Assembly (NCBI GenBank): GCA_018065465.1
Contig: JAGHTC010000009.1
Location: 9,484-73,483, forward strand
Reading direction: 5' to 3'
Source: Candidatus Ruminococcus equi
Lineage (GTDB): Bacteria > Bacillota > Clostridia > Oscillospirales > Acutalibacteraceae
DNA: 64,000 bases
Positions 1 to 64,000 of this stretch are shown piece after piece (positions within the stretch are counted from its first letter, which is position 1; each line of letters opens with the position of its first letter). Made by a program: the position numbers and the translations under genes. The notes under the pieces are model-generated. The model worked only from the letters and a program-made list of their open reading frames with translations, was not told the DNA's origin and did not search any database.

Positions 1-546
1 ATTGACGAGAATACGCCACTCAACCCGACTACTTTATACGGAAAAAGTAAGGCTGTGGCAGAGGAAAAACTTATTCCTCTTGAAGACGAAAATTTTACTG
101 TTTCGATTGTTCGTCCGCCAAATGTTTACGGAAAAAACTGCAAAGGCGGATATATCACTAATTTTACGGCAATCACAAGAAAAGTTCCTGTTATACCTAT
201 GGCTTTTGAAGATGCAAAGCAAAGTATGCTTTACATAGACAACCTTTGTGAACTTTGTCGGTTGATTGTTGAAAGCAAAGCGGCCGGAGTCTTTACGCCA
301 CAGGACGATATAAGTGTTTCCGCTGTAAAACTGATGGATTCCATTGGCAAAGGAATAGGTAAAAAAGTTAAATTTTCAAAGTTTTTCGGAAAATGCGTTA
401 CACCTTTTTTGGGAATATCTGTTGTAAAAAAAGTTTACGGCGGTTTGGAATATTCGAAAGAAAGCTCATCTTGTTTTGAAAATAAATATATAGTTGTTCC
501 TTTTGATGAAGCAATAATTCTTACTGTAAAACCTGATGAAAAGTAA
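1..546 (+). CDS. NAD-dependent epimerase/dehydratase (extended SDR), 5'-truncated by window edge
   Basis: Frame 1 is open from base 1 (IDENTPLNPTTLYGKSKAVAEEK); YxxxK motif YGKSK and 'IVRPPNVYG' are typical of extended SDRs. The track's start at 55 is internal. Confidence 0.85.
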   Translation: MDENTPLNPTTLYGKSKAVAEEKLIPLEDENFTVSIVRPPNVYGKNCKGGYITNFTAITRKVPVIPMAFEDAKQSMLYIDNLCELCRLIVESKAAGVFTPQDDISVSAVKLMDSIGKGIGKKVKFSKFFGKCVTPFLGISVVKKVYGGLEYSKESSSCFENKYIVVPFDEAIILTVKPDEK

Positions 547-607
547 TAGCAGATGTTTTCCTATTGATTTTATATGAAAGAATAAAGAAGGATGTTTTGG
601 AGGATAT

Positions 608-1987
608 ATGATTTTCTCTGTTTTTGTATTTTTGGTTGAAGGTTTACTGGTAAACTTAATGTTTCAACCAAACGGCGATACAAATATGAATGCGGTAGCA
701 ATTGTATTTTTGCTCATCAACATTGTTGTAGTCAGTTTAGCAATAAACTTTTCTATGAACGACGATGATGCTAAAAAATACAAAGGTATCATTATGTCTT
801 CTTTTATTGTCAGGATACTTATTCTGTTTTGGGATGTCTATGCAAGAGGAATATACATTCTTCCTAACAGTGAAGGTGACGCTGAATATTATTATTCAAT
901 GGGTGTCAGCTATGCTTTCGGTCAACGTGCGGATAAGGTAGAACTGAAAGACTATCGTTATTATGTCGGGCAAATTTTCAAATTTATCGGAGACCAAAAA
1001 ATTACAGTACAGTTTTTGCATGTCTTTTTTGCAATATGTTCTATCATTCTCATTTACCGAATACTGACTATGTTTGAAGTTAGTGAAAATGTTAAGAAAA
1101 CAACTATGATATTTGCTGCATTTTTGCCGAACTCTATGATGATTACCACTTTCTTTTTGCAGGAATCGTTTATTGCTTTCTGCCTTGTTCTGTCGCTTTA
1201 TCTATACACAAAATGGTGGTTTGGAGCGAGTGCTGTTAATTTTATTTTTGCAATAATTTTTTCACTTATAGGTGGACTTTTCCATATGGGTGGTACAGTG
1301 GGCGCTATCGTATATGTGGTATTCTACTTCCTCATTAACAATAAGGAGAGAAAACTAATGATTACGCCTTACAGAATAGTACTTATTGTAATAGTGTTAT
1401 TTGTTTCGCTGTATCTTTTGTCAACTTACGGTGAAGATTTCCTTGGTAAAATCGGCGGAGATATGTCGGCTGAATCATTGACAAAGAATGCAACCGGCTA
1501 CAACACGGGTGGTAGTGAATATACGATAGGAATACAGGGACTTCCTGCTGTTTTGGACCTTATTGTCAATACACCTATTCGAATTGTCTATTTTATTTGT
1601 TCGCCTATGCCGTGGCGTTGGAGAAGTATCGGAGATATTTTTGCATTTTTCAGTAGTGCTCTTTTCTACATTTATACAGTTATTGTTGTTATCAAAACCT
1701 ATGCAAACAAGAATACAAGAACCGTATCGGGAAAAGGAAATATCCGAAGTTACATGTTCATTCTCGTTATGTTATGTCTTGTAGCATCATTTATGTTCGG
1801 CTGGGGTGTATCAAATTCCGGTTCGGCATTACGGCACAGAGAGAAATTCACTTACATATTTGTTCTTCTATACGGTATAGCAAGTGAAATAACTGTTAGA
1901 GCAGGGGCGACAAATAAGACAACAGAAGAAAACATCGATAATAATATCAACATTAAAAGTAAAGAATTATCTCGAAAAATGTATTGA
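608..1987 (+). CDS. wzy: Polytopic membrane protein, probable polysaccharide polymerase (Wzy-like)
   Basis: 459 aa, about 10 hydrophobic segments, large loop near aa 280-310, C-terminal 'NSGSALRHREK'; RBS GGAGGA; lies among glycosyltransferase genes. Confidence 0.6.
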   Translation: MIFSVFVFLVEGLLVNLMFQPNGDTNMNAVAIVFLLINIVVVSLAINFSMNDDDAKKYKGIIMSSFIVRILILFWDVYARGIYILPNSEGDAEYYYSMGVSYAFGQRADKVELKDYRYYVGQIFKFIGDQKITVQFLHVFFAICSIILIYRILTMFEVSENVKKTTMIFAAFLPNSMMITTFFLQESFIAFCLVLSLYLYTKWWFGASAVNFIFAIIFSLIGGLFHMGGTVGAIVYVVFYFLINNKERKLMITPYRIVLIVIVLFVSLYLLSTYGEDFLGKIGGDMSAESLTKNATGYNTGGSEYTIGIQGLPAVLDLIVNTPIRIVYFICSPMPWRWRSIGDIFAFFSSALFYIYTVIVVIKTYANKNTRTVSGKGNIRSYMFILVMLCLVASFMFGWGVSNSGSALRHREKFTYIFVLLYGIASEITVRAGATNKTTEENIDNNINIKSKELSRKMY

Positions 1988-2024
1988 TATAATTTTAATT
2001 TGTTAAGTATAGTCAGGAGTAATT

Positions 2025-2753
2025 ATGATACCGAAAAAAATTCATTACTGTTGGTTCGGAAGAAATGAAAAATCCGGACTCATAAGAGATTGTATGGAAA
2101 GTTGGAAAAAGTATCTTCCCGATTATGAAATAATCGAATGGAACGAAGATAACTTTGATGTAAACATTTCGCTTTATACCAAACAGGCATATGAAGCAAA
2201 AAAATGGGCGTTTGTTTCCGATTATGCAAGACTTTATGCTTTGTATACTCAAGGCGGAATATATCTTGATACCGATGTTGAGGTATTAAAGCCCTTGGAT
2301 GAATTTTTGAATGATAATTCGTTTACGGGGTTTGAATCAAAAGACTCTCCCGTTACCGCCGTTATGGGTGCTAAAAAGGGAGATGCTTTGATAAAGAAAC
2401 TGCTTGATTACTATGAAACCGCAACCTTTATCAAAGAAGACGGAAGTTATGATATTACTACAAATACACATATTATTTCGGACGATTTTATTGCGAACGG
2501 TATACTTCTCAACGGAAAGAAGCAAACGATTGACGGGATGACAATTTATCCGCAAATCTATTTTTGTCCTAACAACTTTTCCAGAATATTTAACAAGCCA
2601 TCAAAGAAAAGCTATGCCATTCATCATTTTGACCAAAGTTGGAAGAGTGAGAAAAAAGAAGAAACAACACTCAAGGACCGTTTCAGAAGGTATATTGTCG
2701 GAGTGCTTCGAAATACTGTCGGCACAAAGAAACTTGAGAGTTTTAAGAAATAG
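2025..2753 (+). CDS. Glycosyltransferase, GT32/DXD (OCH1-like)
   Basis: 'MIPKKIHYCWFG', 'AFVSDYARLYALYTQGGIYLDTDVEV'. Confidence 0.92.
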   Translation: MIPKKIHYCWFGRNEKSGLIRDCMESWKKYLPDYEIIEWNEDNFDVNISLYTKQAYEAKKWAFVSDYARLYALYTQGGIYLDTDVEVLKPLDEFLNDNSFTGFESKDSPVTAVMGAKKGDALIKKLLDYYETATFIKEDGSYDITTNTHIISDDFIANGILLNGKKQTIDGMTIYPQIYFCPNNFSRIFNKPSKKSYAIHHFDQSWKSEKKEETTLKDRFRRYIVGVLRNTVGTKKLESFKK

Positions 2754-2800
2754 TTTTACGCACTAATAAAGAGTATTGCTTTATAACAACGGAGACAGAT

Positions 2801-3808
2801 ATGGAAGATAAAAAAATATCAATCATAGTACCGATTTACAACGTAGAAAATTATCTCAGAAAATGTATTGACAGTATTTTGTCACAGACATATAAAAATC
2901 TTGAAATCATATTAGTAGATGATGGTGCTGCGGATAACTGCCCCGCTATTTGTGACGAGTATGCAAAAAAAGACGACAGAATAGTTGTCGTTCATAAAGA
3001 AAACGGCGGTTTGTCTGACGCACGAAATGCCGGTATTGATGTATCAACAGGCGACTATATAGGCTTTGTTGACAGTGATGACTATATAGCCGTTGATATG
3101 TTTGAAATGCTGATAAATGCAGTTGAGAAATACGATGCAGATGTTTCGTGCTGTAGATATATACGCTTTTGGGAAGACGGCGAAACACAGGAAATCGGAA
3201 ACGATGGCAGTGAAGTCGTTTATGACGGAGTGGAAGCACTCAAAGAATATCTGTACGGAGTAACTTTAGATCCCTTTGCGTGGAATAAATTATACAAAGC
3301 ATCCTTTATCGGAAACAAAACTCACAGCGAAAATCATTTAAGATTTATCAAAGGGATTCTGGGTGAAGACAATCCTTTCTGTATTGAACTGTTTAAACAC
3401 ACCGAAAAGACGGTTGTTGTAGGTAAATCAAAATATTATTATCTGCAAAAGCGAACAGGTGCAATTACCAATTCGGGAGTTTCTCAAAAGAAAATTGACT
3501 CTGTATATTTTTGGGACGAGGTGCGACTTGATTGCAAAGAAAATTATCCCGAACTTGAGAAATATGCACTGCGTCGAGAAGTCCTCTTTTATGTTGGTCT
3601 GTATAATATGATTATCGGACAGAAAGAGTATGAGAAAGACGCACAAAAAATAAGAAGTTTTATAAAGGAGCATTTAGGAGAAATAAAGTCAAGTGATATA
3701 TGCGAAAAGACAGTAAAAACTTCTGCAACATTGCTTGCAAAAACGCCGCATTTATATAAAGTTGCTATGAAACTGTATAAAAAAGTAATCGGAGAAGCAA
3801 GGCTATGA
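2801..3808 (+). CDS. Glycosyltransferase family 2
   Basis: 'ISIIVPIYNVENYLRKCIDSIL..QTYKNLEIILVDDG', 'NGGLSDARNAG', 'FVDSDD'. Confidence 0.95.
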   Translation: MEDKKISIIVPIYNVENYLRKCIDSILSQTYKNLEIILVDDGAADNCPAICDEYAKKDDRIVVVHKENGGLSDARNAGIDVSTGDYIGFVDSDDYIAVDMFEMLINAVEKYDADVSCCRYIRFWEDGETQEIGNDGSEVVYDGVEALKEYLYGVTLDPFAWNKLYKASFIGNKTHSENHLRFIKGILGEDNPFCIELFKHTEKTVVVGKSKYYYLQKRTGAITNSGVSQKKIDSVYFWDEVRLDCKENYPELEKYALRREVLFYVGLYNMIIGQKEYEKDAQKIRSFIKEHLGEIKSSDICEKTVKTSATLLAKTPHLYKVAMKLYKKVIGEARL

Positions 3809-5106
3809 ATATTTTAGTTATCACACCTTTTTACAAACACGATAAAAACATTGCATCCGTACGCTGGACGAATATCTCAAAGCGTCTTGCAAAATCGCAT
3901 AATGTTATCGTTGTTACTCAGCCTTTTGACGATATGGATATGAAATTTGAGAAATACAAAGATGAAGACAATATCCTTGTCGCAAGAATAAACCAAAAAA
4001 CAGATTACGAGAAATTTGCCATTAATCACTTTTCGGCAGCAACAGGAGATGCTTGGCAAAATGTTGGGGAAGATGGCGGAAAAACATTTAGAGAAGATAA
4101 TGTGGATAGTGATAATGTCAAGAGAAAACTGAAAAATAAAATTTTATATTCATCTATGGAGAAAAAGGCAAAGGAATACGCTTCTTTTATCTGCAAGAAT
4201 GTTATTCCGAAAGATATGCAAATTGATGTCGTTATTTCTTCTGCTTGTCCCATTATTGAGATGATGTTCGGTTATGAGTTGAAGAAAAAACTCTCCTGCA
4301 AATGGATATGCGATTTTCGTGATTTGCCGTTTATCGAAGACAACTGTGACAGTACACACAGAATGAGAAATTATATGCAAAAACAATTATCAAAGGCAGA
4401 TGCGATTACTGTAGTAGTGCAAAAAATGAAAGAAGATTTATTAAAATCATTGACACTTGATGAGCATAAGATAAGCATTTTAACAAATGGCTTTTCTATG
4501 GATGAATACAGAAAAACTTCCACCATACAAGATGACGTTTTGCATATTATACATACTGGGGCGTTGTACGGAGGAGAAAGAAAAGCAGACTTGCTTTTTA
4601 TGGCTATAACAGAAGTGTTGAAAACACATCCCGATTATAAATTTTCCCTTGACTGCGCAGGAGGAAACAACGAAACACTTATTCAAACAGCCGAAAAATA
4701 CGGGTTGAAAGATGTTGTAAATGACAAAGGTTTTCTTCCCCGAGAAGAAGCACTTGATTTACAGAGTTCTGCAGATTGTTTACTTGTATTGGTGCATGAT
4801 ATGTTTGCAGCTAAACTCTTTGAATATATTTTATTCAAAAAACCAATTATCAGCATTACCTGCGGTAATAGAAAAAGAAGCGAAGCAACAAAATTTGTCG
4901 AGGAGCTCAATTTGGGTATTGCCACAGAAGAAGTGACTCAAAAAGAAGATGTAACGCGCCTTGCGGATTTTCTTGCTATACAATATGAAAGAAAAATTAC
5001 CGGCAAACCGCTTTTATATGAACCTAATGAAGAAAAGGTTGCTCAATATGACCATGACTGTATAACACAAAAACTTGAGCAAATGTGTCTTGATATACAA
5101 AAATGA
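3805..5106 (+). CDS. GT-B fold glycosyltransferase (GT4-like)
   Basis: 'WICDFRDLP', 'ILTNGF', 'IIHTGALYG', 'AKLFEYI..KKPII'; 4-bp overlap with the upstream stop. Confidence 0.75.
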   Translation: MNILVITPFYKHDKNIASVRWTNISKRLAKSHNVIVVTQPFDDMDMKFEKYKDEDNILVARINQKTDYEKFAINHFSAATGDAWQNVGEDGGKTFREDNVDSDNVKRKLKNKILYSSMEKKAKEYASFICKNVIPKDMQIDVVISSACPIIEMMFGYELKKKLSCKWICDFRDLPFIEDNCDSTHRMRNYMQKQLSKADAITVVVQKMKEDLLKSLTLDEHKISILTNGFSMDEYRKTSTIQDDVLHIIHTGALYGGERKADLLFMAITEVLKTHPDYKFSLDCAGGNNETLIQTAEKYGLKDVVNDKGFLPREEALDLQSSADCLLVLVHDMFAAKLFEYILFKKPIISITCGNRKRSEATKFVEELNLGIATEEVTQKEDVTRLADFLAIQYERKITGKPLLYEPNEEKVAQYDHDCITQKLEQMCLDIQK

Positions 5107-5128
5107 TATAGCATTCTGCGGAGGAAGT

Positions 5129-6220
5129 ATGAAAAAAATAATGGTAGTATTCGGTACAAGACCGGAAGCAATAAAAATGTGTCCGCTTGTAAACGAACTT
5201 AAAAGCAGAAAAGAAGTCAGCACAATAGTATGTGTAACAGGTCAGCACAGACAGATGCTCGACCAGGTTTTGGAGGCGTTCTCCGTTACTCCCGACTATG
5301 ACCTTTCGGTTATGAAGGACAAGCAGACACTTTTCGATATTACAACAAATATCTTGCAAAAAATCAAAGAAGTGCTTGAACAGGAAAAGCCCGATGTTGT
5401 TCTTGTTCACGGTGATACTTCTACTACTTTTGTTACCGCACTTGCTTGTTTTTATATGCAAATTCCCGTGGGACATGTCGAAGCGGGACTTCGCACTTAC
5501 AATATTTATTCACCTTACCCCGAAGAATTTAACCGTGAAGCGGTAAGTATTATCAGCAAATATAACTTTGCGCCCACCGAACTTTCAAAGCAGAATTTGC
5601 TCAAAGAGGGAAAAAATCCCGACGGTATTTATGTTACGGGAAACACCGTAATAGATGCGTTGAAAACCACAGTAAGAGACGACTACTATCATGAACAACT
5701 CGAATGGGCAAAAGACAGCAGGCTGATACTTATTACCGCCCACAGGAGAGAAAATCTCGGCGAGCCGATGAAAAATATGTTTAGGGCTATCAAGCGCGTT
5801 TTGGATGAACACGATGATGTTAAGGCTATCTATCCGATACATATGAACCCGCTTGTACGAGAAACCGCAAACGAGATTTTCGGCGACGATGACAGAATTC
5901 GTTTGATTGAACCGCTTGATGTTCTTGATTTCCATAATTTTATGAGCAGAAGTTACCTTATCCTTACAGATTCGGGCGGTATTCAGGAAGAGGCTCCGTC
6001 AATGGGCAAGCCTGTTTTGGTAATGCGCGATACAACAGAGCGTCCCGAGGGAATAGAAGCGGGAACACTAAAACTTGTCGGAACAAACGAAGAAACGATA
6101 TACAACGAGTTTTCAAAGTTGCTTAGTGATAAGACCGAATACGACAAAATGAGCAAAGCGTCAAACCCCTACGGTGACGGATTTGCCTGCAAAAGAATTG
6201 CAGATGTGCTTGTAAAATAA
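5129..6220 (+). CDS. wecB: UDP-N-acetylglucosamine 2-epimerase (non-hydrolysing)
   Basis: 'VFGTRPEAIKMCP', 'VLVHGDT', 'GHVEAGLRT', 'TDSGGIQEEAPS', 'NPYGDG'. Start moved to ATG 5129 after GGAGGA. Confidence 0.97.
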   Translation: MKKIMVVFGTRPEAIKMCPLVNELKSRKEVSTIVCVTGQHRQMLDQVLEAFSVTPDYDLSVMKDKQTLFDITTNILQKIKEVLEQEKPDVVLVHGDTSTTFVTALACFYMQIPVGHVEAGLRTYNIYSPYPEEFNREAVSIISKYNFAPTELSKQNLLKEGKNPDGIYVTGNTVIDALKTTVRDDYYHEQLEWAKDSRLILITAHRRENLGEPMKNMFRAIKRVLDEHDDVKAIYPIHMNPLVRETANEIFGDDDRIRLIEPLDVLDFHNFMSRSYLILTDSGGIQEEAPSMGKPVLVMRDTTERPEGIEAGTLKLVGTNEETIYNEFSKLLSDKTEYDKMSKASNPYGDGFACKRIADVLVK

Positions 6221-6242
6221 TTGCTTTTTAGGTTGTGATTTT

Positions 6243-7412
6243 TTGAAAATTTATGTTTTTCCACCATGGTATCCCAAAAATGAATTAGACAGAGAATCTT
6301 CATATTTTAAGGAACAGGTTGAAGCATTGTCAGAACGAGGTCACGAAGTTACCGTTATCAATATTAAAGCAATTTCTGTTTCCAGAATAGGCAAACAAAA
6401 AATGATAACAAAAAATGTGTGGCAAGATGGTAATGTTAAAACAATCAATTACGAGGTTATCATTCCTATAGTCGGAAAATTAAATAAATTGCAGGACAAA
6501 TATATATCCGATATTTACTATAAAATAATTAAAAATCAGATTGATGATGATATTGCTAATGGATTAAAAGCTCCCGATATAATGCACGCTCATTTTTCTC
6601 ATTGTTGTGCTTATTATTGTTTGAAAGCAAAAGAAAAGCTGAATATTCCGTTGGTTGTGACAGAGCATTATTCGGGGCTTTTGCTGGGGACTGCAACAGA
6701 TAATGACTACAAGCGAGTCAAAAAAACAATTGAGCAAAGTGATGCATTTATTTTTGTAGGAACTAACTTACAAAAAAAAGTATGTGATAAACTTGATGTA
6801 AAGAAGAATACATACTTTATTCCCAATCTTGTAGATACGGGAAATTTTTACATAAATGAGAACAAACAGAATGAAGATGAATTCCACTTTTTATCTGCAT
6901 GCGGATTAAAAAAGAATAAAAGTATTGATTTGGTAATAAGAGCATTTCACAATACTTTTTCGAAAGAGGAAAAAGTTAATCTTTTGATTGCCGGCGACGG
7001 AGTGGAGAGAGAGAAGCTCGAAAATCTTGTCAAAGAATTTGATGAAACCGATAGAATAAAATTTTTCGGAAGATATTCCAAAGAACAAAGTAAAGAGATT
7101 TTTGCAGATGCGGATGCTTTTGTCCTGACAAGTGAGGTTGAAACATTCGGTATTGTATATATTGAAGCGTTGTCAAGCGGCGTACCCTGTATTGCAACAA
7201 AAGGCCAGGGTGCAGAAGACATTATCGACGACTCAAACGGCATTAAGGTGGAATACGGAAACCTTGATGAGTTATCAAATGCAATGCGATATATCTACGA
7301 AAACCACGATAAATTTGACAAGAAAAAATTGCGTGAAGATTGTATAAATCGTTTTTCAAAAGATACAATCTGCAAGCAAATTGAAGAAGTTTATCAAAAA
7401 GTTTTGAATTGA
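6243..7412 (+). CDS. Glycosyltransferase family 4
   Basis: TTG start; 'MHAHF', 'VVTEH', 'ETFGIVYIEALSSGVPCIAT' (EX7E). Confidence 0.92.
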   Translation: MKIYVFPPWYPKNELDRESSYFKEQVEALSERGHEVTVINIKAISVSRIGKQKMITKNVWQDGNVKTINYEVIIPIVGKLNKLQDKYISDIYYKIIKNQIDDDIANGLKAPDIMHAHFSHCCAYYCLKAKEKLNIPLVVTEHYSGLLLGTATDNDYKRVKKTIEQSDAFIFVGTNLQKKVCDKLDVKKNTYFIPNLVDTGNFYINENKQNEDEFHFLSACGLKKNKSIDLVIRAFHNTFSKEEKVNLLIAGDGVEREKLENLVKEFDETDRIKFFGRYSKEQSKEIFADADAFVLTSEVETFGIVYIEALSSGVPCIATKGQGAEDIIDDSNGIKVEYGNLDELSNAMRYIYENHDKFDKKKLREDCINRFSKDTICKQIEEVYQKVLN

Positions 7413-7424
7413 GGAGAGCAAATT

Positions 7425-8471
7425 ATGAAGATTATTTCCACCAGTGGATATGGTGCAAGCGGTTCTTCTGCTGTGTATGATTTTGTTCGACAATTTAATG
7501 AAGTAAATTGCTTTAGCGGAAGCGAAGAATTCCAATTTATTCGTATGCCTGACGGTATAATGGACTTAAAGCATTTTTTGACCGACGGAAGCGGAATGAT
7601 AGCGTGTAATAATGCTATTATTCGATTTGAAAAAGCAATGAAAAAAGGCTTTTTTGCAGAAAACTGCAGGGGTGTATTAGGGAAAAAGTACGACGATATA
7701 ATTGACAACTATCTAAGCAAAATTATACAAGTGAAATGGAAAGGAAAAAGCATTTTCGATCCCTCCGATATTACGATAAGAAAAGAAAATGTTTTTTTCA
7801 GAAAAATTGATAATAAGATAGAGTCAGCATTAAGAAAAACAGTAAATAAAGAAGCCCATTTTCCTGCAATAAAGGAAAGATATTTTTCGATGATGTCGGA
7901 AAATGAATTTAATAAAATAACAAAAGAATTTGTTGAAGAATTTATATACGCTTTTCCCGGTATAAAAAGCGAAAAGCCCTTACTGATAGACCAAATTTTT
8001 CCTGCTACCGATTCGCAGAAGGGTACAGAATTTTTTGATGAAACGAAAGTAATAATTGTTAACAGAGACCCTCGATGCATGTATGTAGGTGCACACAGAA
8101 GTATTACCGAAAACGCATTTATGCCTTGTGATAATGTAGAGAACTTTGTAAAATATTATCGTGCCTTATGTGAAAATGAAGTAAGGTCCGACAAGGCCTT
8201 GTATGTAAACTATGATGAACTGATTTTTGATTATTATAATACGACACAAAAAATCATAGACTATTTGGGTTTTGATAAACGCCCCGAAAATGAGTTTAAG
8301 CATTTTAATCCGAATGTTTCTGTTACATATACATTGCCTATGCTTACATGTTATGACAAAAAAGATGTGGAGTATATTGAAAAGGAACTGGGCGATTATT
8401 TGTATGATTTTCCGGAGTATAAAAAAATCGAAAAAGCGGATGAATTATACGAAGAGCATGGGATTCAATAA
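7425..8471 (+). CDS. Sulfotransferase-fold protein
   Basis: N-terminal loop 'SGYGASGSSAVYD', 'IIVNRDPR', 'YVNYDELI', 'KIIDYLG' match the sulfotransferase pattern (5'-PSB-like loop, RDPR, YEDL, FLG). Confidence 0.6.
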   Translation: MKIISTSGYGASGSSAVYDFVRQFNEVNCFSGSEEFQFIRMPDGIMDLKHFLTDGSGMIACNNAIIRFEKAMKKGFFAENCRGVLGKKYDDIIDNYLSKIIQVKWKGKSIFDPSDITIRKENVFFRKIDNKIESALRKTVNKEAHFPAIKERYFSMMSENEFNKITKEFVEEFIYAFPGIKSEKPLLIDQIFPATDSQKGTEFFDETKVIIVNRDPRCMYVGAHRSITENAFMPCDNVENFVKYYRALCENEVRSDKALYVNYDELIFDYYNTTQKIIDYLGFDKRPENEFKHFNPNVSVTYTLPMLTCYDKKDVEYIEKELGDYLYDFPEYKKIEKADELYEEHGIQ

Positions 8472-8496
8472 ATGATATGATTTTTAGGAGAAAGCG

Positions 8497-10017
8497 ATGA
8501 AACAAAGAAATGAAATAAAAAGCGGAGTAATACTGTCGTATGTATATCTGTCTATCGCGATGATAGCAGGCTTGCTCTATACTCCGCAGATGCTGAGAAT
8601 GATGGGGCAAAGCGAATACGGCTTGTATTCAATAGCAAATTCTGTTATCAGTTACCTGTCGTTTTTGGGACTCGGTCTGGAAAGTGCGTTGATAAAATAT
8701 ACGGCAAAATATATTGCGCTCGAAGACAAAGAATCCGAAAGAAAATTAGGCGGCGGATTCATAAAAGTATATCTTATCATTGCTGCGGTAACTTTGGTTT
8801 GCGGTTTTGTTCTTGCAAATAACCTCGGCTTTTTGTCACAAAATCTTACAGCAACAGAAGCATCTCGTTTGAGAATTATTGTAATGATTATGACTGTAAA
8901 CCTTGCCGTCAGTTTTCCAATGGGTGTTTTCGGTGCGGTAATTACGGCGCATGAAAGATTTACTTTCAGAAAAACAGTTGATATAATCCGTGAGATTACT
9001 CTTCCGATTACCATATTGGTTTTCTTATCAATGGGTTACAGAGCAATCGGTTTGGTTGTTATACATACGGTATTTAACTTTATCGTATTGATATCTAATT
9101 TCATTTATGCCAGAAAAGTATTAGGATATAAACCCATATTTGCAAAATTTGATATACCACTCATTAAAGAAATAACGGGATATACTGTGTTCATTTTTAT
9201 CGGAACAGTTGTTGACAGAATAAGTGATGCAACAAACAGTATGGTTATTGCTGCGGTGTCCGGCGCTGCCGCTGTTGCGGTATTCGGAGTCAGTATACAA
9301 ATATATGGGTATTATCTGAATTTTTCATCTTCAATCTCTACTTTCTTTTTCCCGAGAGTTGTCGGAATGACATATAAAAATGCAAGCGATGAAGAAGTTA
9401 CCGATTTGTTTATCAAAGTCGGCAGAGTGCAACTCTATGTTATTGCGTTAATTTGTAGTGGATTTATTGTTATCGGCAGAGATTTTATTAATCTTTGGGC
9501 AGGACCCGAGTATAGTATGGCGTACTATATTATTGTAGTTTTGATGGTACCTACGCTGATTAACAGAAGTCAGTCACTCGGTGTACAGATTTTGCAAGCG
9601 AGGAACAAGCATAAATTCAGGGCAATTTTATTCTTGTTTATTACTTTGTTGGATATAGGAATAAGTATTCCGCTTGCTATGATGTGGGATGGTTTAGGTG
9701 CTGCTATCGGTACATTTATCGCTACACTTATCGGCCCGATAATTATTATGAATATTTATTATTCAAAGAAAATGCATTTGGATATGAAAAGATATTGGAA
9801 AAGAACAATTCCGATACTCTTGCTTGTAGCGGTTCTTGTTGCACTGGGACTTTTAATGAACTATTTCTGGAAAGCAGACAACTGGATTGTATTGCTTGCA
9901 CAGGGACTAATTTATCTGGTTGTTTACGCTTTTGTAATGTATTTTATTGCATTTAATGATTATGAAAAGGGCTTAATTACGGGATTTATTTCCAAATTCA
10001 AAAGGAAAAAGGCGTAA
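8497..10017 (+). CDS. wzx: Oligosaccharide flippase (Wzx/MOP family)
   Basis: 506 aa, 12-14 hydrophobic segments, 'LGQSEYGLYS'-like N-terminus 'MGQSEYGLYSIANS'. Confidence 0.88.
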   Translation: MKQRNEIKSGVILSYVYLSIAMIAGLLYTPQMLRMMGQSEYGLYSIANSVISYLSFLGLGLESALIKYTAKYIALEDKESERKLGGGFIKVYLIIAAVTLVCGFVLANNLGFLSQNLTATEASRLRIIVMIMTVNLAVSFPMGVFGAVITAHERFTFRKTVDIIREITLPITILVFLSMGYRAIGLVVIHTVFNFIVLISNFIYARKVLGYKPIFAKFDIPLIKEITGYTVFIFIGTVVDRISDATNSMVIAAVSGAAAVAVFGVSIQIYGYYLNFSSSISTFFFPRVVGMTYKNASDEEVTDLFIKVGRVQLYVIALICSGFIVIGRDFINLWAGPEYSMAYYIIVVLMVPTLINRSQSLGVQILQARNKHKFRAILFLFITLLDIGISIPLAMMWDGLGAAIGTFIATLIGPIIIMNIYYSKKMHLDMKRYWKRTIPILLLVAVLVALGLLMNYFWKADNWIVLLAQGLIYLVVYAFVMYFIAFNDYEKGLITGFISKFKRKKA

Positions 10018-10044
10018 AATATTATTGATAAGGGGAAGAAAAAT

Positions 10045-10914
10045 ATGAAAGGCATCATTCTTGCCGGTGGAAAAGGCACAAGACTTTATCCTATGACAAA
10101 GGTTGTATCAAAACAACTTTTACCTGTATATGATAAGCCGATGATATATTATCCGCTTTCTATGCTTATGCTTGCGGGCATCAGAGAAATTCTTATTATT
10201 TCCACACCTGAGGACACTCCTCTTTATGAACAACTGCTTAGTGATGGAAGTAAACTTGGGATTTCGATTACATATAAAATTCAAGATACTCCTCGGGGAC
10301 TTGCCGACGCTTTTGTACTTGGTAAAGATTTTATCAGTGACGACAGTGTTTGTCTTATTTTAGGTGACAATATTTTTTACGGACAAGATATGACAAATAT
10401 TCTCTGTCAGGCAAAAGAAAATTTAGACGGAGCAACGGTTTTCGGTTATCCGGTAAAAGACCCGACTGAATTTGGTGTAGTTGAATTTGATGAAAACAAT
10501 AAGGTCATTTCCATAGAAGAAAAGCCAAAAAACCCGAAGTCAAATTATGCAGTTCCCGGACTGTATTTTTATGATAACAGCGTTGTAGATATTGCAAAAA
10601 ATGTTAAGCCTTCCGCAAGAGGCGAAATCGAAATCACCGCGGTAAATGAAGCATATCTTAATATGGGAAAGCTCAATGTAGTTTTACTCGGCAGAGGTGT
10701 TGCGTGGCTCGATACGGGAACACCGACAGGACTTCTAAATGCTGCACAATATGTTGAAGCGGTGCAGTCAAGGCAAGGCTTTTATATGTCATGTATCGAA
10801 GAAATTGCATGGAGAAAAGGCTTTATTTCAAAAGAAGATTTACGAAAACTCGGCAAAGAATTAAAAATGACCGATTACGGAAAATATATTATTTCTCTTG
10901 CAAAGGAGGATTAA
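10045..10914 (+). CDS. rmlA: Glucose-1-phosphate thymidylyltransferase
   Basis: '[34 protein letters not shown]', '[10 protein letters not shown]', 'WLDTGT'. Confidence 0.97.
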
Positions 10915-10917
10915 CAA

Positions 10918-11937
10918 ATGAAAATTTTGGTAACAGGCGGTGCCGGATTTATCGGCTCGAATTTTGTATATTATATGTTGAAAAATTATCCCGATTACAA
11001 GATAATCTGCGTTGATTGTCTTACCTATGCGGGAAATCTTTCAACATTAAAAGAAGCGCTTGAAAATAAGAATTTCAAATTTTACAAAACGAATATCTGT
11101 GACCGCAAGGGTATATACGAAATTTTTGAAACGGAAAAACCCGATATAGTTGTAAATTTTGCGGCTGAAAGTCATGTTGACCGTTCAATCGAAAATCCCG
11201 AGGTTTTTTTGCAGACAAATATATTAGGTACACAGGTTCTTATGGACGCTTGCAGGAAATACGGCAATATTCGTTATCATCAGGTATCTACCGATGAAGT
11301 GTATGGCGATTTACCTCTTGACAGGCCTGATTTGTTTTTTACCGAAGAAACTCCTTTGCACACTTCAAGTCCGTATTCTTCTTCAAAAGCAAGTGCTGAT
11401 TTGCTTGTGCTTGCATATTACCGCACTTATGCGCTTCCGGTAACAATTAGCCGTTGTTCAAATAATTACGGGCCATTCCACTTTCCCGAAAAACTTATTC
11501 CGCTTATGATAGCGAATGCGTTAAATGACAAGCCACTTCCTGTATATGGAAAAGGCGAAAATGTCAGGGATTGGCTGTATGTAGAAGACCACTGCAAGGC
11601 GATTGACTTGATTATTCACAACGGAAGAATAGGCGAAGTTTATAATGTCGGCGGCCACAACGAAATGAGAAATATCGACATAGTAAAACTCATTTGTGAC
11701 AAACTCAATAAACCGCAAAGCCTTATTACCTTTGTAACCGACAGAAAAGGTCACGATATGCGATATGCTATCGACCCGACAAAAATTCACAACGAGCTTT
11801 CGTGGTTACCGGAGACTAAATTTGCCGACGGCATTGATAAAACAATAGATTGGTACTTGACTCACAGAGAATGGTGGGAAGAGATTATATCCGGCGAGTA
11901 TCAAAATTATTATGAGAAAATGTATAAAAACAGATAA
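10918..11937 (+). CDS. rmlB: dTDP-glucose 4,6-dehydratase
   Basis: 'VTGGAGFIGSN', 'NFAAESHVDRSI', 'STDEVYG', 'PYSSSKA', 'SNNYGP.HFPEKLIP'. Confidence 0.97.
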   Translation: MKILVTGGAGFIGSNFVYYMLKNYPDYKIICVDCLTYAGNLSTLKEALENKNFKFYKTNICDRKGIYEIFETEKPDIVVNFAAESHVDRSIENPEVFLQTNILGTQVLMDACRKYGNIRYHQVSTDEVYGDLPLDRPDLFFTEETPLHTSSPYSSSKASADLLVLAYYRTYALPVTISRCSNNYGPFHFPEKLIPLMIANALNDKPLPVYGKGENVRDWLYVEDHCKAIDLIIHNGRIGEVYNVGGHNEMRNIDIVKLICDKLNKPQSLITFVTDRKGHDMRYAIDPTKIHNELSWLPETKFADGIDKTIDWYLTHREWWEEIISGEYQNYYEKMYKNR

Positions 11938-11939
11938 TA

Positions 11940-12974
11940 ATGCAGGAGTTTATTATGAGAGATAATCAGGTGGAATTAAGCATTTCCATAACGGTATACA
12001 ATCATGAGAATTATCTTGAAAAGCTTTTTGACAGCATATTGTGCCAAAAGGTAAACTTCAATTATGAAGTTGTTATCGGAGAAGATTGCTCTACAGATAA
12101 TTCCAGAGAAATTATAAGAAGATACGCACAAAAATATGATTTTTTCAAGCCGATATTCCGTGAAAAAAACATCGGTGGCACAGCGAATGAATTTGATACA
12201 TATCAACATTGTACCGGAAAATATATGTGTATTATTGACGGTGATGATTTTATCATAGATGAAAACCGTCTGCAAAGGCAGTACGAATATATGGAGTCTC
12301 ATCCTGACGCTTACTGGGTTGGAGCAAGAGGGAAAATTGTTGATGAAAATAACAACATTTTACCATATAAGCATTTTGATAAAGTTGAAGTACTTACCCC
12401 GGAGTCGTTGAAAAAGTTTTCGAATATGCCGAATTTAGGTTGTTTTATGTTCAAAAATATTTTTTTGAATGATACGGACAGGGAAAATTTATCAAAACTT
12501 CTTTTTACACATACCATTATTGGAGATTGGACAATTCTTTTATATTATCTTGATAAATCAGATGTAGAAATTTTTCCCGATTATGTTCACTGTTACAGAA
12601 AAGTGGTAAACAGTACAGCAAGTAACTTTAATTCAATTTACAGACGGCAGAAAAATAAATACGATGTAATTGTTGAACGAATGCAATACGAACAAATGCT
12701 GAATGAATATAAGTTTGATCGTGTATCTGTAAATTATTTGCGGTCAAAAAAGGCTGCAGAATTATATGCTGCTTTAGTGCGCGATAAAAGTCTTTCGAGT
12801 AGAAAATACGGGAGAGAGGTTTATAAAAAAGAATTTAAGCCTTTTATGACAGCAAAGGAAAGATGGACTTTACCTATTGGTGTAATAAAGGAGTATTACT
12901 CATATTACAAAATTTTTAGGGAACATGGTATTCTCAAAAAAGAAACCGCAGATGAAATTGGTAAAAAGGTATAA
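11940..12974 (+). CDS. Glycosyltransferase family 2
   Basis: 'SITVYNHENYL', 'EVVIGEDCSTDNS', 'CIIDGDDF'. Confidence 0.88.
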   Translation: MQEFIMRDNQVELSISITVYNHENYLEKLFDSILCQKVNFNYEVVIGEDCSTDNSREIIRRYAQKYDFFKPIFREKNIGGTANEFDTYQHCTGKYMCIIDGDDFIIDENRLQRQYEYMESHPDAYWVGARGKIVDENNNILPYKHFDKVEVLTPESLKKFSNMPNLGCFMFKNIFLNDTDRENLSKLLFTHTIIGDWTILLYYLDKSDVEIFPDYVHCYRKVVNSTASNFNSIYRRQKNKYDVIVERMQYEQMLNEYKFDRVSVNYLRSKKAAELYAALVRDKSLSSRKYGREVYKKEFKPFMTAKERWTLPIGVIKEYYSYYKIFREHGILKKETADEIGKKV

Positions 12975-13000
12975 AATTTTTTCTTTTGGAGGACATTATT

Positions 13001-14371
13001 TTGCTTCAAAATGTTTGCAAATTGCTGGTTGATTCTTGGCAAAGAAATGACGGAACTGAAACAATTGATTCCATACTTTCATGGGTGCAAAAGCGAAACG
13101 AAACGCTTCATGTTGAAATTAATAAAGTGTCTTTGGACGAATGTGATGATTGGCACTACGATTGCAGTGACGGAACAATACACAACAAAAATCGCTCCTT
13201 CTTTTCTATTGCAGGAATGAAAAGCGTAAGCGGCAGTAATGTTGTTGAACAGCCTGTTCTGTTGCAAAAAGAAATCGGATATCTCGGCTTTATCTGTAAG
13301 CCGATAAACGGTGTTTTACATTTTCTCGTTCAAGCGAAAATTGAGCCGGGAAATGTAAATACAATACAACTTTCACCGACAATCCAAGCCACAAAAAGCA
13401 ATTTTACTCAAAAACACGGTGGCAAAAAGCCAATGTACTTACGATATTTTATCAATGCGAATAAAGACAATATTTTAGTTGACCAAATTCAATCGGAGCA
13501 ATCATCAAGATTTTTGAAAAAGAGGAACAGAAATATTATTATTGTCTTTGATGAAGATGAAAAAATAGAGTGTAAGCCATCGCACAAGTGGTTAACTTTG
13601 GGACAAATTAAGGCGTTAATGCATTATCCTAATTTAGTCAATATGGACACAAGAACGGTTCTGTCGTGTATTCCGTATGCTTTGCTTGACAGAAACGATG
13701 TTAATTGTGAAGATAATCCTGTTTTATTATCAGTATTTTCATTACCCGAAAGAGAAAAAATAGTGGAAATGTTTCACTCTGTTAATAATATGAAAATGTT
13801 TGAAAGCAGAGAAAACGAAATAGTTGATTTGTATTCTCTTTCCGATTGGGAAATGAAAGACGGAGAATATGTATGCAAAAAGCCTTATCCGATGAAAGTG
13901 ATTTTCTGTGATATTTCTATCGAAGAAAGGGAAGTAAGCCATTGGTGTCAACCGCTGTTTGAAGCAACAGGAAAAGCACTGTTTTGTCTGTTGTGTGCAG
14001 ATGTTGACGGAAAAAGAGAGTTTTTAGTCCGACTTACCCCTGAAATAGGCTGTTTTGATACCGTGGAAATAGGACCTACTTTGCAAAGAGAAGCAGTATA
14101 CAGCGGTGATGAAGATGAGGTTTCAAGACTTATCTTTTCAAAAATTGCAAACAAAGACTCAATTATTTTTGATTCGGTTTTATCTGAAGAGGGCGGACGT
14201 TTTTATCATGAAGAAAATCGGAACATAATAATCAAGATTGATAAAGATGAGATAAAGGATTTGCCAAGCGGATATTTTTGGTGTAATTTTGCTACACTTA
14301 ATTCACTGAATATGGTTAATAATTGTTTGAATATTCAACTAAGAAATTTGATGTCTTTATTGGAGATATAA
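13001..14371 (+). CDS. NDP-hexose 2,3-dehydratase (EvaA/SpnO/OleV/TylX3 family)
   Basis: Two internally repeated domains: 'FLVQAKIEPGN..QLSPTIQATKSN', 'QSEQSSRFLKKRNRN' and 'FLVRLTPEIG..EIGPTLQ', 'LSEEGGRFYHEENRN'. Start moved to TTG 13001, 7 nt after GGAGGA (12988-12993). Confidence 0.9.
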   Translation: MLQNVCKLLVDSWQRNDGTETIDSILSWVQKRNETLHVEINKVSLDECDDWHYDCSDGTIHNKNRSFFSIAGMKSVSGSNVVEQPVLLQKEIGYLGFICKPINGVLHFLVQAKIEPGNVNTIQLSPTIQATKSNFTQKHGGKKPMYLRYFINANKDNILVDQIQSEQSSRFLKKRNRNIIIVFDEDEKIECKPSHKWLTLGQIKALMHYPNLVNMDTRTVLSCIPYALLDRNDVNCEDNPVLLSVFSLPEREKIVEMFHSVNNMKMFESRENEIVDLYSLSDWEMKDGEYVCKKPYPMKVIFCDISIEEREVSHWCQPLFEATGKALFCLLCADVDGKREFLVRLTPEIGCFDTVEIGPTLQREAVYSGDEDEVSRLIFSKIANKDSIIFDSVLSEEGGRFYHEENRNIIIKIDKDEIKDLPSGYFWCNFATLNSLNMVNNCLNIQLRNLMSLLEI

Positions 14372-14372
14372 T

Positions 14373-15383
14373 ATGGATAAATTAAGAGTAGGAGTTTTGG
14401 CTCCTTCTGAAATTGCTTTTAGACGTTTTGTTCCGGCAATATTAAAAAGCGATAAACTTGAATTTGCCGGTGTTTCCTGTGCCACTGAAAAAGAGTGGGG
14501 AACAGACGACAGTAATGAAATAATCAAAAGTGAATTTGATAAAGCAAATAACTTTGTCGAAAATTTTGGCGGGAAAGTGTATTTGGGATATGAGGATATA
14601 CTTTCCGATGACAGTATTGATGCAGTTTATGTTCCGCTTCCTCCGGGATTGCATTACAAATGGGGTAAAAGGGTACTCGAAAGCAAAAAACACCTTTTGT
14701 TGGAAAAACCATTTTCCGATAGTGTTGAACATACAAAGGAATTACTTGAGACGGCAAAGTTAAATAATCTTGCCGTGCATGAAAACTTTGCCTTTGTATA
14801 TCACAAGCAAATTGACAAAATTTTGGAATTGGTAAATGATGGCGCAATTGGTGAAACGAGACTGATTAGGACAGCGTTTGGTTTTCCATATCGTGGGGAA
14901 AACGATTTCAGATACCATAAGAATATGGGCGGAGGAGCTTTGCTTGATTGCGGGGGCTATCCGACAAGACTTGCGTCTTTGTTGTTGGGTGAGAGTGCAA
15001 AAGTAGTTTGTTCATCACTGTGCGCTGCAAAAGGACATGATGTCGATGTTTTCGGAAGTGCGACTGTTCAGAATGATTCAAGATTGACTGCACAGATTTC
15101 TTTCGGTATGGACAACTCATATAAATGTGAGCTTGAAATTTGGGGAGAAAGAGGAGTCATTTATACACCGAGAGTCTTTACCCCAACAGCACAGATGAAT
15201 ACGGTTATAATGCTGAAAACCAATGAGGAACAGGAAATAGTAATAGAGCCGGATGACCAATTTTTTAATTCTGCTTTAGTATTACTTGATTGTGTTAACG
15301 ACAAAAATTTCAGAGAAAAAAGAATGACTGAAATACTGAATCAATCATTATTAATGAATGAAATCAGGGAGTGTGCAAAATGA
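14373..15383 (+). CDS. Gfo/Idh/MocA oxidoreductase, probable NDP-hexose 3-ketoreductase (KijD10/SpnN/OleW-like)
   Basis: 'RVGVLAPSEIAFRRFVPAI', 'VYVPLPPGLH', 'LLEKP', 'GGGALLDCGGYP'; starts 1 nt after the dehydratase stop. Confidence 0.82.
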   Translation: MDKLRVGVLAPSEIAFRRFVPAILKSDKLEFAGVSCATEKEWGTDDSNEIIKSEFDKANNFVENFGGKVYLGYEDILSDDSIDAVYVPLPPGLHYKWGKRVLESKKHLLLEKPFSDSVEHTKELLETAKLNNLAVHENFAFVYHKQIDKILELVNDGAIGETRLIRTAFGFPYRGENDFRYHKNMGGGALLDCGGYPTRLASLLLGESAKVVCSSLCAAKGHDVDVFGSATVQNDSRLTAQISFGMDNSYKCELEIWGERGVIYTPRVFTPTAQMNTVIMLKTNEEQEIVIEPDDQFFNSALVLLDCVNDKNFREKRMTEILNQSLLMNEIRECAK

Positions 15384-16471
15384 GCAAAATTCAAGTAGTT
15401 CGTTCGTCTATGCCTCCTTATGAGGAATATTGCGAAGAAATAAAAGATTTGTGGGAGAACAGATGGCTTACTCATCAAGGACCAAAACATCAGCAACTCG
15501 AAAAAGATTTGCGCAAATATCTTGATGTAGATAATATTACTTTATTTGCAAACGGACATCTTGCTTTGGAACTTGCAATAAAAGCATTCGGGCTTACCGG
15601 AGAAGTAATTACTACACCATATACTTTTGCGTCTACTACACAGGCTATTGTCAGAAATGGGCTTGTGCCGGTCTTTTGTGATATAAATCCGATTGATTAT
15701 ACTATTGATGTCAACAAGATAGAAGATTTGATTACAGAGAAAACTTCTGCAATTATTCCTGTCCATGTTTACGGTTCGATTTGTGACTATGAAAGAATTG
15801 AAAAAATCGCAAATAAATATAATTTGAAAGTAATTTATGATGCTGCGCATGCGTTCGGAATAAAAATCGGTTCAAAGCCTGTCGGTACACTCGGCGATGC
15901 ATCTATGTTCAGTTTTCACGCCACCAAGGTGTATCATACTGTTGAAGGTGGCGGACTTACTTACAGTGACAGTACGCTCACAGAAAAGTTAGACCAACTC
16001 AAGCAGTTCGGAATGTACGGAAAAGATGAAGTGCCGACTGTCGGAACAAATGCAAAGATGACAGAAGCACACGCCGCTATGGGTTTATGTAACCTTCGAC
16101 ATATAGATGAAGAAATTGCAAAGCGCAAAGTTGCTTTTGACAGATATATGGAAAATCTCGGTGGGATTGACGGGATTAAACTTATGAAAATTCAAGATTC
16201 AGTTAAGCATAATTATGCTTATTTTCCTGCTGTGTTCGATGGCTACAAATATTCAAGAGATGAAATAGAAAGAAAACTTGCTGAAAATGATATTTTCGCA
16301 AGAAAGTATTTCTATCCGATTACTAACGAGTTTGAAGCATATAAAGGTATGTTTGAAATTCAGCAAACACCGATTGCAAAGTATATTTCAGAACGGGTTT
16401 TAACTTTACCGCTGTATGCTGATTTATCGGTTGATGATGTTGATAGAATTTGCAAATTGATTATTGAGTAG
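15380..16471 (+). CDS. DegT/DnrJ/EryC1/StrS PLP aminotransferase (VioA-like sugar C4-aminotransferase)
   Basis: 'VITTPYTFAST', 'IYDAAHAFG', 'FSFHATK' (PLP Lys), 'GTNAKMTE'; ATGA overlap at 15380. Confidence 0.9.
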   Translation: MSKIQVVRSSMPPYEEYCEEIKDLWENRWLTHQGPKHQQLEKDLRKYLDVDNITLFANGHLALELAIKAFGLTGEVITTPYTFASTTQAIVRNGLVPVFCDINPIDYTIDVNKIEDLITEKTSAIIPVHVYGSICDYERIEKIANKYNLKVIYDAAHAFGIKIGSKPVGTLGDASMFSFHATKVYHTVEGGGLTYSDSTLTEKLDQLKQFGMYGKDEVPTVGTNAKMTEAHAAMGLCNLRHIDEEIAKRKVAFDRYMENLGGIDGIKLMKIQDSVKHNYAYFPAVFDGYKYSRDEIERKLAENDIFARKYFYPITNEFEAYKGMFEIQQTPIAKYISERVLTLPLYADLSVDDVDRICKLIIE

Positions 16472-16497
16472 TATTGATTTGCAGGCTGAGGTGTCAT

Positions 16498-17682
16498 ATG
16501 GGAATAAAAACGGCATTAAGAAAAACGGCTGAAAAGATTTTTCAGTCAAAGTGGTATCCAAACAAAAAAATACTTTTGGAAAGCAAACCCGATATGGGAT
16601 GTCAGACCTATCCTGTTTTTCAGTATATGCTAAAAGAAGGTTTGAATGAAAAGTACAAACTTATTTGGCTTGTTAGTAATAAGGACGAGTACAAAGATGT
16701 TCATATAAAAAATGTTAAATTTCTAAATTATGAGCCACAGAATTTCTTTGAGCGGTTTTACAGAAGATATCTTCTTTTTACGTCAAGAGCAATGATGTAT
16801 TCTAACAGGTATATTGGGAAAGTCTTTGATAAACAATTACTTGTATATTTGCGACATGGTACTGCATCAATTAAATCAAGAATAAAACACAGAAGAGAAA
16901 ACGATATTAACGAGAGTGATATAAGTATCAGTATATCTCATTTTTTTGATGACATTGATGTAATGGAACTGAATATCAGAAGAGAAAGTCTTTTTGAATC
17001 GGGCTGCCCGAGAAGCGACTATCTGTTTGAATCTGTTGATTATTGTGAAAAACTTTTTCCTGAAAACAAATATGATAAAATCATTATCTGGATGCCTACT
17101 TTCAGAAAAACTGATTCTAGTGACAGAATTGACTCAACTTTTGAATTCCCTTTGGGGTTGCCATGCTTATATTCAAATGAAGATTGTGAAAGATTAAATG
17201 AAGCATTGGCAAATAATAATATTTTGCTTGTACTAAAACCGCATCCTGCACAGGATTTATCTGTATTAAAATCAATGAACCTGTCTAACTTTGTTACAGT
17301 ATATGACAGTGATATAAAGAAAGCGGGTATTCAACTTTATCAGTTTTTGGGCTCAACGGATGCCTTGATTACCGACTATTCTTCGGTATATTATGATTAC
17401 CTTCTTACAGGAAAAAATATCGGCATTACCATTGATGATATTGATGAATATGTAAAAGATACAGGTTTTGTATTTGACAATGTTTTTGATATACTCGTCG
17501 GAGAATATATCAAAAATACCGATGAGTTTATTGAATTTGTAAAACATATTGCAAGCGGAGAAGACAGCAAAAAAGAACAAAGAGAAAAAGTTTGCAATTT
17601 AGTTCATAAATATAAAGACAATCAATCTACAAAAAGAGTCTATGAGCATATTGTAGAGGAACTTGAAAAAAGATACCAATAA
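16498..17682 (+). CDS. TagB/TagF-family (CDP-glycerol glycerophosphotransferase-like) protein
   Basis: 'YLRHGT', 'GCPRSD', 'WMPTFRK', 'LKPHP', 'DALITDYSSVYYDYLL'. Start moved to ATG 16498 after GAGGTG. Confidence 0.88.
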   Translation: MGIKTALRKTAEKIFQSKWYPNKKILLESKPDMGCQTYPVFQYMLKEGLNEKYKLIWLVSNKDEYKDVHIKNVKFLNYEPQNFFERFYRRYLLFTSRAMMYSNRYIGKVFDKQLLVYLRHGTASIKSRIKHRRENDINESDISISISHFFDDIDVMELNIRRESLFESGCPRSDYLFESVDYCEKLFPENKYDKIIIWMPTFRKTDSSDRIDSTFEFPLGLPCLYSNEDCERLNEALANNNILLVLKPHPAQDLSVLKSMNLSNFVTVYDSDIKKAGIQLYQFLGSTDALITDYSSVYYDYLLTGKNIGITIDDIDEYVKDTGFVFDNVFDILVGEYIKNTDEFIEFVKHIASGEDSKKEQREKVCNLVHKYKDNQSTKRVYEHIVEELEKRYQ

Positions 17683-17694
17683 CGGAGGGATAGT

Positions 17695-18474
17695 ATGAAA
17701 GTTGTAATTCTTGCCGGCGGTTACGGAACGAGAATTTCAGAGGAATCACACCAAAAGCCGAAGCCTATGATAGAAATAGGCGAAATGCCTATTCTTTGGC
17801 ACATTATGAAAGAGTATTCTCACTACGGAATAAATGAATTTATCATTTGTGCGGGATACAAACAACATGTAATCAAAGAGTGGTTTGCCGACTATTTTCT
17901 TCATACTTCGGATATCACCTTTGACTTTACAAACGGTGACGAAATTATCGTTCACAATAAGCGTGCCGAATCGTGGAAAGTTACTGTTGTTGATACGGGA
18001 CTAAATACTCAAACAGGCGGAAGAGTTAAGAGAATAAAAGACTATATCGGTGACGAAACTTTTATGCTTACCTACGGTGATGCTGTCGGTGATATCGATA
18101 TAGATGCATTGTTAAAGAAACATAAGGAAAGCAAGAAACTCGGTACTATATCTGTATATAATTTCGGACAGAACAAGGGTGTTGTGAAACTTAACCCCGA
18201 CGGCACTGTTGACAAATTCAGAGAAAAAAGCGGAATTGACGGCGACCTTATCAATATCGGATATATGGTTTTTGAACCGAAGATTTTTGACTACATTGAC
18301 GGCGACGACACCGTATTTGAGAAAGAGCCTATCGAGGCTTTGGTTGAGCAAAATCAACTGATAAGTTACCTCCACAAGGGTTATTGGCAGTGTATGGATA
18401 CATTAAGAGAAAAGCAGAAATTAGAAAGCCTTTGGGCAAGCGGTAATGCTCCGTGGAAAGTGTGGGAAGACTGA
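17695..18474 (+). CDS. rfbF: Glucose-1-phosphate cytidylyltransferase
   Basis: 'VILAGGYGTRISEES..KPKPMIEIG', 'VDTGLNTQTGGR', 'YWQCMDTLREK'. Confidence 0.96.
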   Translation: MKVVILAGGYGTRISEESHQKPKPMIEIGEMPILWHIMKEYSHYGINEFIICAGYKQHVIKEWFADYFLHTSDITFDFTNGDEIIVHNKRAESWKVTVVDTGLNTQTGGRVKRIKDYIGDETFMLTYGDAVGDIDIDALLKKHKESKKLGTISVYNFGQNKGVVKLNPDGTVDKFREKSGIDGDLINIGYMVFEPKIFDYIDGDDTVFEKEPIEALVEQNQLISYLHKGYWQCMDTLREKQKLESLWASGNAPWKVWED

Positions 18475-19529
18475 TGAATTTTGACCTTTCGTTTTATAAA
18501 GGAAAAAGAGTTTTTGTTACCGGACACACAGGATTCAAAGGCTCTTGGCTTTGCAAAATCCTGCAAAACGCAGGGGCAGAAGTTTTCGGCTATTCGCTTG
18601 AGCCTCCGACAAATCCCTCGTTATTTGAGATAGCCGACATTGAAAAAAATATGACTTCTTTTATCGGGGATATAAGAGATTACAAAGCCTTGAAAGAAGC
18701 GTTTGACAAAGCGCAACCCGAAATTGTTTTGCACCTTGCGGCACAGCCTATCGTCAGGGACAGTTACAAAGAGCCCGTGTATACTTATGAGACAAATGTT
18801 ATGGGTACAGTAAACATTCTCGAATGTGTGAGAACAACCGACTGTGTAAAATCTTTGCTGAATGTTACAACCGACAAGGTTTACTATAACAGAGAAGAAC
18901 AGGGACACGGCTATACTGAAGACGAAATGCTCGACGGCTACGACCCGTATTCGAACTCAAAGTCTTGTTCCGAACTTGTGACTCACAGTTATAAGAGAAG
19001 TTTTTTTGCTGACAGAGATATTGCCATTTCAACAGCAAGAGCGGGTAACGTTATCGGCGGCGGAGATTTTTCTAACGACAGAATTATTCCCGACTGTATC
19101 AGGGCGGCACAGAAAAAAGAAAACATTACCGTCCGTAACCCTTATTCAACAAGACCGTATCAACATGTGCTTGAACCGTTGTTTGCATATCTTATGATTG
19201 CGGCAAAGCAGTATGATGATATTACTCTTGCAGATTACTATAATGTCGGTCCCGATGATTGCGACTGCTTTGAAACCGGGGCTTTGGTAGATTTGTTTGT
19301 AAAGCACTGGGGCGATATTAAATGGGAAAACAAGAGCGACGGCGGTCCTCACGAGGCAAACTTCTTAAAACTCGACTGTACAAAATTGAAAAAGACTTTC
19401 TCTTGGCAGCCGAGGTGGAATCTAGATAAAGCAATAGAGAAAACAGTACAGTGGAGCAAATGCTGGCTTAGTGGCGGCGATGTCAGAATTTGTATGGATA
19501 AACAAATTGAAGAGTTTTTTAATTTATAA
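18474..19529 (+). CDS. rfbG: CDP-glucose 4,6-dehydratase
   Basis: 'VTGHTGFKGSWL', 'HLAAQPIVR.SY', 'TTDKVY', 'DPYSNSK', 'RAGNVIGGGD', 'RPYQHVLEPL'; TGATG overlap. Confidence 0.96.
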   Translation: MNFDLSFYKGKRVFVTGHTGFKGSWLCKILQNAGAEVFGYSLEPPTNPSLFEIADIEKNMTSFIGDIRDYKALKEAFDKAQPEIVLHLAAQPIVRDSYKEPVYTYETNVMGTVNILECVRTTDCVKSLLNVTTDKVYYNREEQGHGYTEDEMLDGYDPYSNSKSCSELVTHSYKRSFFADRDIAISTARAGNVIGGGDFSNDRIIPDCIRAAQKKENITVRNPYSTRPYQHVLEPLFAYLMIAAKQYDDITLADYYNVGPDDCDCFETGALVDLFVKHWGDIKWENKSDGGPHEANFLKLDCTKLKKTFSWQPRWNLDKAIEKTVQWSKCWLSGGDVRICMDKQIEEFFNL

Positions 19530-19543
19530 GGATAGATGATATT

Positions 19544-20467
19544 ATGAAAAAAGTAATTGTGACAGGTGCTAATGGCTTTATAGGTACTTCATTGCTCGAA
19601 CTTATGAGCAAAGAAGATGTTCTGATTTTTGCTATAATTAAAGATGAAAGTGAAGATATAAGCAAAATCAAAGATTATGATAATGTCAAGATAATTTACT
19701 GCGATTTCAACTACATAGAAAAATTGCCGAATTTAATAACCGACAGAGATATAGATTATTGTATTCATCTTGCTTGGGCAGGTTCATTTGGAGATGCTCG
19801 TGCCGACTATGACTGTCAACTGAATAATGTCAAAGCAACATTAGATTTGATTGAAGTTTTAAAAGAAATGAAAGTCAAAAGATTTGTCGGTGCCGGTACA
19901 CTTGCCGAAAAAGATGTACTGAATTATCATATGACAGACGGCGCAACACCCAATGCAGTAAGTATATATGGAATAGCAAAACTCACAAATCAGTTAATGA
20001 CAAAGGCATTATGTTCTAAATATGGGATTGAGCATATCTGGTGCTATTTGTCAAACACTTACGGTGTTGGCAATACCACAAATAATTTTGTGAATATGGC
20101 AAGCCGAAAAATGATACGCGGTGAACGGGCATCATTTACTTCCGGAGAACAGACATACGATTTTGTATATATTACCGATACAGTCAAAGCAATCAACTGT
20201 GTTGCAAAATTTGGAAAGAAAAACTGTTCCTATTATTTGGGAAGCACTAAAGAACGCCCGCTGAAAGAATACATCAAAATTATCAAAGATACTGTTGACC
20301 CGCATATAGAACTTTATTTAGGAGAGGTACCGTTTAACGGAAAAGCACTTTCTTGTGAAAACTACAGTGCTGAAAAACTTGTTGAACATACAGGATTTGT
20401 TCCGTCTGTTGATTTTGAAGACGGAATAAAAAAGACCGTTGAATGGCTAAAAGAACAGGAGAAATAA
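19544..20467 (+). CDS. Extended SDR, probable NDP-4-keto-6-deoxyhexose reductase/epimerase
   Basis: 'VTGANGFIG', 'HLAWAG', 'YGIAK'. Confidence 0.8.
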   Translation: MKKVIVTGANGFIGTSLLELMSKEDVLIFAIIKDESEDISKIKDYDNVKIIYCDFNYIEKLPNLITDRDIDYCIHLAWAGSFGDARADYDCQLNNVKATLDLIEVLKEMKVKRFVGAGTLAEKDVLNYHMTDGATPNAVSIYGIAKLTNQLMTKALCSKYGIEHIWCYLSNTYGVGNTTNNFVNMASRKMIRGERASFTSGEQTYDFVYITDTVKAINCVAKFGKKNCSYYLGSTKERPLKEYIKIIKDTVDPHIELYLGEVPFNGKALSCENYSAEKLVEHTGFVPSVDFEDGIKKTVEWLKEQEK

Positions 20468-21034
20468 ATGGTACAGAAATTTGAATTTACACCGCTTGAG
20501 CTTGAGGGCGCATATCTTATCAAGCCTTTTTATGCAACGGACGACCGCGGTGGTCTTATCAAAGATTATAATGTCGATACATTCAAAGCAAACGGAATTG
20601 ACCACGACTTAAAGGAAGTTTTCTACACTATTTCAAAGCGCGGCGTTATCCGTGCTACACATTTTCAACTGGTAAAACAGCAGGCTAAATTAGTCCGTTG
20701 TGTCAGCGGTCATGTCTATGATGTTATCGTTGACCTGCGAATTGATTCACCTACTTTCGGTAAGTGGCAGGGCTTTCACCTTACAGGTGAAAACACCAAT
20801 TCTTTGCTGGTGCCCCAGTATTTCGGTCACGGTTATCTTGTAATTGAAGACTCCGTTGTCAGTTACAAATGTGCCGAAGTGTTCTACGGTGAAGGTGATT
20901 CGGGCATTATGTATAATGACCCCGACATTGCTATAGAATGGCCTTTTGAACTTATCGGCGGAAAAGAAAATCTTATTATCAGCGAAAAGGACAAAGCCCT
21001 TATGTCGCTGAAGGATTATAAAAAATTATTCTGA
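20468..21034 (+). CDS. RmlC-family NDP-4-keto-6-deoxyhexose 3,5-epimerase
   Basis: 'RGVIRATHFQ..QAKLVRC..G.VYDVIVDLR.DSPTFGKW', 'FGHGY', 'SYKC'; His/Lys/Tyr catalytic positions present. Confidence 0.92.
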   Translation: MVQKFEFTPLELEGAYLIKPFYATDDRGGLIKDYNVDTFKANGIDHDLKEVFYTISKRGVIRATHFQLVKQQAKLVRCVSGHVYDVIVDLRIDSPTFGKWQGFHLTGENTNSLLVPQYFGHGYLVIEDSVVSYKCAEVFYGEGDSGIMYNDPDIAIEWPFELIGGKENLIISEKDKALMSLKDYKKLF

Positions 21035-21050
21035 TTTTGAGGAAAGCATA

Positions 21051-22196
21051 TTGACAGACAGAGAATTACTCGCACTCGGCTATGATATTATTTATCTTAT
21101 TTCGTGTGCGATAAAGGACGAAATTCCCGAAAAAGAAAAAGTCAATAATATGTCGTTTGCCGATATTTACAGTTTATCCGCAAAGCATACAGTAACCGCA
21201 CTTATCGGCTATCCGCTGTGTAAGTGCGACTTTCTTTCACAAGACGAAAAAGTGCCGTTTTCAAATGCTGTGGATATTGCAAAACTGCGTGCTGTTACCG
21301 TTGGTGCCGAAAGAGAAAGTATACTTTCATTTATGAGAGAAAACGGGATATGGTATCTTTTGATGAAAGGTCTTGTGATAAGAGATTTATATCCGAAAAG
21401 TTATCTTCGTGAAATGACCGATAACGATATTCTCTACAACTCGGATTTTTACGGAAAAGTTAAGCAGTTTATGCTCTCAAAGGGGTATAAAAGCGATACC
21501 GTAACTGCGGGTACGAGCGTAGATGAATACGAAGCAGAACCGTATTTTTACTTTGAACTTCACAAACGCTTTTTTATGGCTGATGAGGATTTGTATAACT
21601 CTTATTACGCCGATATGAGTAAGTTTTTAGTAAAAACCGACTCCGATTTTGAGTACAAACTTTCCGATGAGGATTTTTATGTATATATGGTGCTCCACAG
21701 CTTTAAGCATTATAAAAGCGGCGGTATCGGTATTCGTTTTTTGATAGACTGCTATCTTTACAACGAAAAGAAAAAGTCACTCGATAGAAGTTATATTGAC
21801 GAGCAACTGAAAATCTTGCAAATATACGATTTTGAAAAAGAGTTTTCACGCCTTGCAAAAAGCCTTTTTGAAAATGAAAAGCTTTCGAAAGACGATGAGG
21901 AAAAATTCCTTTGTTATCTAAAGTCGGATACTTTCGGAACACAAAGTCAAAGACTCAAAAAGAGCATTGAAAAAATATCGGGTAACGATAATTTTGGTGA
22001 CGAGGAAAAGAAAAAATATATAAAAAACAGGCTGTTTCCTGACTTGGAATGGTTTCGAGGGAATGTGCCGTTTTGCTACAATCACAGATGGGCTATACCT
22101 TTTTACGACATATACAGACTCTTTTCAAGAGGCATAAAAAACAGAAAAAAAATAAAAAAAGAAGTTAAAGAAATAAAAAAACTCGGTAGAGATTGA
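21051..22196 (+). CDS. Uncharacterised nucleotidyltransferase-fold protein (NTP_transf_5-like)
   Basis: TTG start; 'LMKGLVIRDLYP..LREMTDNDIL', 'FELH', 'HSFKHY..GGIGIRFLID'. Confidence 0.78.
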   Translation: MTDRELLALGYDIIYLISCAIKDEIPEKEKVNNMSFADIYSLSAKHTVTALIGYPLCKCDFLSQDEKVPFSNAVDIAKLRAVTVGAERESILSFMRENGIWYLLMKGLVIRDLYPKSYLREMTDNDILYNSDFYGKVKQFMLSKGYKSDTVTAGTSVDEYEAEPYFYFELHKRFFMADEDLYNSYYADMSKFLVKTDSDFEYKLSDEDFYVYMVLHSFKHYKSGGIGIRFLIDCYLYNEKKKSLDRSYIDEQLKILQIYDFEKEFSRLAKSLFENEKLSKDDEEKFLCYLKSDTFGTQSQRLKKSIEKISGNDNFGDEEKKKYIKNRLFPDLEWFRGNVPFCYNHRWAIPFYDIYRLFSRGIKNRKKIKKEVKEIKKLGRD

Positions 22197-22771
22197 TTAT
22201 GATTGACAGAATACTTGTATCTATTTATGATGCACCACTGCAAAAAACGCTTTTCGTAGTTGCCTTCTTTATAATATTATGGATTGTCTTTTCCGTTTTG
22301 TCGGTGAAAAAGGGAAAATTTGCTTTTGCTTTTAGGGTAATAAATTTTGCTGTTTTCTTTGTATCTGTTTTCGGGATAATTGCAATGACGGTTCTTTCAA
22401 GGCAAGAGGGAAGTTTTCAGAACAATTTTATTCCCTTTGCGTATCTGAAGGAAAATGAATTTTTGTTTGATCTAAAGCGTTCAATGCTTATGAACAGTAT
22501 TTTATTTATACCTTTCTCGTTAACTTTTCCCTTTGTTTTGGGCAGTAAGTTTTCGTGGAAAAACGCTATCCTTACCTTAGTGTTCGGTATTATGTTTTCC
22601 GTTTGTGTTGAGGCAGTGCAGTTGTTTTTATCAATCGGAAAAGCGGATATTGATGATGTGATTTTCAACACCTTGGGTGTCGTTATCGGCGAAATCCCGT
22701 ATATGATTTATGGTCTATTCAGCAGAAAGAACGGTGAGAAAAATAAACATAGAAGATATAAACATCAATAA
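22193..22771 (+). CDS. VanZ-family membrane protein
   Basis: Hydrophobic; 'NSILFIPF', 'VEAVQ..LSIGKADIDDVIFNTLG'. ATG 22199 is an alternative start. Confidence 0.85.
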   Translation: MIMIDRILVSIYDAPLQKTLFVVAFFIILWIVFSVLSVKKGKFAFAFRVINFAVFFVSVFGIIAMTVLSRQEGSFQNNFIPFAYLKENEFLFDLKRSMLMNSILFIPFSLTFPFVLGSKFSWKNAILTLVFGIMFSVCVEAVQLFLSIGKADIDDVIFNTLGVVIGEIPYMIYGLFSRKNGEKNKHRRYKHQ

Positions 22772-23264
22772 TGCACCCATAGAAACAGAAAGAAAATTTC
22801 TTATTGAATTTCCAGATATCGAAAAACTGTCTTTGATGCCATCATATTCTTGTGTTCATATTGAACAGACTTATCTGAAAAAAGAAAACGGCGACAAATG
22901 CAGAGTAAGAAAAATTATGGATAGTCAAGGGGTTAAGTATATATTTACACAAAAGGAAAAGATTTCCGAACTTTCGCGCTACGAGTTTGAAACTCAAATC
23001 AGTAAAGAAGAATACGAAAATCTGCTTTTATTAAAAATGCCACACTCAAATACGATAATAAAAGACAGGCATACGTTCTTTTACAATAATCAAAAATACG
23101 AAGTAGATATTTATGAATTTTGGACTGATAAAGCAACAATGGAAGCAGAAACAGAAAAGGAAGATACACAAGTGCTGATACCGCCTTGTGTTACGCTTAT
23201 AGAAGAAGTAACATTCGACAGGCGGTACAGAAATTCATCTCTTGCAAAAAATCATACATTTTAG
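22710..23264 (+). CDS. CYTH-domain (triphosphate tunnel) protein
   Basis: ExExK motif 'IETERKFLI', 'IEQTYL', 'RVRK', 'KDRHTF', 'YEVDIY', 'MEAE'; exact start uncertain. Confidence 0.85.
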   Translation: MVYSAERTVRKINIEDININNAPIETERKFLIEFPDIEKLSLMPSYSCVHIEQTYLKKENGDKCRVRKIMDSQGVKYIFTQKEKISELSRYEFETQISKEEYENLLLLKMPHSNTIIKDRHTFFYNNQKYEVDIYEFWTDKATMEAETEKEDTQVLIPPCVTLIEEVTFDRRYRNSSLAKNHTF

Positions 23265-23266
23265 TA

Positions 23267-23300
23267 AAAGCGACTTATCTTTTGATAGGTCGCTTTCTTT
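23267..23300 (+). terminator. Intrinsic terminator ending the polysaccharide operon
   Basis: AAAGCGACTTATC-TTTT-GATAGGTCGCTTT stem (one G.T pair) followed by CTTT. Confidence 0.8.
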
Positions 23301-23308
23301 ATATTTAG

Positions 23309-23337
23309 TTGACAATATACATAAAAAGTAATATAAT
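23309..23337 (+). promoter_or_regulatory. Consensus sigma-A promoter for capD-galE-glmS
   Basis: TTGACA (23309-14), 17 nt, TATAAT (23332-37). Confidence 0.85.
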
Positions 23338-23402
23338 CAATATGTATAATTATGAGTTATTTTGGGACAGTATGAATTTTTTTGAGATTTGGGGGAAACA
23401 AG

Positions 23403-25298
23403 ATGAAAAAGATAAATGCAAGAAAAATACTTTTGATGTTCACGGATATTATACTCGTTTCGGTATCATCGTGGCTTTCAAACAGCATTTTGATGATAGT
23501 TTGCCAGGCTATGAAAGTTAATCCCAGCAGAATAACCGTAAACCCGTACAGACTTTTCTGGGTTATTGCGCTGAATGTTTTGTTCTGCTTTTTCAGTATG
23601 TTTGTTTGCGGAGCATATACAAAAACCTGGCGTGAGTTTTCTAAAAGAGATTACCTTATGTCTATTTTGGGTATTGCCATCGGACTGGCACTCAGCCTTG
23701 TTTTCACTTTGCTTACCGGATATACGGCAACAGCGTGGTTTTATGTAGTTAACTTTGTGCTTACCTCTGCTGTTATTGTACTTTTCAGATTTATTTTCAA
23801 AAAGACTTTCCTCAACCTTACCGAAGCGGGCAGAAGCGAAAACTACGAACGCACTCTTATCGTCGGTGCGGGACAGGCAGCAAAGATTATCCTTACCGAT
23901 ATAAGAAGTGCAAGAAGCGACAACAACAACCCGTCAAGAAATATTCTTCCCGTATGTATGGTCGATGATGACGCCACAAAAAGGGGAAAAAGAATTCTCG
24001 GAATTGATGTTATCGGTACAACAAAAGATATACCTAAAATCTGTGATGAATGGAATATAGAACTGATTATTTTTGCCATTCCGTCTTGTGATGAAGAAGA
24101 ACGAAAGAGAATTATGGAAATTTGTTCTTCTACCGACTGCAAAATAAAAATGGTCCCATATCTTTCACAGATATTATTTGACGACAATGAAGGCCCTCAA
24201 CTTTTAAATCAGGTAAAAGATATAAAAATCGAAGACCTTTTGGGCAGAGACCCGATTACCTTTGATAAATCAAAAATAAGAAGTTTTATTGAAAATAAAG
24301 TATGTATGGTAACCGGTGGCGGCGGTTCAATCGGCTCCGAACTTGTCAGACAGATTGCAAAGTATAATCCAAAGCAGGTTATCATAGTAGATATTTACGA
24401 AAACAACGCCTATGATATCCAGCAGGAACTTTACATCGAATACGAAGACAAGCTGAATTTAGTAACGCTTATTGCTTCCGTTCGCGATTACAAAAAGATG
24501 GAAACGATATTCCAAAAATACAAGCCCGATATAGTTTTCCATGCTGCTGCACATAAGCATGTTCCGCTGATGGAAGTTTCACCCGCAGAAGCGGTGAAGA
24601 ACAATATCTTCGGCACATGGAACATGGTAACTCTTGCTGAACTTTACAGAGTAAAAAAATTCGTTATGATTTCCACCGATAAAGCCGTAAATCCGACAAA
24701 TGTTATGGGTGCGACAAAGCGTTGTTGCGAAATGATAGTTCAGTACAAATCACAGTCGGGCAGTGAGACTGAATTTGTTACAACAAGATTCGGTAATGTT
24801 TTGGGTTCAAACGGCTCCGTTATTCCGCTTTTCAGACGACAGATTGAAAGCGGTAAACCCGTTACGGTTACTCACCCCGACATCATCCGCTACTTTATGA
24901 CCATTCCCGAGGCTGTATCACTGGTACTTGAAGCAGGCTCTATCGCAAACGGCGGTGAGATTTTTGTTCTCGATATGGGCGACCCCGTAAAGATTACAAC
25001 TCTTGCAGAAAACCTTATCCGTATGTACGGCAAGGTACCTTACCGTGATGTTGAAATCAAGTTCACAGGTCTTCGTCCCGGCGAGAAACTTTTTGAAGAA
25101 TTGCTTATGGACGAAGAAGGCTTGAAATCGACAGAGAATAAAAAGATATTTATCGGAAATCAAATCAATATTGACGCACCCGTGCTTTTATCTCAACTTG
25201 AAACTTTGCAGGAATTTGCAGAAAACAATGAAGACGAAAAGGCAGTACAGTTGTTATCAGAAATAGTTCCTACTTTCAATCATAAAATAAACAGATAG
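23403..25298 (+). CDS. CapD/PglF-family membrane-anchored UDP-sugar 4,6-dehydratase
   Basis: Four N-terminal TM segments, 'LIVGAGQA', 'IEDLLGRD', 'VTGGGGSIGSEL', 'FHAAAHKHVPLME', 'ISTDKAVNPTNVMGATK', 'RFGNVLGSNGSVIPLF'. Confidence 0.93.
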   Translation: MKKINARKILLMFTDIILVSVSSWLSNSILMIVCQAMKVNPSRITVNPYRLFWVIALNVLFCFFSMFVCGAYTKTWREFSKRDYLMSILGIAIGLALSLVFTLLTGYTATAWFYVVNFVLTSAVIVLFRFIFKKTFLNLTEAGRSENYERTLIVGAGQAAKIILTDIRSARSDNNNPSRNILPVCMVDDDATKRGKRILGIDVIGTTKDIPKICDEWNIELIIFAIPSCDEEERKRIMEICSSTDCKIKMVPYLSQILFDDNEGPQLLNQVKDIKIEDLLGRDPITFDKSKIRSFIENKVCMVTGGGGSIGSELVRQIAKYNPKQVIIVDIYENNAYDIQQELYIEYEDKLNLVTLIASVRDYKKMETIFQKYKPDIVFHAAAHKHVPLMEVSPAEAVKNNIFGTWNMVTLAELYRVKKFVMISTDKAVNPTNVMGATKRCCEMIVQYKSQSGSETEFVTTRFGNVLGSNGSVIPLFRRQIESGKPVTVTHPDIIRYFMTIPEAVSLVLEAGSIANGGEIFVLDMGDPVKITTLAENLIRMYGKVPYRDVEIKFTGLRPGEKLFEELLMDEEGLKSTENKKIFIGNQINIDAPVLLSQLETLQEFAENNEDEKAVQLLSEIVPTFNHKINR

Positions 25299-25308
25299 GA
25301 GAAAGACT

Positions 25309-26325
25309 ATGAAAGTCTTACTGACAGGCGGAGCAGGATACATTGGCAGTCATACCTGCGTTGAGTTGATTAACTCAGGTTATGAACCCGTTATCGCCGA
25401 TAATCTTTCAAACAGTTCAATAAAGGTGCTTGACAGGATTGAGAAAATCACAGGCAAAAAGCCGATATTTTACGAAATTGATGTTGCGGACTTTGACTCT
25501 CTTGATAAACTGTTTTTTGAACAGGACATAGATGCTGTTATCCATTTTGCCGGATACAAGGCAGTCGGCGAAAGTTATATGTTCCCGGTAAAGTATTATA
25601 GAAATAATATAAATACAACTCTTACCCTGCTTGATGTAATGAAAAAGCACGGCGTTAACAAAATAGTTTTCAGTTCATCTGCAACGGTTTACGGTATTCC
25701 GAAAACTACTCCTTGTCTGGACGAAACAATGCCTACTTGTTGTGCAAATCCCTATGGATGGACAAAACTTTTTGTCGAGCAAATATTAAGGGATACAGCA
25801 ACTGCCGAAAAAGAATTTTCAGTGGTCCTTTTGAGATATTTTAACCCGATAGGTGCTCACGAAAGCGGACTTATCGGTGATAACCCGAACGGAATACCGA
25901 ATAACCTTATGCCCTATATTACTCAGGTTGCGGTAAAAAAACTGCCCTATCTGCGTGTTTTCGGAAATGACTATAACACAAAAGACGGTACAGGTGTGCG
26001 AGATTATATCCATGTTGTAGATTTGGCAAGGGGACACTTAAAAGCACTTGAATATGCAGATAAACACAATGGGACTGAGGTGTTTAATCTCGGAACCGGA
26101 AACGGATGCAGTGTTCTCGATGTGGTAAACGCTTTTTCAAAAGCAAATGATATGGAAATACCTTATCAAATTTGCGACAGACGCCCGGGAGATATTGACG
26201 AATATTTTGCAAATCCCAAAAAGGCAAATGAAATCCTTAATTGGAAAGCCGAATTTGACCTTTTTGATATGTGCAGAGATTCGTGGAATTGGCAAAAAAA
26301 TAATAAAAACGGTTATGATGATTAA
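25309..26325 (+). CDS. galE: UDP-glucose 4-epimerase
   Basis: 'TGGAGYIGSHT', 'IHFAGYKAVGES', 'FSSSATVYG', 'NPYGWTK', 'LRYFNP', 'PNNLMPY'. Confidence 0.96.
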   Translation: MKVLLTGGAGYIGSHTCVELINSGYEPVIADNLSNSSIKVLDRIEKITGKKPIFYEIDVADFDSLDKLFFEQDIDAVIHFAGYKAVGESYMFPVKYYRNNINTTLTLLDVMKKHGVNKIVFSSSATVYGIPKTTPCLDETMPTCCANPYGWTKLFVEQILRDTATAEKEFSVVLLRYFNPIGAHESGLIGDNPNGIPNNLMPYITQVAVKKLPYLRVFGNDYNTKDGTGVRDYIHVVDLARGHLKALEYADKHNGTEVFNLGTGNGCSVLDVVNAFSKANDMEIPYQICDRRPGDIDEYFANPKKANEILNWKAEFDLFDMCRDSWNWQKNNKNGYDD

Positions 26326-26371
26326 CTAAATCAATTATATATTATTAAATCTATTTTTAGGAGACTTTGTT

Positions 26372-28195
26372 ATGTGTGGAATAGTTGGATATGTTGGCCC
26401 CAGAGATTGCTCGGAAGTCCTTGTTTCGGCATTGTCGAAACTTGAATACAGAGGATATGACTCTGCGGGTATTGCTGTCTTTGATGACGGAAAAATCAAG
26501 GTGGCAAAATCAAAAGGCAGACTCAAAGACCTTGAAGATAAAATGGAGAAAGAGGGAAAGTTATCAGGTCACGCCGGTATAGGCCATACAAGATGGGCAA
26601 CTCACGGTGAACCTTCGGATATCAACTCTCATCCCCATTCGGGAAAAAATGTTACCATAGTACATAACGGTATTATTGAAAACTACAAGGACTTAAAGCA
26701 ATTTTTGCTTGATAAAGGTGTTATCTTCTTGAGTGATACCGATACAGAAGTTGTAGCACTTCTTCTTGATTACTACTATAACGGCAACCCCATTGAAACC
26801 ATAAAAAAGGTTTTATCGGAGATTCGAGGCTCTTTTGCACTCGGTATCGTTTTTGCCGATAAACCCGACACGGTCTATGCCGTAAGATGTGAAAGTCCCC
26901 TTATCGTTGGACAGGGACAGGATGAAAGTTTTATCGCTTCCGATGTTCCCGCTATTATTCAATACACAAAGAACTATTATCTCCTTGAAAAAGGCGAAAT
27001 CGCCATATTAAAAGACGGTTCTGTCAGCTTTTGCGATACAGACGGAAACAAGATTGAGAAGGAACTCAAAACAGCCGATTGGGACCAAGACGCAGCAGAA
27101 AAAGGCGGTTACGACCACTTTATGATAAAAGAAATCCACGAACAGCCCACTGCAGTTAAAACTACAATTACTCCGAGGATTGAGAACGGCTTGCCCTCAC
27201 TTTCCGAGTGCGGAATTACTCTTGACGCGCTTAAATCTTTCAAGCAGATTTTTGTTGTTGCCTGCGGTACCGCTATGCACGCAGGTATGGTCGGCAAATA
27301 TGTAATGGAAAAACTTGCCCGTGTACCCGTTATCGTTGATATCGCGTCGGAATTCCGCTATCGTGAGCCGATTGTCGGCGAAGGCGATTTGGTAATCATC
27401 ATTTCACAGTCCGGCGAAACGGCAGATTCCCTCGCCGCTTTGAAACTTTCAAAGAGCCTTGGCGCAAAGACACTTGCCATAGTAAATGTAAAGGGCAGTT
27501 CTATTGCAAGAGAAGCGGATATGGTTATCTATACTCACGCAGGCCCCGAGATTGCCGTTGCTTCTACAAAGGCTTATCTTGTTCAACTTTCAGTTATGTA
27601 TCTTCTCTCGTTTGAGATGGCTTTTGCCAAAGGAATGATTGACGAAAACGAATGCAGAAGATTGACAGAAATTTTGACAAAAACTCCCGAATATATTGAA
27701 GATACCATCAACAAAGTTGCTGATGACTGCAAATCGATTTCAGAACAACTTGTTGATACCGAAAGTATGCTTTATATCGGACGCGGACTTGACTATGCAC
27801 TTTCTATGGAAGGCTCCTTAAAACTTAAAGAGATTTCCTACATACATTCGGAAGCATACGCTGCAGGCGAACTCAAACACGGTACAATCTCGCTTATTAC
27901 TAATGGAATGCCCGTTGTAGCAATCGCAACACAAAACGCCTTACTTGAAAAAACCGTTTCCAATATCAAAGAAGTAAAAGCAAGAGGCGCGATGTCGATT
28001 ATCATCTGTGATGAATTTGCTAATATCGACCCCGAAGCCGCTGATTATATCATAAGAGTACAGCAGATTGAAGAAATACTCATGCCTTTAATTGCGGCTG
28101 TGCCTATGCAACTTCTTGCATACTATACATCCGTTAACAGAGGTAACGATGTAGATAAACCGAGAAACCTTGCTAAATCGGTTACTGTTGAATAA
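26372..28195 (+). CDS. glmS: Glutamine-fructose-6-phosphate aminotransferase
   Basis: 'MCGIVG', 'LEYRGYDSAG', 'GHTRWATHG', two SIS domains, C-terminal 'DKPRNLAKSVTVE'. Confidence 0.98.
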   Translation: MCGIVGYVGPRDCSEVLVSALSKLEYRGYDSAGIAVFDDGKIKVAKSKGRLKDLEDKMEKEGKLSGHAGIGHTRWATHGEPSDINSHPHSGKNVTIVHNGIIENYKDLKQFLLDKGVIFLSDTDTEVVALLLDYYYNGNPIETIKKVLSEIRGSFALGIVFADKPDTVYAVRCESPLIVGQGQDESFIASDVPAIIQYTKNYYLLEKGEIAILKDGSVSFCDTDGNKIEKELKTADWDQDAAEKGGYDHFMIKEIHEQPTAVKTTITPRIENGLPSLSECGITLDALKSFKQIFVVACGTAMHAGMVGKYVMEKLARVPVIVDIASEFRYREPIVGEGDLVIIISQSGETADSLAALKLSKSLGAKTLAIVNVKGSSIAREADMVIYTHAGPEIAVASTKAYLVQLSVMYLLSFEMAFAKGMIDENECRRLTEILTKTPEYIEDTINKVADDCKSISEQLVDTESMLYIGRGLDYALSMEGSLKLKEISYIHSEAYAAGELKHGTISLITNGMPVVAIATQNALLEKTVSNIKEVKARGAMSIIICDEFANIDPEAADYIIRVQQIEEILMPLIAAVPMQLLAYYTSVNRGNDVDKPRNLAKSVTVE

Positions 28196-28221
28196 AAATT
28201 GCATAGTAATATGCAAGAAAT

Positions 28222-28246
28222 AAAGGCGGGTAACATCCCGCCTTTT
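28222..28246 (+). terminator. Intrinsic terminator after glmS
   Basis: AAAGGCGGG-TAACAT-CCCGCCTTTT. Confidence 0.85.
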
Positions 28247-28276
28247 AGTATAAAAAACAATTTATTGCCCGATAAA

Positions 28277-28313
28277 TATTCATTTTTATCCTAATTTATT
28301 ATAAAAATGAATA
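28277..28313. promoter_or_regulatory. 13-bp inverted repeat upstream of the permease promoter (candidate operator)
   Basis: TATTCATTTTTAT (28277-89), 11 nt, ATAAAAATGAATA (28301-13). Confidence 0.45.
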
Positions 28314-28340
28314 AAATTAGTAAATATTTCGTAAAATTTC

Positions 28341-28369
28341 TTGACTTTCTGTTCTAAAAATGTTTTAAT
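28341..28369 (+). promoter_or_regulatory. Sigma-A promoter of the permease/HTH-LicC operon
   Basis: TTGACT, 17 nt, TTTAAT, with extended -10 TG at 28361-62. Confidence 0.65.
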
Positions 28370-28423
28370 TGTTATGCAAAATGAATTTTTTATTAACAAA
28401 ATTACATTTTTTGGGGGAAAATC

Positions 28424-29911
28424 ATGAACAAAGACAATCAAGGACAACATCTTGAGAAAAAACTCAATCCGATGAATGTTTGGGCTCTTGCGTTCGGATG
28501 TATTATCGGTTGGGGTGCATTCGTAAATCCCGGCAAGAAGTTCTTGCCGAAATCAGGTACCTTGGGTACGGCTATTGCTTTGGCTTTGGGCGCATTGATT
28601 ATGATAATCATTGCATTTTCGTACAGCTATATGGTGCCGAAATATCCGAAAGCAGGCGGTGAATTTACATTCACAAAAGTTTGCTTTGGCAAAAACTGCG
28701 CATATATCTGCGGTTGGTTTTTGATTATTGCTTATCTTGCAAATGTTCCGATGAACTCAACTGCTCTCGGACTTATTGTTGACGGACTTGACGGAGAAGC
28801 AAATATTCTGCGTTTTGGCTATCTTTATACGAGTGCGGGCTTTGACATTTACTTGGGTGAAATGCTCTTTGCTTTCCTGATTCTCATTCTGTTTGCCGTT
28901 TTCTCTATCAGAGGAGTAAAGGTCGCAGGTGTTATCCAAACTATTCTTGCAATTTTGCTTGCAGTAAGCGTGTTTGCACTTGTAATTGCCGCAATTATCA
29001 ATGTAATTAACGGTAATATAAAGATTGACAACATCAAGCCTTTCTGGGGATACGATAAAGAAGCCGCTCTTGCAGCAGGACAGTATTCGGAGGCTTTGGC
29101 AAATAACGACAAAATGTCGATTATGGCAGGTGTGCTTGCTACACTTTCAATAGCACCGTGGGCGTTTGTCGGCTTTGACACAATTCCGCAGGCTGCCGAA
29201 GAATTTAACTTCAAAACAAAGAAAGTAAACTTTATTATGATTATCGCCATTATTTTCGGCGGTTTCGTATATATAGCAAATAACACTATTGCGGCTGCTG
29301 CCGTTACTAATTACCCCGAACTGCTTACACAGGATTCCGGCAGATGGCTTTTGCTTGAAGCAGCAAGAAACCTGCTTGGTGTACCCGGTGTGGTTTTGGT
29401 CGGCGTTGCGGTATTTTCTGCCGTTCTTACAGGTATTATGGGCTTTTATATGGCATCTTCAAGACTTATGTATTCAATGTCAAAAGAAGGTTATCTGCCC
29501 AAGTTTTTCTCAAAACTTGACAAAAAGCACAACACACCGAAAGCCGCAATGATTTTCTGTATGATAGTATCCTTGTCAGGTCCTATTTTAGGCAGAGAAG
29601 CACTCGGATGGTTTGTTGATATGTCTGCTATCGGCGCTTCTATAGGCTATGGATTTACCTGCCTTTCTACACTTGTTACAATGAAAAGAGAAGGCGACAA
29701 AAAACCGATGCTTGCAATACTTGCAGTCCTTGGCTCGCTGTTCTCACTCATATTCCTGATTTTGCAGGTAGTTCCTATCCCCGGACTTGAGGGCGTACAT
29801 TTCGGAACAGAATCTTATATTATGCTTGCCGTATGGGTAGTTCTCGGTATCGTTTTCTATCTTTTCAAAGGCAAACAGTTTACAAATAAAGAGGAAAAAG
29901 CAGAGGTTTAA
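28424..29911 (+). CDS. APC-family amino acid/amine permease
   Basis: 'ALAFGCIIGWGAF', 'YSYMVPKYPKAGGEFTF', 'WAFVGFDTIPQAAEE', 'SRLMYSMS..G.LP'; about 12 TM segments. Confidence 0.92.
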   Translation: MNKDNQGQHLEKKLNPMNVWALAFGCIIGWGAFVNPGKKFLPKSGTLGTAIALALGALIMIIIAFSYSYMVPKYPKAGGEFTFTKVCFGKNCAYICGWFLIIAYLANVPMNSTALGLIVDGLDGEANILRFGYLYTSAGFDIYLGEMLFAFLILILFAVFSIRGVKVAGVIQTILAILLAVSVFALVIAAIINVINGNIKIDNIKPFWGYDKEAALAAGQYSEALANNDKMSIMAGVLATLSIAPWAFVGFDTIPQAAEEFNFKTKKVNFIMIIAIIFGGFVYIANNTIAAAAVTNYPELLTQDSGRWLLLEAARNLLGVPGVVLVGVAVFSAVLTGIMGFYMASSRLMYSMSKEGYLPKFFSKLDKKHNTPKAAMIFCMIVSLSGPILGREALGWFVDMSAIGASIGYGFTCLSTLVTMKREGDKKPMLAILAVLGSLFSLIFLILQVVPIPGLEGVHFGTESYIMLAVWVVLGIVFYLFKGKQFTNKEEKAEV

Positions 29912-29920
29912 TAAGAAAAA

Positions 29921-30811
29921 ATGGAAATTAACAAAAAAACATTTGACATTCTTGAACTTTTGAGTAATAATAGTAATTACTCACAACGAGAAATTTCGAA
30001 TGAACTCGGTATCAGCGTTGGCACTGTTAACAAGTATGTTGCCGAAATGACACAAGAAGGCTTGGTCTGTGACGGCAAGATTACAAAAAAGGGACTTAAT
30101 GCCTTAGAGCCGTACAGAGTTAAGCGTGCTGTGTTTATTGCTGCAGGCTTTGGCTCGCGACTTGTTCCTATTACGCTGAATACCCCGAAACCTCTTGTAA
30201 GGGTAAACGGCAAGAGAATTATCGACACTTTGCTTGATGCCGTTGTTGCCGCAGGGATTGAGGAAATTTACATTGTCAGAGGATATTTGGGCGAACAGTT
30301 CGACCAGTTAACCTACAAATATCCGATGATTAAATTTATCGAAAATCCTGTGTATAACGAAGCAAACAATATCAGTTCGGCTTCCTGTGCAAGTTATCTT
30401 TTGAAAAACGCCTATGTTTTGGAAGGCGACTTGATGCTCTACAATCCGAAACTGATAAAGAAATATCAATATCATTCAAACTACCTCGGTATCAAATGCG
30501 AGACCACCGACGACTGGTGTTTTAAGGTTAACGACAAAGGCATTATCAAAAAGATGGCTATCGGCGGAACGAAATGCTACCAGATGGTCGGTATATCCTA
30601 TTGGAATGAAACCGACGGCGCGAAACTTGTCGGTCATATCAAAAGCGTTTATCAGTCTCCGGGCGGTAAAGAACGCTACTGGGACCAGGTTGCTCTTGAA
30701 TATTTTATTGATGAATATGATGTTTATGTTCGAGAATGTCAGTTTGAAGATATAGTCGAAATCGATACATTCAACGAACTTAAGAAGCTTGACAAAACAT
30801 ACGATTTGTGA
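29921..30811 (+). CDS. Winged-HTH fused to a LicC-like (phosphocholine cytidylyltransferase-family) nucleotidyltransferase
   Basis: 'YSQREISNELGISVGTVNKYV' HTH, then 'AVFIAAGFGSRLVPITLNTPKPLVRVNG', 'NNISS', 'LEGD', 'EIDTFNEL'; no kinase domain. Confidence 0.85.
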   Translation: MEINKKTFDILELLSNNSNYSQREISNELGISVGTVNKYVAEMTQEGLVCDGKITKKGLNALEPYRVKRAVFIAAGFGSRLVPITLNTPKPLVRVNGKRIIDTLLDAVVAAGIEEIYIVRGYLGEQFDQLTYKYPMIKFIENPVYNEANNISSASCASYLLKNAYVLEGDLMLYNPKLIKKYQYHSNYLGIKCETTDDWCFKVNDKGIIKKMAIGGTKCYQMVGISYWNETDGAKLVGHIKSVYQSPGGKERYWDQVALEYFIDEYDVYVRECQFEDIVEIDTFNELKKLDKTYDL

Positions 30812-30870
30812 TGCTTGTTTCCTTTCTTTTTTAACGTTACGCGTTATAAATGGAAAGTCTCCAATAATAG

Positions 30871-30908
30871 TGCAAAGGCCACCCGCCAAAACCCGGGTGG
30901 CTTTTGTA
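30871..30908 (+). terminator. Hairpin/terminator downstream of the HTH-LicC gene
   Basis: CAAAGGCCACCCG-CCAAAACC-CGGGTGGCTTTTG. Confidence 0.7.
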
Positions 30909-30912
30909 TTTA

Positions 30913-31047
30913 GAAGAGCCGAGGTGCGAAGCCCTCAAATTACGACGGATGAGACGGGACTGTCCGAAGGACTTTGAAAAAGTCCGTAGGATGGTTAGTC
31001 GAATAGGAGTTATTTGAGGAACAGCGCAGCACAACGAGGCTTGACAT
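30913..31047 (+). repeat. Structured dispersed element, copy 1 (135 nt; ncRNA or REP/MITE-like)
   Basis: Homologous to 53228-53360(-): 32/40 identity at the 5' end, 38/43 at the 3' end, with compensatory changes in two helices. Confidence 0.85.
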
Positions 31048-31092
31048 AGAAGAACCGAGTCGCGAAACGAGGCTTGACATAGAAGAACCGAG
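31033..31092 (+). repeat. 27-bp direct repeat x2 (AACGAGGCTTGACATAGAAGAACCGAG), period 33
   Basis: Exact copies at 31033-31059 and 31066-31092 separated by TCGCGA. Confidence 0.95.
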
Positions 31093-31115
31093 CATCGCAG
31101 TGCGTTGCACTTCGT

Positions 31116-31170
31116 AATGAATGATTAATGATGAATAATGAATAATTAAGGGAAAATCGCTTCGCGATTT
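31116..31170 (+). repeat. Heptamer tandem array plus AAATCGC-TTC-GCGATTT hairpin
   Basis: AATGAAT GATTAAT GATGAAT AATGAAT AATTAAG, then GGAAAATCGCTTCGCGATTT; counterpart at 53179-53225(-). Confidence 0.8.
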
Positions 31171-31208
31171 ACGATTTATGTTTTCTTAACATTTAACACT
31201 TGTATATA

Positions 31209-31260
31209 CTCCCCCTCCGAAAAACCTAACGGTTTTCCGCATCCCCTCGCAAGGGGAGGC
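31209..31260. repeat. GC-rich REP-like double hairpin
   Basis: AAAACC-TAAC-GGTTTT and TCCCCT-CGCA-AGGGGA; single copy in the window. Confidence 0.45.
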
Positions 31261-31285
31261 TACAAGGTTTTTGAATTTATATTTT

Positions 31286-31320
31286 CTAAATACTAAAAAC
31301 TAAATACTAGGTACTACAAA
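31286..31320. repeat. Second heptamer array (CTA-N4 x5)
   Basis: CTAAATA CTAAAAA CTAAATA CTAGGTA CTACAAA. Confidence 0.7.
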
Positions 31321-31347
31321 AGGCTGTGACACTTGTCACAGCCTTTT
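31318..31347. terminator. Bidirectional palindromic terminator (GGCTGTGA family)
   Basis: AAAAGGCTGTGACA-CT-TGTCACAGCCTTTT, 6 nt beyond the stop of the minus-strand gene. Confidence 0.85.
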
Positions 31348-31353
31348 AAAAAA

Positions 31354-33438
31354 TCATTGTGTATAGATTTTGAAAGAATTGAAAGAAATTGTCATTGTGC
31401 GGTCATTTACATCTTCTTCCATTTCGCTTTCGTCGATATCATCAAAGTAGAAGTCGAGTGTTAATGTGCGGTTGGTCGGCATTATCTTTGTCGGAACAAG
31501 GACATTCAGCCCCGTGCTTTCGAGCGAACTGTCGATTTCTTCTTTGAAAATCTGTCTGCCGTTTGCTTCAATCGTACAGGTTGTTGGTTTGTCAACACTT
31601 TCAACTCCGAAGAAAACATGCAGGTCTATTGCATCTTTCGGAATGTTACTTATCGGAATGACCATCTGACCTCTCGGCCCTGCCATGGGAGTACGCCAGC
31701 CTGTTGTGTGCATAAAGCCCTCGGTGGTATAGAGGTTTGCCGTTGTATCCATATCAAACGAAAGCAAGGTTCCGAGCTTGTATTTTTCTACAACGCCGTT
31801 GTTGGTGTAGAAGCAGTCCATAAGTTCCATATTCTTGTACTTATCGGCAGAAGTTTTCAGCCTGTATTGCTCAACACGGGTATCTTTGTTTGCGCCTGCA
31901 TTAAGGAAGAAGTCTCTTTCTCTGCTTTCTTTTTCCTTAATGTCATAGTACGCTTTTCCCGAGCCGTATTCCGAGTAGGGTGCGTCGGTCAAAGTTTTTA
32001 CCAAAGTAGCGGGTAAATCAAAATGAGATACAGGAGCGGAAGAAGTTTTGTACCCGTGTTTTGCGCTTGCTTTCTTGATAAGAAGAACAGGATGTTGCAT
32101 AAGTTCCGTATCGCCGTGGTTAGCGGTTATGATGATAGTTGACTTGTCAAAGACACCGTTTTCTTTCATATTGTCTATCATATCAAAAAGATAGGTAAAG
32201 CAACCGTTAATCTGTTCATAAAGGTCTGTACCGTTCTCATCTTTTTGGGCGTCTTCTGTTAAAGTATAGGGTGCCTCGGCACCTTCAAGCGAGTAGATAC
32301 GCAGAGATTTGTCGTATTTATCGGTGTAGGTAAAGCCTTCTTTGTTTTTGTAATCTTCATAAAACTTTGCGTCGGATGAAGTATAGGTATTTTCGCTTTT
32401 ATAGTTATTAAACAGATTAGCGTCAGGCCAGAAGGGCATTTTAAGATAATGAGGCATATAAGTATATAATGTGTACTGGTATATGACCTTTGTCATAGCC
32501 TTGTATGCAGTGAAGTTTTCGGCTTGGCTGACAATATTTTCAACCGACTCCGTTGCACCTCTGCCGAAAAATGTTGATTCTGCGAAAATACGTGAGTCGA
32601 CATCATTATTTTTCAGCGTTAAGTATGCTGTATCACCGTCCCAGATATTGTCGATATAAGAACTGTATCTGCTTTCTTTTTTGTACGCCGTACCCGAAAG
32701 CATTGACGGGAGTGCTTCTATCTTACTTGCACCCGATGCAAGAGCGTTTGTATATTCTGTAAAGCAGTCAAGTTTTTCTTCATAATCTGGATGGTCTTCT
32801 TTGAAATCCTCAAAATACTTTTGGTCAAAAGAGTCCAGAATAAATACTACGGTATTTTTCTGATTGGAGAGTTCATACATACCGTCTGTTGTTACTTCAT
32901 AAGATGTTTTGTTGATAACATCACTGTTTTTGACAACAGTAACAGCAAGGGCAATACCCTGTACAATAATGAGCGTAAGCGAAGTGTAGATAAGTATTTT
33001 TCTCCATTGCTTTTTGAATACCATAATAAATGCAAACGGCAAAGCAAGGCACGCAGCCCACATAGCGGAGTCAATAGCGCCGTAGGTGGTGTAGTCCTCC
33101 CAAACGATTTTACTACCGTCAAGAACACCTGAGCCGTATTTTATGTTAAAGAAGTTACCCTGAATACAAAAGCCCAAAGCAAGCCCGAAAACAAGACAGC
33201 AAAGTGCTTTGTGAATAGCACTTTTCGGCAATGAACACACAAGGGTAGATAATACAAACGATACGACAAAAGCGACAGAAACGGGAACAAGCATCGAAAA
33301 GAAGCCAAACCAGAACTTGTCGTTATCTGCAATATAAAGATTCAGAGGACCGAAAAACACAAGCGAAAAAGTAAGAAAAAGGCTTACTGCTCCGCCGAGC
33401 ATAAATCGGTGCTTTAGTGAAAAATATTTATCATCCAT
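31354..33438 (-). CDS. Membrane protein with an extracellular sulfatase/alkaline-phosphatase-like (LTA-synthase-type) domain
   Basis: About 5 N-terminal TM segments, 'TVVFILDSFD', 'IIITANHG', 'PVLLIK', 'PVSHFDLPATL'. Start moved to ATG 33438 (GGAG upstream). Confidence 0.7.
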   Translation of the reverse strand: MDDKYFSLKHRFMLGGAVSLFLTFSLVFFGPLNLYIADNDKFWFGFFSMLVPVSVAFVVSFVLSTLVCSLPKSAIHKALCCLVFGLALGFCIQGNFFNIKYGSGVLDGSKIVWEDYTTYGAIDSAMWAACLALPFAFIMVFKKQWRKILIYTSLTLIIVQGIALAVTVVKNSDVINKTSYEVTTDGMYELSNQKNTVVFILDSFDQKYFEDFKEDHPDYEEKLDCFTEYTNALASGASKIEALPSMLSGTAYKKESRYSSYIDNIWDGDTAYLTLKNNDVDSRIFAESTFFGRGATESVENIVSQAENFTAYKAMTKVIYQYTLYTYMPHYLKMPFWPDANLFNNYKSENTYTSSDAKFYEDYKNKEGFTYTDKYDKSLRIYSLEGAEAPYTLTEDAQKDENGTDLYEQINGCFTYLFDMIDNMKENGVFDKSTIIITANHGDTELMQHPVLLIKKASAKHGYKTSSAPVSHFDLPATLVKTLTDAPYSEYGSGKAYYDIKEKESRERDFFLNAGANKDTRVEQYRLKTSADKYKNMELMDCFYTNNGVVEKYKLGTLLSFDMDTTANLYTTEGFMHTTGWRTPMAGPRGQMVIPISNIPKDAIDLHVFFGVESVDKPTTCTIEANGRQIFKEEIDSSLESTGLNVLVPTKIMPTNRTLTLDFYFDDIDESEMEEDVNDRTMTISFNSFKIYTQ

Positions 33439-34510
33439 TTTTGTTATCTCCGTCAATAAGTTTTCTCACAAAAGAGAGGTTAACATTCGGCTCTACAAAA
33501 GGCCTTGTTATTTTCCTTACGGGTTTGCTTGCAAACAGGAAACACATAATAATCGCAAATGCTATCAAAAGAATCGCATCAACAGTAACATCTTCTGCAT
33601 AAGGCAGTCTGTAGAGGTTGTAGAAATACTTCATTATTAATACTGCTTGCAAATGCAGTACAAAGATATAGAGTGAATACTGTCCGAGGTGGGACAAAAA
33701 GGTCTTTTTTCTCGGTGCGATAAGAATAACCCCGAATGAACACAAAATGCCGAGGATAAACGCGCCGACATTCAAAGCAATAAGGCGATTTGTGCTTACA
33801 TCAATTTCTTCCATTTGTTCGTAGATATTGTAACCGCGCCAAAAAACTTCACGCAGGTCAAGGTCAGATACTTTCAAAATGAGAAGGAAGACACCGACAA
33901 AGAATAAAAGCGCCAAGATTTTTGATAAAACGATAACGACTTTGCTCTTGTTGAATTTTTCCAAAGTATCTTTTTGCAGAAAATATCCGATAAGGAAGAA
34001 CGGATAGTAGGTAAGCACTCTGAAAAGTTGACCGCTTATTGCAAGATTAAAGGCATAGGCGCATATCATGATAACTACAGATATCCACATCATATGCTTG
34101 CCGAATTTGTCGATTAGCGCGGGGGTAATAAGCATAAATATTCCCAAAACAAGAATGTACCACATTCCGTAAGTAGGCTCAAGAAGATTAAATGTCATTG
34201 TGTCGCCGGTAAATCCTTGAATAATTATACCCACGCAGTAATAAAGCACATAGGGAATAAGAAGTCTTTTGAAAATTCCCGCATAGTCTTTTTCATCAAT
34301 TTTGCGTTTTGCAAAATATCCCGATATCATAATAAATGCGGGCATATGAAAAAGATTGATAAAATAGTATATTTGCCTTATTGCGAGAGAGTTATAAAAT
34401 ATTGTACCGATACAGTGAGCAACAACAACAAGAATAATAAGTATTCCTTTTACATTGTCGAGCCAGTAGTCGCGTTCTTTTATGTTTTTGTTTTCTGTTG
34501 ATAAAGTCAT
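33431..34510 (-). CDS. Acyltransferase family 3 (OafA-like O-acyltransferase)
   Basis: 'RDYWLDNVKGILIILVVVAH', 'FHMPAFIMISGYF', 'WYILVL', 'LGQYSLYIFVLH'. Start moved to ATG 34510. Confidence 0.9.
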   Translation of the reverse strand: MTLSTENKNIKERDYWLDNVKGILIILVVVAHCIGTIFYNSLAIRQIYYFINLFHMPAFIMISGYFAKRKIDEKDYAGIFKRLLIPYVLYYCVGIIIQGFTGDTMTFNLLEPTYGMWYILVLGIFMLITPALIDKFGKHMMWISVVIMICAYAFNLAISGQLFRVLTYYPFFLIGYFLQKDTLEKFNKSKVVIVLSKILALLFFVGVFLLILKVSDLDLREVFWRGYNIYEQMEEIDVSTNRLIALNVGAFILGILCSFGVILIAPRKKTFLSHLGQYSLYIFVLHLQAVLIMKYFYNLYRLPYAEDVTVDAILLIAFAIIMCFLFASKPVRKITRPFVEPNVNLSFVRKLIDGDNKNG

Positions 34511-34548
34511 ACAGAAACCCCTCATTTTCTTATTATAAACCATCTTAT

Positions 34549-34577
34549 ATAATACTAAAACGCAAGGTATTAGTCAA
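34549..34577 (-). promoter_or_regulatory. Sigma-A promoter for the acyltransferase operon
   Basis: Minus strand TTGACT, 17 nt, TATTAT. Confidence 0.65.
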
Positions 34578-34621
34578 CAACATAAAAGAATTATAAAGGT
34601 TACAACTTCAAGCGGGAAAAT

Positions 34622-34650
34622 TTGACTTTTGCTTATCGGTAATGTAAAAT
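34622..34650 (+). promoter_or_regulatory. Sigma-A promoter for FHA-FtsW/PBP
   Basis: TTGACT, 17 nt, TAAAAT. Confidence 0.7.
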
Positions 34651-34682
34651 TAGACTATATTTACAGTAAAAGAGGGAAGACA

Positions 34683-36374
34683 GTGAATTTTCAGGCTTTT
34701 CTTGATATAGCGGTGGTAGCGCTGCGATTTCTTATGCCTATATACGCTGTGGTAATCGTATATCAGTGCTATGCCTCAATGAGGCGTCACAGACGCCCCG
34801 AAAAACCCCTTGTTACTTTGCAGGTCAAGGGAGCAAAACAAAAAGTTCCCGTGCTGTTTTGGGAAAACTCGATAGGCAGGAGCAAGGGCTCGGATATCTG
34901 TGTACTGGACCCGTCTGTTTCCCGTGAGCATTGTGTACTTTTAAGACGACAGGAAGGCTGGTTTGTGTCCGATATCGGCTCAAAATCAGGTACTTTCGTC
35001 AACGAGAAAAAGGCTCGCGACAGAACAAGGGTGCTTATTGATGACGAAATCCGTGTCGGCAATACGACTTTTATACTAAAACGCGGTGACGAATACAAAG
35101 AGGGTTTGCGTCCGTCATGGTTTTTCTCAAAGGCGTCGAACAAAGGCTCGTTGCAGCCCTATAAACTTATGATACTTATTACTCTTTTCCATTTGTTTAT
35201 GGCGGTTGAAGCGTGTTTTTCCAATGAAGTAAAAGACTTTATGCCCTTGATGATATTTGTTTGTCTTGAAGTAATAATATGGGCGTTTTTCTTTGTTTCG
35301 TCTTTTGTTTTCAACAGAATCAATTTTGAGATTGAAGCACTGATGCTTTTCTTGTCGGGAATAGGAGTTATGCTATTGGTTCGTCAGGATGTGCGTTCTG
35401 CGTTTGTTCAACTTATCGCGATGACAGTAGGCATAGTTTTCTTCTGCTTCCTTGTCAAGTTTATCGAAAATCCCGACAGGGTTAACTCGTGGCGACTTGC
35501 CATTATGATAGGCGCTGTTGTACTTCTTTTGATTAACCTTGTATTCGGCAGAGTGCAAAACGGTGCTGCAAACTGGATAACGATAGGCTCTGTTTCCGTG
35601 CAGCCTTCGGAATTTGTTAAGGTTGCATACATCTTTGTCGGAGCAGCCGCCCTCGACAAATTACAGACAAAAAGAAACTTTATTGAATTTATCATCTTTT
35701 CGGCTATTTGTGTAGGTGCGCTCGCGATAATGGGCGACTTCGGTACGGCTCTTATCTTCTTTGCAACCTTCTTGATTATAGCGTTTATGCGTTCCGGCGA
35801 TTTTAAAACAGTTATACTTGCACTTGTCGGTGCGGTGTTCGCGGGACTTATCGTTTTGAAATTTAAACCCTATGTCGCAGAAAGATTTTCGTCATGGGGA
35901 CATGTTTGGGAAAATGCCCAGACTACAGCCTACCAGCAGGCAAGAGTGCTGACATATACCGCTTCGGGCGGTATCCCCGGCGTCGGTGTCGGAAACGGAT
36001 ATCTCAAGTACGTTGCAGCGTCCGAGTCCGACCTTGTTTTCGGCCTTGTAAGTGAGGAAATGGGCGTTGTTATCGCGTTTGTAATTGCGGCGGCTATTAT
36101 CGCACTTGCTTTTTATTCGAGAGCGATTACCACCCGTTCAAGAAGTACATTCTATTCTATCTCCGCTTGCTGTGCGGCAGGACTTATGATATTCCAGTCG
36201 GCACTCAACATTTTCGGTGCTACCGATATTCTTCCGCTTACAGGTGTAACGCTTCCGTTTGTAAGCGCAGGCGGTTCGAGTATAATTGCCTGTTTCGGGC
36301 TTATGGCGTTTATCAAGGCGGCTGATGAAAGAACTTATGCCGCAAAGCGTATCAGACCGAAAGAAGAAGTCTGA
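34683..36374 (+). CDS. FHA domain fused to a FtsW/RodA/SpoVE (SEDS) protein
   Basis: FHA 'NSIGRS..SDI..DPSVSREH..DIGSKSGTFVN'; SEDS 'NGAANWI..G..SVQPSEFVK', 'DFGTA', 'GVTLPFVSAGGSS'; GTG start 34683. Confidence 0.92.
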   Translation: MNFQAFLDIAVVALRFLMPIYAVVIVYQCYASMRRHRRPEKPLVTLQVKGAKQKVPVLFWENSIGRSKGSDICVLDPSVSREHCVLLRRQEGWFVSDIGSKSGTFVNEKKARDRTRVLIDDEIRVGNTTFILKRGDEYKEGLRPSWFFSKASNKGSLQPYKLMILITLFHLFMAVEACFSNEVKDFMPLMIFVCLEVIIWAFFFVSSFVFNRINFEIEALMLFLSGIGVMLLVRQDVRSAFVQLIAMTVGIVFFCFLVKFIENPDRVNSWRLAIMIGAVVLLLINLVFGRVQNGAANWITIGSVSVQPSEFVKVAYIFVGAAALDKLQTKRNFIEFIIFSAICVGALAIMGDFGTALIFFATFLIIAFMRSGDFKTVILALVGAVFAGLIVLKFKPYVAERFSSWGHVWENAQTTAYQQARVLTYTASGGIPGVGVGNGYLKYVAASESDLVFGLVSEEMGVVIAFVIAAAIIALAFYSRAITTRSRSTFYSISACCAAGLMIFQSALNIFGATDILPLTGVTLPFVSAGGSSIIACFGLMAFIKAADERTYAAKRIRPKEEV

Positions 36375-36398
36375 CAGGAAAGCAAAGGTGATTGATTT

Positions 36399-37781
36399 AT
36401 GAAAAGGATAATGCAGAGAAGTTACCTTATATTTTTTATCACGCTTGCGTTTTTTGCAGGTGTTGCTTTCCTTGCGGTTAAGCTTGTTTTAGGCTCGGCT
36501 GATTGGGTGTCAAAACCGTATAACGGCCATATGGCATCGTCAAGTGGTTTATCCCAGGCGGGCTCTATTCTCGACAGAAACGACAACGCTTTTGTCGAGT
36601 CCGACAAAGACGGAAAAAGAAAATATAACGGTGACTATGATACAAGGTGTTCATACCTTCATATAGTCGGCGATAATTCGCTTAATATCTCCACAGCGGT
36701 ACAAAGTATGTATCGTACCGAACTGACGGGTTACAGCCTGCTTTTCGGTTTGGGTATGCCAAAATCTTTGAAAACGAACTCTGACATAAAACTTACTGTT
36801 GATATAGACGCGACAAAGGCGGCATATCAAGCCTTAGACGGTAAAAAAGGCGCTTGTGTTGTTTATAATTACAAAACGGGCGAAATACTTTGCTCGACGA
36901 GTTCGCTTTCCTACGACCCCGCAGACCCGCCCGAAATAACAAAGGAAAACGAAGAAGAATACAGCGGTGTTTACCTTGACAATGTTGTGTCTTCCGCTTA
37001 CACTCCCGGCTCGATTTTCAAGACGGTCACTGCCGCCTGTGCTATCGAAAACATCCCCGATATTTATGAGCGAACATTTGACTGTTCCGGCGCTTACGAA
37101 ATTGAGGGCGACGATATTACCTGCGAAGACGCGCATGGTACTGTTACTTTCGAAGAAGCGTATGCTTACTCTTGTAACGTCGCTTTTGCAAAAATCGCAC
37201 AGGAACTCGGAACGGAAAAACTTACGAAAACCGCCGAGGAAATGGGCTTTAACAAACAATTTGTAATGAGCAATATCAATGTTCAAAAATCAAGTTTTGA
37301 TGTCAAAGAAGCAAACGACAACCAACTTGCGTGGTCGGGAATAGGTCAGCATACTGACCTTGCAAATCCGCTTCATATGGCTATGATGTGCGGCGCTATC
37401 GCAAACGACGGTACGCCCGTTGTACCCTATCATGTTTCGAACAACACCTCAATTTTTGCAAAACTCGGATTGACAAAAGGCGGTCAGACAGGCGAGAAAA
37501 TGCTCTCCCCCGATACGGCAGAAAAGGTAAAAGACCTTATGCGAAAAGCCGCTAATTACTATTACAATGTTCGCGGACTTAATATAGCGGGACTCGATTT
37601 TTGTGCAAAAACAGGTACTGCCGAAGTCGATAAAGAGAAACAGCCGAATGCGTGGTTTATCGGATTTACGGAAAGTGACGAACATCCATACGCGTTTGCG
37701 GTGGTTGTTGAAGAAGGCGGATACGGTATTTCCGCCGCAACCCCCGTTGCCGTAGCGGCAATAAATGAACTTGTAAACTGA
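36399..37781 (+). CDS. Class B penicillin-binding protein (PbpA-like transpeptidase)
   Basis: N-terminal TM; 'PGSIFK' (SxxK), 'YSCN' (SxN), 'AKTGTAE' (KTG). Confidence 0.92.
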   Translation: MKRIMQRSYLIFFITLAFFAGVAFLAVKLVLGSADWVSKPYNGHMASSSGLSQAGSILDRNDNAFVESDKDGKRKYNGDYDTRCSYLHIVGDNSLNISTAVQSMYRTELTGYSLLFGLGMPKSLKTNSDIKLTVDIDATKAAYQALDGKKGACVVYNYKTGEILCSTSSLSYDPADPPEITKENEEEYSGVYLDNVVSSAYTPGSIFKTVTAACAIENIPDIYERTFDCSGAYEIEGDDITCEDAHGTVTFEEAYAYSCNVAFAKIAQELGTEKLTKTAEEMGFNKQFVMSNINVQKSSFDVKEANDNQLAWSGIGQHTDLANPLHMAMMCGAIANDGTPVVPYHVSNNTSIFAKLGLTKGGQTGEKMLSPDTAEKVKDLMRKAANYYYNVRGLNIAGLDFCAKTGTAEVDKEKQPNAWFIGFTESDEHPYAFAVVVEEGGYGISAATPVAVAAINELVN

Positions 37782-37791
37782 AAACAACATA

Positions 37792-37819
37792 AAAAAGCAG
37801 GTCAAACGACCTGCTTTTT
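37792..37819. terminator. Bidirectional terminator
   Basis: AAAAAGCAGGTC-AAAC-GACCTGCTTTTT between convergent genes. Confidence 0.9.
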
Positions 37820-37829
37820 GTTATAAATA

Positions 37830-38705
37830 TTACTGTTTTCGAATTTCACTGATTTTCGGTTCTTCGTGGTAGATTTTTACATACTCAGAGGGGGCACAGC
37901 CATAGACACTTTTAAACACGCTGATAAATGACTTTACACTCGGAAAACCGTTGTCCAAAGCGGCGGTTGTTTCGTTTGCACCGTTGTTTTGAATGTCCCA
38001 CAAAGCGTTTTCAAGCCTGACAAGGTTCAGGTAATTTTTGAAAGTTTTCATAGTTGCCTGTTTGAAATATCTTGAAAAATAAGTGGGGGTAAGACCGACA
38101 TAAGAGGCGATATCTTCAAGAGAAATTTTCTCGCGGAAGTTCTCCTTGATAAACTCGGCTGCCTTTTTAGCGTATTCGAGTTCTTCCTGCTCTTTGTCAA
38201 TTACGATTTCTTTTTTTGTTTTGCATTTTGTGAAAAGATGAAGAAGTATCTGACCCATCGCACAGGAAATTATCAACTGCGAAAATTCGCTTTTGTTTTC
38301 AATTTCATAGACAATCGCTTTGAGCATTTCTTTGATGCGCAGTTTTGCCTGTTCGTTCTTTTCGATATCAAAAGTGTAGTTATCAAAATCGGGGAAGTAG
38401 GTTTTTATGTAATTGTACGAAAAAAGGACAACAAGATACTTGACCTTTTCTTCGGGGAATTTTCCGCAGGTCTGGTGAACATCTTCGCTGTTGACAACGA
38501 TATATTCACCGTCCGAAATATCTTTGTCAACACCGTTTTGCATTGTCCACATCTTGCCTTTTATGACAAAGTTGATTTCAAGATTTTTGTGCCAGTGTTT
38601 TTCGGTAAAGCATTTACTTCCGGGCTTGTCGTAGAGCATAACCTTTCCCGGTAAATTTTCGTCTGCTGTGACGATTTCATATTTACATCTGTAACCGTTA
38701 CCCAT
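37830..38705 (-). CDS. AraC-family regulator with a cupin sensor domain
   Basis: 'HWHKNLEINFV', 'ISLEDIASYVGLTPTYFSRYFK', 'GFPSVKSFISVFK'. Start moved to ATG 38705. Confidence 0.93.
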   Translation of the reverse strand: MGNGYRCKYEIVTADENLPGKVMLYDKPGSKCFTEKHWHKNLEINFVIKGKMWTMQNGVDKDISDGEYIVVNSEDVHQTCGKFPEEKVKYLVVLFSYNYIKTYFPDFDNYTFDIEKNEQAKLRIKEMLKAIVYEIENKSEFSQLIISCAMGQILLHLFTKCKTKKEIVIDKEQEELEYAKKAAEFIKENFREKISLEDIASYVGLTPTYFSRYFKQATMKTFKNYLNLVRLENALWDIQNNGANETTAALDNGFPSVKSFISVFKSVYGCAPSEYVKIYHEEPKISEIRKQ

Positions 38706-38865
38706 AACAACACCTCTTTTCTTTTTATGCATAATAGCATAAATTTGCCTTTTAGTCAAATTTTATCTTTTTTTCTAGATTTTTCGACATTGGCATAACT
38801 ATATATTGTTTTCCGTCTTGAAATACCACTACATTTGGTGTATAGTAATATTGGGAGTTGATTAT

Positions 38866-39942
38866 ATGAAAAAGAAACTTTCGGCACTTTTTCTCGCCGT
38901 AATATTTGTTCTTTCTTTATGTTCGTGCGATTATTCTTTCTCCGATACGCAGTCGGATATTATCCCTGAGCAAAGTGAAAATGCTCCGCTTTCGGTACAC
39001 TTTATTGATGTAGGGCAGGGCGATAGTATTCTTCTTGAGTCGAACGGAGAATTTGTCCTTGTTGATGCGGGAGAAAGTGACTACGGTTCTACGGTAGTGA
39101 ATTATATAAAATCGCAAAACGCAGACACCCTCAAATATGTAATAGCAACTCACCCGCACAGCGACCACTGCGGCGGACTTACAAAAGTTATCAATAAATT
39201 AGGATGCGAAAACTTCATCACAGTTGAAACCGACCAGAGTACAAAGACCTGGACGAATGTACTCAAAGCGGTTGACAAAGCAGATGCGAACTATATTGAT
39301 GCAAAAGTAGGGGAAACCTATTCTTTCGGCGAGAGCAGTTTTGAGATTATGGCTCCCTTATCCGACAATTACGAGGGCTATAATAACTACTCGGTAGTTA
39401 TCAAAGCAACATACAAAGACACTTCGTTTTTGCTTATGGGCGATGCCGAAAAGCAAAGCGAAAAAGAAATGCTCAAAGCAAAAGAAGACATTTCTGCCGA
39501 TGTTATCAAACTCGGACATCACGGCTCGTCGTCTTCGTCGTCAAAAGAGTTCTTAAAAGCGGTCAACCCCGACTATGCCGTTATAAGTTGCGGAAAAGAC
39601 AACGACTACGGCCATCCGCATAAGGAAACGATACAAACTTTATCAAAACTTTCAATTCCCTATTTTGAGACCGATATAGATGGCACTATTGTCGCCTGTT
39701 CGAACGGTACAGATATCAAATTTTATACTGAAAGAAACGGCGAAATAGCAACAAACCCGACTGTAAATGAAACCAAAACACAAACTGCGGATAACTATAT
39801 AGGAAACAAAAACAGCAAGGTTTTTCATACTCCCGACTGTTCCGGAGCAAAGACAATGAGCGAGAAAAACAAGGTGACTTTTTCATCCAGAGAAGAAGCC
39901 GAAAGCGAAGGATACAAGCCCTGCAAACAATGTAACCCATAA
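38866..39942 (+). CDS. Lipoprotein, ComEC/Rec2-type metallo-beta-lactamase fold with C-terminal Ada-like Zn-binding domain
   Basis: Lipobox 'LSLCSC'; 'HFIDVGQGDSIL', 'THPHSDH', 'KLGHHGS'; 'FHTPDC..GYKPCKQC'. Confidence 0.88.
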   Translation: MKKKLSALFLAVIFVLSLCSCDYSFSDTQSDIIPEQSENAPLSVHFIDVGQGDSILLESNGEFVLVDAGESDYGSTVVNYIKSQNADTLKYVIATHPHSDHCGGLTKVINKLGCENFITVETDQSTKTWTNVLKAVDKADANYIDAKVGETYSFGESSFEIMAPLSDNYEGYNNYSVVIKATYKDTSFLLMGDAEKQSEKEMLKAKEDISADVIKLGHHGSSSSSSKEFLKAVNPDYAVISCGKDNDYGHPHKETIQTLSKLSIPYFETDIDGTIVACSNGTDIKFYTERNGEIATNPTVNETKTQTADNYIGNKNSKVFHTPDCSGAKTMSEKNKVTFSSREEAESEGYKPCKQCNP

Positions 39943-39944
39943 TT

Positions 39945-40994
39945 ATGAATATAAGTTTTGATTATCCCTGTGTGTGGGATGTTTTGAAAAACGAAAAGAA
40001 GCCCATCATCCTCTACGGAATGGGTGACGGTGCCGATAAGGTGCTTTGCGAATTTCAAAAACGCAACATAAAAGCAAGCGGTGTTTTTGCAAGCGACGAC
40101 TTTGTGCGATACCAAAATTTTCGCGGCTTTACCGTGAAAAAACAAAGTGATATCGACAAAGAATTTTCTGACTACACGGTTGCCTTGTGCTTTGCATCGT
40201 CCCTGCCGAATGTGATGGAGCATATTGAAAAAGTCGCAAAAGAGCATACGCTTTTGGTCCCGAATGTGCCTGTTTTCGACAGCGAGATTATTGACGACAA
40301 CTTTATTGAAAAATACAAAGATGAAATAGCAAAAGCCGACTCGCTTTTGTGCGATGAAAAGTCAAAAGAAGTTTTTACCAATGTTCTTTCGTTTTTATAT
40401 ACGGGGCGACTTTCCTATCTCAAATCCGCCGAATGTGAGAAAGACGAAATTTTCGAAAGTGTTTTGAAACTCAAAGATGAAGTTTATCTCGACCTCGGTG
40501 CGTATCGTGGCGACACGGTTGATGAATTTCTGCACTATACAGACGGGTACAAAAAAATTGTTGCCGTTGAGCCTAACGAAAAAAATTATATTAAACTTTT
40601 AAAACATATAGAAAGTTTAGATAACGCCGTTGCAATAAACTGTGCAATCGGGGACGAGATTTCAACTGCCTATATATCAAAAGGCAGCGGACGACAGGCG
40701 AAACTGGGGGACACGGGACAGCAGAAAGTTGATATCATAACCGTTGACAAAATCGCAGAAAAAGAGCCCCCGACCTACATCAAAGCAGATGTCGAGGGTA
40801 TGGAATATGATATGCTCAAAGGTGCGAAAAAAACGCTTTTGACAAAACCGAAACTTAATATCGCCGCCTACCACAAAAGCACCGATTTTTTCAAATTGAT
40901 TTTACAGATAAACGAGTTAAACCCGAACTACAAAATCTATCTTCGCAAGCACCCGTATATCCCGTGCTGGGACTTGAATATCTATTGTGTGTAA
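39945..40994 (+). CDS. FkbM-family methyltransferase
   Basis: 'YLDLGAYRGDT', 'AVEPN', 'YIKADVEGME', 'AAYH'. Confidence 0.88.
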   Translation: MNISFDYPCVWDVLKNEKKPIILYGMGDGADKVLCEFQKRNIKASGVFASDDFVRYQNFRGFTVKKQSDIDKEFSDYTVALCFASSLPNVMEHIEKVAKEHTLLVPNVPVFDSEIIDDNFIEKYKDEIAKADSLLCDEKSKEVFTNVLSFLYTGRLSYLKSAECEKDEIFESVLKLKDEVYLDLGAYRGDTVDEFLHYTDGYKKIVAVEPNEKNYIKLLKHIESLDNAVAINCAIGDEISTAYISKGSGRQAKLGDTGQQKVDIITVDKIAEKEPPTYIKADVEGMEYDMLKGAKKTLLTKPKLNIAAYHKSTDFFKLILQINELNPNYKIYLRKHPYIPCWDLNIYCV

Positions 40995-41015
40995 ATCGAA
41001 TATACTGACAAAAAA

Positions 41016-41034
41016 CCGCTCTATTCAAGAGCGG
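41016..41034. terminator. Hairpin between convergent FkbM and EamA genes
   Basis: CCGCTCT-ATTCA-AGAGCGG flanked by A and T runs. Confidence 0.6.
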
Positions 41035-41914
41035 CTTTACTTTTTATGTTTATATTTACAAGGACGATTGAAAGGAGGACAAGGAAGATGCCGATATATC
41101 CGAAAATATCAATCTGTTCTGAGAAGAACAGCGCCCCCACAATCGTTGCCACAACCGGCTCAACGGACGCGATAACCGATGCTGTCGATGCACGGATGTT
41201 TTTCAAAGCGAGTGTGTATGTAAGATACGGCAGTACGCACGAAAGTACAGCAAACAAAAGGCAAATCCATATTTCGTTTGTGTCGGCTTTTACAATGTTT
41301 ACAATGGGTTTTACATCGGTTACAAGCAAAACGGAAGCAGTCGCAAAAATAAAGGTGTAGAGAGTTACCGTCAGCGGGCTGTAACCTTTGTCTATTGCAA
41401 CTCGTGAAAAGATTGAATACAGCGCGTAACATATTCCCGAAAGAAGTCCGAAAAGTATTCCGTAAAGTGTTACATTCATTTCGCCCGAGAATATTCCTGC
41501 TACGAAGCAACATCCCAAAAACGCAAGGACTATTGAAATTCCTTTTTGAAGTGTCAGTCGTTCCTTGAAAAATATGACGGAAAATATCATAACAAAGGTC
41601 GGTGCGGTGTAGAGAAGTACTGCTGCTACGGAAAGGGATGCAAGGTCAATTGCTTTGAAGTACGAAAACGAGAACATTGCAAGGCTTATTACACCCGTGC
41701 CGAGAAAACACCACAAATCTTTGAGTTTGATAACAAAAAGCTTTCTGTCATAAAAAAGTAAAAACAGAGTAAAGATGACACATGAAATTCCGACACGAAT
41801 TAGTACAATCTGCAAAGAGTCAAGGGATAATTCTTGAAAGTGTCTTACAAAAATTCCTATTATGCCCCAAAGTGTACCTGTGATAATTATAAGTAATACA
41901 GATAGTTTTTTCAT
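41021..41914 (-). CDS. DMT/EamA-family transporter
   Basis: 10 TM segments in two repeats, 'LWGIIG', 'LLYTAP', 'FFKERL', 'EPVVATIVG'. Confidence 0.92.
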   Translation of the reverse strand: MKKLSVLLIIITGTLWGIIGIFVRHFQELSLDSLQIVLIRVGISCVIFTLFLLFYDRKLFVIKLKDLWCFLGTGVISLAMFSFSYFKAIDLASLSVAAVLLYTAPTFVMIFSVIFFKERLTLQKGISIVLAFLGCCFVAGIFSGEMNVTLYGILFGLLSGICYALYSIFSRVAIDKGYSPLTVTLYTFIFATASVLLVTDVKPIVNIVKADTNEIWICLLFAVLSCVLPYLTYTLALKNIRASTASVIASVEPVVATIVGALFFSEQIDIFGYIGIFLVLLSIVLVNINIKSKAALE

Positions 41915-42861
41915 GATTTCATAAATTCCTCTACACTTATTTTATTTTGATTTACCGCTAAAAGCAATTTTATATATGCACAAGACGGCGAGATATCATA
42001 AAGCATAACAGCGCCTGCCTTAATCAGCGCAGCAGTTGAACTGTAAAATTTTTGTCCCGCCTTTGCAGAGCAAAGGAAAAATTGTTTACCGTTATCATTA
42101 CATTTTTTGATAAAGTCAACAGCGGATTTATCATCAGCCGTAGCAGAATGATACAAAGTATGAAGTACTGCTTTTGGTGCGATTATATCAAAGATATCGT
42201 AATTTTGCAAGGGATAAGGCTCTATCATCAAAACGGAATTATCAAGTTTCGGGGGTTCTTCTTTTGAAAATATACCCGAAGGTATTTTTTGAGCGAAATC
42301 GTCTAATACAGTCAGTCTATTATCAAAAAAACCGTACGGCTTGCAGAGAGAATAGAAATCGTCGTTAAAATCCGCTTGTAAAAGTTGCGTTCCTCTGTGA
42401 ACATACATAACACCATCGGAATTTTTGTACGGGACAAAAACGCCTTTTATATTGTTTTCGATAAGGTTTACTGCACAGCAAAAGTTTTCATATCCGTTTG
42501 AATTTTCATCATCGAGTATCTTATTTGACGCAACAAGGATAATCGGGATATCGGTGTCGCAAAAGAGAAGACCGATAAAAGACGAAATGTAAGAAAGCGT
42601 GTCACTACCGCAGGTGATGATAATACCGTCGGAAATATCTTTTTCATTATATACTGAAAGTGCGATTTTCTCGAAATCGGTTTTTGATATACTTTCGCTT
42701 AAGATACTGACGGGCGACTTTTCTGTAAAATCTATATCACATTTGTTGTGTTCAAGATATTTTTCAAGTACAAGCGAGTTTGTGCTTTTCTTTACATCTA
42801 TAGTTTTTCCGTCGAATGTGGACGCTATTGTACCGCCTGTACTTAGTACCGTGATTTTCAA
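41911..42861 (-). CDS. Asparaginase-fold protein with an atypical active site
   Basis: 'LSTGGTIAS', 'ITCGSDTL' (canonical HGTDT), 'HRGTQLLQ'. Confidence 0.75.
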   Translation of the reverse strand: MKITVLSTGGTIASTFDGKTIDVKKSTNSLVLEKYLEHNKCDIDFTEKSPVSILSESISKTDFEKIALSVYNEKDISDGIIITCGSDTLSYISSFIGLLFCDTDIPIILVASNKILDDENSNGYENFCCAVNLIENNIKGVFVPYKNSDGVMYVHRGTQLLQADFNDDFYSLCKPYGFFDNRLTVLDDFAQKIPSGIFSKEEPPKLDNSVLMIEPYPLQNYDIFDIIAPKAVLHTLYHSATADDKSAVDFIKKCNDNGKQFFLCSAKAGQKFYSSTAALIKAGAVMLYDISPSCAYIKLLLAVNQNKISVEEFMKS

Positions 42862-42896
42862 ATTATCACCTCGATAATAGTATATGTCATTTTATA

Positions 42897-42922
42897 AAGA
42901 AACACTCTCCAAAGGAGAGTGC
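42897..42922 (-). terminator. Terminator of the tkt-GNAT-aminotransferase unit
   Basis: CACTCTCC-AAA-GGAGAGTG with a T-rich tail on the minus strand. Confidence 0.75.
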
Positions 42923-42929
42923 TTATAGT

Positions 42930-44033
42930 TTATGACAGAATAATATCGCAGATACGGTCAACATCAGAAAGTGACAAGTCTGCATATATAGGCAGGCAAA
43001 GGACATTTTCGCACAAGATTTTTGAGATAGGTGTTGCACCGTTTTGTTCTGATGTGGGAAGGTCTTTGTAGTACTCAAAGCTGTTGGTAGCAGGGGCAAA
43101 ATATTTTCTTGCCAAGATACCTTGTTCTCCCAACCTATGTGCGATTTCGTCTCTGCTATATTTATATCCCTTTGTAACCATGGGGAAATAAGCATAGTTA
43201 GATACAACGCCCTCTTGAATAGGCGTAAGTTGTATTTCGGGTATGTTGCCCAGTCTTTCTCTGTATCTTCCTGCAACATTCTTTCTCTTTGCGATTTCTT
43301 CCTCGATATGGCGAAGATTGCAAATACCCATAGCAGCCTGAAACTCGTTCATTTTTGCGTTACCGCCACATAGTTGAGAACAATTGTTTTTATATCCGAA
43401 ATTTTTCATCATATAAAGCTTTTCTTCAAAACTGTCATCGCTGTAGCACAACGCTCCGCCTTCGATAGTATGAAAAACTTTTGTCGCATGGAAACTGAAC
43501 ATCGAAAAATCACCGAATGCGGCAACACTTTTACCGCATTTTGTTTCATAGAAAGCGTGAGCGGCGTCATAGATGACTTTCAGTCCGTATTTGTCGGCAA
43601 TTTTTTGTATCTTTTCAACATCACAGATTGTACCGTAAACATGAACAGGCATGACAGCAACGGTTTTATCGGTGATAAGTGCCTCGATTTTTTCGGGGTT
43701 TATGGTAAAGTCGTCTTCATTGACATCACAAAACACGGGGGTAAGCCCGCTTCTACTTATGGCGTGAGTAGTAGACGCAAAAGTAAACGGGGTTGTGATT
43801 ACTTCACTGCCTTTTGGAAAAGAGAATACCGACAAAGCATTTTCAAGTGCTAAATGACCGTTTGTATATAAGGTCACATTTGGCACGCCGAGTATATTTT
43901 CAAGTTTTTCTTCAAATTCTCTGTGCTTTATTCCGTTGTTTGTCAGCCATCTTGAGTCCCAAAGTTCCTTGATTTCTTCACAGTATTCTTCAAACGGGGG
44001 CATTGATGACCTTGTTACGTTTATATTTGACAT
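42930..44033 (-). CDS. Second DegT/VioA-like sugar aminotransferase
   Basis: 'VITTPFTFAST', 'YDAAHAF', 'FSFHATK'; 23/30 N-terminal residues identical to 15380-16471. Confidence 0.92.
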   Translation of the reverse strand: MSNINVTRSSMPPFEEYCEEIKELWDSRWLTNNGIKHREFEEKLENILGVPNVTLYTNGHLALENALSVFSFPKGSEVITTPFTFASTTHAISRSGLTPVFCDVNEDDFTINPEKIEALITDKTVAVMPVHVYGTICDVEKIQKIADKYGLKVIYDAAHAFYETKCGKSVAAFGDFSMFSFHATKVFHTIEGGALCYSDDSFEEKLYMMKNFGYKNNCSQLCGGNAKMNEFQAAMGICNLRHIEEEIAKRKNVAGRYRERLGNIPEIQLTPIQEGVVSNYAYFPMVTKGYKYSRDEIAHRLGEQGILARKYFAPATNSFEYYKDLPTSEQNGATPISKILCENVLCLPIYADLSLSDVDRICDIILS

Positions 44034-44096
44034 AAAAGGCTCCGATGTTTTGATGTGTTTTTATGCTTGAAATTTGCCTGCTACGGATGTGAATTA

Positions 44097-44561
44097 TTAC
44101 AGTACTTTTTCTACTATTATTGTTTTGCCGTGTATGGATTTCATTGTGAACCCCAACTTTCTGAAAAGTGAGAGTATCTTTTTGTTTACTATATACGGTC
44201 TCGCATTAACATATCTCATACCGTGTTCGGAAGATACCTTTATCGCCTCATTAAACAATGAGAGTGAAAGTCCTTTTTTTCGATATTCTATTGAAGTGCC
44301 GGCAAATGTAAAATATGCTATTTTATTTGTTATGTCATTACAGTAAAACATAATAAGGGAAATGATTTTTTCGCCTTCAAGAATCGCAAGGGCGTAGCCG
44401 TTGACTACGACCTTTTCTGCATATTCGTGAAAGTCAACACGGGCTGCCAAAGACTCGGGCAGATAAGGCTCTATTTCCCACAAAAAATCAACTATTTTTT
44501 CAATATCCTTACAAACTACGATAGGATATTCTTTTTCTATATTGGTATTATCAATAGACAT
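44097..44561 (-). CDS. GNAT-family N-acetyltransferase
   Basis: 'AGTSIEYRKKGLSLSL' (acetyl-CoA motif A), 'LFRKLGF'. Start moved to ATG 44561 (GAGG 6 nt upstream); the track's extension overlaps tkt. Confidence 0.8.
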   Translation of the reverse strand: MSIDNTNIEKEYPIVVCKDIEKIVDFLWEIEPYLPESLAARVDFHEYAEKVVVNGYALAILEGEKIISLIMFYCNDITNKIAYFTFAGTSIEYRKKGLSLSLFNEAIKVSSEHGMRYVNARPYIVNKKILSLFRKLGFTMKSIHGKTIIVEKVL

Positions 44562-44580
44562 AGTAAACCTCACGCAAAAC

Positions 44581-45525
44581 TTATTTTCCGAGTTCTTCTT
44601 TGATAACTTTCTCAATATTCGGTTGAGTAAGTCCGAAGATGTTGAGCAGTTCTTTTGCAGGTCCTGAGTAGCCAAAACGGTCATATACGCCGATTCTTCT
44701 GATCGGAACAGGACATTCCCTTGATGTTACTTCGCAGACAGCGTCTGCAAGACCGCCGATAACATTGTGTTCTTCGATTGTAATAATCTTTCCTGTTTCT
44801 TTTGCGGCTTTGATGATGATATCTTTGTCAATCGGCTTGATTGTATGGATATCGATAAGGCGAACATTGATGCCTTCTTTTTCGAGATTAAGCACTGCTT
44901 TTCTTGCTTCGTTTACGGGAAGACCTGTAGCGATAACGGTGATATCATTACCCTCGTGCATGGTAATACCTTTTCCGAGTTCGAATGAATAGGTTTCGGG
45001 GTCGTTGAAAGAGTCGATAGCAAGTCTGCCGAGTCTTATATATACAGGGCCTTCGTAGGCGATAGCGGCTTTTGTTGCTTCAATCATTTCGTAGTGGTCG
45101 GCAGGATTTAGGACAACCATATTCGGGATAGTACGCATAATGCCGATATCTTCAAGGCACTGATGAGTTGCACCGTCTTCACCTGTAGAAATTCCTGCGT
45201 GTGAGCCTGCGATTTTTACATTAAGGTTAGGATAAGCAACTGAGTTTCTTATCTGCTCAAAGGCTCTGCCTGTTGCAAACATAGCAAAAGAGGCGGCAAC
45301 GGGAATTTTGTTACAGGCGGCAAGACCGGCTGCAACGCCTATCATATTGGCTTCCGAAATTCCGCAGTCAAAAAACCTGTCGGGATATTCTTTTGCAAAA
45401 ATTGAGGTTTTTGTAGCGGCAGAAAGGTCGGCATCCAAAACGACAATTCTGTCATCATTTTTAGCGAGTTCACACAAAGCCTCGCCAAAACTTTCTCTGG
45501 TCGCTTTTGTAATTATCTGTGCCAT
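44581..45525 (-). CDS. Transketolase, C-terminal subunit
   Basis: 'ATRESFG', 'DADLS', 'GISEANMIG', 'GEDGATHQ', 'HTIKP', 'EEHNVIGGL'. Confidence 0.95.
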   Translation of the reverse strand: MAQIITKATRESFGEALCELAKNDDRIVVLDADLSAATKTSIFAKEYPDRFFDCGISEANMIGVAAGLAACNKIPVAASFAMFATGRAFEQIRNSVAYPNLNVKIAGSHAGISTGEDGATHQCLEDIGIMRTIPNMVVLNPADHYEMIEATKAAIAYEGPVYIRLGRLAIDSFNDPETYSFELGKGITMHEGNDITVIATGLPVNEARKAVLNLEKEGINVRLIDIHTIKPIDKDIIIKAAKETGKIITIEEHNVIGGLADAVCEVTSRECPVPIRRIGVYDRFGYSGPAKELLNIFGLTQPNIEKVIKEELGK

Positions 45526-45527
45526 AA

Positions 45528-46370
45528 TCAACCCTCCAAATCTGCAAGTTTTGCTTTGAGTTCATTCAAAGCGATTTCGTATTCTTCGGCATTCGGGGCT
45601 TTTCCGTGCCAGCCGACTTGATTTTCCATATATGAAACGCCCTTGCCTTTTATTGTTTTTGCAATAATTGCGGTGGGCTTACCTTTGATTTCTTTTGCTT
45701 TATTCAAAGCGCTTTCAATATCGTCAAAGTTGTGACCGTCAATCTTTATTGTTTCAAAACCGAACGCCTCGAATTTTTTGTCGAGAGGCTCAATGCCCGC
45801 AACTTCTTCGGTAGTGCCGTCGATTTGGAGTCCGTTAGCGTCTACGATGACAACGAGGTTATCGAGGTTGTTGTGAGAAGCAAACATAGCGGCCTCCCAA
45901 ACCTGACCTTCTTCACATTCACCGTCACCCAAAACGGTATATACACGGTAGTCTTGGTTATTTATCTTTGCAGACAAAGCCATACCGCAGGCAGCGGATA
46001 CGCCCTGTCCCAAAGAACCCGTGCTCATATCAACACCGGGTGTGCTTTTCATATCGGGGTGGCCCTGGAGCATAGCACCGACATGACGAAGTTTTTCAAG
46101 TTCATCAAAATCAAAAAAGCCTTTAAGCGCGAGTATTGAGTAAAGACTCGGACAACAATGACCTTTTGACAAAACAAAACGGTCTCTGTCTTCCCATTGT
46201 GGGTTAGCGGCGTCGACATTCATTTCACAGAAATACAGGTATGTGAAAATATCAGCCGCAGACAAAGAACCGCCCGGATGTCCCGATTTAGCGTTAAATG
46301 TACCGATAATAGTGCCTATTCTCGCTTTGGTTGCAAGAATTTCGAGTTCTCTTTTTTGAGTCGGATTCAT
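45528..46370 (-). CDS. Transketolase, N-terminal subunit
   Basis: 'SGHPGGSLS', 'RDRFVLSKGH', 'STGSLGQG', 'GDGECEEGQVWEA' (ThDP motif). Confidence 0.95.
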   Translation of the reverse strand: MNPTQKRELEILATKARIGTIIGTFNAKSGHPGGSLSAADIFTYLYFCEMNVDAANPQWEDRDRFVLSKGHCCPSLYSILALKGFFDFDELEKLRHVGAMLQGHPDMKSTPGVDMSTGSLGQGVSAACGMALSAKINNQDYRVYTVLGDGECEEGQVWEAAMFASHNNLDNLVVIVDANGLQIDGTTEEVAGIEPLDKKFEAFGFETIKIDGHNFDDIESALNKAKEIKGKPTAIIAKTIKGKGVSYMENQVGWHGKAPNAEEYEIALNELKAKLADLEG

Positions 46371-46484
46371 AGCAAAAGCCCTCCCGAAAAATTTTTGTAT
46401 GATTTTCCTTGATTATTCTATCATACAAAATGTGACCTATTTTTCATTTTTTGCAAAAAGGACAAAAATATAGAAAGAATAATC

Positions 46485-46520
46485 TTGAAAACCACAGGGA
46501 AAAATTGTATAATTATACAA
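46485..46520 (+). promoter_or_regulatory. coaX promoter with a perfect 16-bp palindrome over the -10 box
   Basis: TTGAAA, 17 nt, TATAAT (46508-13); TTGTATAATTATACAA at 46505-46520. Confidence 0.7.
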
Positions 46521-46537
46521 ACAAAGGGAGTGATTTT

Positions 46538-47299
46538 ATGCTTCTTACGATTGATGTCGGCAATACGAACATAAAACTCGGCATCTTTGACAGAGAAAAT
46601 CTTATCCACGAGTTTCGTTTTTCAACGGTTGTGAAAACTGCGGATGAATATTCTTTTGAACTTTTTTCTCTGTTCAATATGATAAATTTGGATATAAAAG
46701 AAATAACAGGTTGTGCAATAAGTTCGGTTGTTCCCGCTGTTACCCACAGGCTCAGCAAAGCTATTGCTGGGCTGTTAAATATTGAGCCGCTTGTTGTCGG
46801 TCCCGGAGTGAAAACAGGACTCAACATCACGATTGATGACCCCTCAACTTTGGGTTCCGATTTGGTTGCAGGCTGTGTCGCAATGTCAAAACTTTATTCC
46901 ACACCGTGTATTTTTATTTCAATGGGAACCGCTACCGTACTGTCTGTTCTTGACAAAAACAGCAATATGTGCGGATGTATTATCTCGCCCGGTGTCAGAA
47001 TATCTTTAAACGCTTTGACTTCTTCCGGCGCGTTGCTTTCGAGCGTTGCAATGACACCGCCAGAACACGCAATAGGAAAGAACACAGGCGACTCAATCAA
47101 GAGCGGTATCGTTTTGGGTAACGCCTGTATGATTGACGGTCTTATTGAAAAAATCGAGGAGCAACTCGGTGAACCTTGCTCTGTTGTTGCGTCGGGCGGA
47201 TATGCCGAAACGGTTATCAAAATCTGCTCACATAAGATTGACATAAAAGACGACCTTATTATGCACGGTCTGCGTATTATCTACGAAAAGAATACATAA
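46538..47299 (+). CDS. coaX: Type III pantothenate kinase
   Basis: 'LTIDVGNTNIK', 'ISSVVP', 'LGSDL', 'MGTAT', 'ISPG', 'ASGG'. Start moved to ATG 46538. Confidence 0.95.
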   Translation: MLLTIDVGNTNIKLGIFDRENLIHEFRFSTVVKTADEYSFELFSLFNMINLDIKEITGCAISSVVPAVTHRLSKAIAGLLNIEPLVVGPGVKTGLNITIDDPSTLGSDLVAGCVAMSKLYSTPCIFISMGTATVLSVLDKNSNMCGCIISPGVRISLNALTSSGALLSSVAMTPPEHAIGKNTGDSIKSGIVLGNACMIDGLIEKIEEQLGEPCSVVASGGYAETVIKICSHKIDIKDDLIMHGLRIIYEKNT

Positions 47300-47361
47300 A
47301 ATATAAAGTCATATTTCATAAGCGTCTTATCCTTACGGAAAGGCAGCAGGAGGAATTTTCT

Positions 47362-47976
47362 ATGACAAACAAAAAATTATCAAATACAGTTTACCTTGTA
47401 TCTCTCGCTATGTTGGCGGCAATTATTATTATGCTGACCTTTACGGGGCTTGGGTACATTCCCTTGGGAGTAGGCTTTACCGTTTCCATACTGACTTTAC
47501 CCGTTACTATCGGTGCGGTTGTTTTGGGACCTATGGCGGGAGCCATACTCGGTCTTGTTTTCGGCATTACATCGTTTTTGACCTGTATACTCGGTATGGA
47601 TGCCCTGGGTGCTTTGTTGCTCACGATATCCCCGATAAAACTCCTTATCATGTGCATAGTTCCGAGAGTAATAACGGGACTTCTTTGCGGATATATTTTT
47701 AAGGGACTTCAAAAAATCGATAAAACAAAAATTATATCTTTTGCCGTTTCGTCACTTGCATGCCCGATTATGAACACCCTGTTCTTCCTTTCGACTTTGT
47801 GGCTGTTTTTCGGCAACGACCCTGCTGTTACGCAGTACACAAACGGCTCAACGAGTATTTTTGTTATCATTTTTGCGCTCGGCGGAATTAACGCTGTAAT
47901 CGAAGCGGCGGCAGGATTGATACTCGGCACGGCTATTACCAAATCACTTTCATCTGCGATAAAAAGAATACACTAA
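47362..47976 (+). CDS. ECF transporter S component (PanT-like by context)
   Basis: 6 TM segments, 'LGYIPLG..TILTLPVTIGAVVLGP..GAILGLVFG', 'VPRVITG'. Confidence 0.85.
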   Translation: MTNKKLSNTVYLVSLAMLAAIIIMLTFTGLGYIPLGVGFTVSILTLPVTIGAVVLGPMAGAILGLVFGITSFLTCILGMDALGALLLTISPIKLLIMCIVPRVITGLLCGYIFKGLQKIDKTKIISFAVSSLACPIMNTLFFLSTLWLFFGNDPAVTQYTNGSTSIFVIIFALGGINAVIEAAAGLILGTAITKSLSSAIKRIH

Positions 47977-47987
47977 GGAGAGATATT

Positions 47988-48488
47988 ATGTTTAGAGAAA
48001 TCACACCCGAAAGTCTTGAGAAAACATCTTTTGAAATGATAGGAAAAGACTGGATGCTCATAACCGCAGGGGATGAAAATAAACTCAACACAATGACGGC
48101 ATCGTGGGGTGCTATGGGCGTTTTGTGGAACAAAAATGTACTCATCGCCTTTGTCAGACCTTCACGATACACCTTTGATTTTCTCATGAAAAACGAAAAG
48201 TTTTCCTGCACATTCTATAACGGGGAATACAGAAAAGCACTTACCCTTTGCGGTACAAAAAGCGGTCGTGATATCGACAAAGTGAAAGAGTGTAATTTTA
48301 CTCCCGATTTTTCACAAGACGCACCGTTTTTTGATGAAGCGGACACCGTAGTAATTTGCAAAAAACTTTATGTTCAGCCGATGAAAAGCGAGTTTGCACT
48401 AACAGATGAAGTAAAGAAAAACTACAACGACGACAGCGAATACCACTATGTTTTCGTTGCCGAAATTGAAAAAGTGCTGAAAAAATAA
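47988..48488 (+). CDS. Flavin reductase-like protein
   Basis: 'WMLITAG..NTMTASWG', 'VRPSRYT', 'CGTKSGRD.DK'. Confidence 0.9.
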   Translation: MFREITPESLEKTSFEMIGKDWMLITAGDENKLNTMTASWGAMGVLWNKNVLIAFVRPSRYTFDFLMKNEKFSCTFYNGEYRKALTLCGTKSGRDIDKVKECNFTPDFSQDAPFFDEADTVVICKKLYVQPMKSEFALTDEVKKNYNDDSEYHYVFVAEIEKVLKK

Positions 48489-48497
48489 ACAAACACA

Positions 48498-48526
48498 AAG
48501 CCTTGAATCAAATTGATTCAAGGCTT
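48498..48526. terminator. Bidirectional terminator
   Basis: AAGCCTTGAATCAA-A-TTGATTCAAGGCTT. Confidence 0.85.
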
Positions 48527-49240
48527 ATTTTTTTCGTCTGTATTTTCTTTTTTATTTAATGTTTTCCTGCCGATTACTATTCCGATAAAAACTAAAACGC
48601 AAACCAAAAGTGCAAGAGCAATAAAAGCTAAAATCATATTGATTTTATTACTGCTTTTATTTTCAAAAAAGTTTTCTGTTCTCTCAACTTGAGTTTCATC
48701 AATTGTCGAAATTTTTGATTTCTCTGCTGCTTTTGATGTTTTGCTTTTCTTTTGGGTTTTTGTTACTTTGACATTTTTGCCGTTGACATCGATTTCACTT
48801 TGAAAGCCGTCTTCCGTGTTAAGATAATCAAGGCCCTCGGATACCGCTTCGACGCAGAATATATCCATATATGATGAGCCTTCTTTTTGGCTCTTAAACT
48901 GCAACGAACAAACTGCATCTTTGCTCTTGAAGTTTACTGCATCGGAAGAAGCAAAAATAATTTTTACTTCGCCGTTTTCTTCTGTTGCTTTTACAAAAGC
49001 GTTGTTGTCAGCACAAGTGACTTTTCTATACTCAAAACAGTTTTTGTCGTAAGAAACGGTAAATTCTGCAGAACAAAGGGAAACATCATTTTGTGCGACA
49101 ACATCCATATAGAAAAGCCTGTTGTTATCGATATTCGTGTCACAGGAAAGTCCAAATGAAGCCGAACTTTCTGCCCCTGCATATATCGTAAATGATAAAA
49201 CAAACAGCAGGGCAAAGAGTAAGGAAAATACCTTTCTCAT
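48518..49240 (-). CDS. Exported cohesin-like protein with a C-terminal TM anchor
   Basis: Signal peptide (..YAGA), 'FYMDVVA..SLCSAEFTVSYDKNCFEY', 'GEVKIIF', 'VCSLQFK', Lys/Thr linker, TM and basic tail. Confidence 0.6.
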   Translation of the reverse strand: MRKVFSLLFALLFVLSFTIYAGAESSASFGLSCDTNIDNNRLFYMDVVAQNDVSLCSAEFTVSYDKNCFEYRKVTCADNNAFVKATEENGEVKIIFASSDAVNFKSKDAVCSLQFKSQKEGSSYMDIFCVEAVSEGLDYLNTEDGFQSEIDVNGKNVKVTKTQKKSKTSKAAEKSKISTIDETQVERTENFFENKSSNKINMILAFIALALLVCVLVFIGIVIGRKTLNKKENTDEKNKP

Positions 49241-49971
49241 ATCAAGATACCGCCGTTTACCGAAAGGACCTGACCTGTGATAAATTTTGCTTTTTCACTG
49301 CACAAAAAGACAACGCTGTCGGCTACATCTTTTGGAGTGCCCAAACAGGAAAGGGGAGTTTCGTCTTTGAGTTCTTCTACCGCTTTTTCGTCAAAACCGT
49401 TCATCATATCGGTCGTAATCACGCCCGGTGCGACACAGTTGACGCGGATATTACTCGGTCCGACTTCCTTAGAGAGTGCCTTTGTAAGTCCGATAACACC
49501 TGCTTTTGATGTGCTGTATGCAACTTCACATGACGCGCCCGTTTGTCCCCACATCGAACTGATGTTGACAATAATACCGCTGTGGTTTTTTATCATCTGC
49601 GGCAAAACGCATTTACAGCAGTAGTAGACAGAATTAAGGTTAGTTGAAATAACTTTGTCCCATTCGTCTTTTTCGGTGTCGGTAAAAAGCATATAACTTG
49701 AAATTCCCGCATTGTTGACAAGAACATCAATGTTGCCAAAATGAGAATATGCCTTTTCAAACATAGCACGAACTTGTTCGTAGTCCGACACATCCGCCTT
49801 TATGCATATGCAATCGACATTGTAACTGTCTTTTATGATTTTTTCAAGACTTTTTGCTTTTTCTTCGCTGTTGTTATAGTTTATCACAACATTGTATCCC
49901 GCTTTGGCAAAGTTGACGGCACACGAAGCACCGATACCACGGGAAGCACCTGTTATCAGCACAGTCTTCAT
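49237..49971 (-). CDS. Classical SDR (FabG-like 3-oxoacyl-ACP reductase)
   Basis: 'TGASRGIG', 'LVNNAG', 'YSTSK', 'NCVAPG'. Confidence 0.9.
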   Translation of the reverse strand: MKTVLITGASRGIGASCAVNFAKAGYNVVINYNNSEEKAKSLEKIIKDSYNVDCICIKADVSDYEQVRAMFEKAYSHFGNIDVLVNNAGISSYMLFTDTEKDEWDKVISTNLNSVYYCCKCVLPQMIKNHSGIIVNISSMWGQTGASCEVAYSTSKAGVIGLTKALSKEVGPSNIRVNCVAPGVITTDMMNGFDEKAVEELKDETPLSCLGTPKDVADSVVFLCSEKAKFITGQVLSVNGGILI

Positions 49972-49979
49972 AAAGTCAC

Positions 49980-51680
49980 CTATTTTTTCTTAAATCCGTC
50001 TTTGAGGCTTACTGCACGGTTGAATATGAGTTTATCTTTTGTTGAGTCTTTGTCAAGACAGAAATAACCTGTTCTCATAAACTGAAAACTCTTCGGAGCG
50101 TCGTCGAAAAATGTTGCGATAGAAGCTTCGACCTTGCAATCTTCTTTAACGATAAGCGACTTTTCGTTTATGCAGGAAAGGAAATCGTCACCGTAGGCAT
50201 CGGGGTCGGGAACTTTGAAAAGGTTGTCGTAAAGGTTTACGGTTGCTTCGACGAAGTTGTTGGCGTCTACCCAGTGGATAGTACCTCTGACTTTTCTGCC
50301 GTCGGGAGTGTTTCCGCCTCGTGTTTCGGGGTCGTACTCTGCATATACTTCGGTTACTATTCCGTTTTCATCTTTTTTACAGCCTGTGCATTTTACGATA
50401 TAGGCTGATTTAAGTCTTACCTCGTTACCGGGGTACAAACGCTGGTAGCCTTTGAACGGTTCTTCAAGGAAGTCCGAGCCCTCGATATAGCACTCGCGGG
50501 AGAAAGTGATGGTGCGCTTTCCGTCGTCTTCGTTGTTCGGGTTGTTTTCTATATCAAAAGTTTCGGTTTTGCCTTCGGGGTAGTTAGTGATAATAAGTTT
50601 TATCGGGTCAATTACAGCCATAACACGCATTGCTCTTTCGTTGAGGTCTTCTCTCAAGCAATGCTCAAGAAAGCTGTATTCAACGGTAGAATTTACTTTT
50701 GAAACGCCGATTCTGTCACAGAAATTACGGATAGAACGGGGAGTATAACCACGCCTTCTTAATCCGCAGAGGGTGGGCATTCTCGGGTCGTCCCAACCGT
50801 TGACATAGCCGCCCTCGACCATAGCACGAAGTTTACGCTTTGACATAACTGTATTGTTGATACCGAGGCGGGCAAACTCAATCTGTCTGGGATTTCCGGG
50901 CAGAGTACAGTTATTTATTACCCATTCATAAAGCGGTCTGTGGTCTTCAAATTCGAGCGAGCAAAGCGAATGAGTAATATTTTCCATCGCGTCTTCAATC
51001 GGATGAGCAAAGTCGTACATCGGATAGATACACCACTTGTCGCCGGTACGGTGATGGGAAATCTTGTTTATTCTGTAAATAACGGGGTCGCGCATATTGA
51101 AGTTACCGGATGCCAGGTCGATTTTCGCCCTTAAGGTCATTTTGCCTTCTTCAAATTCGCCGTTTTTCATTCTTTCAAAAAGAGCAAGGCTTTCTTCAAT
51201 CGGTCTGTCGCGATACGGACTTGTTGCAGGGGTTGATAAATCGCCTCTGTAGTCGTGCATCTGCTGTGCAGAAAGTTCACAGACATAGGCAAGTCCTTTG
51301 TTGATAAGTTCAACGGCACATTCATACATCTTGTCAAAATATTCGGATGCATAGTAGAACCTGTCGTCCCAGTCAAAACCGAGCCAGTGTATATCCTCTT
51401 TTATTGCGTCGACATACTCGACATCTTCTTTTGTCGGGTTGGTGTCGTCCATACGCAGGTTGCAAAGACCGTTGTACTTTTGAGCAGTACCGAAGTCAAT
51501 ACAGATAGCCTTTGCGTGACCGATATGCAGATATCCGTTAGGCTCCGGCGGGAAACGGGTGTGGACTTTTTTGCCGTAGTAGTTTCCGTCTTCGCTTATG
51601 TCGTTGTCTATCATGGTATGGATAAAGTTTGACGCCATTTCTTCTTCGTTTTCAATTTCTTTTATAATTTCGTCTGACAT
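49980..51680 (-). CDS. glnS: Glutamine-tRNA ligase
   Basis: '[17 protein letters not shown]', 'YPMYDFAH', 'MSKRK', 'DDPRMPT..GLRRRG'. Confidence 0.98.
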
Positions 51681-51705
51681 TGTAATTCCTTCTTTTTTAT
51701 AAAAG

Positions 51706-53151
51706 TTATGCTAGTTTTTCAAGACCGATTTTCATTCTGTTAAGACTTTCTTCACGGCCTAAAATATCGAGTATTTCTACCGCTCCGCCGGGGGTTACCG
51801 TTTTTCCCGCTACGGAAATTCGAGCAGGCCACATAACGGTGCCGTTTTTGACTTCGAGTTTCTCTGAAAGAGAGATAAGCGCATCGTGGATACTGTCGTG
51901 GTCCCAAGAGGGTAAAGCGGACAGTTCATCAAAGACTGCTTTGAGCATAATCGGAGCGTTTTCGAAATTTGTTTTACTTTTCTTGTTAACAAAAAGTTCT
52001 TTGTCGTAGTCGGGAAGTTCCTTGAAGAAGTCAATTTTTTCTTCAATATCGGTGAGTTTTGTTGTTCTTTGTTGCAAAATTCCCGCAAGTTTTTTGTAGT
52101 CGATATCCAAGTCCCCCAAAGCCTTTTCAAAATACGGTTTTGCAACTTCGACAAACTCATCTTCGCTCATCGCTTTGATGTATTCGCCGTTGAACCACTC
52201 AAGTTTATCGTAATCAAATACGGCGGGGGATTTTGAGATACCGCTGATATCAAAAACTTTTGTCAGTTCATCAAGGGTGAATATTTCCGTGTTATCTTTC
52301 GGACACCAGCCCAAAAGCGCGATATAGTTTATTATCGCTTGTGGGAGATAGCCTTCGTTAATAAGGTCATAAAAACCTGTTGAGCCGTGGCGTTTTGAAA
52401 GTTTTGAAACATTACCGTCTGCGTCTTTGCCGTTAATCAAAGGCAGGTGGATATAGGTCGGAATTTCCCACGAAAAAGCCTCGTAAAGGAGGTTATATTT
52501 CGGTGTGGAACTCAGGTACTCCGAGCCACGAAGTACATGGGTAATGCCCATTGTATGGTCGTCGATTACATTTGCAAAATTATAGGTAGGGTAGCCGTCG
52601 GCTTTAATAAGAATCTGGTCTTGAAGTTCCTCGTTATCAACTGTGATTTCGCCGAAAACCGCATCGACAAAAGTTGTCTTTCCGGTAATCGGCATCTTTT
52701 GTCGTATTACATAGGGGACGCCTTGTGCTAACAATCTGTCTATTTCTTCTTGCGATAAATCGCGACAATGTCTGTCGTAGCCGCCGCCTACTGTTTCACT
52801 TTGGATTTTTTCCAGACGCTCTTTGGTGCAGAAACAACGGTATGCTTTGCCTTCTTTAATCAGTTGTTCGGCATAGGGAAGGTACATATCCTTACGTTCT
52901 GACTGAACATAGGGGCCGTAGTCACCGCCTACATCGGGGCCTTCGTCGTGAGTAAGTCCTGCTGTTTTCAGCGTTTCGTAGATAACATCGACAGCACCTT
53001 CGACAATGCGTTCCTGGTCGGTGTCTTCGATACGCAGGATAAATTTTCCGCCCTGCGATTTAGCAACGAGATATTCATATAAAGCCGTCCTGAGGTTTCC
53101 GACATGCATAAAACCTGTCGGTGACGGCGCAAACCGTGTTCTGACTTCCAT
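51706..53151 (-). CDS. gltX: Glutamate-tRNA ligase
   Basis: '[15 protein letters not shown]', 'RIEDTD', 'KLSKRHG'. Confidence 0.98.
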
Positions 53152-53178
53152 AATTTTTTCCTTTCAATACTATAATCA

Positions 53179-53225
53179 AAAATGCGAAGCATTTTCCCTT
53201 AATTATCAATTGTCAATTATCAATT
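53179..53225 (-). repeat. Heptamer array plus hairpin, counterpart of 31116-31170
   Basis: Minus strand AATTGAT AATTGAC AATTGAT AATTAAG GGAAAATGC-TTC-GCATTTT. Confidence 0.8.
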
Positions 53226-53227
53226 TG

Positions 53228-53360
53228 ATGTCAAGCCTCGTTTCGCTCCGCTGTTCTTGAAATAACTCCTGCTCTCGTGAATTTTTACACAGACTTTTGG
53301 TCTGCTCCAAAATTCATGGCTCGCCCGTCGTAATTTCAAGGCTACGCGACTTGGCTCTTC
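53228..53360 (-). repeat. Structured dispersed element, copy 2 (133 nt)
   Basis: Begins 4 nt after the secA stop; GAAGAGCC...CGAGGCTTGACAT ends shared with 30913-31047. Confidence 0.85.
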
Positions 53361-53364
53361 TTAT

Positions 53365-56238
53365 TCATTCATCCCGCCCGCAGCACTTCTTATATTTCTT
53401 TCCGCTTCCGCAGGGGCAGGGGTCGTTTCTGCCGACTTTCTTTTTCTTTACTACTGTTCTGTTTGTCGAAACAGTACCGTCACCCGAAAACTCAACGGGT
53501 TTTGCTACCTGCTCACGCTTTAATGCAAGTGTTACTGCGTTGGGCTTTTCAGCTTGTTCGCCGTTATTGAGGATAACCTGATGTGCGGCTGCTGCTTTTT
53601 GTTCCATTTCTTTTCTTTGTCGCTCAATTTCAGCCTGTCTTCTCTGGATTTCAAGTACGCGTTTAGGTGCAACAAGCATAAGTTTTGCAGTATCCTGACG
53701 GATGGATTCAACCATTTCGTCAAACATATCGAAGCCTTCTATTCTGTACTCAACAACGGGGTCATGCTGACCGTAAGCACGAAGTCTGATACCGTTTTTG
53801 AGTTGTTCCATATTGTCGATATGTTCCATCCAGTAGGTATCAACCGATTTGAGAAGATAGACACGCTCCATTTCGCGCATAGTATCATCATCAAAGAGAG
53901 CTTCGTTCTCTTTGTACATATCCATAGCACGGTTTGTTAAGGTGTCAATAAGGTCTTGTCTTGTTACCTCTTCAAGTTCGTCAACGGTAAACGAGAACTT
54001 GTTATCGTCAGTAATGAGCCAACCTCTGTAAAATTCGTTAAGTCCCGAGAGATTCCATTCGTCTTTTTGGATATCATCGGCACAGAACATATTTACATTA
54101 TTTTCTATTGTACTTTCAACCATCTTGATAATAGTATCGTGGATGTTTTCGCCGTTTAATACTTGGTCACGCTGACCGTAGATGATTTCACGCTGACGGT
54201 TCATAACATCGTCATAGTCAAGTACGGATTTACGAATAGCAAAGTTCCTTGATTCGACTTTTTGCTGTGAACTTTCGATAATGCTCGAAATGGTTTTGCT
54301 TTCAATCGGCATGGTTTCGTCTATGTTCATACGCTCCAAAATCATACCCATTCGCTCGCCGCCGAAAATACGCATAAGGTCGTCTTCGCATGAAAGGAAA
54401 AATCTCGACATACCGGGGTCACCCTGACGGCCTGAACGACCTCTCAACTGGTTATCAATACGGCGTGATTCGTGGCGTTCTGTACCGATAATGTAAAGAC
54501 CGCCTGCATCTCGAACTTTCTTTGCTTCTTCTTCGATTTCAACTTTATATTTGTCGTGATATTCGGAGAAAGTTTTTCTTGCATTTATAATATCTTCGTC
54601 ATCTGTATCAGCAAAGCCTGTTGCTTCGACTATGAGTTCTTCGTCAAAGCCTTCTTTACGCATAGCGGTCTTTGCCATATATTCGGCGTTACCGCCCAAA
54701 ACGATATCGGTACCACGACCTGCCATATTTGTAGCGATTGTTACAGCACCGTATTTACCCGCTTGGGCAACGATTTCGGCTTCTTTTTCGTGGTGTTTAG
54801 CGTTCAATACATTGTGGTCAATGCCCTGCTTTTTCAGCAGTTTTGAAAGTTGCTCGGATTTTTCAATTGAAATAGTACCGACAAGGACGGGCTGCCCTTT
54901 TTCGTGAGCCTCTTTTATCTCGTCAATAATGGCATAGAATTTACCTTTTTCGGTTTTGAATATAGCATCGGGGCAGTCGTCTCTGATGACTTCTTTGTTG
55001 GTGGGAATTTCAACAACATCAAGTCTGTATATCTCTTGAAATTCGGTTTCTTCGGTTTTTGCTGTACCTGTCATACCGGAAAGTTTCTTGTAAAGGCGGA
55101 AGAAATTTTGGAAAGTGATAGTCGCAAGAGTTTTTGACTCGCTTTCGACCTTAACGCCTTCTTTTGCTTCAATAGCCTGATGAAGTCCCTCGTTGTATCG
55201 CCTTCCGTACATAAGACGGCCTGTAAATTCGTCAACGATGATAACTTCGCCGTCTTTTACAACATAGTTTACTTCGTTTTTCATACAGCCGTAGGCTTTG
55301 ATAGCCTGGTTAACATGGTGCTGAATGGTGATATTTTCGGGGTCGGTGAGATTTTCAAGAGAGAAAAATTCCTCTGCTTTCTTAACGCCTACTTGGGTAA
55401 GAGTTGCTGTCTTTGCTTTCTCGTCAACAACATAGTCAATGTTGTTTTCCTTATAGAAAGATTCCATATCTTCTTTGTTGTCGATTTCGGTGAAGACATG
55501 CTTTTTGAGTCTTCTCGCAAAAGCGTCTGCTTTTTCGTACAAATCGGATGCTTTGTCACCTCTGCCCGAAATGATAAGAGGAGTTCTCGCTTCATCTATC
55601 AAAATGGAGTCAACCTCGTCGACGATGGCAAAAGCGTGTTCACGCTGAACTTTCTGTTCTTTATATACAACCATATTGTCACGAAGATAGTCAAAGCCGA
55701 GCTCGTTGTTTGTGCCGTAGGTGATATCGGCTTCATACATTTGTTTTCTCTCATCTGCGGGGACATCGTGGATAATAAGTCCGACAGAGAGTCCCAAGAA
55801 GCGATAGAGTTTTCCCATCCATTCGGAGTCACGCTTTGCAAGGTAGTCGTTGACGGTAACGATGTGAACGCCTTTACCTGTAAGACCGTTTAAGTATGCG
55901 GGCAAAGTAGCGACCAAAGTTTTACCTTCACCTGTTTTCATTTCGGCAATTCTGCCTTCGTGCAAAACGATACCGCCGATAATCTGAACGGGGAAGTGTT
56001 TCATACCGAGAACGCGGTACGATGCCTCTCGACAAACGGCAAAAGCGTCGGGCAGGATGTCGTCTGTTGTTTCTCCGTTTTTCAGTCTTTCTTTCAATAT
56101 ATCAGTTTGACTTTTAAGTTCTTTATCATCCATAGCCTGATATTTCGGCTCAAGTTCAAGTACCTTGTCGCAGATAGGCTGGATTTTTTTGAGTTCTCTT
56201 TTGGAGTAATCTCCGAACAATACTTTAAAAAGTCCCAT
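53365..56238 (-). CDS. secA: Preprotein translocase ATPase SecA
   Basis: 'MKTGEGKT', '[19 protein letters not shown]', '[11 protein letters not shown]', SEC-C '[13 protein letters not shown]'. Start moved to ATG 56238 (AAAGGA RBS). Confidence 0.98.
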
Positions 56239-56377
56239 ATTATCGTGTCCTTTCGAAAAAAATGTTTCTGTTTTGGGTAACAAATAACCACTTGTACCCA
56301 TTATAAAAAGCATTATAACATATATATTGCAAAAAATAAAGTCTATTCTTTAAAGTTGTGATATTTCTATAAAGTTA

Positions 56378-56406
56378 TTGATTTTGGTAGAAAAATATAG
56401 TAAAAT
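56378..56406 (+). promoter_or_regulatory. Sigma-A promoter for trkAH
   Basis: TTGATT, 17 nt, TAAAAT. Confidence 0.6.
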
Positions 56407-56439
56407 CAGTATGATTTTTAATACTAGGAAGGCGAAATT

Positions 56440-57798
56440 ATGGATATTATTATTGTCGGTTGCGGTAGAGTAGGTCGTTCGATAGCCGAACAACTTAACA
56501 CCGAATCTCATTCGATAACCATTATCGACCCAAAACAAACGGCACTTGATAAGATTTCCGATACCCAAAACATTATGACAATACAGGGCAACGGTGCTAC
56601 TTTTTCAACGCTTAAGGAAGCGGGAATAGACACCTGTGATTTGCTTATTGCCGTTACCGCGGCTGATGAACTCAACCTCTACACCTGCCTTATCGCAAAG
56701 ACAGCAGGCGTAAAAAGTACAATAGCAAGAGTAAGAAATCCGCAGTACATCAGCGATATCTCTCTTGTTAAAGATGAACTCAAACTTTCTATGGCGATAA
56801 ATCCCGAACTCACCTGTGCAAATGAGATGGCAAGGCTTTTGAAGTTTTCGGGCGTAAATAAAATTGATTCTTTCGCAAAAGGTGCTGTTGACCTTATCAA
56901 GATTAAACTTTCAGATAATTCACCCCTTAGTGAAAAAAGACTTGCCGACTGTGCAAATGTACTCAAAGACGGTGTGCGTATTTGTATGGTTGAGCGTGAC
57001 GGCGAGTGCATTATACCAAACGGCGATTTTGTATTAAATTCGGGTGACTATATTGCGATTGTTGCATCTTCATCATCTGCTGCAAAATTACTGAAAAAAC
57101 TTGCGATTATGTCAAATCGTACCCGTTCAGTTATCATTTTGGGCGGAAGCAAGATTGGCTTTTACCTTGCAAAGGAACTCGACAGAGCAGGTGTCAGTGT
57201 AAAGATTATTGAGAAAGACACCGATAGATGTGAACATCTTTCAGAAGAACTTGACGGCGTTATCGTTATCAACGGCGATGCTATGGATGAAGATTTGCTT
57301 TTGCAGGAAGGTATTGAAACTGCTGACGGAATAGTCACGCTTATGAATACCGATGAAGAAAACATCCTTGCATCTTTGTATGCAAAAAAAGTTAATCCGA
57401 AAGCGAAAACAATAACTGAACTCGGTAACTTGAAATTCACTTCTGTTTTTGATTCACTTCCCCTTGACAGCGTTATAAGACCGAAACAACTCACAGGAGA
57501 ATTTATCATCCGTTATGTTCGCGGTATGCAAAATTCTTTGGGCAGTAATGTCGAAACAATGTACAAGGTGTCTTCAGGACAGGCAGAGGCTCTTGAGTTT
57601 CGTGTTAAAAACGAAAGCGAAGTTACATCTACTCCGCTGTCAAAACTCAACCTTCTTGATAATTTACAAATTGTCTGTATATACAGAGATAACAAACTTA
57701 TCATACCAAACGGCAGTGATACCATTGAAGTCGGCGATACGGTTATTGTTATCACAAAGCACCAAGGTCTAACTGACTTGACGAATATTTTGAGATAG
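56440..57798 (+). CDS. trkA: Trk potassium uptake NAD-binding subunit
   Basis: Two RCK repeats, 'IIVGCGRVG' and 'ILGGSKIG'. Confidence 0.95.
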   Translation: MDIIIVGCGRVGRSIAEQLNTESHSITIIDPKQTALDKISDTQNIMTIQGNGATFSTLKEAGIDTCDLLIAVTAADELNLYTCLIAKTAGVKSTIARVRNPQYISDISLVKDELKLSMAINPELTCANEMARLLKFSGVNKIDSFAKGAVDLIKIKLSDNSPLSEKRLADCANVLKDGVRICMVERDGECIIPNGDFVLNSGDYIAIVASSSSAAKLLKKLAIMSNRTRSVIILGGSKIGFYLAKELDRAGVSVKIIEKDTDRCEHLSEELDGVIVINGDAMDEDLLLQEGIETADGIVTLMNTDEENILASLYAKKVNPKAKTITELGNLKFTSVFDSLPLDSVIRPKQLTGEFIIRYVRGMQNSLGSNVETMYKVSSGQAEALEFRVKNESEVTSTPLSKLNLLDNLQIVCIYRDNKLIIPNGSDTIEVGDTVIVITKHQGLTDLTNILR

Positions 57799-57824
57799 TT
57801 TTACTCAATTCGAGGTATGAATAT

Positions 57825-59282
57825 ATGAACAAACGCATTATTTTCTACATTTTGGGCTGGGTACTTCTTATCGAAGGTGTTGCGATGCAACTTCCTATGA
57901 TTATCGGACTTGTCTGTGGTGAAAGTGAATTTAAATATTTCATTTTTATCGGCTTAGGTCTTATTTTACTCGGTACCTTGCTCGTAATAAAAAAGCCGAA
58001 AAATCCGACAATGTATATCCGCGACGGCTTTGCTTCAACTGCACTTTCGTGGATTGTATTATCCCTGGCGGGTGCTTTGCCGTTTTTTATCAGCAAAACC
58101 ATTCCGTCTTATATTGACGCATTTTTTGAAACGGTTTCGGGCTTTACGACAACCGGTGCTACCATTTTGACCGAGATAGAAAGTCTGCCTCGCTGTATGC
58201 TCTTTTGGCGCAGTTTCTCTCACTGGTTAGGCGGTATGGGCGTTATCGTCTTTTTACTTGCTATTATTCCGAAACTCGGCGGAAACCAAAGTATCAACCT
58301 TATGAAAGCCGAGTCGACAGGACCTTCGGTAGGAAAAAGCCTGCCGAAACTTCGCAACTATGCCGCATTACTCTATTCGATATATTTAGGACTTACGCTT
58401 TTGGAATTTGTGCTTTTGCTGTTCGGCGGAATGACTGCTTTCGACGCGATTACCACTTCATTCTCGACAGCGGGTACAGGCGGATTTATGGTCTATAACG
58501 ACTCGATGGGGCATTTCTCATCCTGGGCAACAGGGCACTATCTGCAAACCGTCGTAGCGGTCTTTATGATGCTTTTCGGCATCAATTTCTATGTCTATAT
58601 TGCTATATTGACAAAGAAATTCAAGCTTGCATTCAAAAACGAAGAGTTATGGGTTTACCTCGGTCTTGTGTTCGCTTCTACCTTGGTTATCGCAATAAAT
58701 ATCAACAGTATCTACGGCTCGTTCTCGGAATCTCTGCACCAAAGTTATTTCTATGTTACCTCGATTATGTCAACAACGGGTGCGGCGGTCGTTGATACGA
58801 ATATCTGGCCGGAGTTTTCAAAGGTGCTGATACTGTTTATCACCTGTGTCGGTGCGTGTGCAGGCTCGACGGGCGGCGGTTTCAAGGTTTCGCGTATTAT
58901 CATCCTGTTCAAAGAAATCAAAAAGGAATTTACCCTTTTGCTTCACCCGAGAACTGTGCAGACAGTAAAGGTTGACGGCAAAAAAATTACTCACGAAGTT
59001 TCCCGTTCCGTCAGCATTTTCTTTGCAATTTATGTCCTGATTATGATAATCACAACTATACTGGTTGCTTTTGACGGCTATGATTATATGACCTGTTTTT
59101 CATCGGTACTTGCTACTTTGAATAATACAGGACCGGGATTTTCGGTAGTCGGCAGTGCAGGAAACTATGCTTCCTTCAGCGTATTTTCAAAATTGGTTTT
59201 CTGCTTTAATATGCTTGCAGGACGACTTGAACTTTATCCGTTTATACTTTTATTCATTCCCACAACCTGGAGAAAAAATTAA
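57825..59282 (+). CDS. trkH: Trk potassium uptake membrane subunit
   Basis: 'ETVSGFTTTG', 'WLGGMG', 'TAGTGG', 'GSTGGG', 'NNTGPG', 'GRLEL'. Confidence 0.95.
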   Translation: MNKRIIFYILGWVLLIEGVAMQLPMIIGLVCGESEFKYFIFIGLGLILLGTLLVIKKPKNPTMYIRDGFASTALSWIVLSLAGALPFFISKTIPSYIDAFFETVSGFTTTGATILTEIESLPRCMLFWRSFSHWLGGMGVIVFLLAIIPKLGGNQSINLMKAESTGPSVGKSLPKLRNYAALLYSIYLGLTLLEFVLLLFGGMTAFDAITTSFSTAGTGGFMVYNDSMGHFSSWATGHYLQTVVAVFMMLFGINFYVYIAILTKKFKLAFKNEELWVYLGLVFASTLVIAININSIYGSFSESLHQSYFYVTSIMSTTGAAVVDTNIWPEFSKVLILFITCVGACAGSTGGGFKVSRIIILFKEIKKEFTLLLHPRTVQTVKVDGKKITHEVSRSVSIFFAIYVLIMIITTILVAFDGYDYMTCFSSVLATLNNTGPGFSVVGSAGNYASFSVFSKLVFCFNMLAGRLELYPFILLFIPTTWRKN

Positions 59283-59297
59283 GACAAAAATAAAAAG

Positions 59298-59327
59298 GGC
59301 TGTGACAAACTATTGTTTGTCACAGCC
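59298..59327. terminator. Bidirectional palindromic terminator (GGCTGTGA family)
   Basis: GGCTGTGACAAAC-TATT-GTTTGTCACAGCC. Confidence 0.85.
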
Positions 59328-59331
59328 TGTT

Positions 59332-59369
59332 TTTTATATTTAGAAAATTGTTTTATATTTAGAAAATTG
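59332..59369. repeat. Perfect 19-bp tandem duplication
   Basis: TTTTATATTTAGAAAATTG x2, including the stop codon of the minus-strand gene. Confidence 0.9.
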
Positions 59370-60276
59370 TTATCATCGGGCTTTGGCTTTTGTCGAGCCA
59401 TTGTAAAACGGAGATAAGTTCGTTTTCGCTGATACCGATACCGCCGTTTGTTTCGCCGTAACTGACATGCAGGAATTTTGCACAGCCTGCTGATTTACTT
59501 ACGGGATCGCGGTTGTAGTCAAAGACTACTGCGTAAGGATAGGATACTGTATATTCATAGAGCCACTGTGCGTCCGACCAATCGCGGGTTGCCGCAGAGC
59601 CGTCGACAAGGCGGTTGTAGTTTACTGAGTTCGGGTCGGTTATCCAGTAGGTTGAATAATCAACGGGAGTGTAGTCAAGTTTTGTACCCGGATTTGAATT
59701 TGTACCGAAAGCAAACTCGATGTTAAATGTACCTTTCGGAGTATAGTTGTCATACGGCCCCATTTCGGTTTTGATACCGCTTGAACTTACATATCCGTTT
59801 ATAGGCTGTTTTTCTTCTTCCCATTTGCTGTCGGAGTTTTTCTGATAGCAATACAGCGTGCAGGATGTGCCTTCGTTATATGCAAAAATTATCTGCGAAC
59901 CTTTGACATCTTTTTCGGTAAGTCCTGCACCGTTTAGAAGTGAAGCAAAGTTATCTTCAAGCGGGGCTTGTGTCGGTGCTTCGGTAGGTTTCTCTGTCGG
60001 CTTTTCTGTAGGAGCGACTGTACTTTCAATAGTGCTTTGGGTAACATCTTGATGTGTTTCAATATTCGGCTCAAGATTGCTTGAAATAAAGGAGTATATC
60101 CTGTCGCCGAACGCAAAGACAACGACTACCGCCGCAATTACTATGAAAGTAATAGATGCAACGATAATTGCAACACGGGTTTGCGATGCAGAGCGTTTTG
60201 TTTTGTAATTATGTGCATTACGATAACGGGATTTGTATCTCCGTCTGTTTTGAGTTTTGTTGTTTTTGTAAGCCAT
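59359..60276 (-). CDS. Membrane-anchored YkuD/L,D-transpeptidase-like protein, catalytic Cys apparently absent
   Basis: Basic N-tail, TM, Thr/Pro linker, 'TPKGTF', 'YAVVFDYN', 'FLHV..ETNGGIG'. Confidence 0.65.
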   Translation of the reverse strand: MAYKNNKTQNRRRYKSRYRNAHNYKTKRSASQTRVAIIVASITFIVIAAVVVVFAFGDRIYSFISSNLEPNIETHQDVTQSTIESTVAPTEKPTEKPTEAPTQAPLEDNFASLLNGAGLTEKDVKGSQIIFAYNEGTSCTLYCYQKNSDSKWEEEKQPINGYVSSSGIKTEMGPYDNYTPKGTFNIEFAFGTNSNPGTKLDYTPVDYSTYWITDPNSVNYNRLVDGSAATRDWSDAQWLYEYTVSYPYAVVFDYNRDPVSKSAGCAKFLHVSYGETNGGIGISENELISVLQWLDKSQSPMITIF

Positions 60277-60285
60277 ATTATTTCC

Positions 60286-61059
60286 CTATCTGCGGACTTT
60301 TCCGCTGTGGACTTGAAGGACGATTGCGGTTGCGTTGTCAATGCCGCCGACTTCGAGTGCCTTGTTAACTAAATCCCTTGCTGCTTGTCTTGCTTCGTTT
60401 TCACTGTTTAATATCGAAAGAATCTCATCTTCACTTAGCATATCCGTAATGCCGTCTGTGCATATAAGATATGTATCTCCTGCTTTGTATTTTCCCATTG
60501 CTATATAGGGCTTTAGCTTTTCATCTTTACTGTCAAGACCGAGAAATTTTGTCAGCGGAGCCTTTCCGCGGTAGCCGTAGGCTACATGGTCCTGTGAAAT
60601 CATATTCATCTTTTTTCGAGATACTTTGTATATTCTTGAATCGCCGACATTGAGCACATAAACGGCATTTTTGCCGAACTGTACCATAGCGGCTGTTGTA
60701 CCCATCATAACCAGTGAGCGGTTTTCGGTTTCTTCACATACTTTTCTGTTTAGGATGTCACAAAGTTCGTAAAGATATTCTTCATACTGTTCTTTATCTT
60801 TGCAGAAATCTTTGCAGTAGGATGCAGCAATAAAAGATGCAACTTCACCACAGGCTTCTCCGCCCATACCGTCAAAAACAGCAAAAAGCTCATTGTCCGA
60901 ACTTGATACATTTCCGAAAAATTCTGCATCTTCGTTTGACATTACATTGGTTCTTATTTCTCCTGCAGTATAGAAATTGTCTTCGTTGTTCTTTCTTACT
61001 TTTCCGACAGAACAGCAGACAGCATAGTCAATGTTATAAAGTCGTCTGATATTGCTCAC
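60286..61059 (-). CDS. PP2C-family Ser/Thr phosphatase
   Basis: 'GKVRKNNED', 'AVFDGMGG', 'NVGDSRIY', 'CTDG', 'GGIDNAT'. Confidence 0.93.
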   Translation of the reverse strand: MSNIRRLYNIDYAVCCSVGKVRKNNEDNFYTAGEIRTNVMSNEDAEFFGNVSSSDNELFAVFDGMGGEACGEVASFIAASYCKDFCKDKEQYEEYLYELCDILNRKVCEETENRSLVMMGTTAAMVQFGKNAVYVLNVGDSRIYKVSRKKMNMISQDHVAYGYRGKAPLTKFLGLDSKDEKLKPYIAMGKYKAGDTYLICTDGITDMLSEDEILSILNSENEARQAARDLVNKALEVGGIDNATAIVLQVHSGKVRR

Positions 61060-61088
61060 CTCCTGTAGTGATGATTGATATAATATAT

Positions 61089-62072
61089 TTATTTTGTTCC
61101 CTCGGGTGTGATGTTCGCTGCGGCGAAAAATCCGTCCGGAATTGTAACTTCGGTTTTGGAGAAATCCGACATCGAAACTGCGATAGCGTAGGACTTGCCA
61201 TTTGTCGCAACGGACAAAGAGAAGTCGGTCAAATAATCGTTTTTATCGAGTGAATAACTTATAACACATGTGCTTGAACGAAGGTTTTCCGCGTTGATAC
61301 TGACTTTTTCTTTGAAAACATTGTAGTCTGTTGCACGGGAAAAGGCGGGACCGAGGTTTTCATCTAAAATATCAAATACATCATTCATACTCGGGGTAAA
61401 AGTGCGAACGGTTTTGTCACCGTCTACCTTTTCCGAATAATTTACACCTGTTTCTATTTGGCTTAAAAGATTACGGTATACTTTGTCAAAAGAAGATTGG
61501 AATGCGTCGGAAGAAAAAGTTGATGACATATTCAAAAGGCGCAAGAGAGGAGCCGCCCATTCACCGCTTTTTCTTGATGTGCGAATAAATTCAAAGAGGT
61601 CGACAGCATCATCGTATGCATCGGATACGGTCCATTGTCCCGAATAATAGTTACCGGTGTAAGCATTTCCTGATTTTGCATAGGCGACATTTGAATAAAT
61701 ATAATCTTTGTATTCAGCATCATAGTAAAGAGATAACTCCTGACGCCCTGTATTTATATTGAGGTTTCCGTTATATGTCATATAGCGTTCGCCGTCAAAA
61801 TCGGCAGTAAGAGTAAACGCAAAACTACCGCTGTCGATATTTTTATCCATTGCGGTTTTCATATCGGACAAGGGGTTTTTTCCGTTACGGATTGAAATAA
61901 CAATAAGAAGCACGACAATCAAAAGGCAAACAGCACCGATAATAGTGCAGGTAAAAATATGGGTTTTAATATATTCTTTCAAAGAGAATCTAGGCTCTTC
62001 GTCTTCGTAGTACCTTACCGTTTTTGGCAAAGGCTTTTTATTTTTATTAAAAAATTTAAAAAGCGGGGCCAT
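61089..62072 (-). CDS. Hypothetical single-TM protein
   Basis: 327-aa ORF, RBS AAAGGAG, one hydrophobic segment at about aa 39-60, own consensus promoter. Confidence 0.75.
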   Translation of the reverse strand: MAPLFKFFNKNKKPLPKTVRYYEDEEPRFSLKEYIKTHIFTCTIIGAVCLLIVVLLIVISIRNGKNPLSDMKTAMDKNIDSGSFAFTLTADFDGERYMTYNGNLNINTGRQELSLYYDAEYKDYIYSNVAYAKSGNAYTGNYYSGQWTVSDAYDDAVDLFEFIRTSRKSGEWAAPLLRLLNMSSTFSSDAFQSSFDKVYRNLLSQIETGVNYSEKVDGDKTVRTFTPSMNDVFDILDENLGPAFSRATDYNVFKEKVSINAENLRSSTCVISYSLDKNDYLTDFSLSVATNGKSYAIAVSMSDFSKTEVTIPDGFFAAANITPEGTK

Positions 62073-62137
62073 AGCAATCTCCTTTCAAAAATTTTCCGAC
62101 AAAAACTTCATTATTATTGCAATTTATACCTATTTTG

Positions 62138-62166
62138 ATTATATAAAAGACAAGATAGATTGTCAA
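62138..62166 (-). promoter_or_regulatory. Consensus sigma-A promoter for the hypothetical-PP2C-YkuD operon
   Basis: Minus strand TTGACA, 17 nt, TATAAT. Confidence 0.8.
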
Positions 62167-62204
62167 TATTATATGTTCTTTTGTAAGTTTTTTGTAATGG
62201 AGTG

Positions 62205-62233
62205 TTGAAAAAGAAAAATTTTGCTGATATAAT
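62205..62233 (+). promoter_or_regulatory. Sigma-A promoter for the dockerin-esterase gene
   Basis: TTGAAA, 17 nt, TATAAT, with extended -10 TG. Confidence 0.75.
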
Positions 62234-62276
62234 TTTTATATTGACAGATTTATTATAATAAAAAGGATGTGATTTT

Positions 62277-63803
62277 ATGAAAAGAAATACACTTTTTGCT
62301 TTTATATTCAGCGTAGTGCTTATAGCAGTAATGTTGATTATTTTGCCGCTTTCGGCTTTTGCCGCCTCTTTTGGTGATGTAGATAAAGACGGAAGCCTTA
62401 CAATCGTAGATGCTACCTATGTCCAAAAGGCACTTGCACAGATGATTGTTTTGGACGATGAGGCACTCAAAGCGGCTAAAGTTGACGGCACCGATGAACT
62501 GAACATTGTCGATGCTACTCTTATTCAGAAAAAGCTTGCAAATCTTATCGACAAATTTCCAGTAGAAGAAAAGCCGACAGAAACCACAGAGAGTACAACG
62601 CAAACAGAATCGACAACAGAATATACTCAGCCGACAACCGTGGCACCTACACAGCCGACAACAGCCCCCACACAACCCCAAACTCAGAAAGAGACGGTGA
62701 CACCAGTGAAAAAGCAGATAAATATTTATTTTTCCAATAATATGAACTGGTCAAATGTATATGCCTATCTCTATAATAACGCTACAGGCACACCGAAAAC
62801 CGCCTGGCCCGGTGCAAAAATGACATATAAAGAAACCAACGAGTACGGCGAAGATATATACACAATGCCTGTTGATACCGAAAAATACGACAGAATTATC
62901 TTTACAGACGGCAAGGTCCAGACAACAGACACTCCCGTAACCGTTGCTAATTCCGGATATTTCATTATGCAGAAAACCAATAATGCCAAATACGGTGTCG
63001 GTCTTTATCCTTACGGCGTAAGCGATGAGGGCAAAATCACTACAGTAAACCTCGAGTATTCAACAGGCTATAAAAAGCCCATATATATCTGGACACCGTC
63101 TGACTATTCACCGAAGAAAAAGTATTCGGTTTTGTATATGACAGACGGACAAAATCTTTTCGGCAATCTCAAAACAATGTCGGGAAATGAATGGGAATGC
63201 GACGAAACCGTGCTTTCATATATGAAAAACGGCGGTGACGGTATTATTGTTGTCGGAATAGATAACTCAAACAATAAGCGCGACAGCGAACTTACCCCGA
63301 TGATAGGAAAGATTTCACCAAAACACAAGGGCGAAGGTTTTGACAACGGAACAGGGGATGTGTTCTCAAAATTCGTTGTTGATACCGTTATTCCGTATGT
63401 CGAGAAGAATTACAGCACTAACTCAATAAGAGGAATTACAGGCTCATCCTCGGGCGGAATCGAGGCATTTTATATCGGTATTGAAAATCCCGACAAGTTC
63501 GATTATATCGGAGCAATGTCACCTGCATTTTTGCTCTTTGAAGAATCCACCTGGCAGACCTATCTTTCAAAATTCGATTTCAAAAACGCAAAAGATTTGC
63601 CGAAAATCTATTTCTACAGTGGCAACTTCAACGACGGTCTTGAGCCGACAATATACCCGCTGTCGGTTGCTATGCAGGGCATACTCGAAAAGAAAGGCTA
63701 TCCGAAGGAACTTATGAAAACCGCTTTCGATAACGACGCTAACCATACCGAGATTTTCTGGGCGATATATTTCCCCGAATCGCTTTCATTCGGACTTGAA
63801 TAA
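62277..63803 (+). CDS. Secreted dockerin + starch-binding module (CBM26-like) + alpha/beta-hydrolase esterase
   Basis: Signal peptide; duplicated 'GDVDKDGSLTIVDAT.VQ' / 'VDGTDELNIVDATLIQ'; T/P/Q linker; 'IYFSNNMNWSNVYAY..WPGAKM..IIF.DG..QT.D'; 'VLYMTDGQNLF', 'GSSSGG', 'NHTEIFW'. Confidence 0.88.
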   Translation: MKRNTLFAFIFSVVLIAVMLIILPLSAFAASFGDVDKDGSLTIVDATYVQKALAQMIVLDDEALKAAKVDGTDELNIVDATLIQKKLANLIDKFPVEEKPTETTESTTQTESTTEYTQPTTVAPTQPTTAPTQPQTQKETVTPVKKQINIYFSNNMNWSNVYAYLYNNATGTPKTAWPGAKMTYKETNEYGEDIYTMPVDTEKYDRIIFTDGKVQTTDTPVTVANSGYFIMQKTNNAKYGVGLYPYGVSDEGKITTVNLEYSTGYKKPIYIWTPSDYSPKKKYSVLYMTDGQNLFGNLKTMSGNEWECDETVLSYMKNGGDGIIVVGIDNSNNKRDSELTPMIGKISPKHKGEGFDNGTGDVFSKFVVDTVIPYVEKNYSTNSIRGITGSSSGGIEAFYIGIENPDKFDYIGAMSPAFLLFEESTWQTYLSKFDFKNAKDLPKIYFYSGNFNDGLEPTIYPLSVAMQGILEKKGYPKELMKTAFDNDANHTEIFWAIYFPESLSFGLE

Positions 63804-63823
63804 TTGATTAGTTAAGTAAAAAT

Positions 63824-63847
63824 GGCTGTGAAGAAGTCTTCACAGCC
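63824..63847. terminator. Palindromic terminator (GGCTGTGA family)
   Basis: GGCTGTGAAGA-AG-TCTTCACAGCC with A/T flanks. Confidence 0.8.
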
Positions 63848-64000
63848 GTTTTGCATTGTACTATAATGCACGGAGTATTTCTTGTGCTATTCGATAAATA
63901 ACTGATACGCAAACAGAGTTTCCGGCTTGTTTATACAATCTTGCATCACTCATATTATTAGGTAATTTAAAATCTTTTGGAAACCCTTGTGCGTTAAAAC

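What the first reader, a model, noticed from the sequence alone, without database searches (positions are those of the whole stretch)
30913..31047. Unannotated ~135-nt structured element present twice with compensatory base changes (second copy 53228-53360, minus strand)
Seen: ends are conserved (32/40 and 38/43) while the ~50-nt middle is dissimilar, yet both copies fold alike. P1 AGCC/GGCT is invariant. P2 is GTGC/GCAC vs TCGC/GCGA and P3 is CCTCAAAT/ATTTGAGG vs CTTGAAAT/ATTTCAAG, giving four covarying pairs. P4 is GACTGTCC/GGATGGTT (three G.U pairs) vs TGAATTTT/AAAATTCA. The apical stem is GGACTTT-GAA-AAAGTCC vs CAGAC-CAAAA-GTCTG. A GA-rich internal loop next to P1 loosely resembles a kink-turn. 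Both copies are in the sense orientation of the upstream gene; copy 2 starts 4 nt after the secA stop, upstream of gltX. The wobble pairs favour the given strand, implying a single-stranded RNA or ssDNA function. Inference: a structured ncRNA/UTR motif or a non-autonomous HUH/REP-type mobile element under structural selection.
Basis: partly seen in the sequence, partly recalled or inferred. Interest (0 to 1): 0.88.

Follow-up and report, generated by a model that had tools for sequence, protein, structure and literature searches.

The report
Mobile rod-shaped repeat of gut Ruminococcus
The two look-alike 135-base stretches are copies of an apparently undescribed small, non-coding, hairpin-forming mobile repeat that is scattered through Ruminococcus genomes (including the human gut starch degrader R. 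bromii and one of its prophages), keeps its fold through compensating mutations, and once inserted can be conserved more strictly than the neighbouring genes.

Summary
Copy 1 is 30912-31047 (+) and copy 2 is 53228-53361 (-). Both fold into the same rod-like hairpin, and the given strand folds much better than its complement.

Copy 1 is followed by a 33-nt mini copy and a truncated 5' copy. Rfam 15 has no match.

Pattern scans and a covariation model found about 30 more copies:
- five in a related Ruminococcus MAG;
- many in Ruminococcus bromii: after tRNA-Ala and tRNA-Ile in the rRNA spacer, after the aspartokinase stop codon, and as the rarA 5' leader;
- one in an R. bromii prophage.

On 17 distinct copies, 95% of cells pair, against 31-47% when partners are slid. 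Fifteen of 31 pairs show double compensatory changes.

It is mobile:
- same-site alleles are empty, mini, full, or hold 1-3 tandem units;
- there is no target duplication and no proper terminal repeats;
- the left junction is exact and the right junction ragged;
- relatives have overlapping secA/gltX with no spacer.

The orthologous secA-gltX copy differs at 2 of 134 positions, against 20% at fourfold sites.

Best reading: a new ERIC/REP/MITE-like structured repeat family that is co-transcribed and probably acts as an RNA hairpin module. An ssDNA, HUH-type mobility mechanism is possible but unproven.

The parts
30883..30909 (+). Intrinsic terminator of the upstream HTH/nucleotidyl-transferase gene (29921-30811). 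The array begins 2-3 nt after its T-tract.
30912..31047 (+). Full element, copy 1 ('type A' distal hairpin). It is a rod with P1 AGCC/GGCU, a GA-rich junction, P2 GUGC/GCAC, P3 CCUCAAAU/AUUUGAGG, the conserved loops UACGACGG..GAG and AGGAGUUAUUU, and a distal hairpin.
   Evidence: 126.6 bits, E 6e-29
31048..31080 (+). Mini copy. It keeps the 5' end and the 3' end (AGAAGAACCGAG-TCGC-GAAACGAGGCTTGACAT), and everything from P2 to the apex is deleted.
   Evidence: D4; 26.7 bits, E 4e-4
31081..31113 (+). Truncated 5' copy (AGAAGAACCGAG...) that closes the array. The whole stretch 30909-31113 is absent from a contig of a related strain in a horse-gut metagenome.
   Evidence: joint 30908->31114
31114..31171 (+). 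Companion module: an AT-rich (ATGAATA/TGATAAT)-like run, then AATTAAGGGAAAAT, then the small hairpin AAAUCGC-UUC-GCGAUUU.
   Evidence: I6
53228..53361 (-). Full element, copy 2 ('type B' distal hairpin; P2 UCGC/GCGA, P3 CUUGAAAU/AUUUCAAG). It starts 3 nt after the secA stop codon. Its orthologue in MAG JAZLJE01 (L003) differs at 2 of 134 positions.
   Evidence: 138.4 bits
53179..53227 (-). Companion module after copy 2: an AT-rich (ATTGATA)n run, then AATTAAGGGAAAAT, then the hairpin AAAAUGC-UUC-GCAUUUU. The gltX ribosome-binding site and start codon follow. The hairpin stem differs by compensatory changes in the orthologue.
53149..53367 (-). The whole inserted block between the secA stop codon (53365-53367) and the gltX start codon (53149-53151). 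In relatives with about 85% GltX identity, secA and gltX overlap by 8 nt and there is no spacer.

Best explanation
SHOWN. The two stretches are copies of a family of small (about 133-137 nt), non-coding, interspersed repeats in the Ruminococcus bromii group and in one of its prophages.

Each unit folds on one strand into a rod. From base to tip it has:
- a 5-bp basal stem;
- a GA-rich asymmetric junction;
- a hypervariable but always complementary 4-bp stem;
- a conserved A/U-rich stem;
- two conserved purine-rich internal loops (ACGAC.G..GAG opposite ..GAG..GGAGUUAUUU);
- an exchangeable distal hairpin, of which there are three types. The R. bromii type is capped by a G-N-A-A loop.

The element is mobile. 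The same site can be empty, hold a decayed mini copy, hold a full copy, or hold arrays of 1-3 units. There is no target-site duplication and no canonical terminal inverted repeat. The left junction is always exactly at AGAAGAGCC. The right junction is ragged, and often runs on into the first 18-38 nt of a further unit.

INFERRED.
(a) New copies are made as single-stranded copies that start at a fixed point (the ...GACAT | AGAAG... unit junction) and stop imprecisely, in a rolling-circle-like way. Unequal crossing-over between the repeated 5' parts then expands or collapses the arrays.
(b) Copies that land in the sense orientation inside transcription units are transcribed. They act in cis as a structured RNA module: a 5'- or 3'-terminal or inter-cistronic hairpin that punctuates or protects transcripts, probably through a protein that reads the conserved GA-rich loops. 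This would explain why a resident copy can be kept under purifying selection stronger than that on the flanking genes.
For: Multi-copy and widely distributed:
- 5 copies on 5 contigs of one Ruminococcus MAG, two of them at contig ends.
- 16 loci in human-gut metagenomes, which are R. bromii by their flanking proteins.
- Depth over the element is roughly 8-17 times that of its flanks in horse-gut metagenomes.

Structure:
- On 17 distinct copies, 95.4% of cells pair, against 31-47% when partners are slid by 1-3 columns.
- 15 of 31 pairs carry double changes, against 3-6 in the slid controls. 0 of 500 shuffles reach the observed covariation score.
- Within R. bromii alone there is further covariation in the distal stems. 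The apical loop is G[C/G/U/A]AA, with only position 2 varying.
- All 18 copies fold 7-20 kcal/mol better on the given strand.

Mobility:
- Prophage family, same site: 13 empty, 34 mini (30-32 nt) and 1 full among 48 loci, with clean junctions GTTACA|...|CAATAAAA.
- R. bromii strains with an identical aspartokinase protein carry 0 full units (3 truly empty alleles), 1 internally deleted unit, or 1, 2 or 3 full units; every filled allele ends in a truncated unit. One cultured strain has only the truncated piece.
- The tRNA-Ala site in the rRNA spacer is empty, and the tRNA-Ile site holds a mini copy, in a cultured strain.
- The whole copy-1 array is missing in a metagenome contig.
- secA and gltX overlap by 8 nt in relatives, and 93 kb of those genomes hold no copy.

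Transcription:
- RNA-derived contigs contain the element (X7).
- In a cultured R. bromii-like strain the element directly follows the promoter TTGACA-17-TACTAT and forms the 5' leader of the rarA mRNA contig.
- About 9 of 12 independent sites are sense to the local gene. The other three are ambiguous. None is clearly antisense inside an operon.

Selection:
- Window versus L003 aligns without gaps over 4308 nt.
- Fourfold sites are 20% diverged (102 of 501). The element shows 2 of 134 differences, both in loops.
- It is the most conserved 134-nt window of the alignment. The binomial probability is 4e-11 against the fourfold rate.
- A second pair (L016 and L022) shows 1 of 134 differences against 5.3% at fourfold sites.
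Against: - No read-level RNA data were available. Contig depth says nothing about RNA ends, abundance or processing, and DNA contamination of the RNA libraries cannot be excluded.
- Window copy 1 lies behind an intrinsic terminator, so it is probably barely transcribed.
- Copies are dispensable at several loci, where strains with empty alleles exist.
- The features used to argue for RNA also occur in stable single-stranded DNA hairpins: G.U pairs, tandem G.A, a GNRA-like loop and strand asymmetry.
- In Firmicutes the sense strand of most genes is also the lagging-strand template. Orientation therefore cannot separate transcription from replication. The window's cumulative GC skew flattens near 44 kb, so the two oppositely oriented copies could lie on either side of a terminus.
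- Concerted evolution or re-insertion at the same site could mimic purifying selection. The locus-specific P2/P3 variant shared by both orthologues argues against this.
- No transposase or nicking enzyme was identified.
- The covariation rests on few independent lineages: three distal types and about six P2 variants.
Confidence: 0.5

Rival explanations
1. A purely DNA-level element. The hairpin would matter only as single-stranded DNA, as the recognition or nicking substrate of an HUH enzyme: an IS200/IS605 Y1 transposase, a RAYT, an IS91/Helitron-like Rep, or a phage or plasmid rolling-circle Rep. Alternatively it could be a single-strand-origin-like priming site. Transcripts through it would be incidental and the RNA would have no role.
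For: - No target-site duplication and no terminal inverted repeats. The left junction is exact and the right junction ragged. Inserts are n-plus-a-fraction units in five independent loci, and repeated insertion at the same left junction gives arrays.
- The fold is strand-specific.
- The only phage copy lies 230 nt upstream of an HUH rolling-circle Rep gene and on the same strand (PF23343, phrog_3584). That is where a single-strand origin would lie.
- The 5' base shares GCCGAG with the ssoA RSB sequence TTATGCCGAGAAAATTT (PMC4598088).
- Orientation is equally compatible with the lagging-strand template.
Against: - Only 1 of 48 related phages has the full copy and 13 have none, so it is not their origin.
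- There is no CS-6 motif in the apex and no similarity to any plasmid in PLSDB.
- Left flanks vary (ATAT, AATA, TAAT, ATTT, TCGT, TACA), whereas IS200/IS605 elements use a fixed target.
- There is no GTAG REP head.
- A rough tblastn probe found no Y1 transposase in the 619 kb held.
- A selfish DNA role does not explain 2 of 134 differences against 20% neutral divergence at a fixed orthologous site.
- It also does not explain retention of an element as the rarA leader in several R. bromii lineages.
Confidence: 0.25
2. A trans-acting small RNA. The roughly 135-nt rods would be cut out of many precursors (after tRNAs, from UTRs). Together they would act as a stable RNA that binds or sequesters a protein through the repeated GA-rich and GGA-containing loops, or through K-turn-like motifs.
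For: - Unpaired nucleotides are almost invariant while stems covary.
- Copies start 3 nt after the tRNA CCA ends and at a transcription start. Several loci would therefore yield the same 5' end.
- There are four tandem or separated G.A motifs along the rod, and a GNRA-type cap.
Against: - There is no terminator or defined 3' end.
- Copy number and sites differ between strains, and one cultured strain has only about 2 full copies.
- The three distal hairpin types are unrelated in sequence.
- There is no evidence for a discrete RNA species. Only contigs were available.
Confidence: 0.1
3. A gene-specific cis-regulatory leader (riboswitch, T-box or attenuator), for example one controlling gltX.
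For: Copy 2 lies upstream of gltX and is followed by a small hairpin with a U-run. One R. bromii copy is a 5' leader.
Against: - The same element occurs after tRNAs in the rRNA spacer, after stop codons between convergent genes, behind a terminator, and in a prophage.
- There is no consistent downstream gene.
- There is no Rfam hit at E<=10, T-box included.
- Relatives have overlapping secA/gltX and no leader at all.
Confidence: 0.03
4. Chance similarity, or a simple local duplication, with no family behind it.
For: Only two full copies are present in the 64-kb window.
Against: - More than 30 further copies were found in other genomes, a prophage and metagenomes.
- The covariation controls are met.
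- Folding z-scores are -4.3 to -6.4.
Confidence: 0.01

Closest known systems
ERIC / IRU elements of Enterobacteriaceae (about 127-bp imperfect palindromes)
   Same: - Similar size.
- Non-coding, imperfect-palindrome rod located in intergenic parts of transcription units.
- Shorter and longer variants arise by internal deletion or insertion.
- Presence or absence varies at orthologous sites.
- The fold is kept by compensatory change, and the mobility mechanism is unknown.
(The description of ERIC is from my own knowledge of the literature, not tested here.)
   Different: - No sequence similarity, and a different phylum.
- A marked one-strand bias, whereas ERICs occur in both orientations.
- Tandem arrays that end in a truncated 5' unit.
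- Modular distal hairpins.
- Copies directly after tRNA genes and in a prophage.
REP/BIME elements with RAYT (TnpA-REP), and IS200/IS605-derived PATEs (HUH Y1 transposases)
   Same: - Hairpin-forming, strand-specific repeats without a target-site duplication.
- They are thought to move as single-stranded DNA.
- Clusters or arrays form at one site.
   Different: - REPs are 20-40 nt with a 5' GTAG head, and BIMEs are inverted pairs.
- PATEs carry two subterminal hairpins and insert 3' of a fixed 4-5-nt target.
- None of these features was found here. No RAYT or TnpA gene was seen in the sequence held.
Classical bacterial MITEs that are co-transcribed and processed (Correia/NEMIS, RUP, BOX, bcr1)
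   Same: Small, non-autonomous, multi-copy and intergenic. They fold as RNA, affect neighbouring transcripts and mediate rearrangements. Here, an inversion bounded by two copies is seen between L016 and L022.
   Different: Those elements have clear terminal inverted repeats and a TA or short target duplication, or a boxA/B/C module order. This element has neither a TIR nor a TSD.
Rolling-circle transposons (IS91/ISCR, Helitrons) and single-strand origins (ssoA) of rolling-circle plasmids
   Same: - One exact end and one imprecise end, with read-through or tandem products.
- No TIR or TSD.
- A structured, orientation-specific single strand.
- One copy lies next to a prophage HUH Rep gene.
- The 6-nt motif GCCGAG is shared with the ssoA RSB sequence.
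   Different: - No Rep or transposase is linked to the chromosomal copies.
- There is no IS91 target (GTTC/CTTG) and no Helitron 5'-TC...CTRR-3' ends.
- There is no CS-6 loop motif and no match to plasmids.
- The element is not conserved in the phage family.
Kink-turn and other tandem-G.A RNA motifs
   Same: The P1/P2 junction has 5'-GA-3' opposite 5'-GA-3' next to a 3-nt bulge (AAC/UAC) on the 3' strand. Two further GA/GA oppositions lie in the upper loops.
   Different: - An extra unpaired G lies between the G.A pairs and the P2 stem.
- Copy 2 has AAG instead of GAG.
- No 3-D or protein-binding evidence exists, so this is a resemblance only.

Membership tests
Any Rfam 15 family (including HEARO, IS605-orfB motifs, group II intron domains, hairpin/twister/hatchet ribozymes, T-box, SRP and 6S) | A covariance-model match at or near the family's gathering score | tested here: not met
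   There are 0 matches at gathering score in the window. At E<=10 on 30700-31400 and 53000-53600 only chance-level sub-threshold hits overlap the element (best mir-8186, 22 bits against a gathering score of 80). For the R. bromii copies only the flanking tRNAs match.
Classical MITE | Terminal inverted repeats matching an IS family | tested here: not met
   The ends are AGAAGAGCC... and ...GGCTTGACAT. Only the 5-bp P1 stem and the 4-bp P2 stem pair, and they are interrupted by asymmetric loops. The L002 subfamily has different tails but keeps P1.
Classical MITE | Target-site duplication flanking the insert | tested here: not met
   Empty versus filled alleles show no duplication. In the phage the site is GTTACA|CAATAAAA. 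In R. bromii ask it is TAAT|AACT.
Classical MITE | Small, non-coding, multi-copy, and present or absent between strains | tested here: met
REP / RAYT | A 20-40-nt palindrome with a conserved 5' GTAG, and an associated RAYT gene | tested here: not met
   The unit is about 134 nt and has no terminal GTAG. A rough tblastn probe with Y1 transposases found nothing in 619 kb. Whole genomes could not be searched.
IS200/IS605-derived PATE | Insertion 3' of a fixed tetra- or pentanucleotide, with subterminal hairpins at both ends | tested here: not met
   Left flanks differ between sites (ATTT, AATA, ATAT, TCGT, TAAT, TACA, AAAC). The unit is one long rod, not two end hairpins.
IS91/Helitron-like rolling-circle element | One precise end and one imprecise end with read-through or tandem products, and no TSD | tested here: met
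   The 5' junction is exact at every site. A truncated next unit trails the full copy in five loci. Arrays of 1-3 units exist.
IS91/Helitron-like rolling-circle element | A linked HUH Rep/transposase, and the family's end and target motifs | tested here: inconclusive
   Only one copy lies near an HUH Rep gene, in a prophage. 47 related phages lack the full copy. No IS91 or Helitron end motifs are present. Co-occurrence across genomes could not be tested.
ssoA-type single-strand origin | RSB (TTATGCCGAGAAAATTT) at the base and CS-6 (TAGCGT) in the terminal loop, on a rolling-circle replicon | tested here: not met
   Only GCCGAG is shared and there is no CS-6 in the apex. There is no PLSDB match. 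Most copies are chromosomal.
Integron attC site | R''/R' core sites (RYYYAAC ... GTTRRRY) flanking a structured bottom strand, in cassette arrays | tested here: not met
   No GTTRRRY or RYYYAAC cores are present at the ends. The contexts are tRNA spacers and UTRs, not cassette arrays.
Structured RNA under selection (the generic criterion) | Covariation above controls, strand asymmetry, and conservation beyond the neutral rate | tested here: met
   covariation; 18 of 18 copies fold better on the given strand; orthologue conservation
Kink-turn | C-stem, then a 3-nt bulge, then tandem sheared G.A/A.G, then an NC-stem, with the -1b/-1n pair directly adjacent | tested here: inconclusive
   The sequence pattern is present except for one extra unpaired G on the non-bulged strand. 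Shifting the register breaks P2. No structural test was possible.

The most novel reading that the evidence does not exclude
The element could be a new kind of bacterial micro-transposon. It would be copied from a fixed nick at the unit junction by a rolling-circle (HUH) enzyme supplied in trans, for example by prophages. That would explain the exact 5' ends, the n-plus-a-fraction inserts, and the absence of TIR and TSD. Its single-strand hairpin would then be co-opted as a structured RNA module after insertion: GNRA-capped, with K-turn-like and tandem-G.A loops read by a host protein. This module would punctuate tRNA, rRNA and mRNA precursors in a keystone gut bacterium.
Probability: 0.2. Interest if true: 0.75.

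Novelty: new member of a known kind. Interest (0 to 1): 0.55.

Why it matters
Ruminococcus bromii is a keystone starch degrader of the human gut, and its relatives are abundant in horse and ruminant guts.

- The repeat creates strain-level structural variation. Arrays hold 0-3 units, an inversion is bounded by two copies, and a 230-nt block split the overlapping secA/gltX pair and rewrote both gene ends.
- It breaks short-read assemblies.
- It is shared with a prophage.

It also offers a compact, naturally replicated test case. There are three exchangeable distal hairpins on one conserved base. The 4-bp P2 stem takes at least five complementary variants; a sixth has one G.G mismatch. Mini, full and empty alleles occur at the same site. 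This lets one ask how a selfish hairpin becomes a conserved RNA part of host transcripts, and what enzyme moves repeats that lack both TIR and TSD. That second question is still open for ERIC-type elements.

Tried and rejected
- **Rfam.** Searched at gathering score and at E<=10 on both window loci and on an R. bromii locus. Nothing was found.
- **BLAST against phage and plasmid collections.** One 'phage' hit, MT838463, is really an R. bromii chromosomal fragment. There was no plasmid hit.
- **Promoter idea.** The element ends in TTGACA, the -35 consensus, but no -10 box lies at the right distance in any locus, and the promoter scan finds nothing.
- **Small ORF idea.** The AGGAG-N4-TTG in copy 1 is not conserved in copy 2, which has TTC. 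Rejected.
- **T-box or riboswitch for gltX.** Rejected on context, and because relatives have no spacer.
- **Aspartokinase-locus selection test (L017 vs L021).** Uninformative. The gene is a recombination mosaic and the local neutral divergence is only about 1-2%.
- **Transcription versus replication.** The opposite orientation of the two window copies could not separate the two, because the GC-skew profile does not exclude a terminus between them.
- **Y1-transposase probe.** Used approximate sequences from memory and found no hit in 619 kb. This is a weak negative.
- **Literature.** Full-text searches for the end sequences and for Ruminococcus MITEs or repeats found no description. One survey (PMC11602168) mentions MITEs shared by Ruminococcus and viruses without details, and no supplement is held.
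- **RNA runs for the window's own organism.** None are served. Only assembled contigs of one horse metatranscriptome and of cultured-strain transcriptomes could be used, so no RNA ends could be read.
Full report
**1. The observation**

Reading both loci and aligning them confirms two full copies. Copy 1 is 30912-31047 on the + strand and copy 2 is 53228-53361 on the - strand.

- The repeat finder reports the two conserved ends as inverted pairs: 42 nt at 81% and 43 nt at 88%. The middles are dissimilar.
- Each copy folds into the same long rod. Copy 1 folds at -52.0 kcal/mol (z -6.4) and copy 2 at -41.8 kcal/mol (z -4.3). None of 200 shuffles does as well.
- The complementary strands reach only -33.3 and -34.7 kcal/mol.

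- Copy 1 heads a tandem array. After the full unit come a 33-nt mini unit at 31048-31080, which keeps only the two ends, and a truncated 5' unit at 31081-31113.
- Both copies are followed by a second shared module: an AT-rich run, then AATTAAGGGAAAAT, then a small hairpin.

Copy 1 begins 2-3 nt after the intrinsic terminator of an HTH/nucleotidyl-transferase gene and lies between convergent genes. Copy 2 begins 3 nt after the secA stop codon and lies upstream of gltX.

**2. It matches no described RNA family**

Rfam 15 gives nothing at gathering score for the window. At E<=10 on either locus only chance-level, sub-threshold hits overlap the element. For R. bromii copies only the neighbouring tRNAs are recognised. 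Full-text searches for the end sequences and for Ruminococcus repeats found no description.

**3. It is a family**

- A loop-anchored pattern found five copies on five contigs of one Ruminococcus MAG, JAZLJE01. Two of them lie at contig ends.
- An end-anchored pattern found 16 loci in human-gut metagenomes. Their flanking proteins are named Ruminococcus bromii aspartate kinase and RarA.
- One copy lies in an IMG/VR viral contig.
- A covariation model built from 17 distinct copies recovers all of them at 105-156 bits. It also finds the window's mini copy and no further full copy in the window.
- In horse-gut metagenomes the depth over the element is roughly 8-17 times that of its flanks. One cultured R. 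bromii-like strain has only about two full copies, one mini and one truncated piece.

Contexts in R. bromii:
- 3 nt after the CCA end of tRNA-Ala, and again 3 nt after tRNA-Ile, in the 16S-23S spacer;
- directly after the aspartokinase stop codon;
- directly after a promoter (TTGACA, 17 nt, TACTAT), as the 5' leader of rarA;
- next to trkA.

**4. Anatomy and covariation**

All copies share:
- a 5' tail AGAAG;
- P1, AGCC/GGCU, extended by A-U and G.U pairs;
- an asymmetric junction, GAG opposite (A/U)ACGA;
- a 4-bp P2 that is different in almost every lineage yet complementary: GUGC/GCAC, UCGC/GCGA, UGUC/GGCA, UGCC/GGCA, GUUC/GAAC;
- a 3x3 loop G-N-A/G-N'-A. In one subfamily this is replaced by a continuous helix, UGUAC/GUACA;
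- P3, with an invariant AAAU/AUUU core and a covarying outer part;
- two nearly invariant purine-rich loops;
- a distal hairpin in three unrelated versions.

On the 17-sequence alignment:
- 95.4% of cells form standard pairs, against 31-47% when partners are slid by 1-3 columns;
- 15 of 31 pairs carry changes on both sides, against 3-6 in the slid controls;
- no shuffle out of 500 reaches the observed covariation score.

Within R. bromii alone the distal stems covary (CG/AU, CG/UA, CG/UA). The apical loop reads G[C/G/U/A]AA, with only the second position varying.

All 18 copies tested fold 7-20 kcal/mol better on the given strand. The junction next to P1 resembles a kink-turn, with tandem G.A next to a 3-nt bulge. 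It has an extra unpaired G, and copy 2 even has AAG. This remains a resemblance only.

**5. It is mobile**

(a) Prophage family. Among 48 closely related prophage loci (Rep protein 93-100% identical), the same site is:
- empty in 13 (GTTACA|CAATAAAA);
- occupied by a 30-32-nt mini hairpin in 34 (AGAAGAGCCGAGGCAACGGCTCGACATATTG);
- occupied by the full element in one.

The junctions are clean and there is no duplication.

(b) Aspartokinase locus. Among ten R. bromii contigs that encode an identical aspartokinase:
- three are truly empty (TAAT|AACT);
- one holds an internally deleted unit;
- three hold one unit, two hold two units and one holds three units.

Every filled allele ends in a truncated 5' piece of 28 nt. 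A cultured strain has only that piece.

(c) rRNA spacer. In that cultured strain the tRNA-Ala site is empty and the tRNA-Ile site holds a 57-nt mini copy.

(d) Window copy 1. A horse-gut metagenome contig lacks the whole array 30909-31113.

(e) secA-gltX. In relatives whose GltX is about 85% identical, secA and gltX overlap by 8 nt (ATGAGTAA). There is no spacer, and 93 kb from those genomes hold no copy. In the window's lineage a block of about 215-230 nt (the element, the AT-rich run, the hairpin and a new ribosome-binding site) therefore entered the overlap. It shortened SecA's C-terminus and replaced the gltX start.

Across all sites the left junction is exactly at AGAAGAGCC, or at the variant TTTGTGCGTCGAG in one subfamily. 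The right junction is ragged. It ends at GACAT plus a few nucleotides, or runs on into the first 18-38 nt of another unit (window copy 1, L002, the ask locus, the rarA locus, L016b). Left flanks are AT-rich but not constant.

This pattern fits neither cut-and-paste MITEs nor IS200/IS605 or REP elements. It is what a copy process with a fixed start and imprecise stop (rolling-circle-like) would leave. Unequal exchange between the repeated 5' parts would then give the arrays. This last step is inference.

**6. Selection**

The MAG locus L003 is the orthologue of the window's secA-gltX region. The two align without gaps over 4308 nt at 92.7% identity.

- Fourfold-degenerate sites are 20% diverged (102 of 501).
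- The 76-nt remainder of the spacer has 12 differences.
- The element has 2 differences in 134 positions, both in unpaired positions.
- It is the most conserved 134-nt window of the whole alignment. The mean is 9.7 differences per window.
- The binomial probability is 4e-11 against the fourfold rate, and 0.003 against the overall rate.

Both orthologues share a P2/P3 variant not seen in the MAG's other four copies. That argues against homogenisation from other copies. The small downstream hairpin changes its stem compensatorily.

A second pair (L016 and L022) shows 1 of 134 differences against 5.3% at fourfold sites. A third comparison at the aspartokinase locus was uninformative, because the gene is a recombination mosaic.

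**7. Transcription and orientation**

- RNA-derived contigs contain the element: a horse metatranscriptome and the transcript contig that carries the rarA leader in the cultured strain.
- Only assembled contigs were available, so nothing can be said about ends or abundance.
- Of about twelve independent sites, nine are sense to the local gene or tRNA. Three are ambiguous (L002, L005, and L016b in the L016 arrangement). None is clearly antisense inside an operon.
- In Firmicutes the sense strand is usually also the lagging-strand template. The window's cumulative GC skew flattens near 44 kb. The opposite orientation of the two window copies therefore cannot separate transcription from replication.

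**8. Interpretation**

Shown: this is a new, mobile, one-strand-structured, non-coding repeat family of the R. bromii group and one of its prophages.

Most likely (about 0.5): copies in sense orientation are co-transcribed and serve as a cis-acting RNA hairpin module at 5' ends, at 3' ends and between cistrons or tRNAs. A protein probably reads the conserved GA-rich loops. This would explain the locus-specific purifying selection, the retention of a copy as the rarA leader, and the RNA-like features (G.U pairs, GNRA-type cap, tandem G.A).

Main rival (about 0.25): the hairpin matters only as single-stranded DNA for an HUH-type enzyme or as a priming site.
- For it: the junction pattern, and one copy that lies 230 nt upstream of a prophage rolling-circle Rep gene on the same strand.
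- Against it: 47 of 48 related phages lack the full copy. Only GCCGAG is shared with the ssoA RSB sequence, and there is no CS-6. There is no plasmid match. No Y1 transposase was found in 619 kb. A selfish DNA role also does not explain the conservation at a fixed site.

The two readings are not exclusive. One concerns how the element moves and the other what it does once inserted.

**9. Comparison with known systems, and verdict**

It works most like ERIC/IRU elements, and like other co-transcribed repeats such as Correia, BOX, RUP and bcr1. It is not a member of any of these families, nor of REP/RAYT, IS200/IS605 PATEs, attC sites, ssoA origins or any Rfam family. The membership table lists the features tested.

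It is therefore a new member of a known kind: structured bacterial interspersed repeats. It has unusual traits, namely no TIR or TSD, an exact 5' junction with a ragged 3' junction, a one-strand bias, modular distal hairpins, and very strong conservation of a resident copy. Interest is moderate to good (0.55).

Noticed in passing
window 31114-31171 (+) and 53179-53227 (-); also L001 6900-6933, L003 2641-2690, L004 about 420-594 (-): A second repeated module travels with the element in the horse-type lineage: an AT-rich heptad-like run ((ATTGATA)n or ATGAATA), then AATTAAGGGAAAAT, then a small A/U-rich hairpin with a 2-3-nt loop (AA, AAT or TTC). The hairpin stem differs by compensatory changes between the window and L003. 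In L001 the module lies upstream of the element instead of downstream.
   Followed up: partly
window 31243-31259; L004 497-513: A G/C hairpin motif, CCCCT(C/T)G(C/T)(A/C)AGGGGAGG, occurs about 200 nt downstream of copy 1. It occurs again near the element in the related MAG. This may be a third small repeat family.
   Followed up: partly
window 31296-31373: A sub-threshold Rfam hit to uxuA RNA (32.4 bits against a gathering score of 66.8, E 2.6e-4). It is most likely just the strong hairpin AAAAGGCUGUGACACUUGUCACAGCCUUUU, which would terminate the convergent 700-aa gene.
   Followed up: no
window 53149-53367 versus L024-L028 around position 10000: The insertion split an overlapping secA/gltX pair. 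The SecA C-terminus is ...KKCCGRDE* here and ...KKCCKLKDEGYTNE* in relatives. GltX starts MEVRTRF here and MSNVRTRF in relatives, and it has acquired its own ribosome-binding site.
   Followed up: yes
L016 22-154 (-) and 7525-7658 (+); L022 2763-2896: R. bromii strains differ by an inversion of about 7.4 kb bounded by two inverted element copies. L022, deposited as an 'unverified bacteriophage' contig (MT838463), is a chromosomal fragment in the inverted arrangement, joining trkA to rarA through a hybrid copy.
   Followed up: partly
L017 10727-11932 versus L021 (aspartokinase gene): The gene is a recombination mosaic between strains. The first ~700 nt are about 60% identical and the last ~500 nt are 98-99% identical, as are the downstream element and terminator.
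   Followed up: partly
L023/L029 (IMGVR_UViG_3300045988_163653), rep gene at L023 1683-2435: This R. bromii prophage family encodes an HUH rolling-circle replication initiator (PF23343, phrog_3584; HIHII and YxxK motifs) next to a small terminase subunit. The same Rep protein occurs on contigs of up to 2.3 Mb, so the phage is integrated in R. bromii-sized genomes.
   Followed up: partly
window 1-30800: There are 24 consecutive + strand genes with low G+C (35-37% over most of the cluster, against 40-44% further on) and strong positive GC skew (+0.10 to +0.18 up to about 24 kb). This looks like a large surface-polysaccharide-type gene cluster. The cumulative GC skew levels off near 44 kb, so a replication terminus inside the window is possible.
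   Followed up: no
L084 2708-3108: Within one three-unit array, unit 1 differs from units 2-3 by a compensated pair in the apical stem (AUUAC/GUAAU versus AUCAC/GUGAU). The stem is thus kept paired even between neighbouring units.
   Followed up: no
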